Part shown: in pieces, positions 1-32,000 of the stretch | Position numbering within the stretch: position 1 is the stretch's first letter | Layout: the number at the start of each line of letters is the position of its first letter | Assembly: GCA_964360965.1 (NCBI GenBank) | Contig: CAYHYM010000002.1 | Location: 30,001 to 62,000, forward strand | Length of the DNA stretch: 32,000 nucleotides | Reading direction: 5' to 3' | DNA from: an uncultured Gammaproteobacteria bacterium | GTDB lineage: Bacteria; Patescibacteriota; Microgenomatia; Daviesbacterales; UBA10151 | Made by a program: the position numbers and the translations under genes | Notes under the pieces: model-generated | What the model was told of the DNA's origin: nothing | Databases searched by the model: none | Seen by the model: the letters and a program-made list of their open reading frames with translations, nothing else

Positions 1-2
1 AT

Positions 3-404
3 TCAGGTCGTGAAGGACTATCCTTCCCTCCAGGAATAGAACCCTACAAACCTTATCTTCTACAACTGACGTATAGAAAGTATCCACAATATGCTAATAG
101 AGATGTGGATGAGGCTGTAATCATTAGATGGGAGCAAGCTGCTGTTGAGAGAAGAGCAGATTTAGAATTACTTCGCCTTAGGAGTAGTCGAGCTGAATTT
201 AGCTTTAGAAATGATAATGGACCTTTCTGGATGCTACAAGAAACTGCCAAGTGGATTAATTTTTTTGCGGCTGAAGCTGCAGTTAGAAACCCCGTCTTAG
301 TAGATGATCCTGAATATGGTGAGGATGATGAGGCAACAATTATTTTTGAGAATAGAGATGTCGCAGTAGAAACCGCAACCTCACTCCCCCAAGGTTCTGG
401 CTGA
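3..404 (+). CDS. hypothetical protein, 5' end outside window
   Basis: Frame 3 stays open from base 3 to the stop at 402-404 (hand translation of the first 100 nt: SGREGLSFPPGIEPYKPYLL...). No family recognised. It overlaps the 3' end of the convergent PBP2 gene by 24 nt. Confidence 0.3.
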   Translation, partial: SGREGLSFPPGIEPYKPYLLQLTYRKYPQYANRDVDEAVIIRWEQAAVERRADLELLRLRSSRAEFSFRNDNGPFWMLQETAKWINFFAAEAAVRNPVLVDDPEYGEDDEATIIFENRDVAVETATSLPQGSG

Positions 405-2189
405 ATCTGTGGCAGTCTGATAAGTATCCTGTATCAGTTTACTTTTCTCTTCAGAAAAGAACCAGCGAAAAACTTCTTTAACAATAGGTGAGGCAACAGA
501 TGACCCTTCTCCTCCACCTTCTATCAGAACTGTCATGGCTATTTTGGGGTCATCTGAGGGAGCAAAAGATGTATACCAGGCATGAGTTCTGCCTTTGGGG
601 TCACCATATTCTGAAGTACCAGTTTTGCCAGCCGTTTTAATGGGAAAGGTAAAAAAAGGCCAGGCAGTACCACCTGCTGATGCCACCTGCTCCAATCCCT
701 CTTTGATTACTTTGATATGCTCCGAAGAGGCAATATTTTCTGCCAAAATCTCGCTCTTAAACGCTTTTTGTATATTTCCATTTTCATCTGTGATCTTAAG
801 CAGAAGCTGCGGCCTAAAAAGCTTGCCGTCTGCAGCGATAAATGAAGTGATCCCCAAAATTTGCAAAGGGGTGGTCAATATAAAACCCTGGCCAATTGAT
901 AAATGCAGCGTATCTCCGGGAAACCAGACTTCCCCTTTTTCTTTTTTCTTCCAAGTCTCATCCGGCACTAGTCCCATATCCTCCTGGGGCAAATCTATCT
1001 TAAGTTTCCCTCCCAAGTGCAGTTTTCTGGCCCATTCGGAAAGCATTTTTTCACCTATAGTTTGTCCCACTCTGTAAAAATAGGTATCGTTTGATCTTTT
1101 GAGGGCTTTTTTAATATCAACCGAACCCTCAAGTCTTCCATATTGGGTAAAATACCAGTTGGTAAAGCGAAAAGACCCCAAAAAAATTTCTCCCGTATCC
1201 TCAATTTGAGTCTGGGGAGTAATTTTGCCTGAGGACAGCGCTGCCAGGGCAGATACAATTTTAAAAGTTGAGCCCGGCGGATACTGACCTGCTATGGCCC
1301 TGTTTAAAAGCGGAGCATCTTTTCCTTGTAAAATTTGTTCAATTTCCCTTTCATCAGCCTGGCTGGTCAATACATTACCATCAAATGAAGGTAAAGAGGT
1401 AAGGGCTAACACCTGTCCGGATTTAGGGTCCATGGCCATGGCCGCGCCGCAGCAGCTGCCGCTCTTTTTAATGGCAGCAGAAAGTTCATCAAAAAGAATC
1501 TTCTGGATGTCAGCATCCAAAGTTAAAGTAATACTTTTGCCGGGGATTGGGGCAACCGCTCTTAGGGTTCTTATGATCCTGCCCAAATTGTCAACCTCAA
1601 TCACTTCCCCACCATCCACTCCCCGCAATATATTCTCATAGTAAGCCTCCTCTCCCAGCTGACCCACCCGATCGCCAATTTTATATCCGGAAAACTTAAC
1701 ATCTTTAAGCTGATTCTCTGATATTTCTCCCACATAACCTACGCTGTGAGCTGCCATCTCACCCAATGGATAATGCCTTTTTGAATCAATTTCCAAATTG
1801 GAAAAGTTGGGATCTTCACTCACTTCCATTTTCAAAGCCTGTTCCCGGGATAACAGGACGGCTTTTTTACTCTTGGGATCAACCAGCCTAAAAGCGGGGG
1901 AATTGGCTGCCAGCACCCTACCATTACGGTCAAAAATAACCCCCCGGGGAGCATGGATCACTTTTATGGCAATCCTGTTTCCTTCAGCCAATTGTCTGTT
2001 TTTTTCTCCCTGGGTAATTTGCAAATGGAAAAGGCGTAAAAAAAGAACAAAAAATAAACCTGCTGCAAATGTTAAAAACCAAGTCCTTTGCCAAAGGGTG
2101 GTATTTTTTTGTAATACTCCGGGCGTTTTAAAACCAGGCAAAAGCGCATCTTCCCATTCTTCAAATATTTTTTTTCCGGATTGGTCCAT
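381..2189 (-). CDS. mrdA: penicillin-binding protein 2 (class B transpeptidase, elongasome)
   Basis: 602 aa with an N-terminal TM segment. Carries the transpeptidase motifs SxxK (GSTFK), SxN (SND) and KTG (KTGTSE). Lies directly downstream of mreC-mreD. Confidence 0.9.
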   Translation of the reverse strand: MDQSGKKIFEEWEDALLPGFKTPGVLQKNTTLWQRTWFLTFAAGLFFVLFLRLFHLQITQGEKNRQLAEGNRIAIKVIHAPRGVIFDRNGRVLAANSPAFRLVDPKSKKAVLLSREQALKMEVSEDPNFSNLEIDSKRHYPLGEMAAHSVGYVGEISENQLKDVKFSGYKIGDRVGQLGEEAYYENILRGVDGGEVIEVDNLGRIIRTLRAVAPIPGKSITLTLDADIQKILFDELSAAIKKSGSCCGAAMAMDPKSGQVLALTSLPSFDGNVLTSQADEREIEQILQGKDAPLLNRAIAGQYPPGSTFKIVSALAALSSGKITPQTQIEDTGEIFLGSFRFTNWYFTQYGRLEGSVDIKKALKRSNDTYFYRVGQTIGEKMLSEWARKLHLGGKLKIDLPQEDMGLVPDETWKKKEKGEVWFPGDTLHLSIGQGFILTTPLQILGITSFIAADGKLFRPQLLLKITDENGNIQKAFKSEILAENIASSEHIKVIKEGLEQVASAGGTAWPFFTFPIKTAGKTGTSEYGDPKGRTHAWYTSFAPSDDPKIAMTVLIEGGGEGSSVASPIVKEVFRWFFSEEKSKLIQDTYQTATDSARTLGE

Positions 2190-2190
2190 G

Positions 2191-2610
2191 TTAGAATCTT
2201 TCTTCCCAAAATTTGACTATGGCAAAAATAGGTATGGATAAAAAACCCTCTATTAATAATATAATGGGAAAAATATTGATGGTCTCACCCAAAAGCATTG
2301 AGGCCAGTATTCTATCTACAGATACCCCTATCACTCCCAGGACCACCACAGTTAAAAAATGCGCTGATAAATGAGATCTGGACACCACTTGAGTCAGCTG
2401 CACCAGTACCAGATAGATGATACTTTGCACTCCCAGTTGGGTAAAATTTAAATGAGACATTAAAAGACCCATCGAAAATGCCAAATAGAGGTTTGATCTA
2501 TCCACTCTCACAAATGATCTTAAAATAAGGACCAGCAGCACTAAATTTACCCCTAAAATGGTATTTTGAAGCAAGGACAAAGCCACAAGAAACACAATTA
2601 AAGTTTTCAT
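2191..2610 (-). CDS. mreD: rod shape-determining protein MreD-like membrane protein
   Basis: 139 aa and almost entirely hydrophobic (multi-TM). Sits between mreC (4-nt overlap) and mrdA (1-nt gap), the canonical mreD position. The call rests on position and hydropathy only. Confidence 0.55.
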   Translation of the reverse strand: MKTLIVFLVALSLLQNTILGVNLVLLVLILRSFVRVDRSNLYLAFSMGLLMSHLNFTQLGVQSIIYLVLVQLTQVVSRSHLSAHFLTVVVLGVIGVSVDRILASMLLGETINIFPIILLIEGFLSIPIFAIVKFWEERF

Positions 2611-3395
2611 TCTATAATGATAAAAACAAGCTCTAAATCTCTGATATCAAAAATGGGGGCAAGGATGGCTTTTTTAAAAACTTCATTTTCCTTTTCCTCA
2701 ACCCTGGTCACTTTACCCAACACCAATCCCCTTGGTAAAAAATTCTCCAGCCCTTCCGTATAAACCAGGTCTCCCGCTTGTATTTTTTCTTCATGCAAAA
2801 TTTTATCAAACAGCATTTCCTGGCCAAATTGGCCTGTCACAACTCCTTTGGCTTTCCCCGAAAGCCCCTGGGAAAAAGCGGAAATTTTGGAATCCGGATC
2901 TGTCAGTAATTTGACATTGGCCCCTTTTTCGGATGTCTCAGTTACCTGACCGATCAAATTATCTTTAAAAACAACAGCTTGATTTTTCTTCACCTTATCA
3001 TTTGAACCTCTGTCTATTTTTAAATGCCTACTTAGTCCAATCGGTCTGGCAACAAGCAAATTAAAAATCTGTGGATTTAAAGACTGTTGTTGGGAAAGTT
3101 GCGCTTCTACCTCTGCCAGTTTATTGCGAAGCTTAGCATTTTCTGATAACAGCTCCCCCAGCTGCTCTTTTAAGGCTTTGTTTTCCTGAGCAGACAAACG
3201 GGCGGCAAAAATAAAATAAAACTGGCGCTCAAACCCCTGTTTGGTTTTATATAGACCAAAAGTTATGGGATTGGTTAAATAATAGAGAGCAATTTTAGGC
3301 CATTTGAGGAAATTGATGCTGTCTAAACCAAAGATCATCAGTGATATCAGTATCAGGATGAGGAATAATTGCAGGTTGGGAATAACTTTATCCAT
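2607..3395 (-). CDS. mreC: rod shape-determining protein MreC
   Basis: 262 aa with an N-terminal TM segment and a coiled coil (KALKEQLGELLSENAKLRNKLAEVEAQL). A beta-rich C-terminal domain contains the GD-LVYT and GLVLGKV style motifs typical of MreC. Confidence 0.8.
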   Translation of the reverse strand: MDKVIPNLQLFLILILISLMIFGLDSINFLKWPKIALYYLTNPITFGLYKTKQGFERQFYFIFAARLSAQENKALKEQLGELLSENAKLRNKLAEVEAQLSQQQSLNPQIFNLLVARPIGLSRHLKIDRGSNDKVKKNQAVVFKDNLIGQVTETSEKGANVKLLTDPDSKISAFSQGLSGKAKGVVTGQFGQEMLFDKILHEEKIQAGDLVYTEGLENFLPRGLVLGKVTRVEEKENEVFKKAILAPIFDIRDLELVFIIIE

Positions 3396-3396
3396 C

Positions 3397-3486
3397 TGGG
3401 AAAATATACCACATTTTAAAGGTGAGGATAAAGAGAGGGAGTTTTGGGCTACTCATGATTCCACAGAATATGTTGATTGGTCTAAG
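3397..3486 (+). pseudogene. remnant of a BrnA/CopG-type antitoxin N-terminus (no start codon)
   Basis: Translation WENIPHFKGEDKEREFWATHDSTEYVDWSK resembles the conserved N-terminus (K-F-K-S-E-x-E-E-x-E-F-W-D-x-H-D-S-x-x-Y) of BrnA-like antitoxins. There is no ATG/GTG/TTG at the expected start, and the frame then runs into unrelated sequence. Confidence 0.35.
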
Positions 3487-3658
3487 CGGGGAAAAGATGA
3501 TACTTTCGGAGAGCGAAAACTAACTGAGCCCCAGGATCCCACCTGTTGTCAGGTTTAGCCCAAAAGGCGCCCAACCAAAGCCCATTAGCATTGCGTTCCA
3601 GTTTGAACACGTTCGGATTACCGTTACGGTCAGTAATGTATGATATGCCAACTACCTC
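3482..3658 (-). pseudogene. start-less ORF fragment of unknown family
   Basis: Hand translation of the minus strand: EVVGISYITDRNGNPNVFKLERNANGLWLGAFWAKPDNRWDPGAQLVFALRKYHLFPA*. It looks protein-like and is bounded upstream by TGA. It has no plausible start codon. Confidence 0.25.
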
Positions 3659-3957
3659 TCACTGCTTACATAATTTATTTTAAAAGATGTATAGCTGTAT
3701 TTTATTCGCGGATTAATCCGACAAGCACATCACACCAAGTAATTCTTTTTTAAGACAATATAAATCACTCCGAGGAAAATCGTAACCTCCCTCGTTCCCG
3801 ATCTATAACTATCAGAAGGATCTTGAAAAGCCTTAGCCTATCTTTTGTCAAGATTCAGAAGGGAATTGAAGGGTAAGTGAAGATTTTAATGATTGATCTT
3901 CTTTGAGATTATTTGTCTTAGTTGACTGGGAACTATCCTTTAAAATAAACTTAAGGC

Positions 3958-4146
3958 ATGCTTACTAAGAAAGATAAAGAAGATATTAAGGATATTGTGG
4001 TTGATGTCTTAGAAGATGTGGTTATGCCATCATTTGATCTTGTGGCAACAAAAACAGATTTGAAAAAAGTTGAAACCAGATTGGAAACTGTTGAAACCAG
4101 CGAAGAACGCATTAAAAATCTAGAATCACAAAGAGCGCTCACCTAA
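3958..4146 (+). CDS. small coiled-coil hypothetical protein
   Basis: 62 aa, charged and heptad-like (KTDLKKVETRLETVETSEERIKNLE). Upstream is TTGACT-17 nt-ATAAAC, then 7 nt to the ATG, so it is possibly leaderless. Confidence 0.35.
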   Translation: MLTKKDKEDIKDIVVDVLEDVVMPSFDLVATKTDLKKVETRLETVETSEERIKNLESQRALT

Positions 4147-4197
4147 GGGAAAATATACCAGAAAACTACCATAACTATTCAGTATTTCCCGGAAACT

Positions 4198-4268
4198 GTC
4201 ATCCCTGCGAAGGCAGGGATCCAATTAACTATTTCTGCTAATTAGATTCCCGCATATGCGGGAGTGAC
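4198..4268. repeat. 71-bp MITE/REP-like element made of two GC-rich hairpins with inverted GTCAYYCC termini
   Basis: Left arm GTCATCCCTGCGAAGGCAGGGATC has stem ATCCCTGC/GCAGGGAT. Right arm GATTCCCGCATATGCGGGAGTGAC contains the perfect 16-nt palindrome TCCCGCATATGCGGGA. The reverse complement of the right arm resembles the left arm. Confidence 0.6.
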
Positions 4269-4297
4269 ACTGGGAAGAACTGAACTCATACAAACTA

Positions 4298-4331
4298 CCC
4301 TATTGACAAAGGTGTAAGTAAAGTATTATTT
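4298..4331 (+). promoter_or_regulatory. sigma70-like promoter upstream of pyrF
   Basis: CCCTATTGACAAA (-35 TTGACA at 4303-4308) with T/A-rich -10 candidates (TATTAT/TTATTT) 15-17 nt downstream. The identical 13-mer CCCTATTGACAAA recurs at 17693-17705. Confidence 0.5.
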
Positions 4332-4354
4332 TAAGAAACAACTGCTCCAAGATA

Positions 4355-5242
4355 ATGGCTGAGAGAATATACAACGAACTCTTTGATCAACAGCACGCTC
4401 TTCGAAAACATACCTGTGTTGGCTTAGATACTAATGACGAAGTTGTTCAACAAATGGTGGAGGGTGGCCTTGAACTAGAAGGAGATACTCCAGGTGAGCT
4501 AGTAGTTGCTTATAACACCATGGTGCTCGAGGAAACTGCCGATATAGCTGGAATATATAAACCTAATTTACAATTTTACTTAGGGTTAGGATATGAGGCG
4601 ATAACTACCTTAAAACAAACCTTCCAAAAAGCTCACTCTATTGCTCCCGAAGTTCCCATAGTTTTAGATGCTAAATTTCAGGATATTGATTCTACTAATA
4701 ACGGTTCAATGAAACTTCTAAAATTCCTAGAAGCAGATGGGGCAACTTTGCATGTTTATTTAGGTAGCCAGGCTAGCAGCCCATTTCTAGATGTAAAAAA
4801 TATGGGATTCTTTGCTTTAGATAGAACTTCTAATCCAGGAGCTGGTGAGTTTCAAGATTTATGGGTAGCTACTAATCAGGGAGAGCCAGCAACAAAAAAA
4901 CTATATGAAGTGGCGGCTGAGATTATTCATGAGAAATGGAACCGTAATGGCAACTGCGGTTTGGTAGCTGGAGCCACTTATCCAGATGAAGCTGGAATAA
5001 TTAGAAATATTGTTGGATCAGATCTGATGGTGCTATTCCCGGGTGTAGGCACTCAAGGTGGTACAGCACCTGAAATAGTTCTCCAGGCACTTAGAAGAGG
5101 TCAAAAGGGAGTTGTCAATGCTTCCCGATCTACCATATTTGCTGCAAGGTTGGAAGGGGAAACCCAAAGACAGGCCATTAGAAGAGCTGCTTTTAAACTT
5201 CACGATGAAATATTTGATACTCAAGAGCAATTAGCAGCATAA
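4355..5242 (+). CDS. pyrF: orotidine 5'-phosphate decarboxylase (long, type 2 form)
   Basis: 295 aa with VGLD, the DAKFQDIDSTN (DxKxxDIxxT) motif and the C-terminal PGVGTQGG phosphate-binding motif. Followed immediately by pyrE. Confidence 0.85.
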   Translation: MAERIYNELFDQQHALRKHTCVGLDTNDEVVQQMVEGGLELEGDTPGELVVAYNTMVLEETADIAGIYKPNLQFYLGLGYEAITTLKQTFQKAHSIAPEVPIVLDAKFQDIDSTNNGSMKLLKFLEADGATLHVYLGSQASSPFLDVKNMGFFALDRTSNPGAGEFQDLWVATNQGEPATKKLYEVAAEIIHEKWNRNGNCGLVAGATYPDEAGIIRNIVGSDLMVLFPGVGTQGGTAPEIVLQALRRGQKGVVNASRSTIFAARLEGETQRQAIRRAAFKLHDEIFDTQEQLAA

Positions 5243-5243
5243 G

Positions 5244-5897
5244 ATGGCAGCTGAAGCAGAAAGAACAAGTCAAATCCTTTTGGACATTGGGGCTGTGACC
5301 CTTAATTTAGAAAATCCTTACACTTATGTATCTGCAATCAGAAGCCCTGTTTATACTGATTGCCGTCTCTTAATGGGTTATCCTCAGGAAAGAAGAACCA
5401 TTGCTCACTTACTTGCTGAAAAGATAGCTCAAACAGGAAATTTTGATGTTATTGCTGGCACAGCCACAGCTGGTATACCCCATGCTGCTTGGGTATCAGA
5501 AAGATTAGGCAAACCCATGGTTTATGTTAGAAGTGAAGCTAAAGGTCATGGCAAACAAAACCAGATTGAGGGTCCAACCATATCTGATGGTCAAAAAGTA
5601 GCTGTGGTAGAAGATTTAATATCTACAGGTAGTAGCTCTATCGCAACCGTTGAAGCTCTCAGAGAAGCCGGAGCAACAGTTGATTTTATCTTTGCCATTA
5701 TGACTTATGGGATGGCTAAAGCTGATGAAAATTTTGCCAAGACTAGGGTTAGACCAATTGTTTTAGCCACCTTTGAAGATCTAGTCACAAAAGCAGCAGC
5801 CATAGGACAAATTAATGATAGCCAAAGAGAGGTTATTTTAGACTGGACTAAAGATACTGCTGGTTGGTGGAATAGAGTTCAAGGTCAAACTACCTAA
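5244..5897 (+). CDS. pyrE: orotate phosphoribosyltransferase
   Basis: 217 aa with the PRPP-binding motif VAVVEDLISTGSSS and overall OPRTase layout. Starts 1 nt after the pyrF stop. Confidence 0.9.
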   Translation: MAAEAERTSQILLDIGAVTLNLENPYTYVSAIRSPVYTDCRLLMGYPQERRTIAHLLAEKIAQTGNFDVIAGTATAGIPHAAWVSERLGKPMVYVRSEAKGHGKQNQIEGPTISDGQKVAVVEDLISTGSSSIATVEALREAGATVDFIFAIMTYGMAKADENFAKTRVRPIVLATFEDLVTKAAAIGQINDSQREVILDWTKDTAGWWNRVQGQTT

Positions 5898-6697
5898 AGT
5901 AGGTCTGTTAAAGGGGTGGCCATATTCCATAAAGTTTCAAAAATTGTTTTTTGCATATTAGCAAAATTTTCACCTTCTATTTCAAACCCATTAATCTCTC
6001 GATCATGCAAATATAGTTCAGCAAAGATATTGTCATAGATAAAAGTTTCTCCTTTAATCCAAACATGCTGTTGGTCTATCCCTCTGATAGAAGTGGGGAG
6101 TGTTCTGCCAATTGATGTACCAGCATATTTTCTGACTGACTCTAAAAGATGTTCTCTGGGGTTAACTAACACTCTCTCTTTAATCTGTCTTTGTTTTGAT
6201 TCACTAACAAAGCTTTTATAAAAGTTAATCCCCACATAACTACCCCTACCCCAAGCACTATAAACTAAAACTGTCTCCTTGGTACTTAAAGTATTCCATA
6301 GAAGCTGTCTTGCTCCTGAAACCCCTTTATAGTAACGGACAGTGGCTGGTTGAGGCCTTTTATTTCCGGGTAAGGATTCAATCACACTTTCCAAATGATC
6401 TAGTTTATCCATCTGGGTTTGCAGCTCAATCAATTTTTCCCTTAAAGTGTGCTTCATAGAACTTAGGGGGTAAGGATTAATCCTGACAAAGTTGTCTTCT
6501 ACAATTCTTTCCACCAATCCCAGTTGTAGGAGAATTTTTAAACTATCTGCCACAGTGGTTCTGGGGATACTTGCTAAGTTAGCAATTTCTTGAATTCTTA
6601 AAGAGCCGTGTTGGATTAAAGTTAGATATATTAAAACTTGATTTTCAGATAAGCCAAATCTTTTTAGCTCGTTTTTGACCTCTTTTAAATTTGCCAT
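5894..6697 (-). CDS. TrmB-family transcriptional regulator
   Basis: 267 aa. N-terminal winged HTH (LSENQVLIYLTLIQHGSLRIQEIANLASIPRTTVADSLKILLQLGLVERI) plus a C-terminal effector-type domain. Divergent from the pyrD-like gene. Confidence 0.75.
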   Translation of the reverse strand: MANLKEVKNELKRFGLSENQVLIYLTLIQHGSLRIQEIANLASIPRTTVADSLKILLQLGLVERIVEDNFVRINPYPLSSMKHTLREKLIELQTQMDKLDHLESVIESLPGNKRPQPATVRYYKGVSGARQLLWNTLSTKETVLVYSAWGRGSYVGINFYKSFVSESKQRQIKERVLVNPREHLLESVRKYAGTSIGRTLPTSIRGIDQQHVWIKGETFIYDNIFAELYLHDREINGFEIEGENFANMQKTIFETLWNMATPLTDLL

Positions 6698-6736
6698 TTT
6701 TGTTTAATAATAATGGCAGGTTACAAAGTTAGAAAA

Positions 6737-6789
6737 ATGACGACAAATTCCGTCATCAGATTTACTAACTTGGTGGATATTAACATAAT
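6737..6789 (+). promoter_or_regulatory. candidate operator palindrome plus promoter in the TrmB/pyrD divergent region
   Basis: ATGACG-N8-CGTCAT at 6737-6756 lies just upstream of TTTACT (6761-6766)-17 nt-CATAAT (6784-6789). The ATG of the pyrD-like gene is 9 nt after the -10. Confidence 0.4.
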
Positions 6790-6798
6790 TAGATTAAC

Positions 6799-7962
6799 AT
6801 GACTAGAGAAGTTATAGGGCTACCATCAGCAGAATCTTTAAGACACCCCAACCAACCACCACTTTTATATCAAATGGATAGATCATGGATAGCTAATGTT
6901 TATGCAGGACCACAATGGTTAGGTGATTACCCTCCTTTACCAAAAAATAAAGATTATAGCTTTTTGGGTAAAAGAATAATCTCTCCGATAGAGTGTGCTG
7001 CAGGTCCAGCAGGAGGCAGAAAGTGGACCGCCTTTGCTCTTAGAATGGGGTTTGGCATAGTTAACCAAAAAACAATGAGAACAATTGCTTGGGAAGCCAA
7101 TCAGCTTCCTAATATCACTTTGGTAGAAGAAACAGATTTGGTTGATGAGCAGAATATGCCAGATCATTTACTAGGAAGTTTTGATTTAAAAGATGCGGGT
7201 AGATATCTTAATATGGGTAACTCTTTTGGTAATCCATCATTTCCCGTAATAGACTGGACTAATGATTTTAGACAACAATTAAAGGATGTCGGAGATGGTC
7301 AAATACTAGCCATGAGTGTCACCCCATCTATTAGAGATAATCCACTCTGCAAAGAGTTGTTTGGTAGGGACTCGGAAGTTGATTTAGCTATTGAAGCTGC
7401 TAATGATCTAGTTCATGGTGCAGTGGCTGCAGCTGTAGCAGGAGCAACTATGGAAGAGATGAATGTTTCTTGCAATAACGTAGTACAACATCCTCAAGAA
7501 GGACAGATGTATATGAACGCCCCCCTAGTCGGTTACGCAGTCAGATCATTTAAAGAGATATCTCCTGGAGTAGATATAGGTATCAAATGCGGGCCATTTA
7601 GAAGCGCTGACCAGACGACCAGAACTATTGATGCTTGTCAGGGAGAATTAAATTTTATCTCTCTAATTAATACCTTTCCAGCTAGAGTAGTAAATCCTGA
7701 AGGTGTTGCTGTTATGCCAGGGAGAGAACAGATTGGTTTTTCCGGTCCAGCTATTCAAGATGTGGCATTAAGAAACGTCGAATGGGCTGCTAAAGCTAGG
7801 GATAGTTTAGGTATATCTCTTGGTATTAAGGGTGGTGGAGGTGTTAATACTCCGGAAGATGTGGATAGATTTATAAACGCTGGAGCTGATGTAGTTTTTG
7901 TTGCAAATCGCTTTTTACGAGATCCCCTTTTCGCTTATGAATATTACCTCTACAAACACTGA
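6799..7962 (+). CDS. pyrD: dihydroorotate dehydrogenase-like FMN TIM-barrel oxidoreductase (diverged class 1)
   Basis: 387 aa. Contains NVSCNN (compare NxSCPN), IGIKCGP, INTF, GFSGPAIQDVALRNV and the C-terminal GIKGGGGVNTPEDVDRFINAGADVVFVANRF. It has roughly 60 extra N-terminal residues. Clustered with pyrF and pyrE. Confidence 0.6.
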   Translation: MTREVIGLPSAESLRHPNQPPLLYQMDRSWIANVYAGPQWLGDYPPLPKNKDYSFLGKRIISPIECAAGPAGGRKWTAFALRMGFGIVNQKTMRTIAWEANQLPNITLVEETDLVDEQNMPDHLLGSFDLKDAGRYLNMGNSFGNPSFPVIDWTNDFRQQLKDVGDGQILAMSVTPSIRDNPLCKELFGRDSEVDLAIEAANDLVHGAVAAAVAGATMEEMNVSCNNVVQHPQEGQMYMNAPLVGYAVRSFKEISPGVDIGIKCGPFRSADQTTRTIDACQGELNFISLINTFPARVVNPEGVAVMPGREQIGFSGPAIQDVALRNVEWAAKARDSLGISLGIKGGGGVNTPEDVDRFINAGADVVFVANRFLRDPLFAYEYYLYKH

Positions 7963-7997
7963 CCTTCTTTGAATATTTTTGTCTCAATTGAAAACAG

Positions 7998-8294
7998 TTA
8001 TCTAGGTATAAAATGTAGCTCTACTTTCATTCCTATAGCATTGGCTAATCTTTTAATTAAAGATAGAGATGGGCTGGCATTAGCATTCTCTAACCTAGAA
8101 ATAACAGCCTGTCCTGTTCCCATTCTTCTAGCTAACTCCTCTTGACTAATTTTTTTCTTAACTCTGGCATCAATCATAGCTTGGATGATAGTAAATTCTG
8201 GCTGCAAATCTTCATAAGCCTTTTTAGCTCCTTTAGTAGATAAGAGTAGTTTTTTGAGTTCCTCAACCGTATAATATTTAGGTGTTTTTTTCAT
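7998..8294 (-). CDS. higA: HigA-like antitoxin (XRE-family HTH)
   Basis: 98 aa with HTH ISQEELARRMGTGQAVISRLENANASPSLSLIKRLANAIG. Has a 4-nt overlap with the upstream toxin gene. Confidence 0.8.
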   Translation of the reverse strand: MKKTPKYYTVEELKKLLLSTKGAKKAYEDLQPEFTIIQAMIDARVKKKISQEELARRMGTGQAVISRLENANASPSLSLIKRLANAIGMKVELHFIPR

Positions 8295-8593
8295 AATTGA
8301 TACTCCTTAAGACGCTTCCTAGCTGTTTCTATTTCCTTTTTAGGGATCTTCTGACTCTTCTTTTTAAAACCATTTACTACAACCATTGTTGTACCTACTT
8401 TACCTATGAGCAATCTAATATCACCTGGCCTTAACTCCCATAAATTATTTTCTATCTTTTTTAAATATTGTCCTGGTAAATTAAATCCATTTTTCTCAAA
8501 CAACTCAATATACCCTTGGGCCCGACCTTGATCTGCTTCAACACAAGAATCTAGAAACTTTTTGACTCGTCCATCAGTGATTACTGTCAACAT
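8291..8593 (-). CDS. higB: HigB/Gp49-like (RelE superfamily) toxin
   Basis: 100 aa. The LWELRPGDIRLLIG...VVVNGFKKKSQKIP pattern is typical of phage Gp49-like/HigB toxins. Toxin-first gene order, as in higBA. Confidence 0.75.
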   Translation of the reverse strand: MLTVITDGRVKKFLDSCVEADQGRAQGYIELFEKNGFNLPGQYLKKIENNLWELRPGDIRLLIGKVGTTMVVVNGFKKKSQKIPKKEIETARKRLKEYQL

Positions 8594-8594
8594 A

Positions 8595-8623
8595 ATTTTA
8601 TGATAAATTTGTCATAATGTCAA
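8595..8623 (-). promoter_or_regulatory. higBA promoter with overlapping operator palindrome
   Basis: On the minus strand, TTGACA (8623-8618)-17 nt-TAAAAT (8600-8595) lies 1 nt from the ATG. The near-perfect palindrome TATGATAAATTTGTCATA (8599-8616) occupies the spacer. Confidence 0.5.
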
Positions 8624-8649
8624 TCCTTCGACTATGCTCAGGACAAGTT

Positions 8650-8901
8650 TTATCTTAATCCTCTGGTCACTATATCTACTAACTCAGCGATACCCTCAAT
8701 TACATAATCAGGCTTAGCTAGAGCTATATCTTCTCCTCCAAAACCATAAGTTACTCCTACCGTTTTTACTCCAGCTGCTCTTTCTAAAACTGCAAAGCCA
8801 TTGGCAGAAAGTGCATATTCATATGCCTGAAAAATAAACTCTCTAGTATCGAGCAAAGTTCCATCAACATCCAGTAGAACTGCTACTTCTCCTTCTATCA
8901 T
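8650..8901 (-). pseudogene. internally deleted HAD-superfamily phosphatase remnant
   Basis: HAD motif I (LLDVDGTLLDT) is joined after about 25 aa directly to the C-terminal AGVKTVGVTYGFGG...PDYVI segment. The cap domain and motifs II/III are absent: about 83 aa against about 210 aa typical. The longer ORF start at 8931 lies inside a GC-rich repeat. Confidence 0.55.
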
Positions 8902-8931
8902 CTTAACCCTCCTGTTACCCCTTCGACCCAT

Positions 8932-9030
8932 TCGATTAACACTCAGGTCTTCGACTCCGAGGTCGCTCAGACTCGAGGAGGTCGTACTGAGTGGAATCGA
9001 AGTACGGCTTCGCTCAGGGTCGTGGTCGGT
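8932..9030. repeat. GC-rich intergenic repeat block (CTTCG / GCTCAG family)
   Basis: Sequence CTCAGGTCTTCGACTCCGAGGTCGCTCAGACTCGAGGAGGTCGTACTGAGTGGAATCGAAGTACGGCTTCGCTCAGGGTCG. It shares the exact 12-mer GGCTTCGCTCAG with 21157-21168. Confidence 0.55.
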
Positions 9031-10086
9031 TTAACGCAAACCTCCCGTGACTTTAACTTTAGACAGTAAATCCAGATTATTTAACACTTCCCCACAGCCC
9101 CTAACCACAGTAGTTAGCGGATCATCTACCACGACAACCGACAGCTTAACCTCCTGAGTAATTTTTTTATCCAAACCAGCAAGTAATGCCCCTCCACCGG
9201 CCAAATATATACCATGGTCTAAAATATCAGACATTAGTTCCGGAGGTGTTTCTTCCAAAATCTCCTGAATCCCGGAAACTATTTGATTGACTGTGGGAGC
9301 AATAGCTTCCCTGACCTCATCAGAGGTAATTTTTAAACTTTTTGGCAGTCCTGTTGATAAATCTCTTCCTCTTACCACAGCCTCTTTATTCCCCATGTCA
9401 TAGGCTGAACCTATGTCAATTTTTATCTCTTCAGCTGACCTTTGTCCTATCAAAAGAGAGTAGCGCGTTCTTAAATAATTGATGATATCCTCATCCATCT
9501 CATCACCACCAATCCTCAAAGATTTATTTATCACCATTCCTCCCAAAGATATCACCGCAATCTCTGTGGTTCCCCCCCCAATATCTGTAATCATCACCCC
9601 TTGCGGCTCCTCTATACTCAGTTTGGAGCCAATGGCAGCTGCCATTGGCTCCTCTATTAAAAAAGCCTGCCTGGCTCCAGCTGACAAACAAGCATCCTGT
9701 ACTGCCCTTCTTTCCACCTCTGTCACCCCGGATGGAATGCCCACCACTACCCTTGGTTTGGGAATTTTTGGCAGCCCCCATTTGGTGGTGGGGGGGTTTT
9801 TATGAACCTTTTGGATAAAATAGCGCAGCATGGCCTCAGTGGTATCAAAATCGGAAATAACCCCGTCCCGCAAAGGTCTGACTGCTTCAATGGCAGCAGG
9901 GGTTCTGCCCAGCATTCTTTTGGCCTCAGAGCCAACAGCCAAAATTTGTCTGGTTTTTCTATGCAGCGCCACCACACTTGGCTCCCGGATGAGGATTCCT
10001 TTGCCTTTAACATAAACTAAGGTATTAACAGTGCCTAAATCAATACCTATATCATGGGAGAAAATTTGCCAGATGCGATCTAACAT
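9031..10086 (-). CDS. mreB: rod shape-determining actin-like protein MreB
   Basis: 351 aa with DIGIDLGTVNTLVY, the DIGGGTTE phosphate motifs and LAGGGALL. Confidence 0.95.
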   Translation of the reverse strand: MLDRIWQIFSHDIGIDLGTVNTLVYVKGKGILIREPSVVALHRKTRQILAVGSEAKRMLGRTPAAIEAVRPLRDGVISDFDTTEAMLRYFIQKVHKNPPTTKWGLPKIPKPRVVVGIPSGVTEVERRAVQDACLSAGARQAFLIEEPMAAAIGSKLSIEEPQGVMITDIGGGTTEIAVISLGGMVINKSLRIGGDEMDEDIINYLRTRYSLLIGQRSAEEIKIDIGSAYDMGNKEAVVRGRDLSTGLPKSLKITSDEVREAIAPTVNQIVSGIQEILEETPPELMSDILDHGIYLAGGGALLAGLDKKITQEVKLSVVVVDDPLTTVVRGCGEVLNNLDLLSKVKVTGGLR

Positions 10087-10152
10087 GATGGGAGTTTAAC
10101 ACATAAAGCTTTCCTCAAACAAGGTTTTCTGGTAAGCTAGTGGCAAGAATCT

Positions 10153-12243
10153 ATGCTTGACAAAATCATTCAATATTCTTTTTATCTTTTATTCTTTCTC
10201 ACTCCCCTTTTTTGGACTCCTGTAAATTATGAGCTTTTTGAATTCAATAAAATGCTGCTGGTTTACTTTTTAACCATTGTAATAGTGCTGACTTGGATTT
10301 TAAAAATGATAAATCAAAAAACACTGATCTTAAACAGGACCCCCTTAGATATTCCACTTCTTTTATTTTTGGGAGCGAATATCTTGTCTACCATCTTTTC
10401 CATAGATACCCATACTTCTATTTGGGGATACTACTCAAGATCAAATGGGGGGCTTCTATCCATAGTTTCATACCTGCTATTATATTGGGCCTTTGTTTCA
10501 AACATGGATGCGCCCAAGGTCTTAAACACCCTCAAGTTTGGGTTAGTATCAGGACTGATCATCTCTTTATGGGGAATTGCAGAACACTTTGGAGTGTCAC
10601 CTTCTTGTGTGATCTTGCGAGGGGAATTCAATGCCTCCTGTTGGATACAGGATGTGCAATCCAGAGTTTTTGCCACTTTAGGCCAGCCCAACTGGCTAGC
10701 GGCATACCTTGCCATGTTAATTTTTCCAAGCTTATATTTCTTTTTAACAGCCAAAAACCGTATACTACAAACTACCTACTACCTACTACTAGTTACCTCT
10801 TATCTGGCTTTTACTTTTACCTACTCCAGAGGCCCAATTTTGGGGCTGATAACTGGAATGATAGTGTTTCTCATTCTGTCATTCCCGCGTAGGTCATCGA
10901 CCGTCGGGATGACAAAAAGGGTACTTATCGTTTTAGCTACATTTTTTCTTATCAATCTCCTCTTTGGCTCTGCCTTAACCAACTTTAGACTGGTCTCCAA
11001 ATTTGCCCCCCCACCCAGACCGGCTATTTCACTACCTACTCCAGCCTCAACTGTCACCCAGCTTGAACAAGGCGGAACCGAATCAGGACAAATCCGCTTG
11101 ATTGTCTGGAAAGGGGCTTTGGAGATCTTCAAACATTTCCCAATTTTTGGTTCAGGTGTGGAAACCTTTGCCATATCCTACTTCCAGTTCCGGCCACAGG
11201 CTCATAATTTGGTCTCAGAATGGGATTTTTTATATAACAAGGCCCACAATGAGTTTTTAAATTATTTAGCCAATACCGGACTGGTGGGACTGGGGACATA
11301 TTTGATAATTATTATAACTTTTATAATAATTATACTAAAGCGCAAAGGAACCGACCATTTACTACTTTTATCCCTCCTTGCCAGCTATTTAAGCTACCAT
11401 GTGACCAACTTTTTTGGCTTTTCCGTTGTTGCAACAGCCCTCCTTTTTTACCTATTTCCAGCATTAGCCTTTGTTGCCACAGAATCCACAAAAGCGCTTA
11501 AATTGTCAACTGTCAATTGGATCTACCGTCGTCCCCTTTACACCAAACTTGCCAAAGGCGTGGTGATCTTTTTAACTCTCTATCTTCTATATTTCATTAT
11601 TAAGCTTTGGTATGCGGATAACCTTTTTGCCAAAGGCATGAAAGAATCAGAGACCGGTAATGTGGGATCATCTTATAATTTTTTATTGTCTGCCAGCATT
11701 TTAAACAGCAACGAGCCATTTTATAGATCTGAGCTGTCATTTGCAGCAGCCTCTGCAGCGCTGTCTCTTTCACCGGGTGAAGCCACGCTTTCGACAAAAC
11801 TTAAAGATCAGGCCACTCAAGAATCAGAAAAAGTGCTTAAATCATCCCCCAAAAATGTGTCATTTTGGCGAACTGCCATCAGAACCTATTTTCAACTATC
11901 AGCTCTTGATGAATCATTTTTCCCAAAAACCATGGCAGCCCTTGATCAAACCATCAAGCTGGCTCCCACTGATGCCAAACTGTACTACAACAAAGCCATA
12001 CTTTTGGGACAAAAAAATGATAATGAAGATGCCAAAGAAGCTTTAAAAAAAGCCATTGAACTTAAACCAAATTATAGGGAAAGTTACCTTGCTTTAGGGA
12101 TATTTTACTTTGATGAAGGAAAGAGTAAAGAGGCTGTTGAGACTATGCAAAAAGTGCTGACTTTAGTGCCGGGTGATGCTGATGCGCTTAATCAGCTTAA
12201 TGAGTGGGGCAAGCAAGGAATTGCTACGCAATCAGGGCAATGA
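10153..12243 (+). CDS. O-antigen ligase (Wzy_C)-like polytopic membrane protein with C-terminal TPR repeats
   Basis: 696 aa with more than 10 TM segments. Has YSRGPILGLITG and NKAHNEFLNYLANTGLVGL, typical of the O-antigen ligase domain. C-terminal TPRs (AKLYYNKAILLGQKNDNEDAKEALKKAIELKPNYRESYLALGIFYF). Confidence 0.8.
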   Translation: MLDKIIQYSFYLLFFLTPLFWTPVNYELFEFNKMLLVYFLTIVIVLTWILKMINQKTLILNRTPLDIPLLLFLGANILSTIFSIDTHTSIWGYYSRSNGGLLSIVSYLLLYWAFVSNMDAPKVLNTLKFGLVSGLIISLWGIAEHFGVSPSCVILRGEFNASCWIQDVQSRVFATLGQPNWLAAYLAMLIFPSLYFFLTAKNRILQTTYYLLLVTSYLAFTFTYSRGPILGLITGMIVFLILSFPRRSSTVGMTKRVLIVLATFFLINLLFGSALTNFRLVSKFAPPPRPAISLPTPASTVTQLEQGGTESGQIRLIVWKGALEIFKHFPIFGSGVETFAISYFQFRPQAHNLVSEWDFLYNKAHNEFLNYLANTGLVGLGTYLIIIITFIIIILKRKGTDHLLLLSLLASYLSYHVTNFFGFSVVATALLFYLFPALAFVATESTKALKLSTVNWIYRRPLYTKLAKGVVIFLTLYLLYFIIKLWYADNLFAKGMKESETGNVGSSYNFLLSASILNSNEPFYRSELSFAAASAALSLSPGEATLSTKLKDQATQESEKVLKSSPKNVSFWRTAIRTYFQLSALDESFFPKTMAALDQTIKLAPTDAKLYYNKAILLGQKNDNEDAKEALKKAIELKPNYRESYLALGIFYFDEGKSKEAVETMQKVLTLVPGDADALNQLNEWGKQGIATQSGQ
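10878..10913. repeat. 36-nt GC-rich hairpin element inserted in frame in the O-antigen-ligase-like CDS
   Basis: GTCATTCCCGCGTAGGTCATCGACCGTCGGGATGAC. Its termini GTCATTCCCG and CGGGATGAC are inverted repeats. It spans exactly 12 codons and is read as SFPRRSSTVGMT. It has the same GTCAYYCC termini as the intergenic element at 4198-4268. Confidence 0.6.
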
Positions 12244-12506
12244 AATCAATAAAAACTATCATTGCAGAAACTAAATTCAAAGCCAGGCCTAAAAACATCA
12301 GCCGTGAGTTTCAAGTTTATGGAGTCTATCTGGCAGAAACTTTAAATGATACCAAACACTATTCTTTATATATCAAGCTGGCTAAAGAGCTGCCCAGACC
12401 AATTTTAGAGGAGGCCTTAAATTTCACCAAGGGATATTATGGAGCCAAATCAAAAGCCAAAATCTTCATGTGGAAATTACAGCAATTAAAGAGTAAAATA
12501 ATATAA
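12240..12506 (+). CDS. hypothetical protein (88 aa)
   Basis: The ATG at 12240 overlaps the upstream stop (ATGA). Basic protein, MKSIKTIIAETKFKARPKNISREFQVYGVYLAE...IFMWKLQQLK. No family recognised. Confidence 0.4.
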   Translation: MKSIKTIIAETKFKARPKNISREFQVYGVYLAETLNDTKHYSLYIKLAKELPRPILEEALNFTKGYYGAKSKAKIFMWKLQQLKSKII

Positions 12507-12508
12507 AT

Positions 12509-12823
12509 ATGGCTGAAGAAAAATTTGATCAATCATCCCGACCTGTTCCTCTTGCAGAGAGTGATCTTTCTCCTATTAAACCTTTAACTGCTTCTAACGT
12601 GCTAAAAATTGCCCAAAGATACATCGAAGCTTCATTCGCCAATAGAAGATTTAACAAAATAATTGCTCAAGCCACAGGAGATATAGATGAAGAAGTCATT
12701 ATGGAATTTCATTATGAGGCAGGACAAGCTGATGCATTCAGGAAAGTCTTAAAAATGGTGGGCCAGGACAATTTAGTATCCAAAGTCAATAAAGGTCTGG
12801 ATCAAGTGATTGAACAGCCTTAA
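12509..12823 (+). CDS. hypothetical protein (104 aa)
   Basis: ORF starts 2 nt after the previous stop. No recognisable motifs. Confidence 0.4.
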   Translation: MAEEKFDQSSRPVPLAESDLSPIKPLTASNVLKIAQRYIEASFANRRFNKIIAQATGDIDEEVIMEFHYEAGQADAFRKVLKMVGQDNLVSKVNKGLDQVIEQP

Positions 12824-13326
12824 AGGGAGAGAATTTGGGAATAATCGTGCGGGACAAAACTTAACTTTCTTGGTAAAATTTTATGGTCCTTCCATCTTCG
12901 ACGGTTTTTGGGGTCAACTTGTATCTGGATCGAATGGTTAAAACCTGCCGGCTCAATATTGGGCAAACCGCTGATATTTAATTCCGCTTGTTCACCTTCA
13001 TCAGGATAAAGAAGATATCCGAACCTTCCAACCTGTAAATGTTCTATCAGATGAACGATTTTTAACTGATCAGCATCTACCTCACCCAACCTAATCCTGA
13101 TGGCAATTTCCCAGGCAGTAATTCTCCCATCCTCTGGTAAATACTCCAAGAAATGTTGTTTGGCCCCAAAACCCAAAAAATGCTGACTCCATAAAATGGC
13201 ACCGTCATCAGTTGCAAAAGTACCATTAGGCTTTAAGCTTTCAGGCTTAATTCCTGACTTTAAACGCCTGATAATGGGAGGCAAATCCCAAGTAGCACTT
13301 AGTTTTGTATGCACTAATTTATCCAA
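12820..13326 (-). CDS. hypothetical protein
   Basis: The ORF is open to 13425, but that would overlap def by 80 nt. In-frame TTG (13326) or GTG (13314) avoid the overlap, so the start is uncertain. No family recognised. Confidence 0.4.
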   Translation of the reverse strand: MDKLVHTKLSATWDLPPIIRRLKSGIKPESLKPNGTFATDDGAILWSQHFLGFGAKQHFLEYLPEDGRITAWEIAIRIRLGEVDADQLKIVHLIEHLQVGRFGYLLYPDEGEQAELNISGLPNIEPAGFNHSIQIQVDPKNRRRWKDHKILPRKLSFVPHDYSQILSL

Positions 13327-13344
13327 TTTGTTACAATCCCCATA

Positions 13345-13920
13345 ATGGAAGTTGTCAAAGCGCCTGATCCCAGGCTTAAAATTCAGACAAAACCTGTCAA
13401 AAAAATAAATCCAGCTCTTTTGCAAATTTTAAAAGAGATGATTAAACTGACCAAAACCTTTAAGGAACCGGAAGGTGTGGGTTTGGCCTCCACCCAAATA
13501 GGTTTGGATGAGGCTTTTTTTGTAGCTCGCCTCGATGAGTCGGCGAAGCCACGCCAAAGGCGGGCGAAGCGGGCCAAAAATGGCAATCCGCCAGCTGGCG
13601 GATTTATTTCTGTTATAAATCCTAAAGTTTTATCTTATGGTAAACGCACTAAAAAATATTTTGAAGGATGCCTGTCTTCTCCCAATATTTGGGGTGAAGT
13701 TAAAAGATATACCTTAATGAAGGTTTCTTACCAGGATTCACATGGAAAATCCATCACCCAGACTTTCAAAGGAATCACTGCCTGGATTTTCCAGCATGAA
13801 ATGGATCACTTAAATGGAATTTTATTCCAGGATCGGGTTTTGCAACAAAAAGGCAAGTTTTTTAAATTTACAGGCCGTGATAAAACAGGTCAGGATATAT
13901 TTGAAGAGGTAACAATATGA
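13345..13920 (+). CDS. def: peptide deformylase
   Basis: Motif 1 GVGLASTQIG, motif 2 EGCLS and motif 3 HEMDHLNG. Carries an extra GC-rich insert of about 20-25 aa (DESAKPRQRRAKRAKNGNPPAGG) between motif 1 and the INPK strand. Confidence 0.9.
   Translation: MEVVKAPDPRLKIQTKPVKKINPALLQILKEMIKLTKTFKEPEGVGLASTQIGLDEAFFVARLDESAKPRQRRAKRAKNGNPPAGGFISVINPKVLSYGKRTKKYFEGCLSSPNIWGEVKRYTLMKVSYQDSHGKSITQTFKGITAWIFQHEMDHLNGILFQDRVLQQKGKFFKFTGRDKTGQDIFEEVTI
13526..13604. repeat. GC-rich in-frame insert in def ending in a perfect 18-nt palindrome
   Basis: The tract CTCGCCTCGATGAGTCGGCGAAGCCACGCCAAAGGCGGGCGAAGCGGGCC...ATCCGCCAGCTGGCGGAT sits in an otherwise AT-rich gene. The palindrome is at 13586-13603. 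A near-identical copy lies at 26742-26758. Confidence 0.6.
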
Positions 13921-14786
13921 AAAAAATTGTTTATTTCGGTACTCCTGAGTTTAGCGCCTATATCCTGGAAAAACTGCTTCAGTTTTGCCAGACAAAAAAA
14001 TTCATTGTTCAGACAGTGGTCACTAGAGCAGATAAACCTGTGGGCAGAGAACAGACTGTGATGCAATCTCCAGTTGCCATGGTGGCCCAAAAATATGGCA
14101 TTCTTGCTTTAAAACCACTTAAGCTTGATGAGCAGTTCCTCATTACCAACTACCCACTACTAACTGCTGACCTCTTCATAGTGGCTTCTTATGGCAAAAT
14201 TATCCCTCAAAGTTTACTTGATATACCCAGGTTAGGCTCAATTAATGTTCATCCATCTCTTCTACCTAAATATAGGGGGCCAGCACCAATCCTTACCCCC
14301 ATCTTAAATGGTGATAAAGAAACTGGAGTAACAATCATGTTAATGGACGCGGAAATGGATCATGGGCCACTTCTTGCTACAAGCAAGATTAGTATATCAG
14401 ATCAGGATAATCATCAGACTCTGACTACAAAACTTGCTCAGGGGTCTGCCCCACTTTTAATTGAAACTTTGGTTAAATTTGTTGGGGGAAGGATAAAACC
14501 CAAGAAACAAAAACACTCTCAGGCCACTTTTACCAAGTTTACCAAAAAAGAAGATAGTTATTTTGATATTAGCAGTCCCCCTGATCCAGAGGTTTTAGAA
14601 AGAATGATCAGGGCATATTATCCCTGGCCAGTTGTTTGGACCCGCTTTCGCCCTTCGGGCTCCAGCGGGCAAGCCCGCATCGTTAAATTCCTACCCAACA
14701 ATATGCTGCAAATGGAAGGCAAAAAGCCAATATCTTTCAAAGACTTCCTAAACGGCTACCCAGATTTTCCCTTTAAAAGTATTTAA
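13917..14786 (+). CDS. fmt: methionyl-tRNA formyltransferase
   Basis: 289 aa with NVHPSLLPKYRGPAPI and an N-terminal formyltransferase fold. Has the ATGA overlap with def, the classical def-fmt pair. Confidence 0.9.
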   Translation: MKKIVYFGTPEFSAYILEKLLQFCQTKKFIVQTVVTRADKPVGREQTVMQSPVAMVAQKYGILALKPLKLDEQFLITNYPLLTADLFIVASYGKIIPQSLLDIPRLGSINVHPSLLPKYRGPAPILTPILNGDKETGVTIMLMDAEMDHGPLLATSKISISDQDNHQTLTTKLAQGSAPLLIETLVKFVGGRIKPKKQKHSQATFTKFTKKEDSYFDISSPPDPEVLERMIRAYYPWPVVWTRFRPSGSSGQARIVKFLPNNMLQMEGKKPISFKDFLNGYPDFPFKSI

Positions 14787-14852
14787 AATTTGAAATTTAG
14801 TAAAAAATTTGTATAATTCATCCTTGGTGGAGAAAGTGGCAGCAGAGATTTC

Positions 14853-14925
14853 CCACTTGCAGACAATCCAAGCACTTAAATAGCTTTCAAGATTTCCTCA
14901 ATAGTTATCCAGATCTTCCAATAAT
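14853..14925 (+). pseudogene. vestigial duplicate of the fmt 3' end
   Basis: AGCTTTCAAGATTTCCTCAATAGTTATCCAGATCTTCCA (SFQDFLNSYPDLP) parallels the real fmt end ATCTTTCAAAGACTTCCTAAACGGCTACCCAGATTTTCCC (SFKDFLNGYPDFP). The upstream HLQTIQALK parallels NMLQMEGKK but in a shifted frame with a stop codon. Confidence 0.5.
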
Positions 14926-14942
14926 TTCTCTTCCTCCTAAAA

Positions 14943-16772
14943 TTAGACTTTAAGATCACCATAACGAGCGTAAATATGACCTCTATGTCCAATTGCTTCC
15001 ACCAGACAGTTGTTACCACCCAAAGGATTGTAAACTATTCTAAAATCACCTACTCTATCAACTAATCTTTTACCACCGGACCACTCAATCATTTTAGGTC
15101 GAACTTGACCTAAGGCAAACATCCTGATATGCTCACTCATTTTATCAACATCTTTTGGCCTGGGATGTCCCCCCATTAGTTCAGTCAGTGAGAATCTGGA
15201 AGAATTTATAACATGATATTTAGGTTCTGGCAACTCTGTTGTATTAACTGGTTTAGGCCCAGCCAAATATTGAGCTATAGGAGTGAACACTTTACTCACC
15301 TTATGATGCTCCCTCTTTGGAAATGGTAACCTAATAGGCTCTTGCCAAACAGCTTCTTGATCTACTTGAGCAGGTTGAACTTCTGCTTGTTCCACTCTGC
15401 GATAATCAGACAATCTGATTGGTTCCCGATTGGGATGCATTTTTCTGGCTTCTTCTAATATGGGAGGCAAGATATCGGAAAATACTGCTTTGATAAAATG
15501 TTCGTGATCTACTACAAGTTTGGCTGGCATTCCATAAAATTTACCATTCTGACCAATTTCTAAAGTAAGATGAGTTTCATCATCAGCAAAATGCAAAATA
15601 AGGACAAGAGTTTGTTTGTTTTGGCAAGTCAAAGTTATATTAGTTACAACATGACCTTCCGGCATTTTAAAATTTAGTTGTCTGTGAGGTGAACGCATCA
15701 CATCAGAATATAAATCCTTAAAATAGAAATCTATCAATCTATCAATTAAATTATCCGAATTATTATAAAGACCTTCAAGTTCTGTATCTGTCAGCTTATT
15801 TTTACCATAAAATTGAGCAAATTGATCTAGAGCCCGACCATCCGTTTTTTCATCATAATGTTGGTATTTTTCTAAATTAGCAGGTAAAGTTTTTTCTCTA
15901 TATGCCTCTTTGGCCCCCATCTCCATTGTTTCTAATATCCCGCTGTTTCTCCAGAAGAATGGGGAAAAGGAAGTTTCTACCCTGGTTTGAAAAAGCTTGA
16001 TGGCAGATGAAGGTGTAATGCCAAGCCTTCCTGGCATGTATATGCCCAAAGCCAGTGGCAATCCTGGCTCGGTGTAGGCTAAAGTTTTACGAAAGGAGAA
16101 CTCATCCTTAAGACCCATATCAAAGTTAACCATTAAATCTTTATAGTAGTCAAAGTAAGCGACCAGCCTATTATGCAAAGGATGTAAGGAGGGGAAAACT
16201 AAATTTTTCTGCTCGGGCCTGGCAAATTCTTGTGTTGCCAAATAGATCATGGCCTGGAGCATAACCGGAGATCTTCCAGCATGAAACATCCGATTTATTC
16301 TTCTGATACCTTCTGTGGGAAGGGGCAGGGACATTTGCTCTATATCAAAAAAAGAAGTTCCTTCAGAAGTTATTAAACCCAAAAAATTACTGCCACCTAA
16401 TTCTTGAGAATAAAAATCCTGCTCTTTGAATCTTTTGATTGCTGATTGGGGAAGAGTAACTAAACCTTTGTTTTCTGTTTGAGCCCGCTCCAAAAATATG
16501 GACAGTCCTCTTCTAACTTCCAGCCAGCGGCTTATAAAAGGTTTACCCCTATAAATAACTTTAGTGGGTTGGTGATCTTGTTCGTCAACAATCTGATTCC
16601 ATTCATCTATAGTTTCACCTAATAAATTATAATGTCTATTGTATTGCCCAGCTAAAGCCTGTGCTGAAGATGAATTTGATGACCTATTTTTGCGTCTGTC
16701 GGCACGGTTACCTAGCCCAACTTGAGGCTGGGTTTCTTGTTGGCCAGGTTGTATTTCCCTTCTGTCAAACAT
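14943..16772 (-). CDS. large protein of unknown function with C-terminal RelE/ParE-like toxin domain
   Basis: 609 aa from the ATG at 16772, which is 4 nt after the rpmB stop. The ORF-track start at 16787 is a TTG inside rpmB. The C-terminal ~74 aa (14943-15167) read HPRPKDVDKMSEHIRMFALGQVRPKMIEWSGGKRLVDRVGDFRIVYNPLGGNNCLVEAIGHRGHIY. This matches the RelE/ParE signature (RVGDYRIIY ... IGHRxxIY). The N-terminal ~535 aa match nothing I recognise. Confidence 0.7.
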   Translation of the reverse strand: MFDRREIQPGQQETQPQVGLGNRADRRKNRSSNSSSAQALAGQYNRHYNLLGETIDEWNQIVDEQDHQPTKVIYRGKPFISRWLEVRRGLSIFLERAQTENKGLVTLPQSAIKRFKEQDFYSQELGGSNFLGLITSEGTSFFDIEQMSLPLPTEGIRRINRMFHAGRSPVMLQAMIYLATQEFARPEQKNLVFPSLHPLHNRLVAYFDYYKDLMVNFDMGLKDEFSFRKTLAYTEPGLPLALGIYMPGRLGITPSSAIKLFQTRVETSFSPFFWRNSGILETMEMGAKEAYREKTLPANLEKYQHYDEKTDGRALDQFAQFYGKNKLTDTELEGLYNNSDNLIDRLIDFYFKDLYSDVMRSPHRQLNFKMPEGHVVTNITLTCQNKQTLVLILHFADDETHLTLEIGQNGKFYGMPAKLVVDHEHFIKAVFSDILPPILEEARKMHPNREPIRLSDYRRVEQAEVQPAQVDQEAVWQEPIRLPFPKREHHKVSKVFTPIAQYLAGPKPVNTTELPEPKYHVINSSRFSLTELMGGHPRPKDVDKMSEHIRMFALGQVRPKMIEWSGGKRLVDRVGDFRIVYNPLGGNNCLVEAIGHRGHIYARYGDLKV

Positions 16773-16776
16773 TTTA

Positions 16777-17010
16777 TTAGGCAACAACCGAAGCTTCAGT
16801 TACTTCGGGTCTCTTATATGGGGCTTTCACAATCCTTAAACACTTAGTACAATATTTTTTACCTTTATATACATGCAAATTAGGTTTTTGGACTCTTTTG
16901 TGAATAGGCGCTCTTAGAGCCCACACACCTCCTGCTCCTGAGGATCCTTTTTTATGCCTGGAGAAAGAGATCATGTTCTTACCTTTACCACAACGGTAAC
17001 AGATTAACAT
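16777..17010 (-). CDS. rpmB: 50S ribosomal protein L28
   Basis: 77 aa with C-x-x-CGKG near the N-terminus. SRHKKGSSGAGGVWALRAPIHKRVQKPNLH resembles the Thermus-type L28 segment [28 protein letters not shown]. Followed by CTKCLR. Confidence 0.75.
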   Translation of the reverse strand: MLICYRCGKGKNMISFSRHKKGSSGAGGVWALRAPIHKRVQKPNLHVYKGKKYCTKCLRIVKAPYKRPEVTEASVVA

Positions 17011-17011
17011 A

Positions 17012-17026
17012 TGGTAGAATTATATC
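17012..17026 (+). promoter_or_regulatory. extended -10 promoter giving a leaderless site-2 protease mRNA
   Basis: TGgTAGAAT at 17012-17020, then 6 nt (TATATC), then the ATG at 17027. There is no room for an SD. The same TGGTAGAAT box occurs at 17998-18006. Confidence 0.5.
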
Positions 17027-17665
17027 ATGAATCCTGAGTTTTTAGCATTATCAATCATTATCCTGTTATTTTCCGTCATCTTACATGAGGTCATGCATGG
17101 ATATGTAGCCTTAAGGTTTGGTGACCATACGGCACAGCGGGCTGGTAGATTAACCTTAAATCCTCTTCCTCATATTGATCTATTTGGCACCATACTTTTG
17201 CCAGGACTTTTGATCCTGTCCGGCTCCCCCATTCTGTTTGGCTGGGCCAAACCTGTGCCTGTAAACCCTTTAAATTTTTCCAACTTAAGAAAGGGGGAAC
17301 TGTTGGTCTCATCTGCCGGCATACTGGCCAACTTTGCTTTGGCTGCCGCTGCTACCATCCTCTACCACATCCTCAATGGTTTACCTCAAACTTTCCCTTT
17401 TTTGGTGGGAGCCCTGCTGCGCTTTACAGTTACCATTAATTTGGTGTTGGCAATTTTTAACCTTTTTCCCATTCCACCTTTGGATGGATCAAAAGTGCTT
17501 TTGTCTCAGCTGCCATATAAATTGGCCAAACAATATCAAAAACTGGAACAATATGGCTTTATCATTTTACTGATTCTTCTGATGATCCCATTTGGCCAAT
17601 CATCACTTTTACAAACTATCTTGGGTTTTTTGGTGAGAATATTTTCCAGAGTATTGGGATTTTAA
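17027..17665 (+). CDS. site-2 protease family (M50) intramembrane metalloprotease
   Basis: 212 aa and multi-TM. Has HEVMH (HExxH) in TM1 and the NLFPIPPLDGSKV (NxxPxxxLDG) motif. No PDZ domain. Confidence 0.85.
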   Translation: MNPEFLALSIIILLFSVILHEVMHGYVALRFGDHTAQRAGRLTLNPLPHIDLFGTILLPGLLILSGSPILFGWAKPVPVNPLNFSNLRKGELLVSSAGILANFALAAAATILYHILNGLPQTFPFLVGALLRFTVTINLVLAIFNLFPIPPLDGSKVLLSQLPYKLAKQYQKLEQYGFIILLILLMIPFGQSSLLQTILGFLVRIFSRVLGF

Positions 17666-17692
17666 ACCATTTAAATACCGTAATCTACACAA

Positions 17693-17726
17693 CCCTATTG
17701 ACAAACATCATAAGCTGTGCAACAAT
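17693..17726 (+). promoter_or_regulatory. promoter for the candidate ncRNA
   Basis: CCCTATTGACAAA (-35 TTGACA at 17698-17703), a 17-nt spacer, and a weak -10 AACAAT (17721-17726). The 13-mer is identical to the one in front of pyrF. Confidence 0.4.
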
Positions 17727-17733
17727 TAAATTA

Positions 17734-17930
17734 CCCTAAAGGGGCTTAAGTAGATGGCCTTAAAGGGTGACTGTCCCTACATAGCACGTTTAAAGCCAAA
17801 ATATTTTTCTTCACTGTTTTGTAACTTTACGGGAGTTCGGAGTAGACGTTCAGTTTACATGAACGTCTCAGAACACCCACCTCAATATAATTGAGGGAAA
17901 AATTTGGCTAAACGACTATAGTAGGGAGGA
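17734..17930 (+). ncRNA. candidate structured ncRNA of unknown class
   Basis: No long ORF. A long-range imperfect helix of about 20 bp pairs 17774-17797 with 17906-17927. It encloses a perfect 9-bp hairpin (17844-17868) and a 7-bp hairpin (17880-17896). There is a further 5' hairpin at 17733-17768. I could not match it to the RNase P, SRP, tmRNA or 6S signatures that I know. Confidence 0.35.
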
Positions 17931-17997
17931 ATTATTCTAGTTAGTTTGTAATAATTTACTTCTTCCACGATTTATATCGTAAATATTTCTAATTTTT

Positions 17998-18006
17998 TGG
18001 TAGAAT
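17998..18006 (+). promoter_or_regulatory. extended -10 promoter for the tRNA-Thr pair
   Basis: TGgTAGAAT lies 11 nt upstream of the first tRNA. Confidence 0.45.
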
Positions 18007-18017
18007 ATACTGTGTGT

Positions 18018-18092
18018 GCCTCCTTAGCTCAATGGTAGAGCAACGGTTCTGTAAACCGTCGACGACAGTTCGATTTCTGTCAGGAGGCTCCA
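18018..18092 (+). tRNA. tRNA-Thr (anticodon UGU by hand fold), CCA encoded
   Basis: Acceptor GCCTCCT/AGGAGGC, D arm GCTC-AATGGTA-GAGC, anticodon arm ACGGT-TCTGTAA-ACCGT, T arm GACAG/CTGTC. Atypical features: C at position 33 and an apparent 8-nt T loop (TTCGATTT). Confidence 0.65.
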
Positions 18093-18117
18093 TGTTTACA
18101 GTGAGCGAAGCCGAACT

Positions 18118-18189
18118 GCCGACATAGCTTAGTGGCAAAGCACTTCATTGGTAATGAAGAGAGCGCGGGTTCGATCCCCGCTGTCGGCT
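18118..18189 (+). tRNA. tRNA-Thr (anticodon GGU), no encoded CCA
   Basis: Acceptor GCCGACA/TGTCGGC, D arm GCTT-AGTGGCA-AAGC, anticodon arm CTTCA-TTGGTAA-TGAAG, T arm GCGGG-TTCGATC-CCCGC. Confidence 0.9.
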
Positions 18190-18224
18190 CTGGATTTACT
18201 TAAGACTGAAGACTTAATACAAAA

Positions 18225-18581
18225 ATGGCATTCAGATTTAGGAATTTTCCGATTTATGAGGATATACGTTCGTTCATTAAAGATATCTATCAATTGGCTA
18301 ATAAGCTACCAAAACAGGAACAATTTGAACTAGCTTCTCAATTAAGGCGCGCAGCTACCTCTATATTACTTAATCTAGCAGAAGGTTCTATGAAAAGATC
18401 TGATGCGGAGTTTAATCGTTTTCTAATGATCTCAGTGGGTTCAGTAAGCGAAATTGTAGCTATTTTAGACGTTTGTTTTGACCTGGATTATATTAGTGCT
18501 CCAACACATCAACAATTTATGCTAAAATGTGAATCTATTGCTAAAAGACTCTATGGTTTTAGTAGAAGATTAAAATCTTAA
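18225..18581 (+). CDS. four-helix-bundle protein (23S rRNA intervening-sequence protein / Avd-like family)
   Basis: 118 aa. FRNFPIYEDIRSFIKDIYQLANKLPKQEQFELASQLRRAATSILLNLAEGS...FLMISVGSVSEI is the characteristic pattern of this family. Confidence 0.85.
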   Translation: MAFRFRNFPIYEDIRSFIKDIYQLANKLPKQEQFELASQLRRAATSILLNLAEGSMKRSDAEFNRFLMISVGSVSEIVAILDVCFDLDYISAPTHQQFMLKCESIAKRLYGFSRRLKS

Positions 18582-18614
18582 GTCTTTAGTGTTATGTATT
18601 AAGTATTTTGTAAT

Positions 18615-18788
18615 ATGGCTAAAAAGGGAAATAGACAATTAATATCTTTTCAATGTTCTGAATGTAAAAACAGGAATTATACCTCATCAAAAAACACTAT
18701 CAATAGCAAAGATCGTCTTACTTTGAACAAATTTTGTAAACATTGCAGAAAGCATACAGAGCACCAAGAGGTCAAAATAGGCAAATAA
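18615..18788 (+). CDS. rpmG: 50S ribosomal protein L33
   Basis: Not in the ORF track (57 aa). Hand translation: MAKKGNRQLISFQCSECKNRNYTSSKNTINSKDRLTLNKFCKHCRKHTEHQEVKIGK, with the CxxC...CxxC zinc ribbon and the L33 pattern. Confidence 0.9.
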   Translation: MAKKGNRQLISFQCSECKNRNYTSSKNTINSKDRLTLNKFCKHCRKHTEHQEVKIGK

Positions 18789-18824
18789 ACTAAATTTTTT
18801 CCTCTTAAAATTTTAACCCCATAT

Positions 18825-18853
18825 TTGACAAATGAGTTCGAACCATATATGAT
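18825..18853 (+). promoter_or_regulatory. sigma70-like promoter of the HTH/LAGLIDADG-like ORF
   Basis: TTGACA (18825-18830)-17 nt-TATGAT (18848-18853). The TTG used as the ORF-track start is the -35 hexamer. Confidence 0.5.
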
Positions 18854-18866
18854 GGTTGTGAAACCC

Positions 18867-19526
18867 ATGCCCTATTCCATAGATACTAAAGAAAAAGCAA
18901 TATCCCTTCGAAAACAGGGATACTCCATAAAAGAAGTTGCAGCACTACTCAATATAGCACAAAGCACATCTTCTTTATGGTTAAGGGAGATAATACTTTC
19001 ACCTCAAGCACAAGATCGCCTCAGAGATAGGAAAATTCTAGGGCAATATAAAGCTATTGAAACTCATAGAAAAAAGAGGTTATCTGTAATAAATGGATTC
19101 CATAAAATAGCTCTGGATGAATTATCAAAGGTTAAATTTAATAAAGCTATATATAAACTTTTGTGTGCGCTCTTTTTCTGGACAGAGGGAGGGAGATCAA
19201 CAGATAGCTATGTATATTTTATTAACTCTGATCCTGTTATGGTAAAAACTTTTGTCAAACTTCTTCATCTGTCTTTCCCTATTGAAGAAAGAAAACTGCG
19301 TGCTATGGTCCAAATACACGAGTATCATAACGATGTCGATACCAAGAAATTTTGGTCAGAAATAACACAAATTCCTGTTGGTCAATTCTCTAAAAGTTAT
19401 TTAAAACCTCATACAGGAAAAAGGATTAGAGACGGATACCAAGGAAGTATAAGAATAAGATATTACGATTATAAGATTGCATTAGAACTACGCGCATTCT
19501 ATAATGTGTTGGCTCAAATAATATAG
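18867..19526 (+). CDS. HTH plus LAGLIDADG-like (single-motif) putative homing endonuclease
   Basis: 219 aa from the ATG at 18867. N-terminal resolvase-type HTH (LRKQGYSIKEVAALLNIAQSTSSLWL). Central LLCALFFWTEGGRSTDSYVYFINSDPVMVKTFVKLL resembles the LAGLIDADG motif plus its following beta strand. The family call is tentative. Confidence 0.45.
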   Translation: MPYSIDTKEKAISLRKQGYSIKEVAALLNIAQSTSSLWLREIILSPQAQDRLRDRKILGQYKAIETHRKKRLSVINGFHKIALDELSKVKFNKAIYKLLCALFFWTEGGRSTDSYVYFINSDPVMVKTFVKLLHLSFPIEERKLRAMVQIHEYHNDVDTKKFWSEITQIPVGQFSKSYLKPHTGKRIRDGYQGSIRIRYYDYKIALELRAFYNVLAQII

Positions 19527-19597
19527 GGGTGTAGCTCAGTTGGTAGAGCACTCGTCTCCAAAACGAGCGGTCGTAGGTTCGACTCCTACCGCCCCTG
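19525..19597 (+). tRNA. tRNA-Trp (anticodon CCA), no encoded CCA end
   Basis: Acceptor AGGGGTG/CGCCCCT, D arm GCTC-AGTTGGTA-GAGC, anticodon arm CTCGT-CTCCAAA-ACGAG, T arm GTAGG-TTCGACT-CCTAC. Overlaps the TAG stop of the upstream ORF by 2 nt. Confidence 0.9.
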
Positions 19598-19619
19598 CAA
19601 AATCTATCTATACAATGTA

Positions 19620-19648
19620 TTGACAATTAATGTACAAAAGGTTACTAT
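19620..19648 (+). promoter_or_regulatory. brnTA promoter
   Basis: TTGACA-17 nt-TACTAT. The GTG start at 19655 is the 7th nt after the -10, so the mRNA would be leaderless or nearly so. Confidence 0.5.
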
Positions 19649-19654
19649 ACTCAT

Positions 19655-19957
19655 GTGGCTTTTGGTATTAAGTTTAATGAGGAAAAAAATGAATTACTGA
19701 AAGCTACAAGAAAAGTTAGTTTTGAGGATGTCTTGGAGGCTTTCAAGGAAGAGAAACTGTTAGCTGATATTGCTCACCCAAGTCAAAAGCATCCTCATCA
19801 GAAATTATATGTAATAGAAATTAAAGGGTATGCATATGCAGTTCCCTATGTTTTAGATACTAGAAAACAAGAAATATTTTTGAAAACAGTCTATCCAAGT
19901 AGAACGTTGACAAAAATATATTTGAAAGGTGAAAAGTATGAAAAAAAGAAAAAGTAA
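19655..19957 (+). CDS. brnT: BrnT-like (DUF497) toxin
   Basis: 100 aa. FNEEKNELLKATRKVSFEDVLEAF parallels the BrnT WDxxKxxxNxxKHGVSFEEA N-terminus. Followed by an overlapping BrnA-like gene. The GTG start is uncertain. Confidence 0.65.
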   Translation: MAFGIKFNEEKNELLKATRKVSFEDVLEAFKEEKLLADIAHPSQKHPHQKLYVIEIKGYAYAVPYVLDTRKQEIFLKTVYPSRTLTKIYLKGEKYEKKKK

Positions 19958-20246
19958 TCTTTTTGATAATTTGCTTTTAGATAAGCAAGAAAAACTACTG
20001 GAAGAATCCTTGGAAAGAGGCGAATTTGAGGACAGTCCTAATTTTGAAAATACTAAGAGAATGTTGCAGGAAGCGGCAACCCGGTATTCGGAGTTGCATA
20101 CTTCCAAACCAGTTACACTTAGGATCAACCAACTTGATTTAATTAAAATTAAAGCCAAAGCCAAACGAAAACAAATCCCCTATCAAACGCTGATCGGGGC
20201 TTTACTTCATGAGTATGCTGTAGGAGAAAAAGATTTAAGTCTATAA
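19938..20246 (+). CDS. brnA: BrnA-like antitoxin (C-terminal ribbon-helix-helix)
   Basis: KPVTLRINQLDLIKIKAKAKRKQIPYQTLIGALLHEYAVGE is the typical BrnA/CopG C-terminus. The ATG at 19938 overlaps the brnT end. Confidence 0.75.
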   Translation: MKKRKSNLFDNLLLDKQEKLLEESLERGEFEDSPNFENTKRMLQEAATRYSELHTSKPVTLRINQLDLIKIKAKAKRKQIPYQTLIGALLHEYAVGEKDLSL

Positions 20247-20300
20247 TACCTTCCAACATAGTCCTTCGATAAACTCACCATAAATTCACCAAGACCTGCC
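20240..20300. repeat. left copy of an imperfect direct repeat flanking the 20427-20963 gene
   Basis: The exact 23-mer TCTATAATACCTTCCAACATAGT (20240-20262) is repeated at 21129-21151. It is followed by CCTTCGATAAACTCACC...CAAGACCTGCC, which resembles units in the right copy. Confidence 0.7.
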
Positions 20301-20426
20301 CAGTGTGCTTATTTTGGACTATAATAGCAAGCTTTTCTAGGATCGCTCTAAATCAAGTCCCTAAATCCTAATAAAGGTTGACGCTTTGGAACTGCTACCT
20401 TTTTGATACATCTTGAAAAGATATTA

Positions 20427-20963
20427 TTACTCTGCTTTTTTTGCAATTTCCCTAGGTTGATCCAAGAAATCATCTCTTAACCATAATCCTCCTACCCGTA
20501 AAATGGTCTCGATATTTAAGGCATTTTTATAGACATATTCCTTGACTGGATTCATCATTGCATCTTCTTTTAGAGAAAGTAAAACATTCCTAGCTGTTTC
20601 TTGAACATCATATTCTGTATAATCTTTTGGTAAAGAATTTTTAAGATTCTTCAATAAAAATTCTTTACTCTCATCAAGAATTTTCTCTAAGCCACTTTCT
20701 CTAATTAACATTGCACCATATTCTGTAGGCTGTAACGGGCTACCTGGTGCCTCTGTTAGTAAATGATCTAACTGAATTCCAGCACTTCTGAAATAAGTTT
20801 GAATTTCGATAATAGCATTGCCCATCCTCTTAATGGATCTACCTAGAGGATCGAGCTTACGATTCAAAATAATCACTATGAAAAAAGCTAGAATAAGAAA
20901 TGGTGTAATATTACTTGGGGTAATCCCCACATATTTTAGAAATTCAAAAATTTCACTTAACAT
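20427..20963 (-). CDS. hypothetical membrane-anchored protein
   Basis: 178 aa with one N-terminal TM (ITPFLILAFFIVIILN) and a soluble C-terminal domain of unknown family. It has its own strong SD (GGGAGGGAG 8 nt before the ATG) and a TATAAT box upstream, unlike most neighbours. Confidence 0.5.
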   Translation of the reverse strand: MLSEIFEFLKYVGITPSNITPFLILAFFIVIILNRKLDPLGRSIKRMGNAIIEIQTYFRSAGIQLDHLLTEAPGSPLQPTEYGAMLIRESGLEKILDESKEFLLKNLKNSLPKDYTEYDVQETARNVLLSLKEDAMMNPVKEYVYKNALNIETILRVGGLWLRDDFLDQPREIAKKAE

Positions 20964-21128
20964 TCTTTTCTCCCTCCCATCTAGCCATTATAATCTTGAT
21001 TGTAACGTTTGGGTACTAATATTAAAAGTATCAAACTATCCCACCCATTTCGATTAAGCTATTACAGATTTATAAATCGATAAGATAAGCTAGGCATAGC
21101 TTTGAAGTAGAATAAATCTATTATTTTC

Positions 21129-21213
21129 TCTATAATACCTTCCAACATAGTGCTTCGGCTTCGCTCAGTATAAATTTACCCTTCGGTAAACTCAGGACAA
21201 GCCAGGGCCTGCA
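21129..21213. repeat. right copy of the direct repeat (expanded with CTTCG/GCTCAG units)
   Basis: TCTATAATACCTTCCAACATAGT followed by GCTTCGGCTTCGCTCAGTATAAATTTACCCTTCGGTAAACTCAGGACAAGCCAGGGCCTGC. It shares CTCAGGACAAG with 8637-8647 and GGCTTCGCTCAG with 9006-9017. Confidence 0.7.
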
Positions 21214-21248
21214 TATCAGAACGAACTTGACTATGTTAACATATAAGT

Positions 21249-22562
21249 ATGGCTGATGATCCACCAAGAAAGCAGCATGAGCATGCCTCTTTGATTTTCC
21301 CCAAAGACTTTTTATGGGGAACTGCCACATCTGCCCATCAGGTAGAAGGGAACAACTTTTTTAATGATTGGTGGGACTGGGAAATACGCCATCAGCCTTT
21401 ATCCATGCGCTCAGGGCGAGCCTGTGACCAATATCATTTATATGAAAAAGATTTTAATCTGGCCCGCTCTTTGGGCCATAATGCCCACAGGTTATCTATT
21501 GAATGGTCCAGGATAGAACCCGAAGAAGGAAAATTTGATGAGGCTGAAATTGAGCATTATGTTAAGTTACTTAAATACCTTAAATCGCTTAATTTTAAGG
21601 TGATGTTGACTCTTTGGCACTTTACACTTCCGAAGTGGTTAGCAGATAGGGGTGGCTGGGAAAATGGTAAAACTGTTGATTATTTCATCAGATTTGTGGA
21701 AAAAATTGTACCCAAACTAAAAGATGATATTGATCTATGGATCACCATCAATGAACCTGGAGTGGCTGTTTCTCAGGGGTATTTAGTGGCTGTTTGGCCT
21801 CCCCAAAAAAAGAGCAAATGGGCTGCTTTGAAAGCCTACTGGAATATGACCCAAGCTCACAAAAAAGCTTATAAAATCATCCATAGACTGGTACCAGACG
21901 CTCAAGTTGGTATAGCCAATAACCTAGCTTCTTTTGATGCCTTTCATCACCACTCGGTCTTAGAAGGAATCTCTGAATGGGGACTAGATATTATTAATAA
22001 TCACCTATTTTATAAATTAACAGGCATGGGAACCCATGATTTTTTAGGCATTAACTATTACTTTAATCAGTATATTAGCTTCAGTGGCAAATCCAGATTT
22101 CCTTCCCTGGTTGATATCTCAACCACTAAAAAAGATGTTTCTGATATGGGATGGGAGATCTATCCGGAGGGGATGTTTGACATATTGATGGACTTTTCTG
22201 ATTATCACAAACCGATGTATATTACTGAAAATGGTTTGGCTTCTACCAATGATGATCGTAGGGTTAGGTTTTTACTCTCTTATCTTAAAGAAATTTATCA
22301 TGCCATCCAAACAGGAGCGGATGTGAAAGGATATTTTCATTGGAGTCTAATTGATAACTTTGAATGGACAGACGGCTTTACCCCCAGATTTGGTCTGATG
22401 GAAGTTGACTATTCTACTCAGAAGCGTATTCCCAGACCCTCAGCTTATGTTTATCAAGAAATTATTAAGCATAATGGTATAGAACATAAAATGTTAAAAC
22501 TACTTGGCCATGGATTAAATGTAGAAGAGGAGCTAAAAAAGATGGCCAAAAAGGATCATTAA
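21249..22562 (+). CDS. GH1 beta-glucosidase
   Basis: 437 aa with FLWGTATSAHQVEG, TLWHFTLPKW, the acid/base TINEP, the nucleophile YITENG and WSLIDNFEW. Confidence 0.9.
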   Translation: MADDPPRKQHEHASLIFPKDFLWGTATSAHQVEGNNFFNDWWDWEIRHQPLSMRSGRACDQYHLYEKDFNLARSLGHNAHRLSIEWSRIEPEEGKFDEAEIEHYVKLLKYLKSLNFKVMLTLWHFTLPKWLADRGGWENGKTVDYFIRFVEKIVPKLKDDIDLWITINEPGVAVSQGYLVAVWPPQKKSKWAALKAYWNMTQAHKKAYKIIHRLVPDAQVGIANNLASFDAFHHHSVLEGISEWGLDIINNHLFYKLTGMGTHDFLGINYYFNQYISFSGKSRFPSLVDISTTKKDVSDMGWEIYPEGMFDILMDFSDYHKPMYITENGLASTNDDRRVRFLLSYLKEIYHAIQTGADVKGYFHWSLIDNFEWTDGFTPRFGLMEVDYSTQKRIPRPSAYVYQEIIKHNGIEHKMLKLLGHGLNVEEELKKMAKKDH

Positions 22563-23119
22563 TGACTGAACAAGTACAACCCCCTGATTTTCGTAGGCAG
22601 CTCTGGATTGATCTTCTTAAAGCGGCGCGGGAAGGTAGACCAATCAGTGAACAGGACAAGAAGGCCTTAGAGTTAAGAAAGTTATGTCTTCAGGTAGCTG
22701 ATACTTTAACAGATTTAGTGATTGATCCTAAGATTGAAAATAGTGTAGAAGAGGCTGAACTAGTTGCTAAGCTAGCAGATGAGTTACAAAACATCAAAGA
22801 ATATGGTGTTGTAGGCAGTATGCATGTAGGGGACCCCCCAGAATCATTTAATACTACCCTCAAAATGACTGAATATCTGGCAGGACAAATTATAAACGCA
22901 TTGGAACAAGCAACTTTAGTTACACCTACCCAGATTAATCCTCAACTAGAAGAATTTAGTGAGGTCTACCAGAAAACACCAGATGGAGTAATGGCTATGA
23001 TGAATAGTGACTATATCTCTCCAAACGTGACTGATTTTACTGTAATAGTTGGAGTTAGAAATTTAACACGCGCAAGACTTTACGCTGACTTAGAAAGTTC
23101 TCTAGAAAATCAGACCTAA
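22562..23119 (+). CDS. hypothetical protein (185 aa)
   Basis: ORF overlaps the GH1 stop by 1 nt. Acidic and soluble, with no recognised motifs. Confidence 0.45.
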   Translation: MTEQVQPPDFRRQLWIDLLKAAREGRPISEQDKKALELRKLCLQVADTLTDLVIDPKIENSVEEAELVAKLADELQNIKEYGVVGSMHVGDPPESFNTTLKMTEYLAGQIINALEQATLVTPTQINPQLEEFSEVYQKTPDGVMAMMNSDYISPNVTDFTVIVGVRNLTRARLYADLESSLENQT

Positions 23120-23175
23120 GAATAAAAAGGCGTAGCTTGAATGCTACAGTGTCCACATAGTATGGTAAATACAGT

Positions 23176-24072
23176 ATGAATTTTTTAACTATTACTGTCT
23201 TAGGTTATGCCTTAAATGGTTTGACTGTCTTAATTGATAAAATTTTACTCAATAAAGCTCTGCCACACCCCATTATTTATACCTTTTATATCTCTGTGAT
23301 GGGTTTTGTGACGATTTTTTTTGCCCCCTTTGGATTTCACCTAAATTTTGGAGTAGCGCTCTGGGGCACCCTAGCTGGTATTTTTGGAGTTTTGGGTACT
23401 GTTGCCTATTTTGAAAGTTTAAAACATGGAGAAGCTTCCACGGTCCCAGCTGTAATTGGGGCTCTAAATCCTATTTTTACTCTCATTTTAGGCTTTGCCC
23501 TATTTAAAGATACTTTAACTACTACCCAAATTTTAGCTTTTTTTACTTTACTTTTGGGAGCAGCTATTTTAACTACTAAGTACTGGATGAAAGTAAGAGT
23601 AAATAAACAACTAGCTTTGATGTTCCTGTCAGGATTTTTATTTGCCCTGACAGCTTTAACCTTAAGAGAGTCTTTTTTAGCTAGTAATTTTATCTCAGGA
23701 CTAGTAGTTAGTAGAGTAGCTGGAGGTTTGTTAGTGCTGCCACTTCTTTTTTCCTCTCATTTTAGAATCCAGATATTTGCTTCAAGGTTAACTAAACACC
23801 ACTTTGCTAATAAAACCTCTATGCTTTTATTAGGGGGGCAGTTAATGGGAGCTGTAGGAGGACTCCTTCTGACCTTTGCTATCTCCCTAGAAAATCCAGC
23901 TTTAGTTAATTCCCTGTTTGGAGTTCAATATCTGGTTATTCTAACAGTAGCTTTGAGTTTATATAAAAAGCATCCTCATCTTTTCGATGAGAGATTAACC
24001 AAATCTGTGGTCATTCAAAAAATTATAGGAGTATTATTTTTAAGTCTTGGTCTTTACCTACTGGCAACATAA
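23176..24072 (+). CDS. EamA/DMT-family transporter
   Basis: 298 aa with about 10 TM segments in two similar halves, the typical EamA repeat layout. The call rests on topology and general similarity. Confidence 0.65.
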   Translation: MNFLTITVLGYALNGLTVLIDKILLNKALPHPIIYTFYISVMGFVTIFFAPFGFHLNFGVALWGTLAGIFGVLGTVAYFESLKHGEASTVPAVIGALNPIFTLILGFALFKDTLTTTQILAFFTLLLGAAILTTKYWMKVRVNKQLALMFLSGFLFALTALTLRESFLASNFISGLVVSRVAGGLLVLPLLFSSHFRIQIFASRLTKHHFANKTSMLLLGGQLMGAVGGLLLTFAISLENPALVNSLFGVQYLVILTVALSLYKKHPHLFDERLTKSVVIQKIIGVLFLSLGLYLLAT

Positions 24073-24073
24073 C

Positions 24074-25105
24074 ATGAAGAAAGTATACAAAAAGATTAAC
24101 CATACAAAACATTTAATTATCATCGTAGCCTTGGGAATAGTTGGACTTTTTACTGTTTTAGTTATGGGTAATATTTATTATGAAAAAATTTATCCTGTCT
24201 CATCCAGTGTTCAATTTGGAGTCACTTTTTCTCCTTATTATGCTCAGGATTTAGGACAAGATTGGAAAACCACCTATTTAAGTTTAATCCAAGATTTAAA
24301 AGTTAAAAATATCAGATTAAATAGCTACTGGGATATCATCCAACCTGCTCCAACCCAGTTTAATTTCCAAGATTTAGATTACATGTTTGATCTGGCCAGT
24401 AAAAATAATGTTAAAGTTTTATTGATAGTGGGCATTAAACAGTCTCGCTGGCCAGAGTGTAGAATTCCAGGGTGGGCCAAGGAGCTATCTTTAGGTGAAC
24501 GTCGTCAAAAAAATCTAGAGTTTATAGAGAAAGTTATCACCAGATATCAAAATAACTCCAGTTTATGGGCTTATCAGGTAGAAAATGAACCTTTGCTTAA
24601 CTATGGACATGCTTGTGATCCTCATGATAGAGATTATTTAAAACAAGAGGTGCAATTTGTTAAAAAATTAGATCCTCGAAAACCTATTATTCTAACTGAT
24701 TCTGGAGAGCTAAGATTTTGGAGAACACCTATGCAGCTAGCTGATATTTTTGGTACTACCCTTTATCGTGAAACTTATAATCCCATCCTGGGCTATTTTT
24801 ACTGGCCGCTACCTCCTGCCTTTTATAATTTTAAATCTAGCTTAATTACCAAAATATTTGCCCAGGGAATTCAAAAAACCATTATTGTGGAGCTTCAAAC
24901 TGAACCTTGGCTTCCTCAAGAACCCGCTAAAATACCAGTTGAGGATCAAATTGAGATTTTTGACTTAGATAATTTTAAAAATAATGTAGAGTTTGCCAGA
25001 AGAACTGGTTTTGATACCACTATTTTATGGGGGGTTGAGTGGTGGTATTATATGTCCTCAAAAAATCATCCAGAATATCTGGAATATGCCAAAACACTAT
25101 TTTAA
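24074..25105 (+). CDS. membrane-anchored glycoside hydrolase-like TIM-barrel protein (clan GH-A type)
   Basis: The ATG at 24074 lies just after the upstream stop. N-terminal TM anchor. WDIIQPAPTQFNFQDLDYMFDLASKNNVKVLLIVG and YQVENEP (candidate acid/base) resemble GH5/GH42-like enzymes. The exact family is unknown. Confidence 0.5.
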   Translation: MKKVYKKINHTKHLIIIVALGIVGLFTVLVMGNIYYEKIYPVSSSVQFGVTFSPYYAQDLGQDWKTTYLSLIQDLKVKNIRLNSYWDIIQPAPTQFNFQDLDYMFDLASKNNVKVLLIVGIKQSRWPECRIPGWAKELSLGERRQKNLEFIEKVITRYQNNSSLWAYQVENEPLLNYGHACDPHDRDYLKQEVQFVKKLDPRKPIILTDSGELRFWRTPMQLADIFGTTLYRETYNPILGYFYWPLPPAFYNFKSSLITKIFAQGIQKTIIVELQTEPWLPQEPAKIPVEDQIEIFDLDNFKNNVEFARRTGFDTTILWGVEWWYYMSSKNHPEYLEYAKTLF

Positions 25106-25216
25106 AAAGAGCTGTCCCTGAGGTGTATCTCATCTTCTGCTAAATTCCCTCTTGCATAAATTCAATTCAATTTATAAAATGCCCTCAAAGAGAGAGTAGA
25201 ATGCCTGCAGGTAAAA

Positions 25217-27439
25217 ATGAACAAGTTCTTGCTCCGCCCCCTATCCCTTGTCCTTCTTTTGTCCCAATTTATCTTGATTAAAATAGGTGAGTTGCCTTTT
25301 TGGCTAATTAGCAGGACGCTTGCGTTAGCAAGCAAGAGAGTGAGGTTGCCGGCCGAAGCGTTCCGCTGGCATCGTGGTCGTGGCCGTCCACCCAAATTAT
25401 GGAATAAAATTCCCCAAAAAATTAAGATCATTACCTCTATAGCGGTTTTGGCATTAATTTTTTTTCTCTATACCAATTTTGTTTTTATGGCTGCTTATCA
25501 GTTGCCAAACCCTGATCGTCTTACCTCCCCCACCCAACCCTTAACAACTGAAATTTATGACAGAAAGGGACAGCTTTTATACAGGCTTTATGAGGACAGA
25601 AACAGAAGCCTGATTAAATTTGAAGATTTGCCAAAATATCTGATACATGCCACTATTGCCATAGAAGATAAAAATTTTTATCAGCATCTAGGCGTAGATT
25701 CATCAGCCATCATCCGGGCTATTTATCACAACATCACCCAAAAAAACCTGCAAGGCGCCTCCACCATTACCCAGCAACTGATCAAAAACACTCTATTAAC
25801 AACCGAACAAACATACCAGCGAAAAATAAAGGAAATTTTTTTGGCATTTTGGGCAGAGAGAATTTATTCTAAAGACCAGATTCTTAAGATGTATTTTAAT
25901 GAAGCGCCATTCGGGGGAACCGCCTGGGGAGTAGAGGCTGCCTCGCAAACTTATTTTGGGAAAACCACCCGCGATCTAAATTTGGCTGAATCAGCCTATC
26001 TGGCAGGGCTGCCGGCCTCACCCACCCAATTTTCACCTTTTACCGCATCTTTCCAGGTGGCCAAAACCCGCCAAAAAGAGGTCTTGAGCAAAATGGTGGA
26101 GGCAGGATTTATTGACAAACTACAAGCTCATGAAGCTACAGATAAACCTTTAAACTTACTGCCCCAAAAAAACAGTATTCTGGCCCCGCACTTTGTGATG
26201 TATGTTAAAGATTTGCTCTCTCAAAAATTCGGTCCCAGAGTGGTTTCCCAGGGTGGGTTAAAAATTACCACCACCCTGGATTTAAACCTTCAGCAAAATT
26301 TGGAAAAAATTGTCAAAGAAGAAGTGGAAAAATTAACAGAACTTAATGTGCAAAATGGAGCAATTCTTGTAACTGACCCAAAATCCGGACAGATTCTGGC
26401 TATGGTGGGAAGTAAAGATTACTATCAGGAAAGCTTTGGTAATTTCAATGTGACAACAGCCCTGCGCCAACCAGGCTCATCCATCAAACCAGCAACCTAT
26501 GCAGCGGCTTTTGAGGCAGGATACTCCCCGGGCAACACCATTTTAGATGCTCCGGTTAACTTTATTCAACCAGGCAGCAAACCTTACTCTCCCCTAAATT
26601 ATGATGGTATATTTCATGGGCCTGTATCAATACGGGTAGCCTTAGGTTCATCTTATAATGTGCCTGCTGTAAAGATGCTCTCCACAGTGGGAATTCCCCG
26701 TATGATTGCAACTGCCAAAAGTTTGGGGATCACCACTTTTGATCCGCCAACTGGCGGACCACAAAGGTTTGGTCTATCACTGACTCTGGGTGGTGGAGAG
26801 GTTAAAATGATTGACATGATGGCGCTTTATGGCACATTTTCCCAGATGGGCCGATTTAATCGGCCCACACCAATTCTTAAGGTGACAGACTCAAATGGAA
26901 ATGTCCTGGAAGAATACTCCAACCAGAGTATCCAAGCGCTCCAGCCTGAAATTGCCTATCTTGTAACTCACATCTTATCTGATAACAAAGCCAGAACCCC
27001 TGCTTTTGGGGCAAATTCACAGCTTTTTATCGCAGACCATCAGGTGGCTGTAAAAACCGGCACCTCTGATAATAAAAGGGATAACTGGACCTTTGGCTAT
27101 ACCCCTTCCTTTGTGGTGGGGGTGTGGGTGGGCAATAATGACAACTCCCCCATGAACCCTACTTTAACCTCAGGTGTAACCGGTGCCGCTCCTATTTGGA
27201 ATAGGATTATGAAGCAGCTTTTGGCAAATCATCCCTTTTTAGGATTTGTCCGTCCGGCAGGGATTGTTGAGGCGCAAATTGACGGAAGACAAGATCTGAC
27301 CCTTTCCAGAAATATTCCCAAATCTTTAGTCAGGATTAGAAAAGATGGTGATAACTTTCACTATTCTGATGCCTTCTCAACGTTTGCCACCTCCTCTGCC
27401 GAGTCAAACTCGGCTAGGACGTTTGACAGTACAAATTAG
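25217..27439 (+). CDS. class A penicillin-binding protein (PBP1A-type glycosyltransferase/transpeptidase)
   Basis: 740 aa. GT51 motifs AIEDKNFYQHLGVD, GASTITQQL and RKIKE. Transpeptidase motifs SxxK (GSSIKP), SxN (SYN) and KTG (KTGTSD). The N-terminal cytoplasmic tail contains a GC-rich tract (25311-25395). Confidence 0.9.
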   Translation: MNKFLLRPLSLVLLLSQFILIKIGELPFWLISRTLALASKRVRLPAEAFRWHRGRGRPPKLWNKIPQKIKIITSIAVLALIFFLYTNFVFMAAYQLPNPDRLTSPTQPLTTEIYDRKGQLLYRLYEDRNRSLIKFEDLPKYLIHATIAIEDKNFYQHLGVDSSAIIRAIYHNITQKNLQGASTITQQLIKNTLLTTEQTYQRKIKEIFLAFWAERIYSKDQILKMYFNEAPFGGTAWGVEAASQTYFGKTTRDLNLAESAYLAGLPASPTQFSPFTASFQVAKTRQKEVLSKMVEAGFIDKLQAHEATDKPLNLLPQKNSILAPHFVMYVKDLLSQKFGPRVVSQGGLKITTTLDLNLQQNLEKIVKEEVEKLTELNVQNGAILVTDPKSGQILAMVGSKDYYQESFGNFNVTTALRQPGSSIKPATYAAAFEAGYSPGNTILDAPVNFIQPGSKPYSPLNYDGIFHGPVSIRVALGSSYNVPAVKMLSTVGIPRMIATAKSLGITTFDPPTGGPQRFGLSLTLGGGEVKMIDMMALYGTFSQMGRFNRPTPILKVTDSNGNVLEEYSNQSIQALQPEIAYLVTHILSDNKARTPAFGANSQLFIADHQVAVKTGTSDNKRDNWTFGYTPSFVVGVWVGNNDNSPMNPTLTSGVTGAAPIWNRIMKQLLANHPFLGFVRPAGIVEAQIDGRQDLTLSRNIPKSLVRIRKDGDNFHYSDAFSTFATSSAESNSARTFDSTN
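26742..26758. repeat. 17-nt palindrome inside PBP1A, a near-copy of the def palindrome
   Basis: ATCCGCCAACTGGCGGA, read in frame as DPPTGG. The def copy ATCCGCCAGCTGGCGGAT is read in the same relative frame as NPPAGG. Confidence 0.6.
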
Positions 27440-27467
27440 CTGGTTACGCACGCAAGGCCTGGCCTCC

Positions 27468-27860
27468 CTACTCACCCAGCGCCACCCAGCCTCTTAGGTC
27501 TTTTTTTGAAAGTTTGAGGGGTGAGGTAATAAAAGGATCAACTTCCCCTATAAAAATTAAAGTGCCATATTTGGCAGTTTCTTTACCTTTCCAGTAACTT
27601 TCATCAACAGCTAACTTACTTCCATACTTTTCCCTGACCTCCCCGATATCCCCAACCTCTAACCCATCATAAAAGATCACTTTTTTTACTCTAAATTGAC
27701 CGATTGGATCTTTTCCAGAAGGCTTTATATAAACCAAATCCCCTGCTGATATCTGGCCAAAAGGTGGATCGCGCCTTTTAGAAAACCTGCTTTCAATAGT
27801 TTTTTTACCGGATAAAATTAACTCCCCCACATCATTTTTAAAAATAGCCAGATGTTTCAT
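27468..27860 (-). CDS. ASCH domain protein
   Basis: 130 aa. MKHLAIFKNDVGELILSGKKTIESRF...GDLVYIK is the typical ASCH beta-barrel N-terminus. Confidence 0.8.
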   Translation of the reverse strand: MKHLAIFKNDVGELILSGKKTIESRFSKRRDPPFGQISAGDLVYIKPSGKDPIGQFRVKKVIFYDGLEVGDIGEVREKYGSKLAVDESYWKGKETAKYGTLIFIGEVDPFITSPLKLSKKDLRGWVALGE

Positions 27861-27890
27861 AGCTTGGCCATTATATCATTTAAGAAGATA

Positions 27891-27919
27891 TTGATTATCA
27901 TATGTCTACCTGTTATACT
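27891..27919 (+). promoter_or_regulatory. secE-nusG promoter
   Basis: TTGATT (27891-27896)-17 nt-TATACT (27914-27919). Confidence 0.5.
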
Positions 27920-27928
27920 TGACAAAGT

Positions 27929-27952
27929 TCCTCCAAAATTGGAGGATTTTTT
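27929..27952 (+). promoter_or_regulatory. leader hairpin pairing the secE SD with an anti-SD, followed by T6
   Basis: TCCTCCA-AAAT-TGGAGGA (7-bp stem) then TTTTTT. GGAGGA is the only SD-like element before the ATG at 27958. Confidence 0.45.
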
Positions 27953-27957
27953 ATACT

Positions 27958-28152
27958 ATGAATAAAGTGATCAGCTTTTTGAATGAAGCGAAAGAAGAGT
28001 TAAATAAGGTAGCCTGGCCCACCAGGGAGCAAACTATCCGCTACACTGTTTTGGTTATTTTGGTGACTGTGGTTGTTGGGGTGGCCTTGGGAGGGTTAGA
28101 CTATATATTGACTTTACTGACTACCTTTTTAATAGAAAACTATGGAAGATAA
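27958..28152 (+). CDS. secE: preprotein translocase subunit SecE
   Basis: 64 aa from the ATG at 27958. The EELNKVAWPTREQTIRYTVLVILVTVVVGVALGGLD pattern, with a single TM. Followed by nusG. Confidence 0.85.
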   Translation: MNKVISFLNEAKEELNKVAWPTREQTIRYTVLVILVTVVVGVALGGLDYILTLLTTFLIENYGR

Positions 28153-28699
28153 ACAAACAGGCAAAACCGATGTTCCAGGCGCCCGTTGGTATGTGGTCCA
28201 TACCTATTCCGGGCATGAAAATAAAGTGTCAGCCCAGCTGAAACAAAGAATAGAATCAGAACGTCTGGAAAACAAAATTTTGGAAATTTTGGTGCCTATT
28301 CAGAACAAAATTGAAATTAAATCAGGTAAAAAAGTAACTGTGGCTGAAAAAATTTTTCCGGGATATATTTTGGTAAAAATGGTAATGGATGAGGCTTCCT
28401 GGCTGGCTGTCAGAACCACACCAGGAGTAACCGGTTTTGTGGGTATGGGTTCAAAACCTACTCCCATCTCCGATGATGAGGTTAAAACCATCATTCAGTT
28501 TACCAAAGCAGAAACACCCATCTTCAAACAGGTATTTGAAATCTCTGATACTGTTAAAATAGTTGACGGGCCTTTTGCAGATTTTATTGGTAAAGTGGAT
28601 AACGTGGATGAGGAAAGAGGCAAGGTGAAGGTATTAGTGTCCATATTCGGACGCGAGACACCGGTAGAACTTGATTTCCTACAGGTTCAAAAGATATGA
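28142..28699 (+). CDS. nusG: transcription termination/antitermination factor NusG
   Basis: 185 aa. NGN domain (RWYVVHTYSGHENKV) and KOW motif (VKIVDGPFADFIGKVDNVDEERGKVKVLVSIFGRETPVEL). Confidence 0.95.
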   Translation: MEDKQTGKTDVPGARWYVVHTYSGHENKVSAQLKQRIESERLENKILEILVPIQNKIEIKSGKKVTVAEKIFPGYILVKMVMDEASWLAVRTTPGVTGFVGMGSKPTPISDDEVKTIIQFTKAETPIFKQVFEISDTVKIVDGPFADFIGKVDNVDEERGKVKVLVSIFGRETPVELDFLQVQKI

Positions 28700-28741
28700 C
28701 ACCACTATAGTGGTGAGCGAGCGAAGCGAGTCGAACCATGG
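28700..28741 (+). repeat. perfect 16-nt palindrome plus GC-rich repeat unit carrying the rplK start codon
   Basis: CACCACTATAGTGGTG (28700-28715) lies directly after the nusG stop. It is followed by AGCGAGCGAAGCGAGTCGAACCATGG. The 20-mer CGAAGCGAGTCGAACCATGG (28722-28741) recurs with one mismatch at 29199-29218. Confidence 0.6.
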
Positions 28742-29160
28742 CTAAGAAAGTTAAAACTTATATTAAATTAAACATTCCGGCAGGACTAGCCACTGCTGCC
28801 CCGCCTGTGGGACCGGCTTTGGGCCAGCATGGTTTGCCCATCATGGAGTTTGTCAAAGCTTTTAATGAAAGAACTGCAGAAAAACAGGGCAATATCTTGC
28901 CTGTAGTAATCACAGTTTATGAGGATCGGACTTTTTCCTTTATCACCAAACAGCCACCTGTGGCTGAAATGATCAAAAAAGCCCTGAGTTTGGAAAAAGG
29001 ATCCGGAAAAGCTTTAAAAGAACCTGTGGGGAGTATAACTCATACTCAAGTTGAGCAAATTGCCCGCTCCAAAATGCCGGATTTAAATACTAGAAATCTT
29101 GAGGCTGCCACAAAAATTGTGGAGGGAACAGCCAGATCAATGGGGGTTAAAGTACAGTAA
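28738..29160 (+). CDS. rplK: 50S ribosomal protein L11
   Basis: 140 aa with [33 protein letters not shown]. Confidence 0.95.
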
Positions 29161-29172
29161 ATGAAAGGAGAA

Positions 29173-29218
29173 CCCTTCGTCCTGAGTTAGTCGAAGGACG
29201 AAGTGAGTCGAACCATGG
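29173..29218 (+). repeat. GC-rich hairpin repeat between an SD-like box and the rplA start codon
   Basis: Perfect 9-bp stem CTTCGTCCT/AGGACGAAG (29175-29203) with an 11-nt loop, then TGAGTCGAACCATGG. AAAGGAG at 29164-29170 lies about 45 nt upstream of the ATG. Confidence 0.6.
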
Positions 29219-30051
29219 GTAAAACTAAAATTAAAATAATAGATGATTCTGCTGCGGTTGGTAGACAAGATGAGTTGGTGGAAAAATTAAAAACAGAACT
29301 GGGAATAAAAGATGTACAGCAAAAGAATGGTAAGCCGGCAAAGTCTGAGTCAGCCAAAGCAATGGGTGAAGTTAATGACAAGACTAAAAAAGCCCAAAAG
29401 ACTGGCAAAGCCAAACCCAGATCTAAAAAATACCAGGAACTGGTCAAAGATCTGGACAGATCCAAAACTTATCCTATTCCGGAAGCAGTTGACATGGTTA
29501 AAAAATTGTCCTATGCTAAATTTAATGGGACCTTAGAAGCTCATATAAATACCGCACAAACGGGGATCGCTGGTTACGTCTCCTTACCCTATGCGTCCGG
29601 CAAGAAACTTAGCATTTTAGCTTTTGGCCCTCTGCCCTCGCCCGAGGAATATGAAGGAGTAAGTTTTGGTGATGATTCAACCATAGAATCCATTTCCCAG
29701 GGTAAGGTGGATATTGATTTGATAATAACTACTCCCGAATGGATGCCTAAACTTGCCAAAGTAGCCAAAATTTTAGGACCTAGGGGTTTAATGCCCAGCC
29801 CCAAAAATGGCACAATAACTGATGACATTAAGAAAACTGTAGAGTCCTTCCAAACCGGAAAAACAGAGTATAAAACAGAACCTAAGACCCCCATTATCCA
29901 TCTGGCTCTGGGGAAATTAGACCAACCAAATGAGGAACTTGAGGCCAATGTTAAAATTCTGCTTTCTACTTTGGGCAAAACCAGAGTTAAAAAGGTATCT
30001 TTATCCCCCACCATGGGACCATCTGTTAAGGTGGATTTAGCTTCTGTGTAA
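29215..30051 (+). CDS. rplA: 50S ribosomal protein L1 with a Lys-rich N-terminal extension
   Basis: The canonical L1 N-terminus (PRSKKYQELVKDLDRSKTYPIPEAVDMVKKL...KFNGTLEAHIN) begins about 66 aa after the ATG at 29215. The rest is L1-like (GPRGLMPSPKNGT). An alternative internal ATG at 29362 would give a conventional length. Confidence 0.85.
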   Translation: MGKTKIKIIDDSAAVGRQDELVEKLKTELGIKDVQQKNGKPAKSESAKAMGEVNDKTKKAQKTGKAKPRSKKYQELVKDLDRSKTYPIPEAVDMVKKLSYAKFNGTLEAHINTAQTGIAGYVSLPYASGKKLSILAFGPLPSPEEYEGVSFGDDSTIESISQGKVDIDLIITTPEWMPKLAKVAKILGPRGLMPSPKNGTITDDIKKTVESFQTGKTEYKTEPKTPIIHLALGKLDQPNEELEANVKILLSTLGKTRVKKVSLSPTMGPSVKVDLASV

Positions 30052-31014
30052 AGCTTTTTTTAGGATCATTCTCAGATCAATCTTTAAAAAGTAAACAGAA
30101 ATGATGCCAAAAATTAGGATAAAGACAGCAGTTAAAATATGAAACAGCACCACCATGGCAGAGGCAAGGTTGGGTTCAAGTCCAAAAACTCCGGAAAAAA
30201 TCAGCAAGCCTGATGCTTCAGCAGATCCCACATAGCCCGGTGCTGCCGGAATAAGGTAAGTTAAAGCAGACAGAAGTTGTCCCAAATACATATTAATAAA
30301 AGGCTGGGGGTATGAAATGGCCAAAAAAGTAAAATACCAGATGGCTGCATCTGTGGCGTATGCCAGTATAGTTAAAAAAAGGAGCGAAAATAAATCTATT
30401 GGCTTCCTATTTAAAATAGTAAAAGAATCTAAAATAAAACTACTAAACCTCTCAAAATATATCTTAATATTCTTAAATATTAATAGATTAATCAAAAATT
30501 TAACTAATTTTTGAGCAAAATCTTTATTAAAAATGGCTAAATAAGTTACAAGCAAGGCTAAAGATAGTATAATAATTATAATTGTTATAAAATTTATACT
30601 AAGAGAGGTGGGAATTATCAGCAAAAGTACACCTGATAAAAGTAAAACCACCAGAAAATCCAAAAAACGGTCCAAAAATACCCATACCAGTGATTTTGAA
30701 AGCGGCAAGCCATATTGGGTATTTAAATAAATTCCCTTGGCTATTTCCCCTGCTCTGATGGGAATATAAAAATTAAAAAGCATGGCTACCCCGTTTAAGA
30801 AAAGCAAATCAGAAAATTTAATCCTTTTAATCTTGGAAAGAAAAATTTTAAATCTTAAACTTCTAATAAAAATGGAAAAAAATAGAAAAATAAACACTAA
30901 AATAAGATAGGACAGGTTAGTTTGGGAAAGAGTTAAAAAAATTTGTCCAACATCTACAAATTGCAGCCATAAAAAAATCAGCGCCAATCCTATCGCTGTA
31001 TTAAGTGCTAGCAT
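30037..31014 (-). CDS. flippase-like / lysylphosphatidylglycerol-synthase-TM-region family membrane protein
   Basis: 325 aa with about 8 TM segments. The N-terminal WLQFVDVGQIF...IRSLRFKIFL pattern is typical of UPF0104-type proteins. Assigned by general similarity only. Confidence 0.55.
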   Translation of the reverse strand: MLALNTAIGLALIFLWLQFVDVGQIFLTLSQTNLSYLILVFIFLFFSIFIRSLRFKIFLSKIKRIKFSDLLFLNGVAMLFNFYIPIRAGEIAKGIYLNTQYGLPLSKSLVWVFLDRFLDFLVVLLLSGVLLLIIPTSLSINFITIIIIILSLALLVTYLAIFNKDFAQKLVKFLINLLIFKNIKIYFERFSSFILDSFTILNRKPIDLFSLLFLTILAYATDAAIWYFTFLAISYPQPFINMYLGQLLSALTYLIPAAPGYVGSAEASGLLIFSGVFGLEPNLASAMVVLFHILTAVFILIFGIISVYFLKIDLRMILKKALHRS

Positions 31015-31059
31015 ATAATTAACTATACTTCAAAAAGATAAACTTTGTATAATAAAATT

Positions 31060-31845
31060 ATGTTTACTACTTTAAAACAAAAAATTATTCTGGCCATCTA
31101 TATCTTTATTCTTATTTCAATACCAATTGGCTCGTATCTGGCATCTTCCCGTCAAACTTATAAAAGCAAAGCCGCAGAAGCAGATCATGTCATTATTTCT
31201 TCACCTGATGAGGAAAAAGAAAAATCTGCCACCAAATCTGCCAAAAAAACAACCACTCCAGCTTCCACTCCTTCGCCTTCGCCCACAGTGGCTGTATCTT
31301 TTGGGCCTACCATGAACTTAAAGCTTATTTTGGAAGGAAGACCCAAAGACAAATATGCCGGCAAAGTTTTTATTGGCATTGCCGAAGGGACATCTTTCTC
31401 ATCTGGCGGGCCCAAATATCTGCTGCAGTTTACTATAGACTTGCCCTCATCTGGATTTTTTGAAGGTTTGTCTTTGGCAGGACTCTCAGCTGGCACTACT
31501 TACTCAGCCTATATCAAACCTACAGTTCAAATTGCCACCTCTTCCGCTTTTATCATGTCACCATCAATTACCAATTTAAACAGCGGAGCTCCTTTGACCA
31601 TTTTAACAGGTGATTTAAATGAGGATAACACCATAAATTCGGCTGATTACTCCATTGCCAAGGCAGCTTTTGGCGCAATACCATCATCCTCAAATTGGAA
31701 TGAAAATATTGATTTTAATAAGGATCAAAGAATAAACAGCTTTGATTTGGGGCTGATTGTTAAAAATTTTGGCAAAACAGGACTGTCCGGAGTGTGGATT
31801 TCACCCACCCCCGCCACTAAATCAGGATCAATTGACAAATTATAA
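31060..31845 (+). CDS. secreted/anchored protein with C-terminal dockerin-like repeats
   Basis: ATG at 31060 (TATAAT at 31047-31052 upstream). N-terminal TM/signal anchor, a T/P/S-rich linker, and a C-terminal GDLNEDNTINSADYSIAKAAF...IDFNKDQRINSFDLGLIVKNF, which gives two dockerin-type Ca-binding repeats. Confidence 0.6.
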   Translation: MFTTLKQKIILAIYIFILISIPIGSYLASSRQTYKSKAAEADHVIISSPDEEKEKSATKSAKKTTTPASTPSPSPTVAVSFGPTMNLKLILEGRPKDKYAGKVFIGIAEGTSFSSGGPKYLLQFTIDLPSSGFFEGLSLAGLSAGTTYSAYIKPTVQIATSSAFIMSPSITNLNSGAPLTILTGDLNEDNTINSADYSIAKAAFGAIPSSSNWNENIDFNKDQRINSFDLGLIVKNFGKTGLSGVWISPTPATKSGSIDKL

Positions 31846-31860
31846 CAACTAAGGTAAAAT
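31832..31860 (+). promoter_or_regulatory. near-consensus promoter for rplJ
   Basis: TTGACA (31832-31837)-17 nt-TAAAAT (31855-31860), overlapping the end of the dockerin gene. Confidence 0.55.
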
Positions 31861-31917
31861 TATAACAGCTTAAGATAGTAGGCAGGTTAAAATTTTGACC
31901 ATAAGACTTACTGAGGC

Positions 31918-31945
31918 AAAAACTCCTCGGTAGAAGGAGTTTTTT
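31918..31945 (+). terminator. intrinsic-terminator-like hairpin with T6 that contains the rplJ SD (candidate L10 leader attenuator)
   Basis: AAAACTCCT-CGGTAGA-AGGAGTTTTTT. The stem is 7-10 bp. GGAG (31936-31939) lies 7 nt before the rplJ ATG and is paired with CTCC. Confidence 0.5.
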
Positions 31946-31946
31946 A

Positions 31947-32000
31947 ATGGCTAAAACAAGATTACAAAAAAAGCAAACAATTACTGATTTAAAGCAAAAG
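31947..32000 (+). CDS. rplJ: 50S ribosomal protein L10, N-terminal 18 codons (runs off window)
   Basis: MAKTRLQKKQTITDLKQK matches the usual L10 N-terminus (MAxTxxxKxxxVxELxxK). Good SD. The position downstream of the rplK-rplA region supports the call. Confidence 0.7.
   Translation, partial: MAKTRLQKKQTITDLKQK

Follow-up and report, generated by a model that had tools for sequence, protein, structure and literature searches.

A tiny GC-rich palindrome read in frame in the peptide deformylase and PBP1A genes of a Daviesbacteria genome, probably a REP-like repeat

Described short palindromic repeats

The best-known Rickettsia palindromic elements (RPEs) are ~100-150 nt long and, like the palindrome described here, are repeats that lie within protein-coding genes of AT-rich reduced genomes, keep the reading frame, are present in some orthologues and absent from others (here in the def and PBP1A alignments), and add residues that are tolerated. 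The short RPE-4 and RPE-6 have been classed as CGTC-tagged REPs (Di Nocera et al., 2013; PMC3733652). A sequence-only reading of the DNA window analysed here, one stretch of 32,000 nucleotides, had proposed a frame-keeping repeat of the RPE kind. The idea holds in kind but not in size, the unit having 16-20 nt (5-6 codons) rather than about 100-150, and it is by size and description that the palindrome is set apart from RPEs. It has no conserved flanks beyond its core, carries neither a CGTC tag, a CCA tail nor any other terminal tag, shows no target duplication, seems in most cases to take the place of a few native bases, and spans phyla instead of one genus.

REPs comprise the GTAG and CGTC super-families, which bear an unpaired terminal tetranucleotide tag, with a CCA tail in the CGTC type (PMC3733652). 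The stems of CGTC REPs are of 8-9 bp, open with A-T and T-A pairs and enclose a 4-nt loop; these units occur in several phyla and have no dedicated transposase, the RAYT/IS200-type tyrosine transposase belonging to the GTAG type only (PMC3733652). A genome may hold from tens to thousands of REPs, mainly outside genes and often as dimers (PMC3733652). The present palindrome resembles them in being a short GC-rich stem-loop (AT-CCGCC / AGCT / GGCGG-AT) with the A-T/T-A start and 4-nt loop, in its apparent non-coding excess with occasional intragenic copies, and in the CGTC-like units that sit in the same def and fmt loops of relatives. It differs in the lack of an unpaired terminal tag, a stem of 6-8 bp instead of 8-9 bp, an apparently low copy number and an exact sequence common to distant phyla, and no head-to-head dimers were noted.

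GC-cluster and hairpin units of mitochondria are ~30-60 nt in length. The GC clusters of yeast mitochondrial DNA are small GC-rich palindromic units of very AT-rich genomes (PMC4478555), and sponge mitochondria contain repetitive hairpin-forming elements (PMC2800124). The likeness is that no protein is encoded, several families occur together and some insertions lie in genes, whereas the genomes are those of organelles, the units are longer, and the likening is by description, not by sequence. Short-patch double illegitimate recombination, described in Acinetobacter, is a microhomology-anchored replacement by heterologous single-stranded DNA. Its products are similar to the sites described below in that a few native bases are swapped for a foreign patch with variable net length, GC-rich edge microhomology and no target duplication; however, its donors are arbitrary, and neither a recurring palindromic donor nor CPR bacteria are known to be linked with it. 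Unlike MITEs (50-500 nt), the palindrome is wholly inverted repeat with a 4-nt centre, shows no target duplication at the filled sites examined and is rare in longer forms. Set beside intrinsic terminators, the def copy fits the pattern on both strands but lies within the gene, while a T tract is missing from the PBP1A copy and most others. Literature searches with sequence strings, and for palindromic repeats in CPR/Patescibacteria, found no description of it. The palindrome is probably an intragenic repeat of the REP/RPE type, unusual in its tiny size, its lack of tags and target duplications and its cross-phylum identity.

The copies in def and PBP1A

The first copy lies in def, for which 1247 homologues were found, the nearest named ones being from Candidatus Daviesbacteria.

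13345..13920, plus strand: def, peptide deformylase (PDF), host of the first copy; 191 aa; Pfam PF01327, 145.9 bits, E = 1e-42
13528..13575, plus strand: ARLDESAKR module, 27 nt (CGC CTC GAT GAG TCG GCG AAG CGG GCY) relative to the minimal FFV-AKNGxK-F, split by a 21-nt insert
13549..13569, plus strand: 21-nt secondary insert, PRQRRAK (CCA CGC CAA AGG CGG GCG AAG)
13585..13604, no strand assigned: perfect 20-nt palindrome AATCCGCCAGCTGGCGGATT, core TCCGCC-AGCT-GGCGGA; codons 13588-13602 encode PPAGG

The sequence-only reading had described a single GC-rich extra segment in def with an 18-nt palindrome at 13586-13603. The segment is indeed present, the loop from FFV to FISVINP having 26 residues here versus 6 in minimal 171-aa orthologues, and local GC reaching 0.59 versus a window mean of 0.39; the palindrome is also present, but as part of a longer perfect 20-mer. 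What did not stand is the single insert. At least three modules vary separately, the palindrome providing only the final 5-6 codons, and the 23-aa segment is, as read from the alignments, a mosaic of the 27-nt ARLDESAKR module, the 21-nt secondary insert and the palindrome, apparently built by several small events. The ARLDESAKR module is restricted to P0001-P0006, which are dispersed among minimal-loop sequences on a rough NJ tree; it is GC-rich, yet folds no better than shuffles (z = -0.4), and its standing as a hairpin element is uncertain. The 21-nt insert contains a small CGCC-AAA-GGCG hairpin and duplicates the preceding GCGAAG. It is absent from the nearest relative, L179/P0005, which otherwise has the same sequence through the module, and in L180/P0002 another 21-nt insert, whose arms are CGCC(C)AG/CTGGCG, lies a few bases away. 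Two candidates were rejected: a single hairpin element spanning all 23 aa, since ARLDES..KRAK folds no better than shuffles and varies independently of the palindrome, and the long ARLHDSKK..RW.NY loop of most Daviesbacteria as a recent insert, since it forms one clade, is AT-richer and looks vertically inherited. Other GC-rich palindromes and CGTC-type REP-like units sit in the same def and fmt loops of relatives.

The def loop is hypervariable across PDFs generally. When the insert was mapped on structure, as had been suggested, both extra stretches fell opposite gaps in the solved Thermotoga PDF 1lme by alignment, and residues 65-84 formed a loop of pLDDT < 50 between two strands in an AlphaFold model. 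Mycobacterial PDF has an Arg-rich insert in the hairpin loop after the GxGxAAxQ motif and strand. The extra basic residues in the same loop indicate that this loop tolerates length change, but the mycobacterial insert is a lineage-wide protein feature, not a DNA palindrome common to unrelated genes.

As single-stranded DNA, the def palindrome is predicted to form a hairpin of -8.1 kcal/mol (z = -3.7). Of 120 def orthologues, 11 have it, and within their shared loop it takes up three positions and two frames: PPAGG precedes F-ISVINP in nine of them, interspersed with non-carriers on an NJ tree that is rough for so short a protein, P0053 has the palindrome at another position of the loop, and P0025 reads it in another frame as SASWR. 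Most def orthologues are without it and read AK(N/D)GxK-F, the minimal AKNGxK loop being widespread; some of the scattered presence across the tree could reflect loss or recombination. Four distinct alleles, with 71-79% protein identity to each other, are identical at 5/5 palindrome codons versus 24/96 other conserved degenerate codons, and neighbouring synonymous sites differ between carriers while the palindrome nucleotides stay the same. Two of these codons, CCG and GGC, end in G/C in a 39% GC genome. A decayed copy is seen in L155, and L151 has mirrored compensatory changes (AATTCGCCAGCTGGCGAATT) by which pairing is kept. Identical alleles were obtained from independent assemblies (NCBI, ENA, JGI, Logan), and no empty allele was found within the 90% identity P0070 cluster, whose members all keep PPAGG (6/6). 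The def copy fits a terminator-like pattern on both strands, with AAAAA and TTTATTT flanks, but is inside the gene.

The second copy lies in the gene for PBP1A.

25217..27439, plus strand: PBP1A, class A penicillin-binding protein, host of the second copy; Pfam Transgly + Transpeptidase
26742..26758, no strand assigned: second copy ATCCGCCAACTGGCGGA, same arms, centre AACT; codons 26744-26758 encode PPTGG

The near-identical palindrome reported here by the earlier reading was confirmed, as was the common frame of both copies, CCG CCA NCT GGC GGA, which gives PPAGG and PPTGG. As a DNA hairpin the PBP1A copy has a predicted energy of -6.5 kcal/mol (z = -4.4). The best 120 homologues, from Daviesbacteria or Microgenomates where named, were compared and 112 orthologues aligned. 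The palindrome is absent from 110 of these 112, which read TTF(N/D)-DPKR-(Y/F)G, and the window protein has 4 additional residues; the native site is AAT GAT CCA CAA AGA in L213 and AAT GAT CCT AAC CGT in L212. The orthologue L127 has its own copy, GATCCGCCAGCTGGCGGAT, in a different register. Homologous non-palindromic residues are thus not there in the orthologue alignments, nearly all PBP1A and most def sequences being empty. As judged from these alignments, the palindrome in def and PBP1A is not ancestral protein sequence; the same permissive loops of both genes appear to have been entered repeatedly and independently, and some copies to have decayed after entry.

Filled and empty sites can be compared at three loci. 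In def, L179 has CAA AAG where the window has AAT CCG CCA GCT GGC GGA (6 to 18 nt); in the terminal repeat of a Mucilaginibacter MITE, AGCAACCTCT stands against TCCGCCAGCTGGCGGACT; and in a pseudo-tRNA-Lys, AGCAACTGC is replaced by the palindrome. Part-arms are already at some targets, namely A(T/C)T CCG CCA in the long def loop and GAT CC in PBP1A. No target-site duplication was seen at the filled sites examined (def, PBP1A and the Mucilaginibacter repeat). The filled and empty members of a pair are at least 20% diverged in protein, and the junctions, with the terms 'replacement' and 'microhomology' used for them, come from a few ambiguous alignments.

Copies elsewhere and other repeats of the window

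Searching the window for ATCCGCCANCTGGCGGA with at most 2 mismatches gave 4 strand-matches at 2 sites versus 0.01 expected from 100 dinucleotide-preserving shuffles, in agreement with the earlier claim that two copies are unlikely by chance. In ~680 kb of DNA flanking copies in low-GC genomes, ~14 further copies were counted manually (~1 per 50 kb) versus ~3e-5 expected by base composition. Only the def and PBP1A copies were found in ~244 kb of partly redundant Daviesbacteria DNA, and copy number per genome appears low. A scan of species-representative genomes returned at least 120 loci, a sample biased by the arms that the search pattern fixes; the search for further copies advised earlier has thereby yielded these loci, the 11 def carriers and the second PBP1A orthologue. 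The palindrome loci listed are mostly from AT-rich genomes. The family is not confined to this lineage and also occurs in other phyla.

In other lineages, the core is read in frame in genes matching the Pfam families CysRS, MetK, RecJ, GDH, TsaD, PNPase, RpoD, DnaK, MetAP, LeuRS, SMC and PBP2, and many housekeeping genes of further CPR lineages carry it in frame. Bacteroidota and several more AT-rich phyla have the 16-nt core in intergenic repeats. Among ORFs of at least 200 aa in genomes of GC < 45%, the frames are 24 PPxGG : 2 RQLA : 1 SAxWR, and in short ORFs 17 : 20 : 13 in the same order. About half of the low-GC copies are in ORFs <100 aa. The palindrome enters genomes as DNA, and intergenic copies are more frequent than expected from the little non-coding sequence that these genomes have. 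No flanking tag or longer consensus is conserved among 107 low-GC copies, CCA following only 6 of 214 outward flanks, and the T excess beside the core is the base imposed by the search pattern. Long elements bounded by the same arms were not found in ~840 kb of low-GC DNA, where loops of 5-40 nt separate 4 arm pairs versus >120 pairs with a 4-nt loop. In GC-rich genomes the same 17-mer is ordinary coding sequence, IRQLA(D/E). A scan of viral contigs gave no sign of a phage vehicle; its 29 matches are nearly all in GC-rich contigs and in the IRQLA frame of ordinary coding.

The window contains further repeats.

14649..14678, plus strand: GC-rich in-frame insert RPSGSSGQAR in the adjacent gene fmt (CGC CCT TCG GGC TCC AGC GGG CAA GCC CGC)
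8621..8647, no strand assigned: intergenic TCCTTCGACT..GCTCAGGACAAG element, pattern match at 8636, between ORFs 8291..8593 and 8650..8931

The fmt insert adds 7 aa relative to most fmt orthologues and belongs to a repeat family distinct from the def/PBP1A palindrome. L136 and L181 share its DNA unchanged through GGG CAA GC, the L156 version has decayed, and the same site holds other GC-rich elements in L182, L174, L145 and L162. The intergenic element is akin to in-frame fmt inserts of other Daviesbacteria (cf. L174, L182). A 28-nt perfect palindrome of mreB was rejected as a family member, being absent from orthologues, and was used as a control. The 25 window ORFs scanned for transposase families gave no match, and Rfam 15, applied to the window and 20 loci with intergenic copies, gave tRNAs and one Flavo-1 RNA, none overlapping the palindrome.

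Origin and meaning of the palindrome

The palindrome is probably a mini-hairpin repeat of REP-like kind, which enters short DNA stretches by being copied and replaces them in part. Its family likely consists of very short GC-rich self-complementary repeats with the core TCCGCC-NNNN-GGCGGA, a centre that is usually AGCT and, often, an A/T extension, and this family seems to be at home in AT-rich genomes of CPR and several other phyla. Because the palindrome is self-complementary and all its frames are free of stop codons, it gives the same peptide in either orientation, and selection would retain only in-frame copies in tolerant surface loops. Its spread would most likely proceed through a single-stranded hairpin copy, derived from another cellular copy or from imported DNA, which would anneal via a few GC-rich microhomology bases at a replication fork or gap and be copied in as a short patch replacing 3-10 native bases. 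Such patch copying would fit better than cut-and-paste by a dedicated transposase, and host benefit would not be needed for the palindrome to persist. Against this reading, neither a donor or master copy nor an enzyme that would mobilise the palindrome was identified, copy number per genome looks low, and the identity of the 16-mer across phyla is not accounted for by the patch-copy model.

Selection on the nucleotide sequence is another possible cause of the perfect cross-species conservation. By this explanation, which has a small though appreciable probability, the palindrome is a functional nucleic-acid signal, either an RNA stem-loop that acts as an intragenic pause site or terminator, an RNase site or a stabiliser of mRNA, or else a palindrome bound by a conserved protein, and tolerant coding loops are used since these genomes have little non-coding DNA. 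The nucleotides perfectly kept across def alleles with diverged synonymous sites, the mirrored changes of L151 that preserve pairing, the stable hairpins of both copies and the terminator-like flanks of the def copy on both strands would all be expected of such a signal, but its host genes and positions are unrelated and non-orthologous between genomes, most def and PBP1A orthologues manage without it, a T tract is missing from the PBP1A copy and from most others, L155 has let it decay, no Rfam family matches it, and copies are found within other repeats and a pseudo-tRNA. A local origin by template switching (snap-back synthesis) at a half-site such as TCCGCCA, with no moving element, is unlikely. 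In its favour, the native sequence of the long def loop is A(T/C)T CCG CCA at the very site of the full palindrome in P0053 and P0025, and it is consistent with the native GAT CC of PBP1A, the mreB palindrome missing from orthologues and the native fmt CCCGCT that pairs with the insert's AGCGGG. However, the same arms and AGCT centre occur at sites that lack a half-site when empty, such as def AKNGxK-F, the terminal repeat of Mucilaginibacter and the pseudo-tRNA, and recurrence in unrelated genes of many phyla is beyond the reach of local templating.

Tn10 is known to leave palindromic remnants after nearly precise excision, and by this precedent the palindrome might be all that remains of a larger transposon or MITE with terminal inverted repeats starting TCCGCCAG, its abutted ends having stayed behind as a footprint. 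Longer-centre variants, CCGCC-14 nt-GGCGG (L144), CGCC(C)AG-8 nt-CTGGCG (L180) and TCCGCCA-13 nt-GGCGGA (L027), are in keeping with such a footprint, but the scarcity of 5-40 nt loops between the arms, the lack of a long arm-bounded element in the low-GC DNA, the missing target-site duplications and the native bases that are lost, not restored, make it very unlikely. It is scarcely credible that PPAGG is an ordinary lineage-specific loop or protein motif whose palindromic coding is coincidental, or an assembly artefact. Although the PDF loop is hypervariable and the 17-mer is plain coding sequence in GC-rich genomes, the same codons, including the G/C-ending CCG and GGC, are used in every copy, the same DNA is read in the second frame SASWR, coincidence would give an expectation of 0.01, and the alleles recur unchanged in independent NCBI, ENA, JGI and Logan assemblies.

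A broader, speculative and rather improbable extension of this reading would see in the palindrome a pan-phylum, transposase-free, minimal selfish oligonucleotide of 16 nt that spreads within and between AT-rich bacteria solely by annealing to GC-rich microhomologies and patch copying, perhaps helped by the DNA uptake that CPR cells rely on, and that together with sister families would be a main source of the many small CPR protein insertions. Its hosts would be CPR, Bacteroidota, Elusimicrobia, Cloacimonadota and others, its sister families would be CCTGCCGGCAGG, the ..SGQA.. units and CGTC-type hairpins, half-sites would be turned into full palindromes, and surface loops of essential proteins would be reshaped. 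Either horizontal spread or a process common to the hosts may lie behind the cross-phylum identity of the 16-mer.

If confirmed, the REP-like palindrome would rank with the smallest DNA repeats for which in-frame entry into essential genes is known, and a unit of 5-6 codons with neither tags nor an enzyme of its own would test the minimum sequence needed for spread. The loops of def, fmt and PBP1A appear to be targeted repeatedly by several GC-rich hairpin families, and the peptides PPAGG, SASWR, LPAGRQ and ..SGQA.. in AT-rich metagenome genomes would mark repeat DNA, not conserved motifs. The palindrome may therefore offer a DNA-level origin for part of the small lineage-specific protein insertions of CPR bacteria.

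Palindrome copies in def and PBP1A

The window derives from a relative of Candidatus Daviesbacteria (Microgenomates, CPR), in which the closest named homologues of its def and PBP1A genes are found, and a Hainich groundwater assembly (locus L128) holds a def locus identical to that of the window. Each of the two genes carries one copy of the palindrome:

13345..13920, def (Pfam PF01327)
13585-13604, palindrome copy 1 in def, perfect 20-mer AATCCGCCAGCTGGCGGATT
25217..27439, PBP1A (Transgly and Transpeptidase domains)
26742-26758, palindrome copy 2 in PBP1A, ATCCGCCAACTGGCGGA

Both are read as CCG CCA NCT GGC GGA, giving the peptide PPxGG (the other two frames give RQLA and SAxWR). In def, GC climbs locally to 0.59 against a window mean of 39%, and shuffles of the window yield an expected 0.01 chance matches. 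The two palindromes, their common frame, the GC-rich def segment and a non-chance origin, all claimed by the sequence-only reading, are thus confirmed.

Alignment with orthologues bears out its proposal of insertions in both genes. The def stretch from FFV to F-ISVINP spans 26 residues in the window versus 6 (AKNGxK) in minimal 171-aa forms, and PPAGG stands immediately ahead of F in only 9 of 120 orthologues. In the def protein P0053 PPAGG lies elsewhere in the loop (ARLHDSK-NPPAGG-PPSS..), and in P0025 the palindrome DNA is translated in another frame (..KQ-SASWR-TPSN..). Palindrome carriers are dispersed in a rough NJ tree of def with the loop left out, each neighbouring sequences that lack the palindrome. 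Since Thermotoga PDF (1lme) has gaps opposite both extra def stretches and residues 65-84 of the AlphaFold model, between strands 56-62 and 87-98, have pLDDT < 50, the def inserts sit in a hairpin loop, in keeping with the loop location that had been raised. The native PBP1A loop, TTF(N/T/D)-(D/E/N)PxR-(Y/F)GLSL, is kept without the palindrome residues in 110 of 112 Daviesbacteria-type orthologues (its site reads AAT GAT CCA CAA AGA in locus L213 and AAT GAT CCT AAC CGT in L212); the only exceptions are the window (FD-PPTGG-PQR-FG, +4 aa) and P0148 (FDD-PPAGG-YG), which has the exact 18-mer ATCCGCCAGCTGGCGGAT. These two copies differ in register and represent two separate events in the loop.

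At the DNA level, the palindrome codons are identical (5/5) across four def alleles (window, L001, L004, L134) whose proteins share 71-79% identity; of the 96 other conserved degenerate codons, only 24 are shared by all of these alleles. The def of L155 has a decayed copy, CCG CCT ACT GGC GAG. In the allele at L151:269-288, AATTCGCCAGCTGGCGAATT, a C>T change is mirrored by a G>A change, so that the 20-nt palindrome stays perfect although two amino acids differ (PPAGG to SPAGE). A palindrome in mreB served as a control, and two further perfect palindromes were observed:

9625-9652, 28-nt perfect palindrome in mreB, GGAGCCAATGGCAGCTGCCATTGGCTCC, coding for the conserved EEPMAAAIGS
4248-4263, 16-nt perfect palindrome, TCCCGCATATGCGGGA
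28700-28715, 16-nt perfect palindrome between nusG and the L11 gene, CACCACTATAGTGGTG, which could be a terminator

In random sequence a palindrome like that in mreB would be very improbable, and the L001 and L004 orthologues have not kept it but use other codons for the motif; the mreB palindrome may reflect 'perfection' of a quasi-palindrome.

The def segment as a mosaic and its sister families

The def segment differs at two points from that of the nearest relative (L179/P0005, ARLDESAKRAKNGQKF). The palindrome position reads AAT CCG CCA GCT GGC GGA in the window versus CAA AAG in L179, and the window has an additional stretch:

13549-13569, extra 21 nt, CCA CGC CAA AGG CGG GCG AAG

A mini hairpin, CGCC-AAA-GGCG, lies in this stretch, which also repeats GCGAAG; L180/P0002 has, a few bases off this position, another 21-nt insert whose arms are CGCC(C)AG/CTGGCG. 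The GC-rich ARLDESAKR module upstream of the palindrome adds 27 nt to the minimal def form and occurs only in P0001-P0006; its folding is no better than that of shuffles, and it is therefore not claimed as a hairpin element. In most Daviesbacteria, def has a long ARLHDSKK..RW.NY loop that forms a single clade and looks vertically inherited. Hence the extra GC-rich residues of the sequence-only reading stand, but not as one insert, since the segment is a mosaic of the 21-nt insert, the ARLDESAKR module and the palindrome.

The same loops are also struck by other GC-rich units, and these further features were noted in the window:

13917..14786, fmt, with GC-rich in-frame insert RPSGSSGQAR at 14649-14678
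8621-8647, intergenic TCCTTCGACTATGCTCAGGACAAG, of the family of the in-frame fmt inserts SFDSTQDK (L174) and SFGSAQDK (L182)
12820-13425 (-), 201-aa ORF, 81-nt opposite-strand overlap with the def start
14943-16787 (-), 614-aa ORF, flanking def-fmt together with the 201-aa ORF; neither has a Pfam match
20240-20268 and 21129-21157, 29-nt direct repeat TCTATAATACCTTCCAACATAGT(C/G)CTTCG, 97% identical, 889 nt apart, outside listed ORFs >= 80 aa and flanking ORF 20427..20963 on either side

A further palindrome family, (A)CCTGCCTGCCGGCAGGCAGG(T), is translated as LPAGR(Q/H) in two def genes (L131, L143) and as LPAGRQV in two fmt genes (L001, L131) (copies at L001:11066-11087, L131:750 and 1595, and L143:2691). 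It adjoins the TCCGCC palindrome in the Saccharibacteria locus L020, and a degenerate, non-palindromic form, GCCTGCCGGCCG, does so in the Neomarinimicrobiota locus L033. The fmt insert of the window adds 7 aa relative to most orthologues, has the same DNA through GGG CAA GC in two distant Daviesbacteria (L136 and L181) and is decayed in L156; native upstream CCCGCT pairs with its AGCGGG. At this site relatives have SFGSAQD (L182), SFDSTQD (L174) or a CGTC-type REP-like unit, SPSRHPEGAQRPKDL (L145, L162). Such units (..CCCGTCATCCTGAGG..GAAGGATC..) stand in frame at two fmt sites (L145, L162, L158/L159), and a 49-aa GC-rich insert in the def of L161 includes a CGTC-REP-like stretch.

Distribution and proposed mode of entry

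The sequence-only reading had looked to further copies elsewhere, and a scan of species-representative genomes with the pattern ATCCGCCARCTGGCGGA found at least 120 loci. Although, by our own calculation, base composition alone would make matches about 14-fold commoner in GC-rich genomes, most of the matches listed come from genomes below 50% GC, including many Patescibacteria lineages, Bacteroidota, Elusimicrobia and Cloacimonadota. Among the matches listed from genomes below 45% GC, the PPxGG, RQLA and SAxWR frames number 24:2:1 in ORFs of at least 200 aa and 17:20:13 in ORFs below 100 aa; in genomes above 55% GC the RQLA frame predominates, which is ordinary coding. Among these matches, the Pfam families hit by PPxGG-carrying ORFs include those of CysRS, MetK, succinate dehydrogenase flavoprotein, RecJ, glutamate dehydrogenase, TsaD, PNPase, RpoD (two copies), DnaK (two copies), MetAP, LeuRS, SMC/RecN, PBP2 and HisB. 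Of the low-GC copies listed, about half lie outside long ORFs and the carrier genomes are mostly coding DNA, so that the palindrome is depleted from genes. Roughly 14 further copies lie near known ones in about 680 kb. Loop variants were AACT, AGTT, AGTC and GGCT; longer-loop forms of the arms were rare, and no conserved flanking tag was found beside the palindrome.

Filled sites bear on how the palindrome enters. In a Mucilaginibacter flavidus isolate (L048:2255-7175), five copies of a MITE-like repeat (about 170 nt) have terminal repeats CGTCATTGCGAGGAACGA-AGCAACCTCT-ACG..; in two of the five, AGCAACCTCT is changed to TCCGCCAGCTGGCGGACT, once in both terminal repeats and once only in the left, 10 nt of terminal inverted repeat being exchanged for an 18-nt palindrome-containing stretch. 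At L050:3985-4045, in a partial duplicate of the tRNA-Lys 5' half about 110 nt upstream of the intact gene (4120-4196), AGCAACTGC is replaced by the palindrome ATCCGCCAGCTGGCGGA. The def and PBP1A sites have lost 3-7 native bases and gained 13-18 new ones. Because bases are replaced, no target duplication is seen at the def, PBP1A, L048 and L050 sites compared, and a native partial arm is present at three sites (A(T/C)T CCG CCA in the long def loop, GAT CC in PBP1A), we infer from these few alignments of diverged sequences that short-patch templated replacement fits better than transposase-mediated insertion; the palindrome would be copied in by such replacement, anchored at GC-rich microhomology.

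Relation to known palindromic repeats

GTAG- and CGTC-tagged REPs measure 20-40 bp and occur in several phyla, intragenic copies included; CGTC REPs have stems of 8-9 bp with A-T pairs first and loops of 4-5 nt, lack a dedicated transposase, and have been equated with RPE-4 and RPE-6 of Rickettsia conorii (Di Nocera et al., 2013, PMC3733652). The palindrome resembles REPs in its stem-loop design and intragenic habit but differs in having no tag or tail, in being shorter and in recurring verbatim across phyla. Searches by sequence string and topic, with partial coverage of the literature, found no published description of it. The likening to Rickettsia palindromic elements was right in kind, and the palindrome fits best among intragenic REP/RPE-type palindromic repeats, as a new and extremely small form.

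Follow-up and report, generated by a model that had tools for sequence, protein, structure and literature searches.

A 609-residue protein from the Daviesbacteria group with a predicted RelE-type C-terminal domain: a candidate single-gene, self-inhibiting fusion

In a 32,000-nucleotide stretch of DNA (the window) from an uncultured groundwater bacterium of the Daviesbacteria group, a complete gene in the list of open reading frames (14943..16772, minus strand, stop codon at 14943-14945) encodes a protein of 609 residues. On the evidence of its predicted structure, the C-terminus of this protein is a domain of the RelE/ParE superfamily, nearer to RelE and HigB than to ParE. The reading we prefer, which we hold tentatively and at a little less than even confidence, is of an accessory, self-contained and fast-evolving fusion of a regulator to a RelE-type domain in Daviesbacteria-like CPR bacteria, encoded by one gene and inhibiting itself.

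The gene, its family and its neighbourhood

The open reading frame (14943..16787, minus strand) would give 614 residues from a TTG start and 609 from the ATG at 16772; the homologues (41 were aligned) begin at the equivalent methionine (MLDRRE...), and the ATG at 16772 is therefore the likely start. Between this ATG and the TAA stop of the upstream 77-aa gene (16777-16779) lies a four-nucleotide spacer, TAAA (16773..16776, minus strand), which can be read directly from the DNA; the earlier note had thus correctly placed the start 4 nt past the rpmB stop on the same strand, and its protein of about 610 residues is an intact gene. That note also asked whether the frame might be an artefact and whether the fusion is conserved. 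A frameshift or assembly error joining two genes is ruled out by 42 colinear full-length homologues (27-73% identity) from independent assemblies and by the presence of the same C-terminal domain in 113 of 125 full-length cluster representatives: the open reading frame is genuine, and the RelE-type domain is kept on the same scaffold across the family. In eleven of the 125 the same N-terminal scaffold ends in another C-terminal domain; by hhalign this domain is not significantly related to the main type, it has weak YoeB and HigB matches (E 0.3-0.8), and it may plausibly be RelE-like too.

The family is closed: a search of 1.84 billion representatives yields 143 clusters, almost all with lengths of 550-680 residues, and its members come from Daviesbacteria-like genomes. 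We found no description of it in the literature. The gene has a patchy distribution and a high rate of divergence. Between genomes whose neighbouring proteins share 50-82% identity, the protein itself reaches 29-55%, and where it falls to 29% the flanking genes stand at 82% (M50), 72% (L28), 63% (def) and 53% (fmt). An origin from a mobile element was considered and rejected, as the phage, plasmid and IMG/VR collections hold no relatives. PADLOC returned no match for the gene, and the locus is not a recognisable defence island.

The probable rpmB gene (its identity is discussed below) stands directly upstream in about half of the family members, and to that extent the linkage on which the earlier note had remarked is conserved. 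The remaining members lie in other contexts. Across all contexts the upstream neighbour is L28, a methyltransferase, a 197-aa protein of unknown function, ychF or glyA, and the downstream neighbour fmt, a PIN gene, a sigma-like gene, a hydrolase or rpsF; most are housekeeping neighbourhoods, and a comparison of about 13 distinct contexts showed no conserved gene on either flank. Six L28-anchored loci from other Daviesbacteria all lack a detectable family gene between rpmB and fmt: nothing lies in two of these slots, unrelated genes occupy three, and the sixth (locus L017) contains an inverted gene for a 683-aa protein, which has a different N-terminus and shares with the family only the linker motif (LTPxxxxL) and a RelE-like module (hhalign E 3e-6; tblastn E 0.002). 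The rpmB-fmt slot is thus variable. With half of the members away from rpmB and six slots without the gene, the link to L28 looks positional rather than functional, which weakens the coupling with L28 proposed earlier. In simple scans of the minus strand, the interval from rpmB to the gene showed nothing resembling a terminator or a promoter. The location past rpmB is most likely the result of an insertion into a variable slot, the gene being transcribed by read-through from rpmB.

These neighbourhoods bear on a different role, in which the protein would be an endonuclease with housekeeping duties on the ribosome. Docked there through its N-terminal domain and basic tail, it would use the RelE domain to cut mRNA, either during normal mRNA decay or to rescue stalled ribosomes. 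It would do so in a lineage whose set of RNases is reduced, and would be co-expressed with L28. The distance of only 4-27 nt from rpmB in six genomes speaks for such a role, as do copies beside other translation genes (ychF with rpsF-ssb-rpsR, and rpsB-tsf), the basic and conserved NRxxRR motif near the N-terminus, and the lack of any defence-system signature in PADLOC. A housekeeping gene is, however, hard to reconcile with its absence from the syntenic slot in all six of the other Daviesbacteria sampled, two of those slots being empty, with 143 family clusters as against 323 for L28 at 90% identity, and with a divergence far above that of the housekeeping neighbours, and we consider this role improbable.

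The C-terminal domain

The RelE-type domain, delimited by an AlphaFold2 (AF2) domain model, Foldseek, profile searches and conservation, comprises residues 518-609 (14946..15221, minus strand), and its core in the model residues 518-601 (14970-15221, minus strand). The earlier note had assigned the last 74 residues to RelE/ParE; the superfamily was right, and the extent needs to be corrected to residues ~518-601. Modelled on its own (pLDDT 91.7), the domain has a beta-alpha-alpha-beta4 topology, with a strand at domain positions 9-11, helices at 15-22 and 28-42, and four further strands. The top Foldseek matches in the PDB are RelE1, RelE, RelE2 and HigB (probability 0.97-1.0, TM 0.50-0.67), namely Mtb RelE1 (9g12; probability 1.00, TM 0.56/0.64), T. 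thermophilus RelE (2khe; 1.00, 0.62/0.67), RelE2 (3g5o; 0.97) and HigB (5ycl and 6kml; 0.99). The CRISPR effector Cami1 (8phb) follows at a probability of 0.72, with chains at ranks 13, 27 and 37. E-values for the top matches are 0.016-0.06, none of them at or below 0.001; with the full-length model as query, the only confident matches in the PDB are RelE1 and RelE2. At the level of fold, the modelled domain is what one would expect of a RelE/ParE protein.

Sequence comparison points the same way, at lower scores. Pfam ParE_toxin (PF05016) matches the 609-aa protein with 17.1 bits (E 0.0086) over model positions 53-89 only, below its gathering threshold of 23 bits, and at E <= 0.1 it recognises 13 of 35 relatives, the best of them at 1.3e-5; the sub-threshold score and these 13 matches together suggest that the family is a remote relative of PF05016. 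A profile search of the PDB sequences gave 10 weak matches, including RelE-type toxins, with 2khe the best (E 0.023), and a "RelE-like toxin" family of the PHROGs matches at E 0.039. A word-index search with the profile of the C-terminal domain, for other proteins that carry it, returned one uninformative fragment.

We take Y87 of RelE to be a catalytic residue, and K52 and K54 to be further positions for comparison. Residues were equated by hmmalign with E. coli RelE and by alignment with Mtb RelE1. R61 and R81 are named active-site residues of RelE (PMC3482391). The equivalent of R61 is R578 (15039-15041, minus strand), kept in 122 of 123 relatives; that of R81 is R597 (14982-14984, minus strand), Arg in 114 and Lys in 8; and that of Y87 is Y601 (14970-14972, minus strand), Tyr in 68 and Phe in 16. 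R573 (15054-15056, minus strand) is a further key residue. The equivalents of K52 and K54 (R569 and V571 in the window) are variable, L/R/V and E/R/V respectively, and A553 (15114-15116, minus strand) is Glu in 112 of the 123 relatives. Of the positions by which the RelE subfamily was judged, those of R61, R81 and Y87 are thus conserved and those of K52 and K54 are not.

The departures from RelE could mean that the fold has been kept as a module for binding RNA or the ribosome, without nuclease activity, in some other regulatory or structural role. Besides the unconserved lysine positions, the alanine in place of a near-invariant glutamate and the Pfam score under threshold, the invariant D208, S256, K259, H401 and E405 of the N-terminal domain might be cited here, which could form a separate active or binding site. 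Yet no positions of the domain are better conserved than R578, R597 and Y601. The other catalytic residues moreover vary widely within the RelE family, for example among YoeB, HigB and YafQ, and loss of the nuclease therefore strikes us as an unlikely account.

More unlikely still, in our judgement, is an exported or contact-delivered effector, resembling polymorphic toxins, with which an episymbiotic CPR cell would act on its host or competitors, the N-terminal domain serving in delivery. In its favour, the toxin domain is C-terminal, eleven members carry another C-terminal domain on the same scaffold, and RelE is listed among polymorphic toxin domains (PMC3482391); the same survey, however, records a single occurrence of the classical RelE domain in such toxins. 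The sequence contains neither signal peptide nor transmembrane segment, no RHS, filamentous-haemagglutinin, LXG, WXG or PAAR-type module was detected, and no immunity gene lies downstream in any of the contexts examined.

A domain acting in the manner of ParE, as a poison of DNA gyrase instead of by mRNA cleavage, is very improbable. ParE_toxin is the only Pfam family matched and ParE structures (8c24, 6x0a, 3kxe) do occur among the fold matches, but at probabilities of 0.5-0.8, every one of them outranked by RelE and HigB structures, and the RxGDYR...R...Y pattern lines up with the RelE catalytic residues. Nor does the Pfam match discriminate, because PF05016 spans RelE-like and ParE-like sequences alike.

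The upstream gene and translation starts

The 77-aa gene upstream (16777..17010, minus strand) is likely, on weak statistics, to encode a divergent L28 (bL28) of the long-loop zinc-ribbon form (CxxC...CxxC). Pfam gives no match at E <= 1, and the sole NCBIfam match, TIGR00009 L28, stays far under its cut-off of 48.3 bits (8.5 bits, E 2.7). When three orthologues are combined into a profile, the only PDB match is L28 of Deinococcus radiodurans, in register over 44 residues, including GGV...KRVQxxNLH, though at a weak E of 0.056. Between genomes the protein keeps 65-84% identity, as against 29-55% for the big protein in the same genomes, and a homologue in JGI bears the name "ribosomal protein L28". 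From this match, the conservation and the named homologue, L28 is the likely identity, so that the assignment of the gene to rpmB may stand as probable, although the thresholds of the family models are missed.

That the 77-aa zinc-ribbon protein is instead the antitoxin of a two-gene pair, as the usual antitoxin-toxin gene order and the missed Pfam and TIGRFAM L28 thresholds might suggest, is largely refuted and has next to no likelihood, since it is highly conserved in genomes without the big gene, the big gene is also found without it, it matches D. radiodurans L28 in register, and it is far better conserved than its supposed partner. The earlier observation that no antitoxin-sized open reading frame is adjacent extends to the homologues: neither here nor there is one conserved on either side, and the adjacent, co-oriented and conserved small antitoxin gene of a type II system is not found. 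Elsewhere the window contains two ordinary small pairs of the RelE/ParE superfamily, Gp49/HTH_3 (7998-8593) and a BrnT-like gene with a CopG/BrnA-like gene (19655-20246).

Translational coupling to L28 had been proposed from the lack of a Shine-Dalgarno (SD) sequence. This lack carries no information in a genome that makes scarcely any use of such sites: an SD-like motif precedes only 4 of the 30 gene starts in the window, the same rate as at random positions. A -10-like hexamer, by contrast, lies just ahead of the ATG at 17 of the 30 starts, which points to leaderless mRNAs in this genome. The 77-aa gene has a -10-like TATAAT 7 nt ahead of its ATG.

The N-terminal region, the proposed control and known systems

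The protein begins with a polar and basic tail (residues 1-39; 16656..16772, minus strand; pLDDT 41-68), in which the motif N22-R-x-x-R26-R27 is conserved, R26 and R27 being nearly invariant across the family. The N-terminal domain proper (residues 40-445; 15438..16655, minus strand) is modelled by AF2 with pLDDT mostly >90 as a largely helical domain with a four-stranded sheet at residues 366-407, and it is new to fold searches. Its invariant or near-invariant polar residues are E145, D208 (in YFDYY), S256 and K259 (in LGITPSSAIKL), and H401 and E405 (in THLTLE). No match was found in NCBIfam, PADLOC or the PHROGs, a profile search of the PDB sequences gave nothing relevant, Pfam searches of the region in 23 members gave scattered single matches and no CARF domain, and Foldseek against the PDB and BFVD returned low-probability helical-repeat noise only. 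In an exhaustive profile search the domain is confined to the ~600-aa architecture. The first ~445 residues, part of the longer stretch that had seemed unassignable at the outset, remain so by sequence and by fold.

A linker (residues 446-517; 15222..15437, minus strand), mostly disordered (pLDDT 42-64 at residues 451-500, rising to 85 at 501-510), connects the two domains. It is the least conserved region (19% mean pairwise identity), apart from a conserved short helix, F496-TPIAQY-L503 (15264-15287, minus strand), just before the RelE-type domain. The full-length model has a pTM of 0.83, near the ceiling for a protein with ~90 disordered residues; this suggests that the model also fixes the relative position of the two domains, in a compact two-domain arrangement. 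The N- and C-terminal domains diverge to a similar degree (32% and 28% mean pairwise identity), which gives no hint of a sensor evolving with unusual speed.

In the self-inhibiting fusion that we prefer, the C-terminal ~85 residues would be an endoribonuclease of the RelE type, which enters the ribosomal A site, cuts the mRNA there and stops translation, as we propose by analogy with RelE, HigB and Cami1. As there is no antitoxin gene, we propose control in cis: the ~445-residue N-terminal domain and the linker with its short helix would hold the nuclease inactive, and a signal, such as a phage protein or a stress cue, would set it free. Of this mechanism, modelled on Cami1 and CapRel, we infer the nuclease activity and the ribosome dependence by analogy, and also the autoinhibition and the nature of the trigger. 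The N-terminal part may best be read as a cis-antitoxin or sensor, as the earlier note had suggested. Possible but doubtful is the more specific proposal that it is a new-fold sensor for a phage or host protein, releasing RelE in a hitherto unrecognised single-protein abortive-infection system specific to CPR bacteria, with the variable rpmB-fmt slot as a hotspot that also houses at least one sister family (L017), having another N-terminal sensor on the same linker-RelE module. What weakens the self-inhibiting fusion as our best reading is, in the C-terminal domain, the unconserved K52 and K54 positions, the alanine at 553, the sub-threshold Pfam score and the lack of any Foldseek E-value at or below 0.001, and, around the gene, the lack of a defence island and of relatives in mobile collections, the housekeeping contexts and the similar divergence of the two domains.

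RelE toxins are textbook examples of small two-gene modules, and sensor-linked forms such as Cami1 are recent. To our knowledge, the defence and stress systems of CPR bacteria, which have not yet been grown alone, are almost unexplored. The family, with one gene and easily compared constructs, would lend itself to simple tests of translation toxins regulated in cis, and its N-terminal domain, if it is a sensor, would be a new fold. The negative outcomes matter as well: the link to L28 appears to be one of position in a variable slot, and the missing SD sequence is a genome-wide property.

The earlier note knew of no described architecture like this one, but there are precedents in Cami1 (PMC11229360), CapRel (PMC9712102) and EzeT (PMC4826407). 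The closest in its parts is Cami1, a CARF-RelE fusion and type III CRISPR effector (PDB 8phb, 8phj), which likewise joins an N-terminal regulatory or sensor domain to a C-terminal RelE-family nuclease and has no antitoxin. Our family, however, has no CARF or other known sensor domain, its N-terminal domain is larger (~445 aa) and without known fold, and no cas or CRISPR genes were found among the called genes of the family loci examined. CapRel and EzeT are single-chain toxin-antitoxin proteins. CapRel combines in one chain, without an antitoxin gene, a translation-targeting toxin and an autoinhibitory sensor domain (PMC9712102), the logic we propose here; its toxin, however, is a RelA/SpoT-type tRNA pyrophosphokinase rather than a RelE-type domain and is N-terminal, the reverse order, and it is a phage-defence protein, whereas in our family defence and autoinhibition are suggested by analogy only. 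EzeT also joins a type II toxin covalently to its antitoxin (PMC4826407), but the toxin is a zeta kinase, of another family, and its cis-antitoxin-like N-terminal domain is small and recognisable.

With RelBE and HigBA the family shares the toxin fold and, from RelE, the equivalents of R61, R81 and Y87; those toxins are free-standing, ~85-100 aa long and encoded next to an antitoxin gene, whereas here the RelE-type domain makes up the final 15% of a chain of 609 residues, and a conserved antitoxin gene is missing. Polymorphic toxins of the Tox-RelE type resemble it in that a RelE-type RNase ends a large protein (PMC3482391), but they have secretion, RHS or HINT modules followed by immunity genes; no such Pfam domains and no conserved downstream gene were found in the contexts examined. 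Single-chain toxin fusions are thus already known, and what appears, from sequence searches, to be new is a closed family with an N-terminal domain matching nothing known, which may represent a second, independent route to a RelE nuclease putatively controlled by a large domain of its own polypeptide.

The fused protein and its RelE-type C-terminal domain

The big gene occupies a minus-strand open reading frame at 14943..16787. Counted from a TTG it encodes 614 aa, and from an ATG at 16772 it encodes 609 aa; the ATG is taken as the probable start because the corresponding methionine (MLDRRE...) also opens the homologues. Among 5.8 billion proteins searched were 42 full-length homologues (550–668 aa, 27–73% identity), colinear end to end in the alignment and none with a precomputed Pfam domain. 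With the N-terminal 450 residues as query, an exhaustive profile search of 1.84 billion cluster representatives found only 143 proteins, nearly all of 550–680 aa and the shorter ones looking like contig-end fragments, and placed the N-terminal domain in no other architecture. Among the 125 representatives with 540 aa or more, 113 end in the same C-terminal domain, 11 carry a variant and one is truncated: the fusion of the N-terminal part to a RelE-type C-terminus is conserved. Colinearity and this retention exclude a frameshift or assembly artefact.

The N-terminal part begins with a polar, basic tail (residues 1–39) of low model confidence, which includes a conserved NRxxRR motif. Residues 40–445, with AF2 pLDDT mostly above 90, are mainly helical with a four-stranded sheet at 366–407, and carry the conserved motifs DIExM, RINRMF, YFDYY, ARLGITPSSAIKL, YQHYD and THLTLE, and the invariant residues D208, S256, K259, E405 and G414. 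As the earlier note stated, this region is not assignable: there was no Pfam match among the 23 members searched, nothing in NCBIfam, PADLOC or PHROGs, no match by profile search of PDB sequences and no fold match by Foldseek against PDB and BFVD. Apart from a short helix, F496-TPIAQY-L503, the linker (446–517) is disordered and, at 19% mean pairwise identity, less conserved than any other region. The full-length model has a pLDDT of 85.2 and a pTM of 0.83 despite about 90 disordered residues, so AF2 would give the two domains a fixed mutual arrangement.

The C-terminal domain is assigned to RelE because several independent signals, each weak to moderate, agree. In the window protein only the last ~38 residues match Pfam ParE_toxin (E 0.0086; 17.1 bits, under the 23-bit threshold), and 13 of 35 family members match this model, with a best E of 1.3e-5; the PHROGs match is to “RelE-like toxin” (E 0.039). 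Searched against PDB sequences, a profile built from the last 98 residues found 10 weak matches. Most numerous among these are RelE-type toxins, which also rank first and second (T. thermophilus RelE 2khe, E 0.023; Mtb Rv2866; Mtb RelE1; P. horikoshii aRelE; M. jannaschii RelE3); a Rad50 fragment and YefM antitoxins are among the 10 as well, at E 0.3–1.2. In the domain-only AF2 model (pLDDT 91.7), residues ~518–601 form one strand, a pair of helices and a four-stranded meander. Foldseek of this model against PDB, with no match at E ≤ 0.001, places first RelE1 (9g12; probability 1.00, TM 0.56/0.64), together with RelE (2khe; 1.00, TM 0.62/0.67), RelE2 (3g5o; 0.97), HigB (5ycl, 6kml; 0.99) and M. 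jannaschii RelE, while Cami1, BrnT and ParE entries come after, with lower probabilities.

Across 123 family C-terminal domains, conservation is highest at R578 (122 of 123), R597 (114 Arg, 8 Lys), G555, E553, G575, R573 and Y601 (68 Tyr, 16 Phe). Aligned with what we take to be the E. coli RelE sequence, R578 corresponds to R61, R597 to R81, Y601 to Y87 and R573 to R56, and the Mtb RelE1 alignment has the same RRGDYR...ARRSASY pattern. The active-site residues of RelE include R61 and R81 (PMC3482391). We therefore place the domain in the RelE/ParE superfamily, nearer RelE/HigB than ParE, which bears out the first reading of the C-terminus, and it is probably catalytically competent. Position 553 (15114–15116), part of the FExG motif where helix 2 ends, is Ala in the window protein and Glu in 112 of 123 relatives; P0002, a member 73% identical to the window protein, has Glu.

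The 11 divergent members with a different C-terminal domain (P0037, P0042, P0055, P0090, P0099, P0103, P0110, P0120, P0129, P0131 and P0134; alignment A5) conserve SFRGD...LRxVYY...H..F. Comparison of its profile with the main type was not significant, and its YoeB and HigB matches are weak; this variant may represent a further branch of the RelE superfamily carried by the shared scaffold.

Genomic placement and the neighboring probable L28 gene

The 77-aa open reading frame upstream (16777–17010, minus strand, stop TAA) likely encodes L28. It falls below the Pfam and TIGRFAM L28 models, and its homologues are mostly “hypothetical” at source, with one JGI record naming ribosomal protein L28; a profile of three orthologues against PDB matches only D. 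radiodurans L28 (E 0.056), in register over 44 residues including GGV and KRVQxxNLH. The protein has CxxC...CxxC and is 65–84% identical between genomes. In this lineage the probable L28, of which there are 323 clusters, has the long loop and zinc ribbon of a form similar to Deinococcus L28, and its frames were not called by gene callers in two compared loci, L001 (5737–5973) and L003 (5752–5988).

Four bases, TAAA, separate this frame from the ATG of the big gene, so the earlier description of gene and junction was right. Simple scans of the minus strand between the two found no terminator-like or promoter-like site, and co-transcription is plausible. Translational coupling with L28 had been read from the missing Shine-Dalgarno sequence, but does not follow from it: an SD-like tetramer occurs at 4 of 30 window gene starts, the random expectation of 11%, and since the genome seems to make no use of SD sites their absence here is uninformative. 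A -10-like TANNNT hexamer ends 3–12 nt before the ATG at 17 of 30 starts, against 23% at random positions, and family members located elsewhere than after rpmB are preceded by their own hexamer of this kind (e.g., L005, L007, L008); judging from these starts, the genome apparently relies mostly on leaderless mRNAs. The window starts considered include 17010 (−), 17027 (+), 13345 (+) and 21249 (+). The rpmB (−) and M50 peptidase (+) genes start back to back, 16 nt apart (17011–17026). The two strands of this spacer carry TATAAT and TAGAAT, respectively, 6–7 nt ahead of the ATG, an arrangement that resembles a minimal leaderless promoter serving both directions; its -35 regions would fall within the opposite gene.

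The proposed functional tie to L28 does not hold up, and the link is positional. The family gene directly follows L28 (gap 4–111 nt) in the window, L001, L003, L008, L018 and L024, and in L005 after an intervening methyltransferase, but it lies after a 197-aa unknown in L006, between ychF and rpsF-ssb-rpsR in L007, between glyA and a stretch that runs on to rpsB-tsf in L010, and elsewhere too in L019, L020 and L022. In six other Daviesbacteria, at loci anchored on the L28 protein, the rpmB–fmt slot has no family member: it holds nothing (L015, L026), a secreted GH5-like protein (L014), a 527-aa unknown (L016), a 136-aa unknown (L025) or, on the opposite strand, a 683-aa protein (L017, 4260–6311, minus). 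The last ~125 residues of the latter, with an LTPxxxxL motif (LTPLQQVL) and a RelE-like module, align to the family (hhalign probability 88%, E 3e-6; tblastn E 0.002); its N-terminal ~550 residues do not, being unrelated or beyond detection. Extra genes have also entered the interval elsewhere: L003 has a VapBC pair, L001 two unknowns and L008 a sigma-like gene. In Daviesbacteria this slot is a hotspot of variable content, of which the family gene is one piece of accessory cargo.

The window (G+C ~38%) also carries def, fmt, the M50 peptidase, L33, a Wzy_C/TPR protein and a 23S-rRNA-intervening-sequence protein (IVP; PF05635, E 4e-30). The free-standing IVP gene is clustered with two tRNA-Thr, rpmG (L33) and tRNA-Trp (18018–18190, 18225–18581, 18615–18788, 19525–19598), and in L005 the family gene is also flanked by IVP-family genes. 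Two small, ordinary RelE-superfamily toxin-antitoxin pairs are present: a Gp49/HigB-like toxin with an HTH_3 antitoxin (7998–8593, minus) and a weakly matched BrnT-like toxin with a CopG/BrnA-like antitoxin (19655–20246, plus). The closest relatives of the window are Candidatus Daviesbacteria and Microgenomates MAGs. Two family-bearing MAGs, L010 (CAYUJR010000007.1) and L012 (CAZDTO010000082.1), are titled “uncultured Gammaproteobacteria bacterium,” probably a placeholder or error, as the family otherwise occurs in Daviesbacteria and Microgenomates assemblies.

Proposed control of the putative nuclease

Left free, a RelE-type nuclease would be expected to harm the cell, and nothing is conserved alongside the RelE domain except the remainder of its own polypeptide; no antitoxin lies alongside, as the earlier note had said. 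As the simplest reading we tentatively favor, at a little under an even chance, an accessory conflict-type system in which the N-terminal domain and linker would hold the nuclease in check in cis and a signal would release it. Patchy distribution, the variable slot, fast divergence and the sister protein with another N-terminus on the same C-terminal module speak for a conflict-type role; against it count the lack of a PADLOC match for the big protein, of relatives in phage, plasmid and viral-contig collections, and of defence-island context at the loci. The N- and C-terminal domains of the big protein diverge at similar rates (mean pairwise identity 32% and 28%).

A housekeeping ribosome-associated nuclease we consider unlikely. 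Between L005 and the window, M50 is 82% identical, L28 72%, def 63% and fmt 53%, and the big protein 29%, a pattern repeated at other loci. We are equally doubtful of a RelE fold without catalysis: in its favor, equivalents of RelE K52 and K54 are not conserved in the family; against it, those of R61 and R81 are. An exported effector is less probable still; polymorphic toxins have a trafficking module and an immunity gene, whereas the big gene has neither. A ParE-like gyrase poison is very improbable, with ParE structures ranking behind RelE and HigB, and the L28-like protein as antitoxin can practically be dismissed, the family gene occurring away from it.

Comparison with known systems

At fold level the C-terminal domain is a RelE/ParE superfamily member; it falls short of the Pfam threshold, and the big gene lacks the antitoxin that defines a type II toxin-antitoxin module. 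The single-chain logic of cis control has parallels in CapRel (PMC9712102), EzeT (PMC4826407) and, with the same toxin family, the CARF-RelE effector Cami1 (PMC11229360), which has a CARF domain and a CRISPR link, both absent from the big gene. The earlier note knew of no described architecture like this one; the concept has these precedents, and its most eye-catching element, the L28 link, fails as a functional one, but the finding is real, the family was not described in the literature searched, and it is simple to test. It is best filed with regulator-RelE fusions or single-chain toxin-antitoxin proteins, with an N-terminal domain of no detectable relatives.
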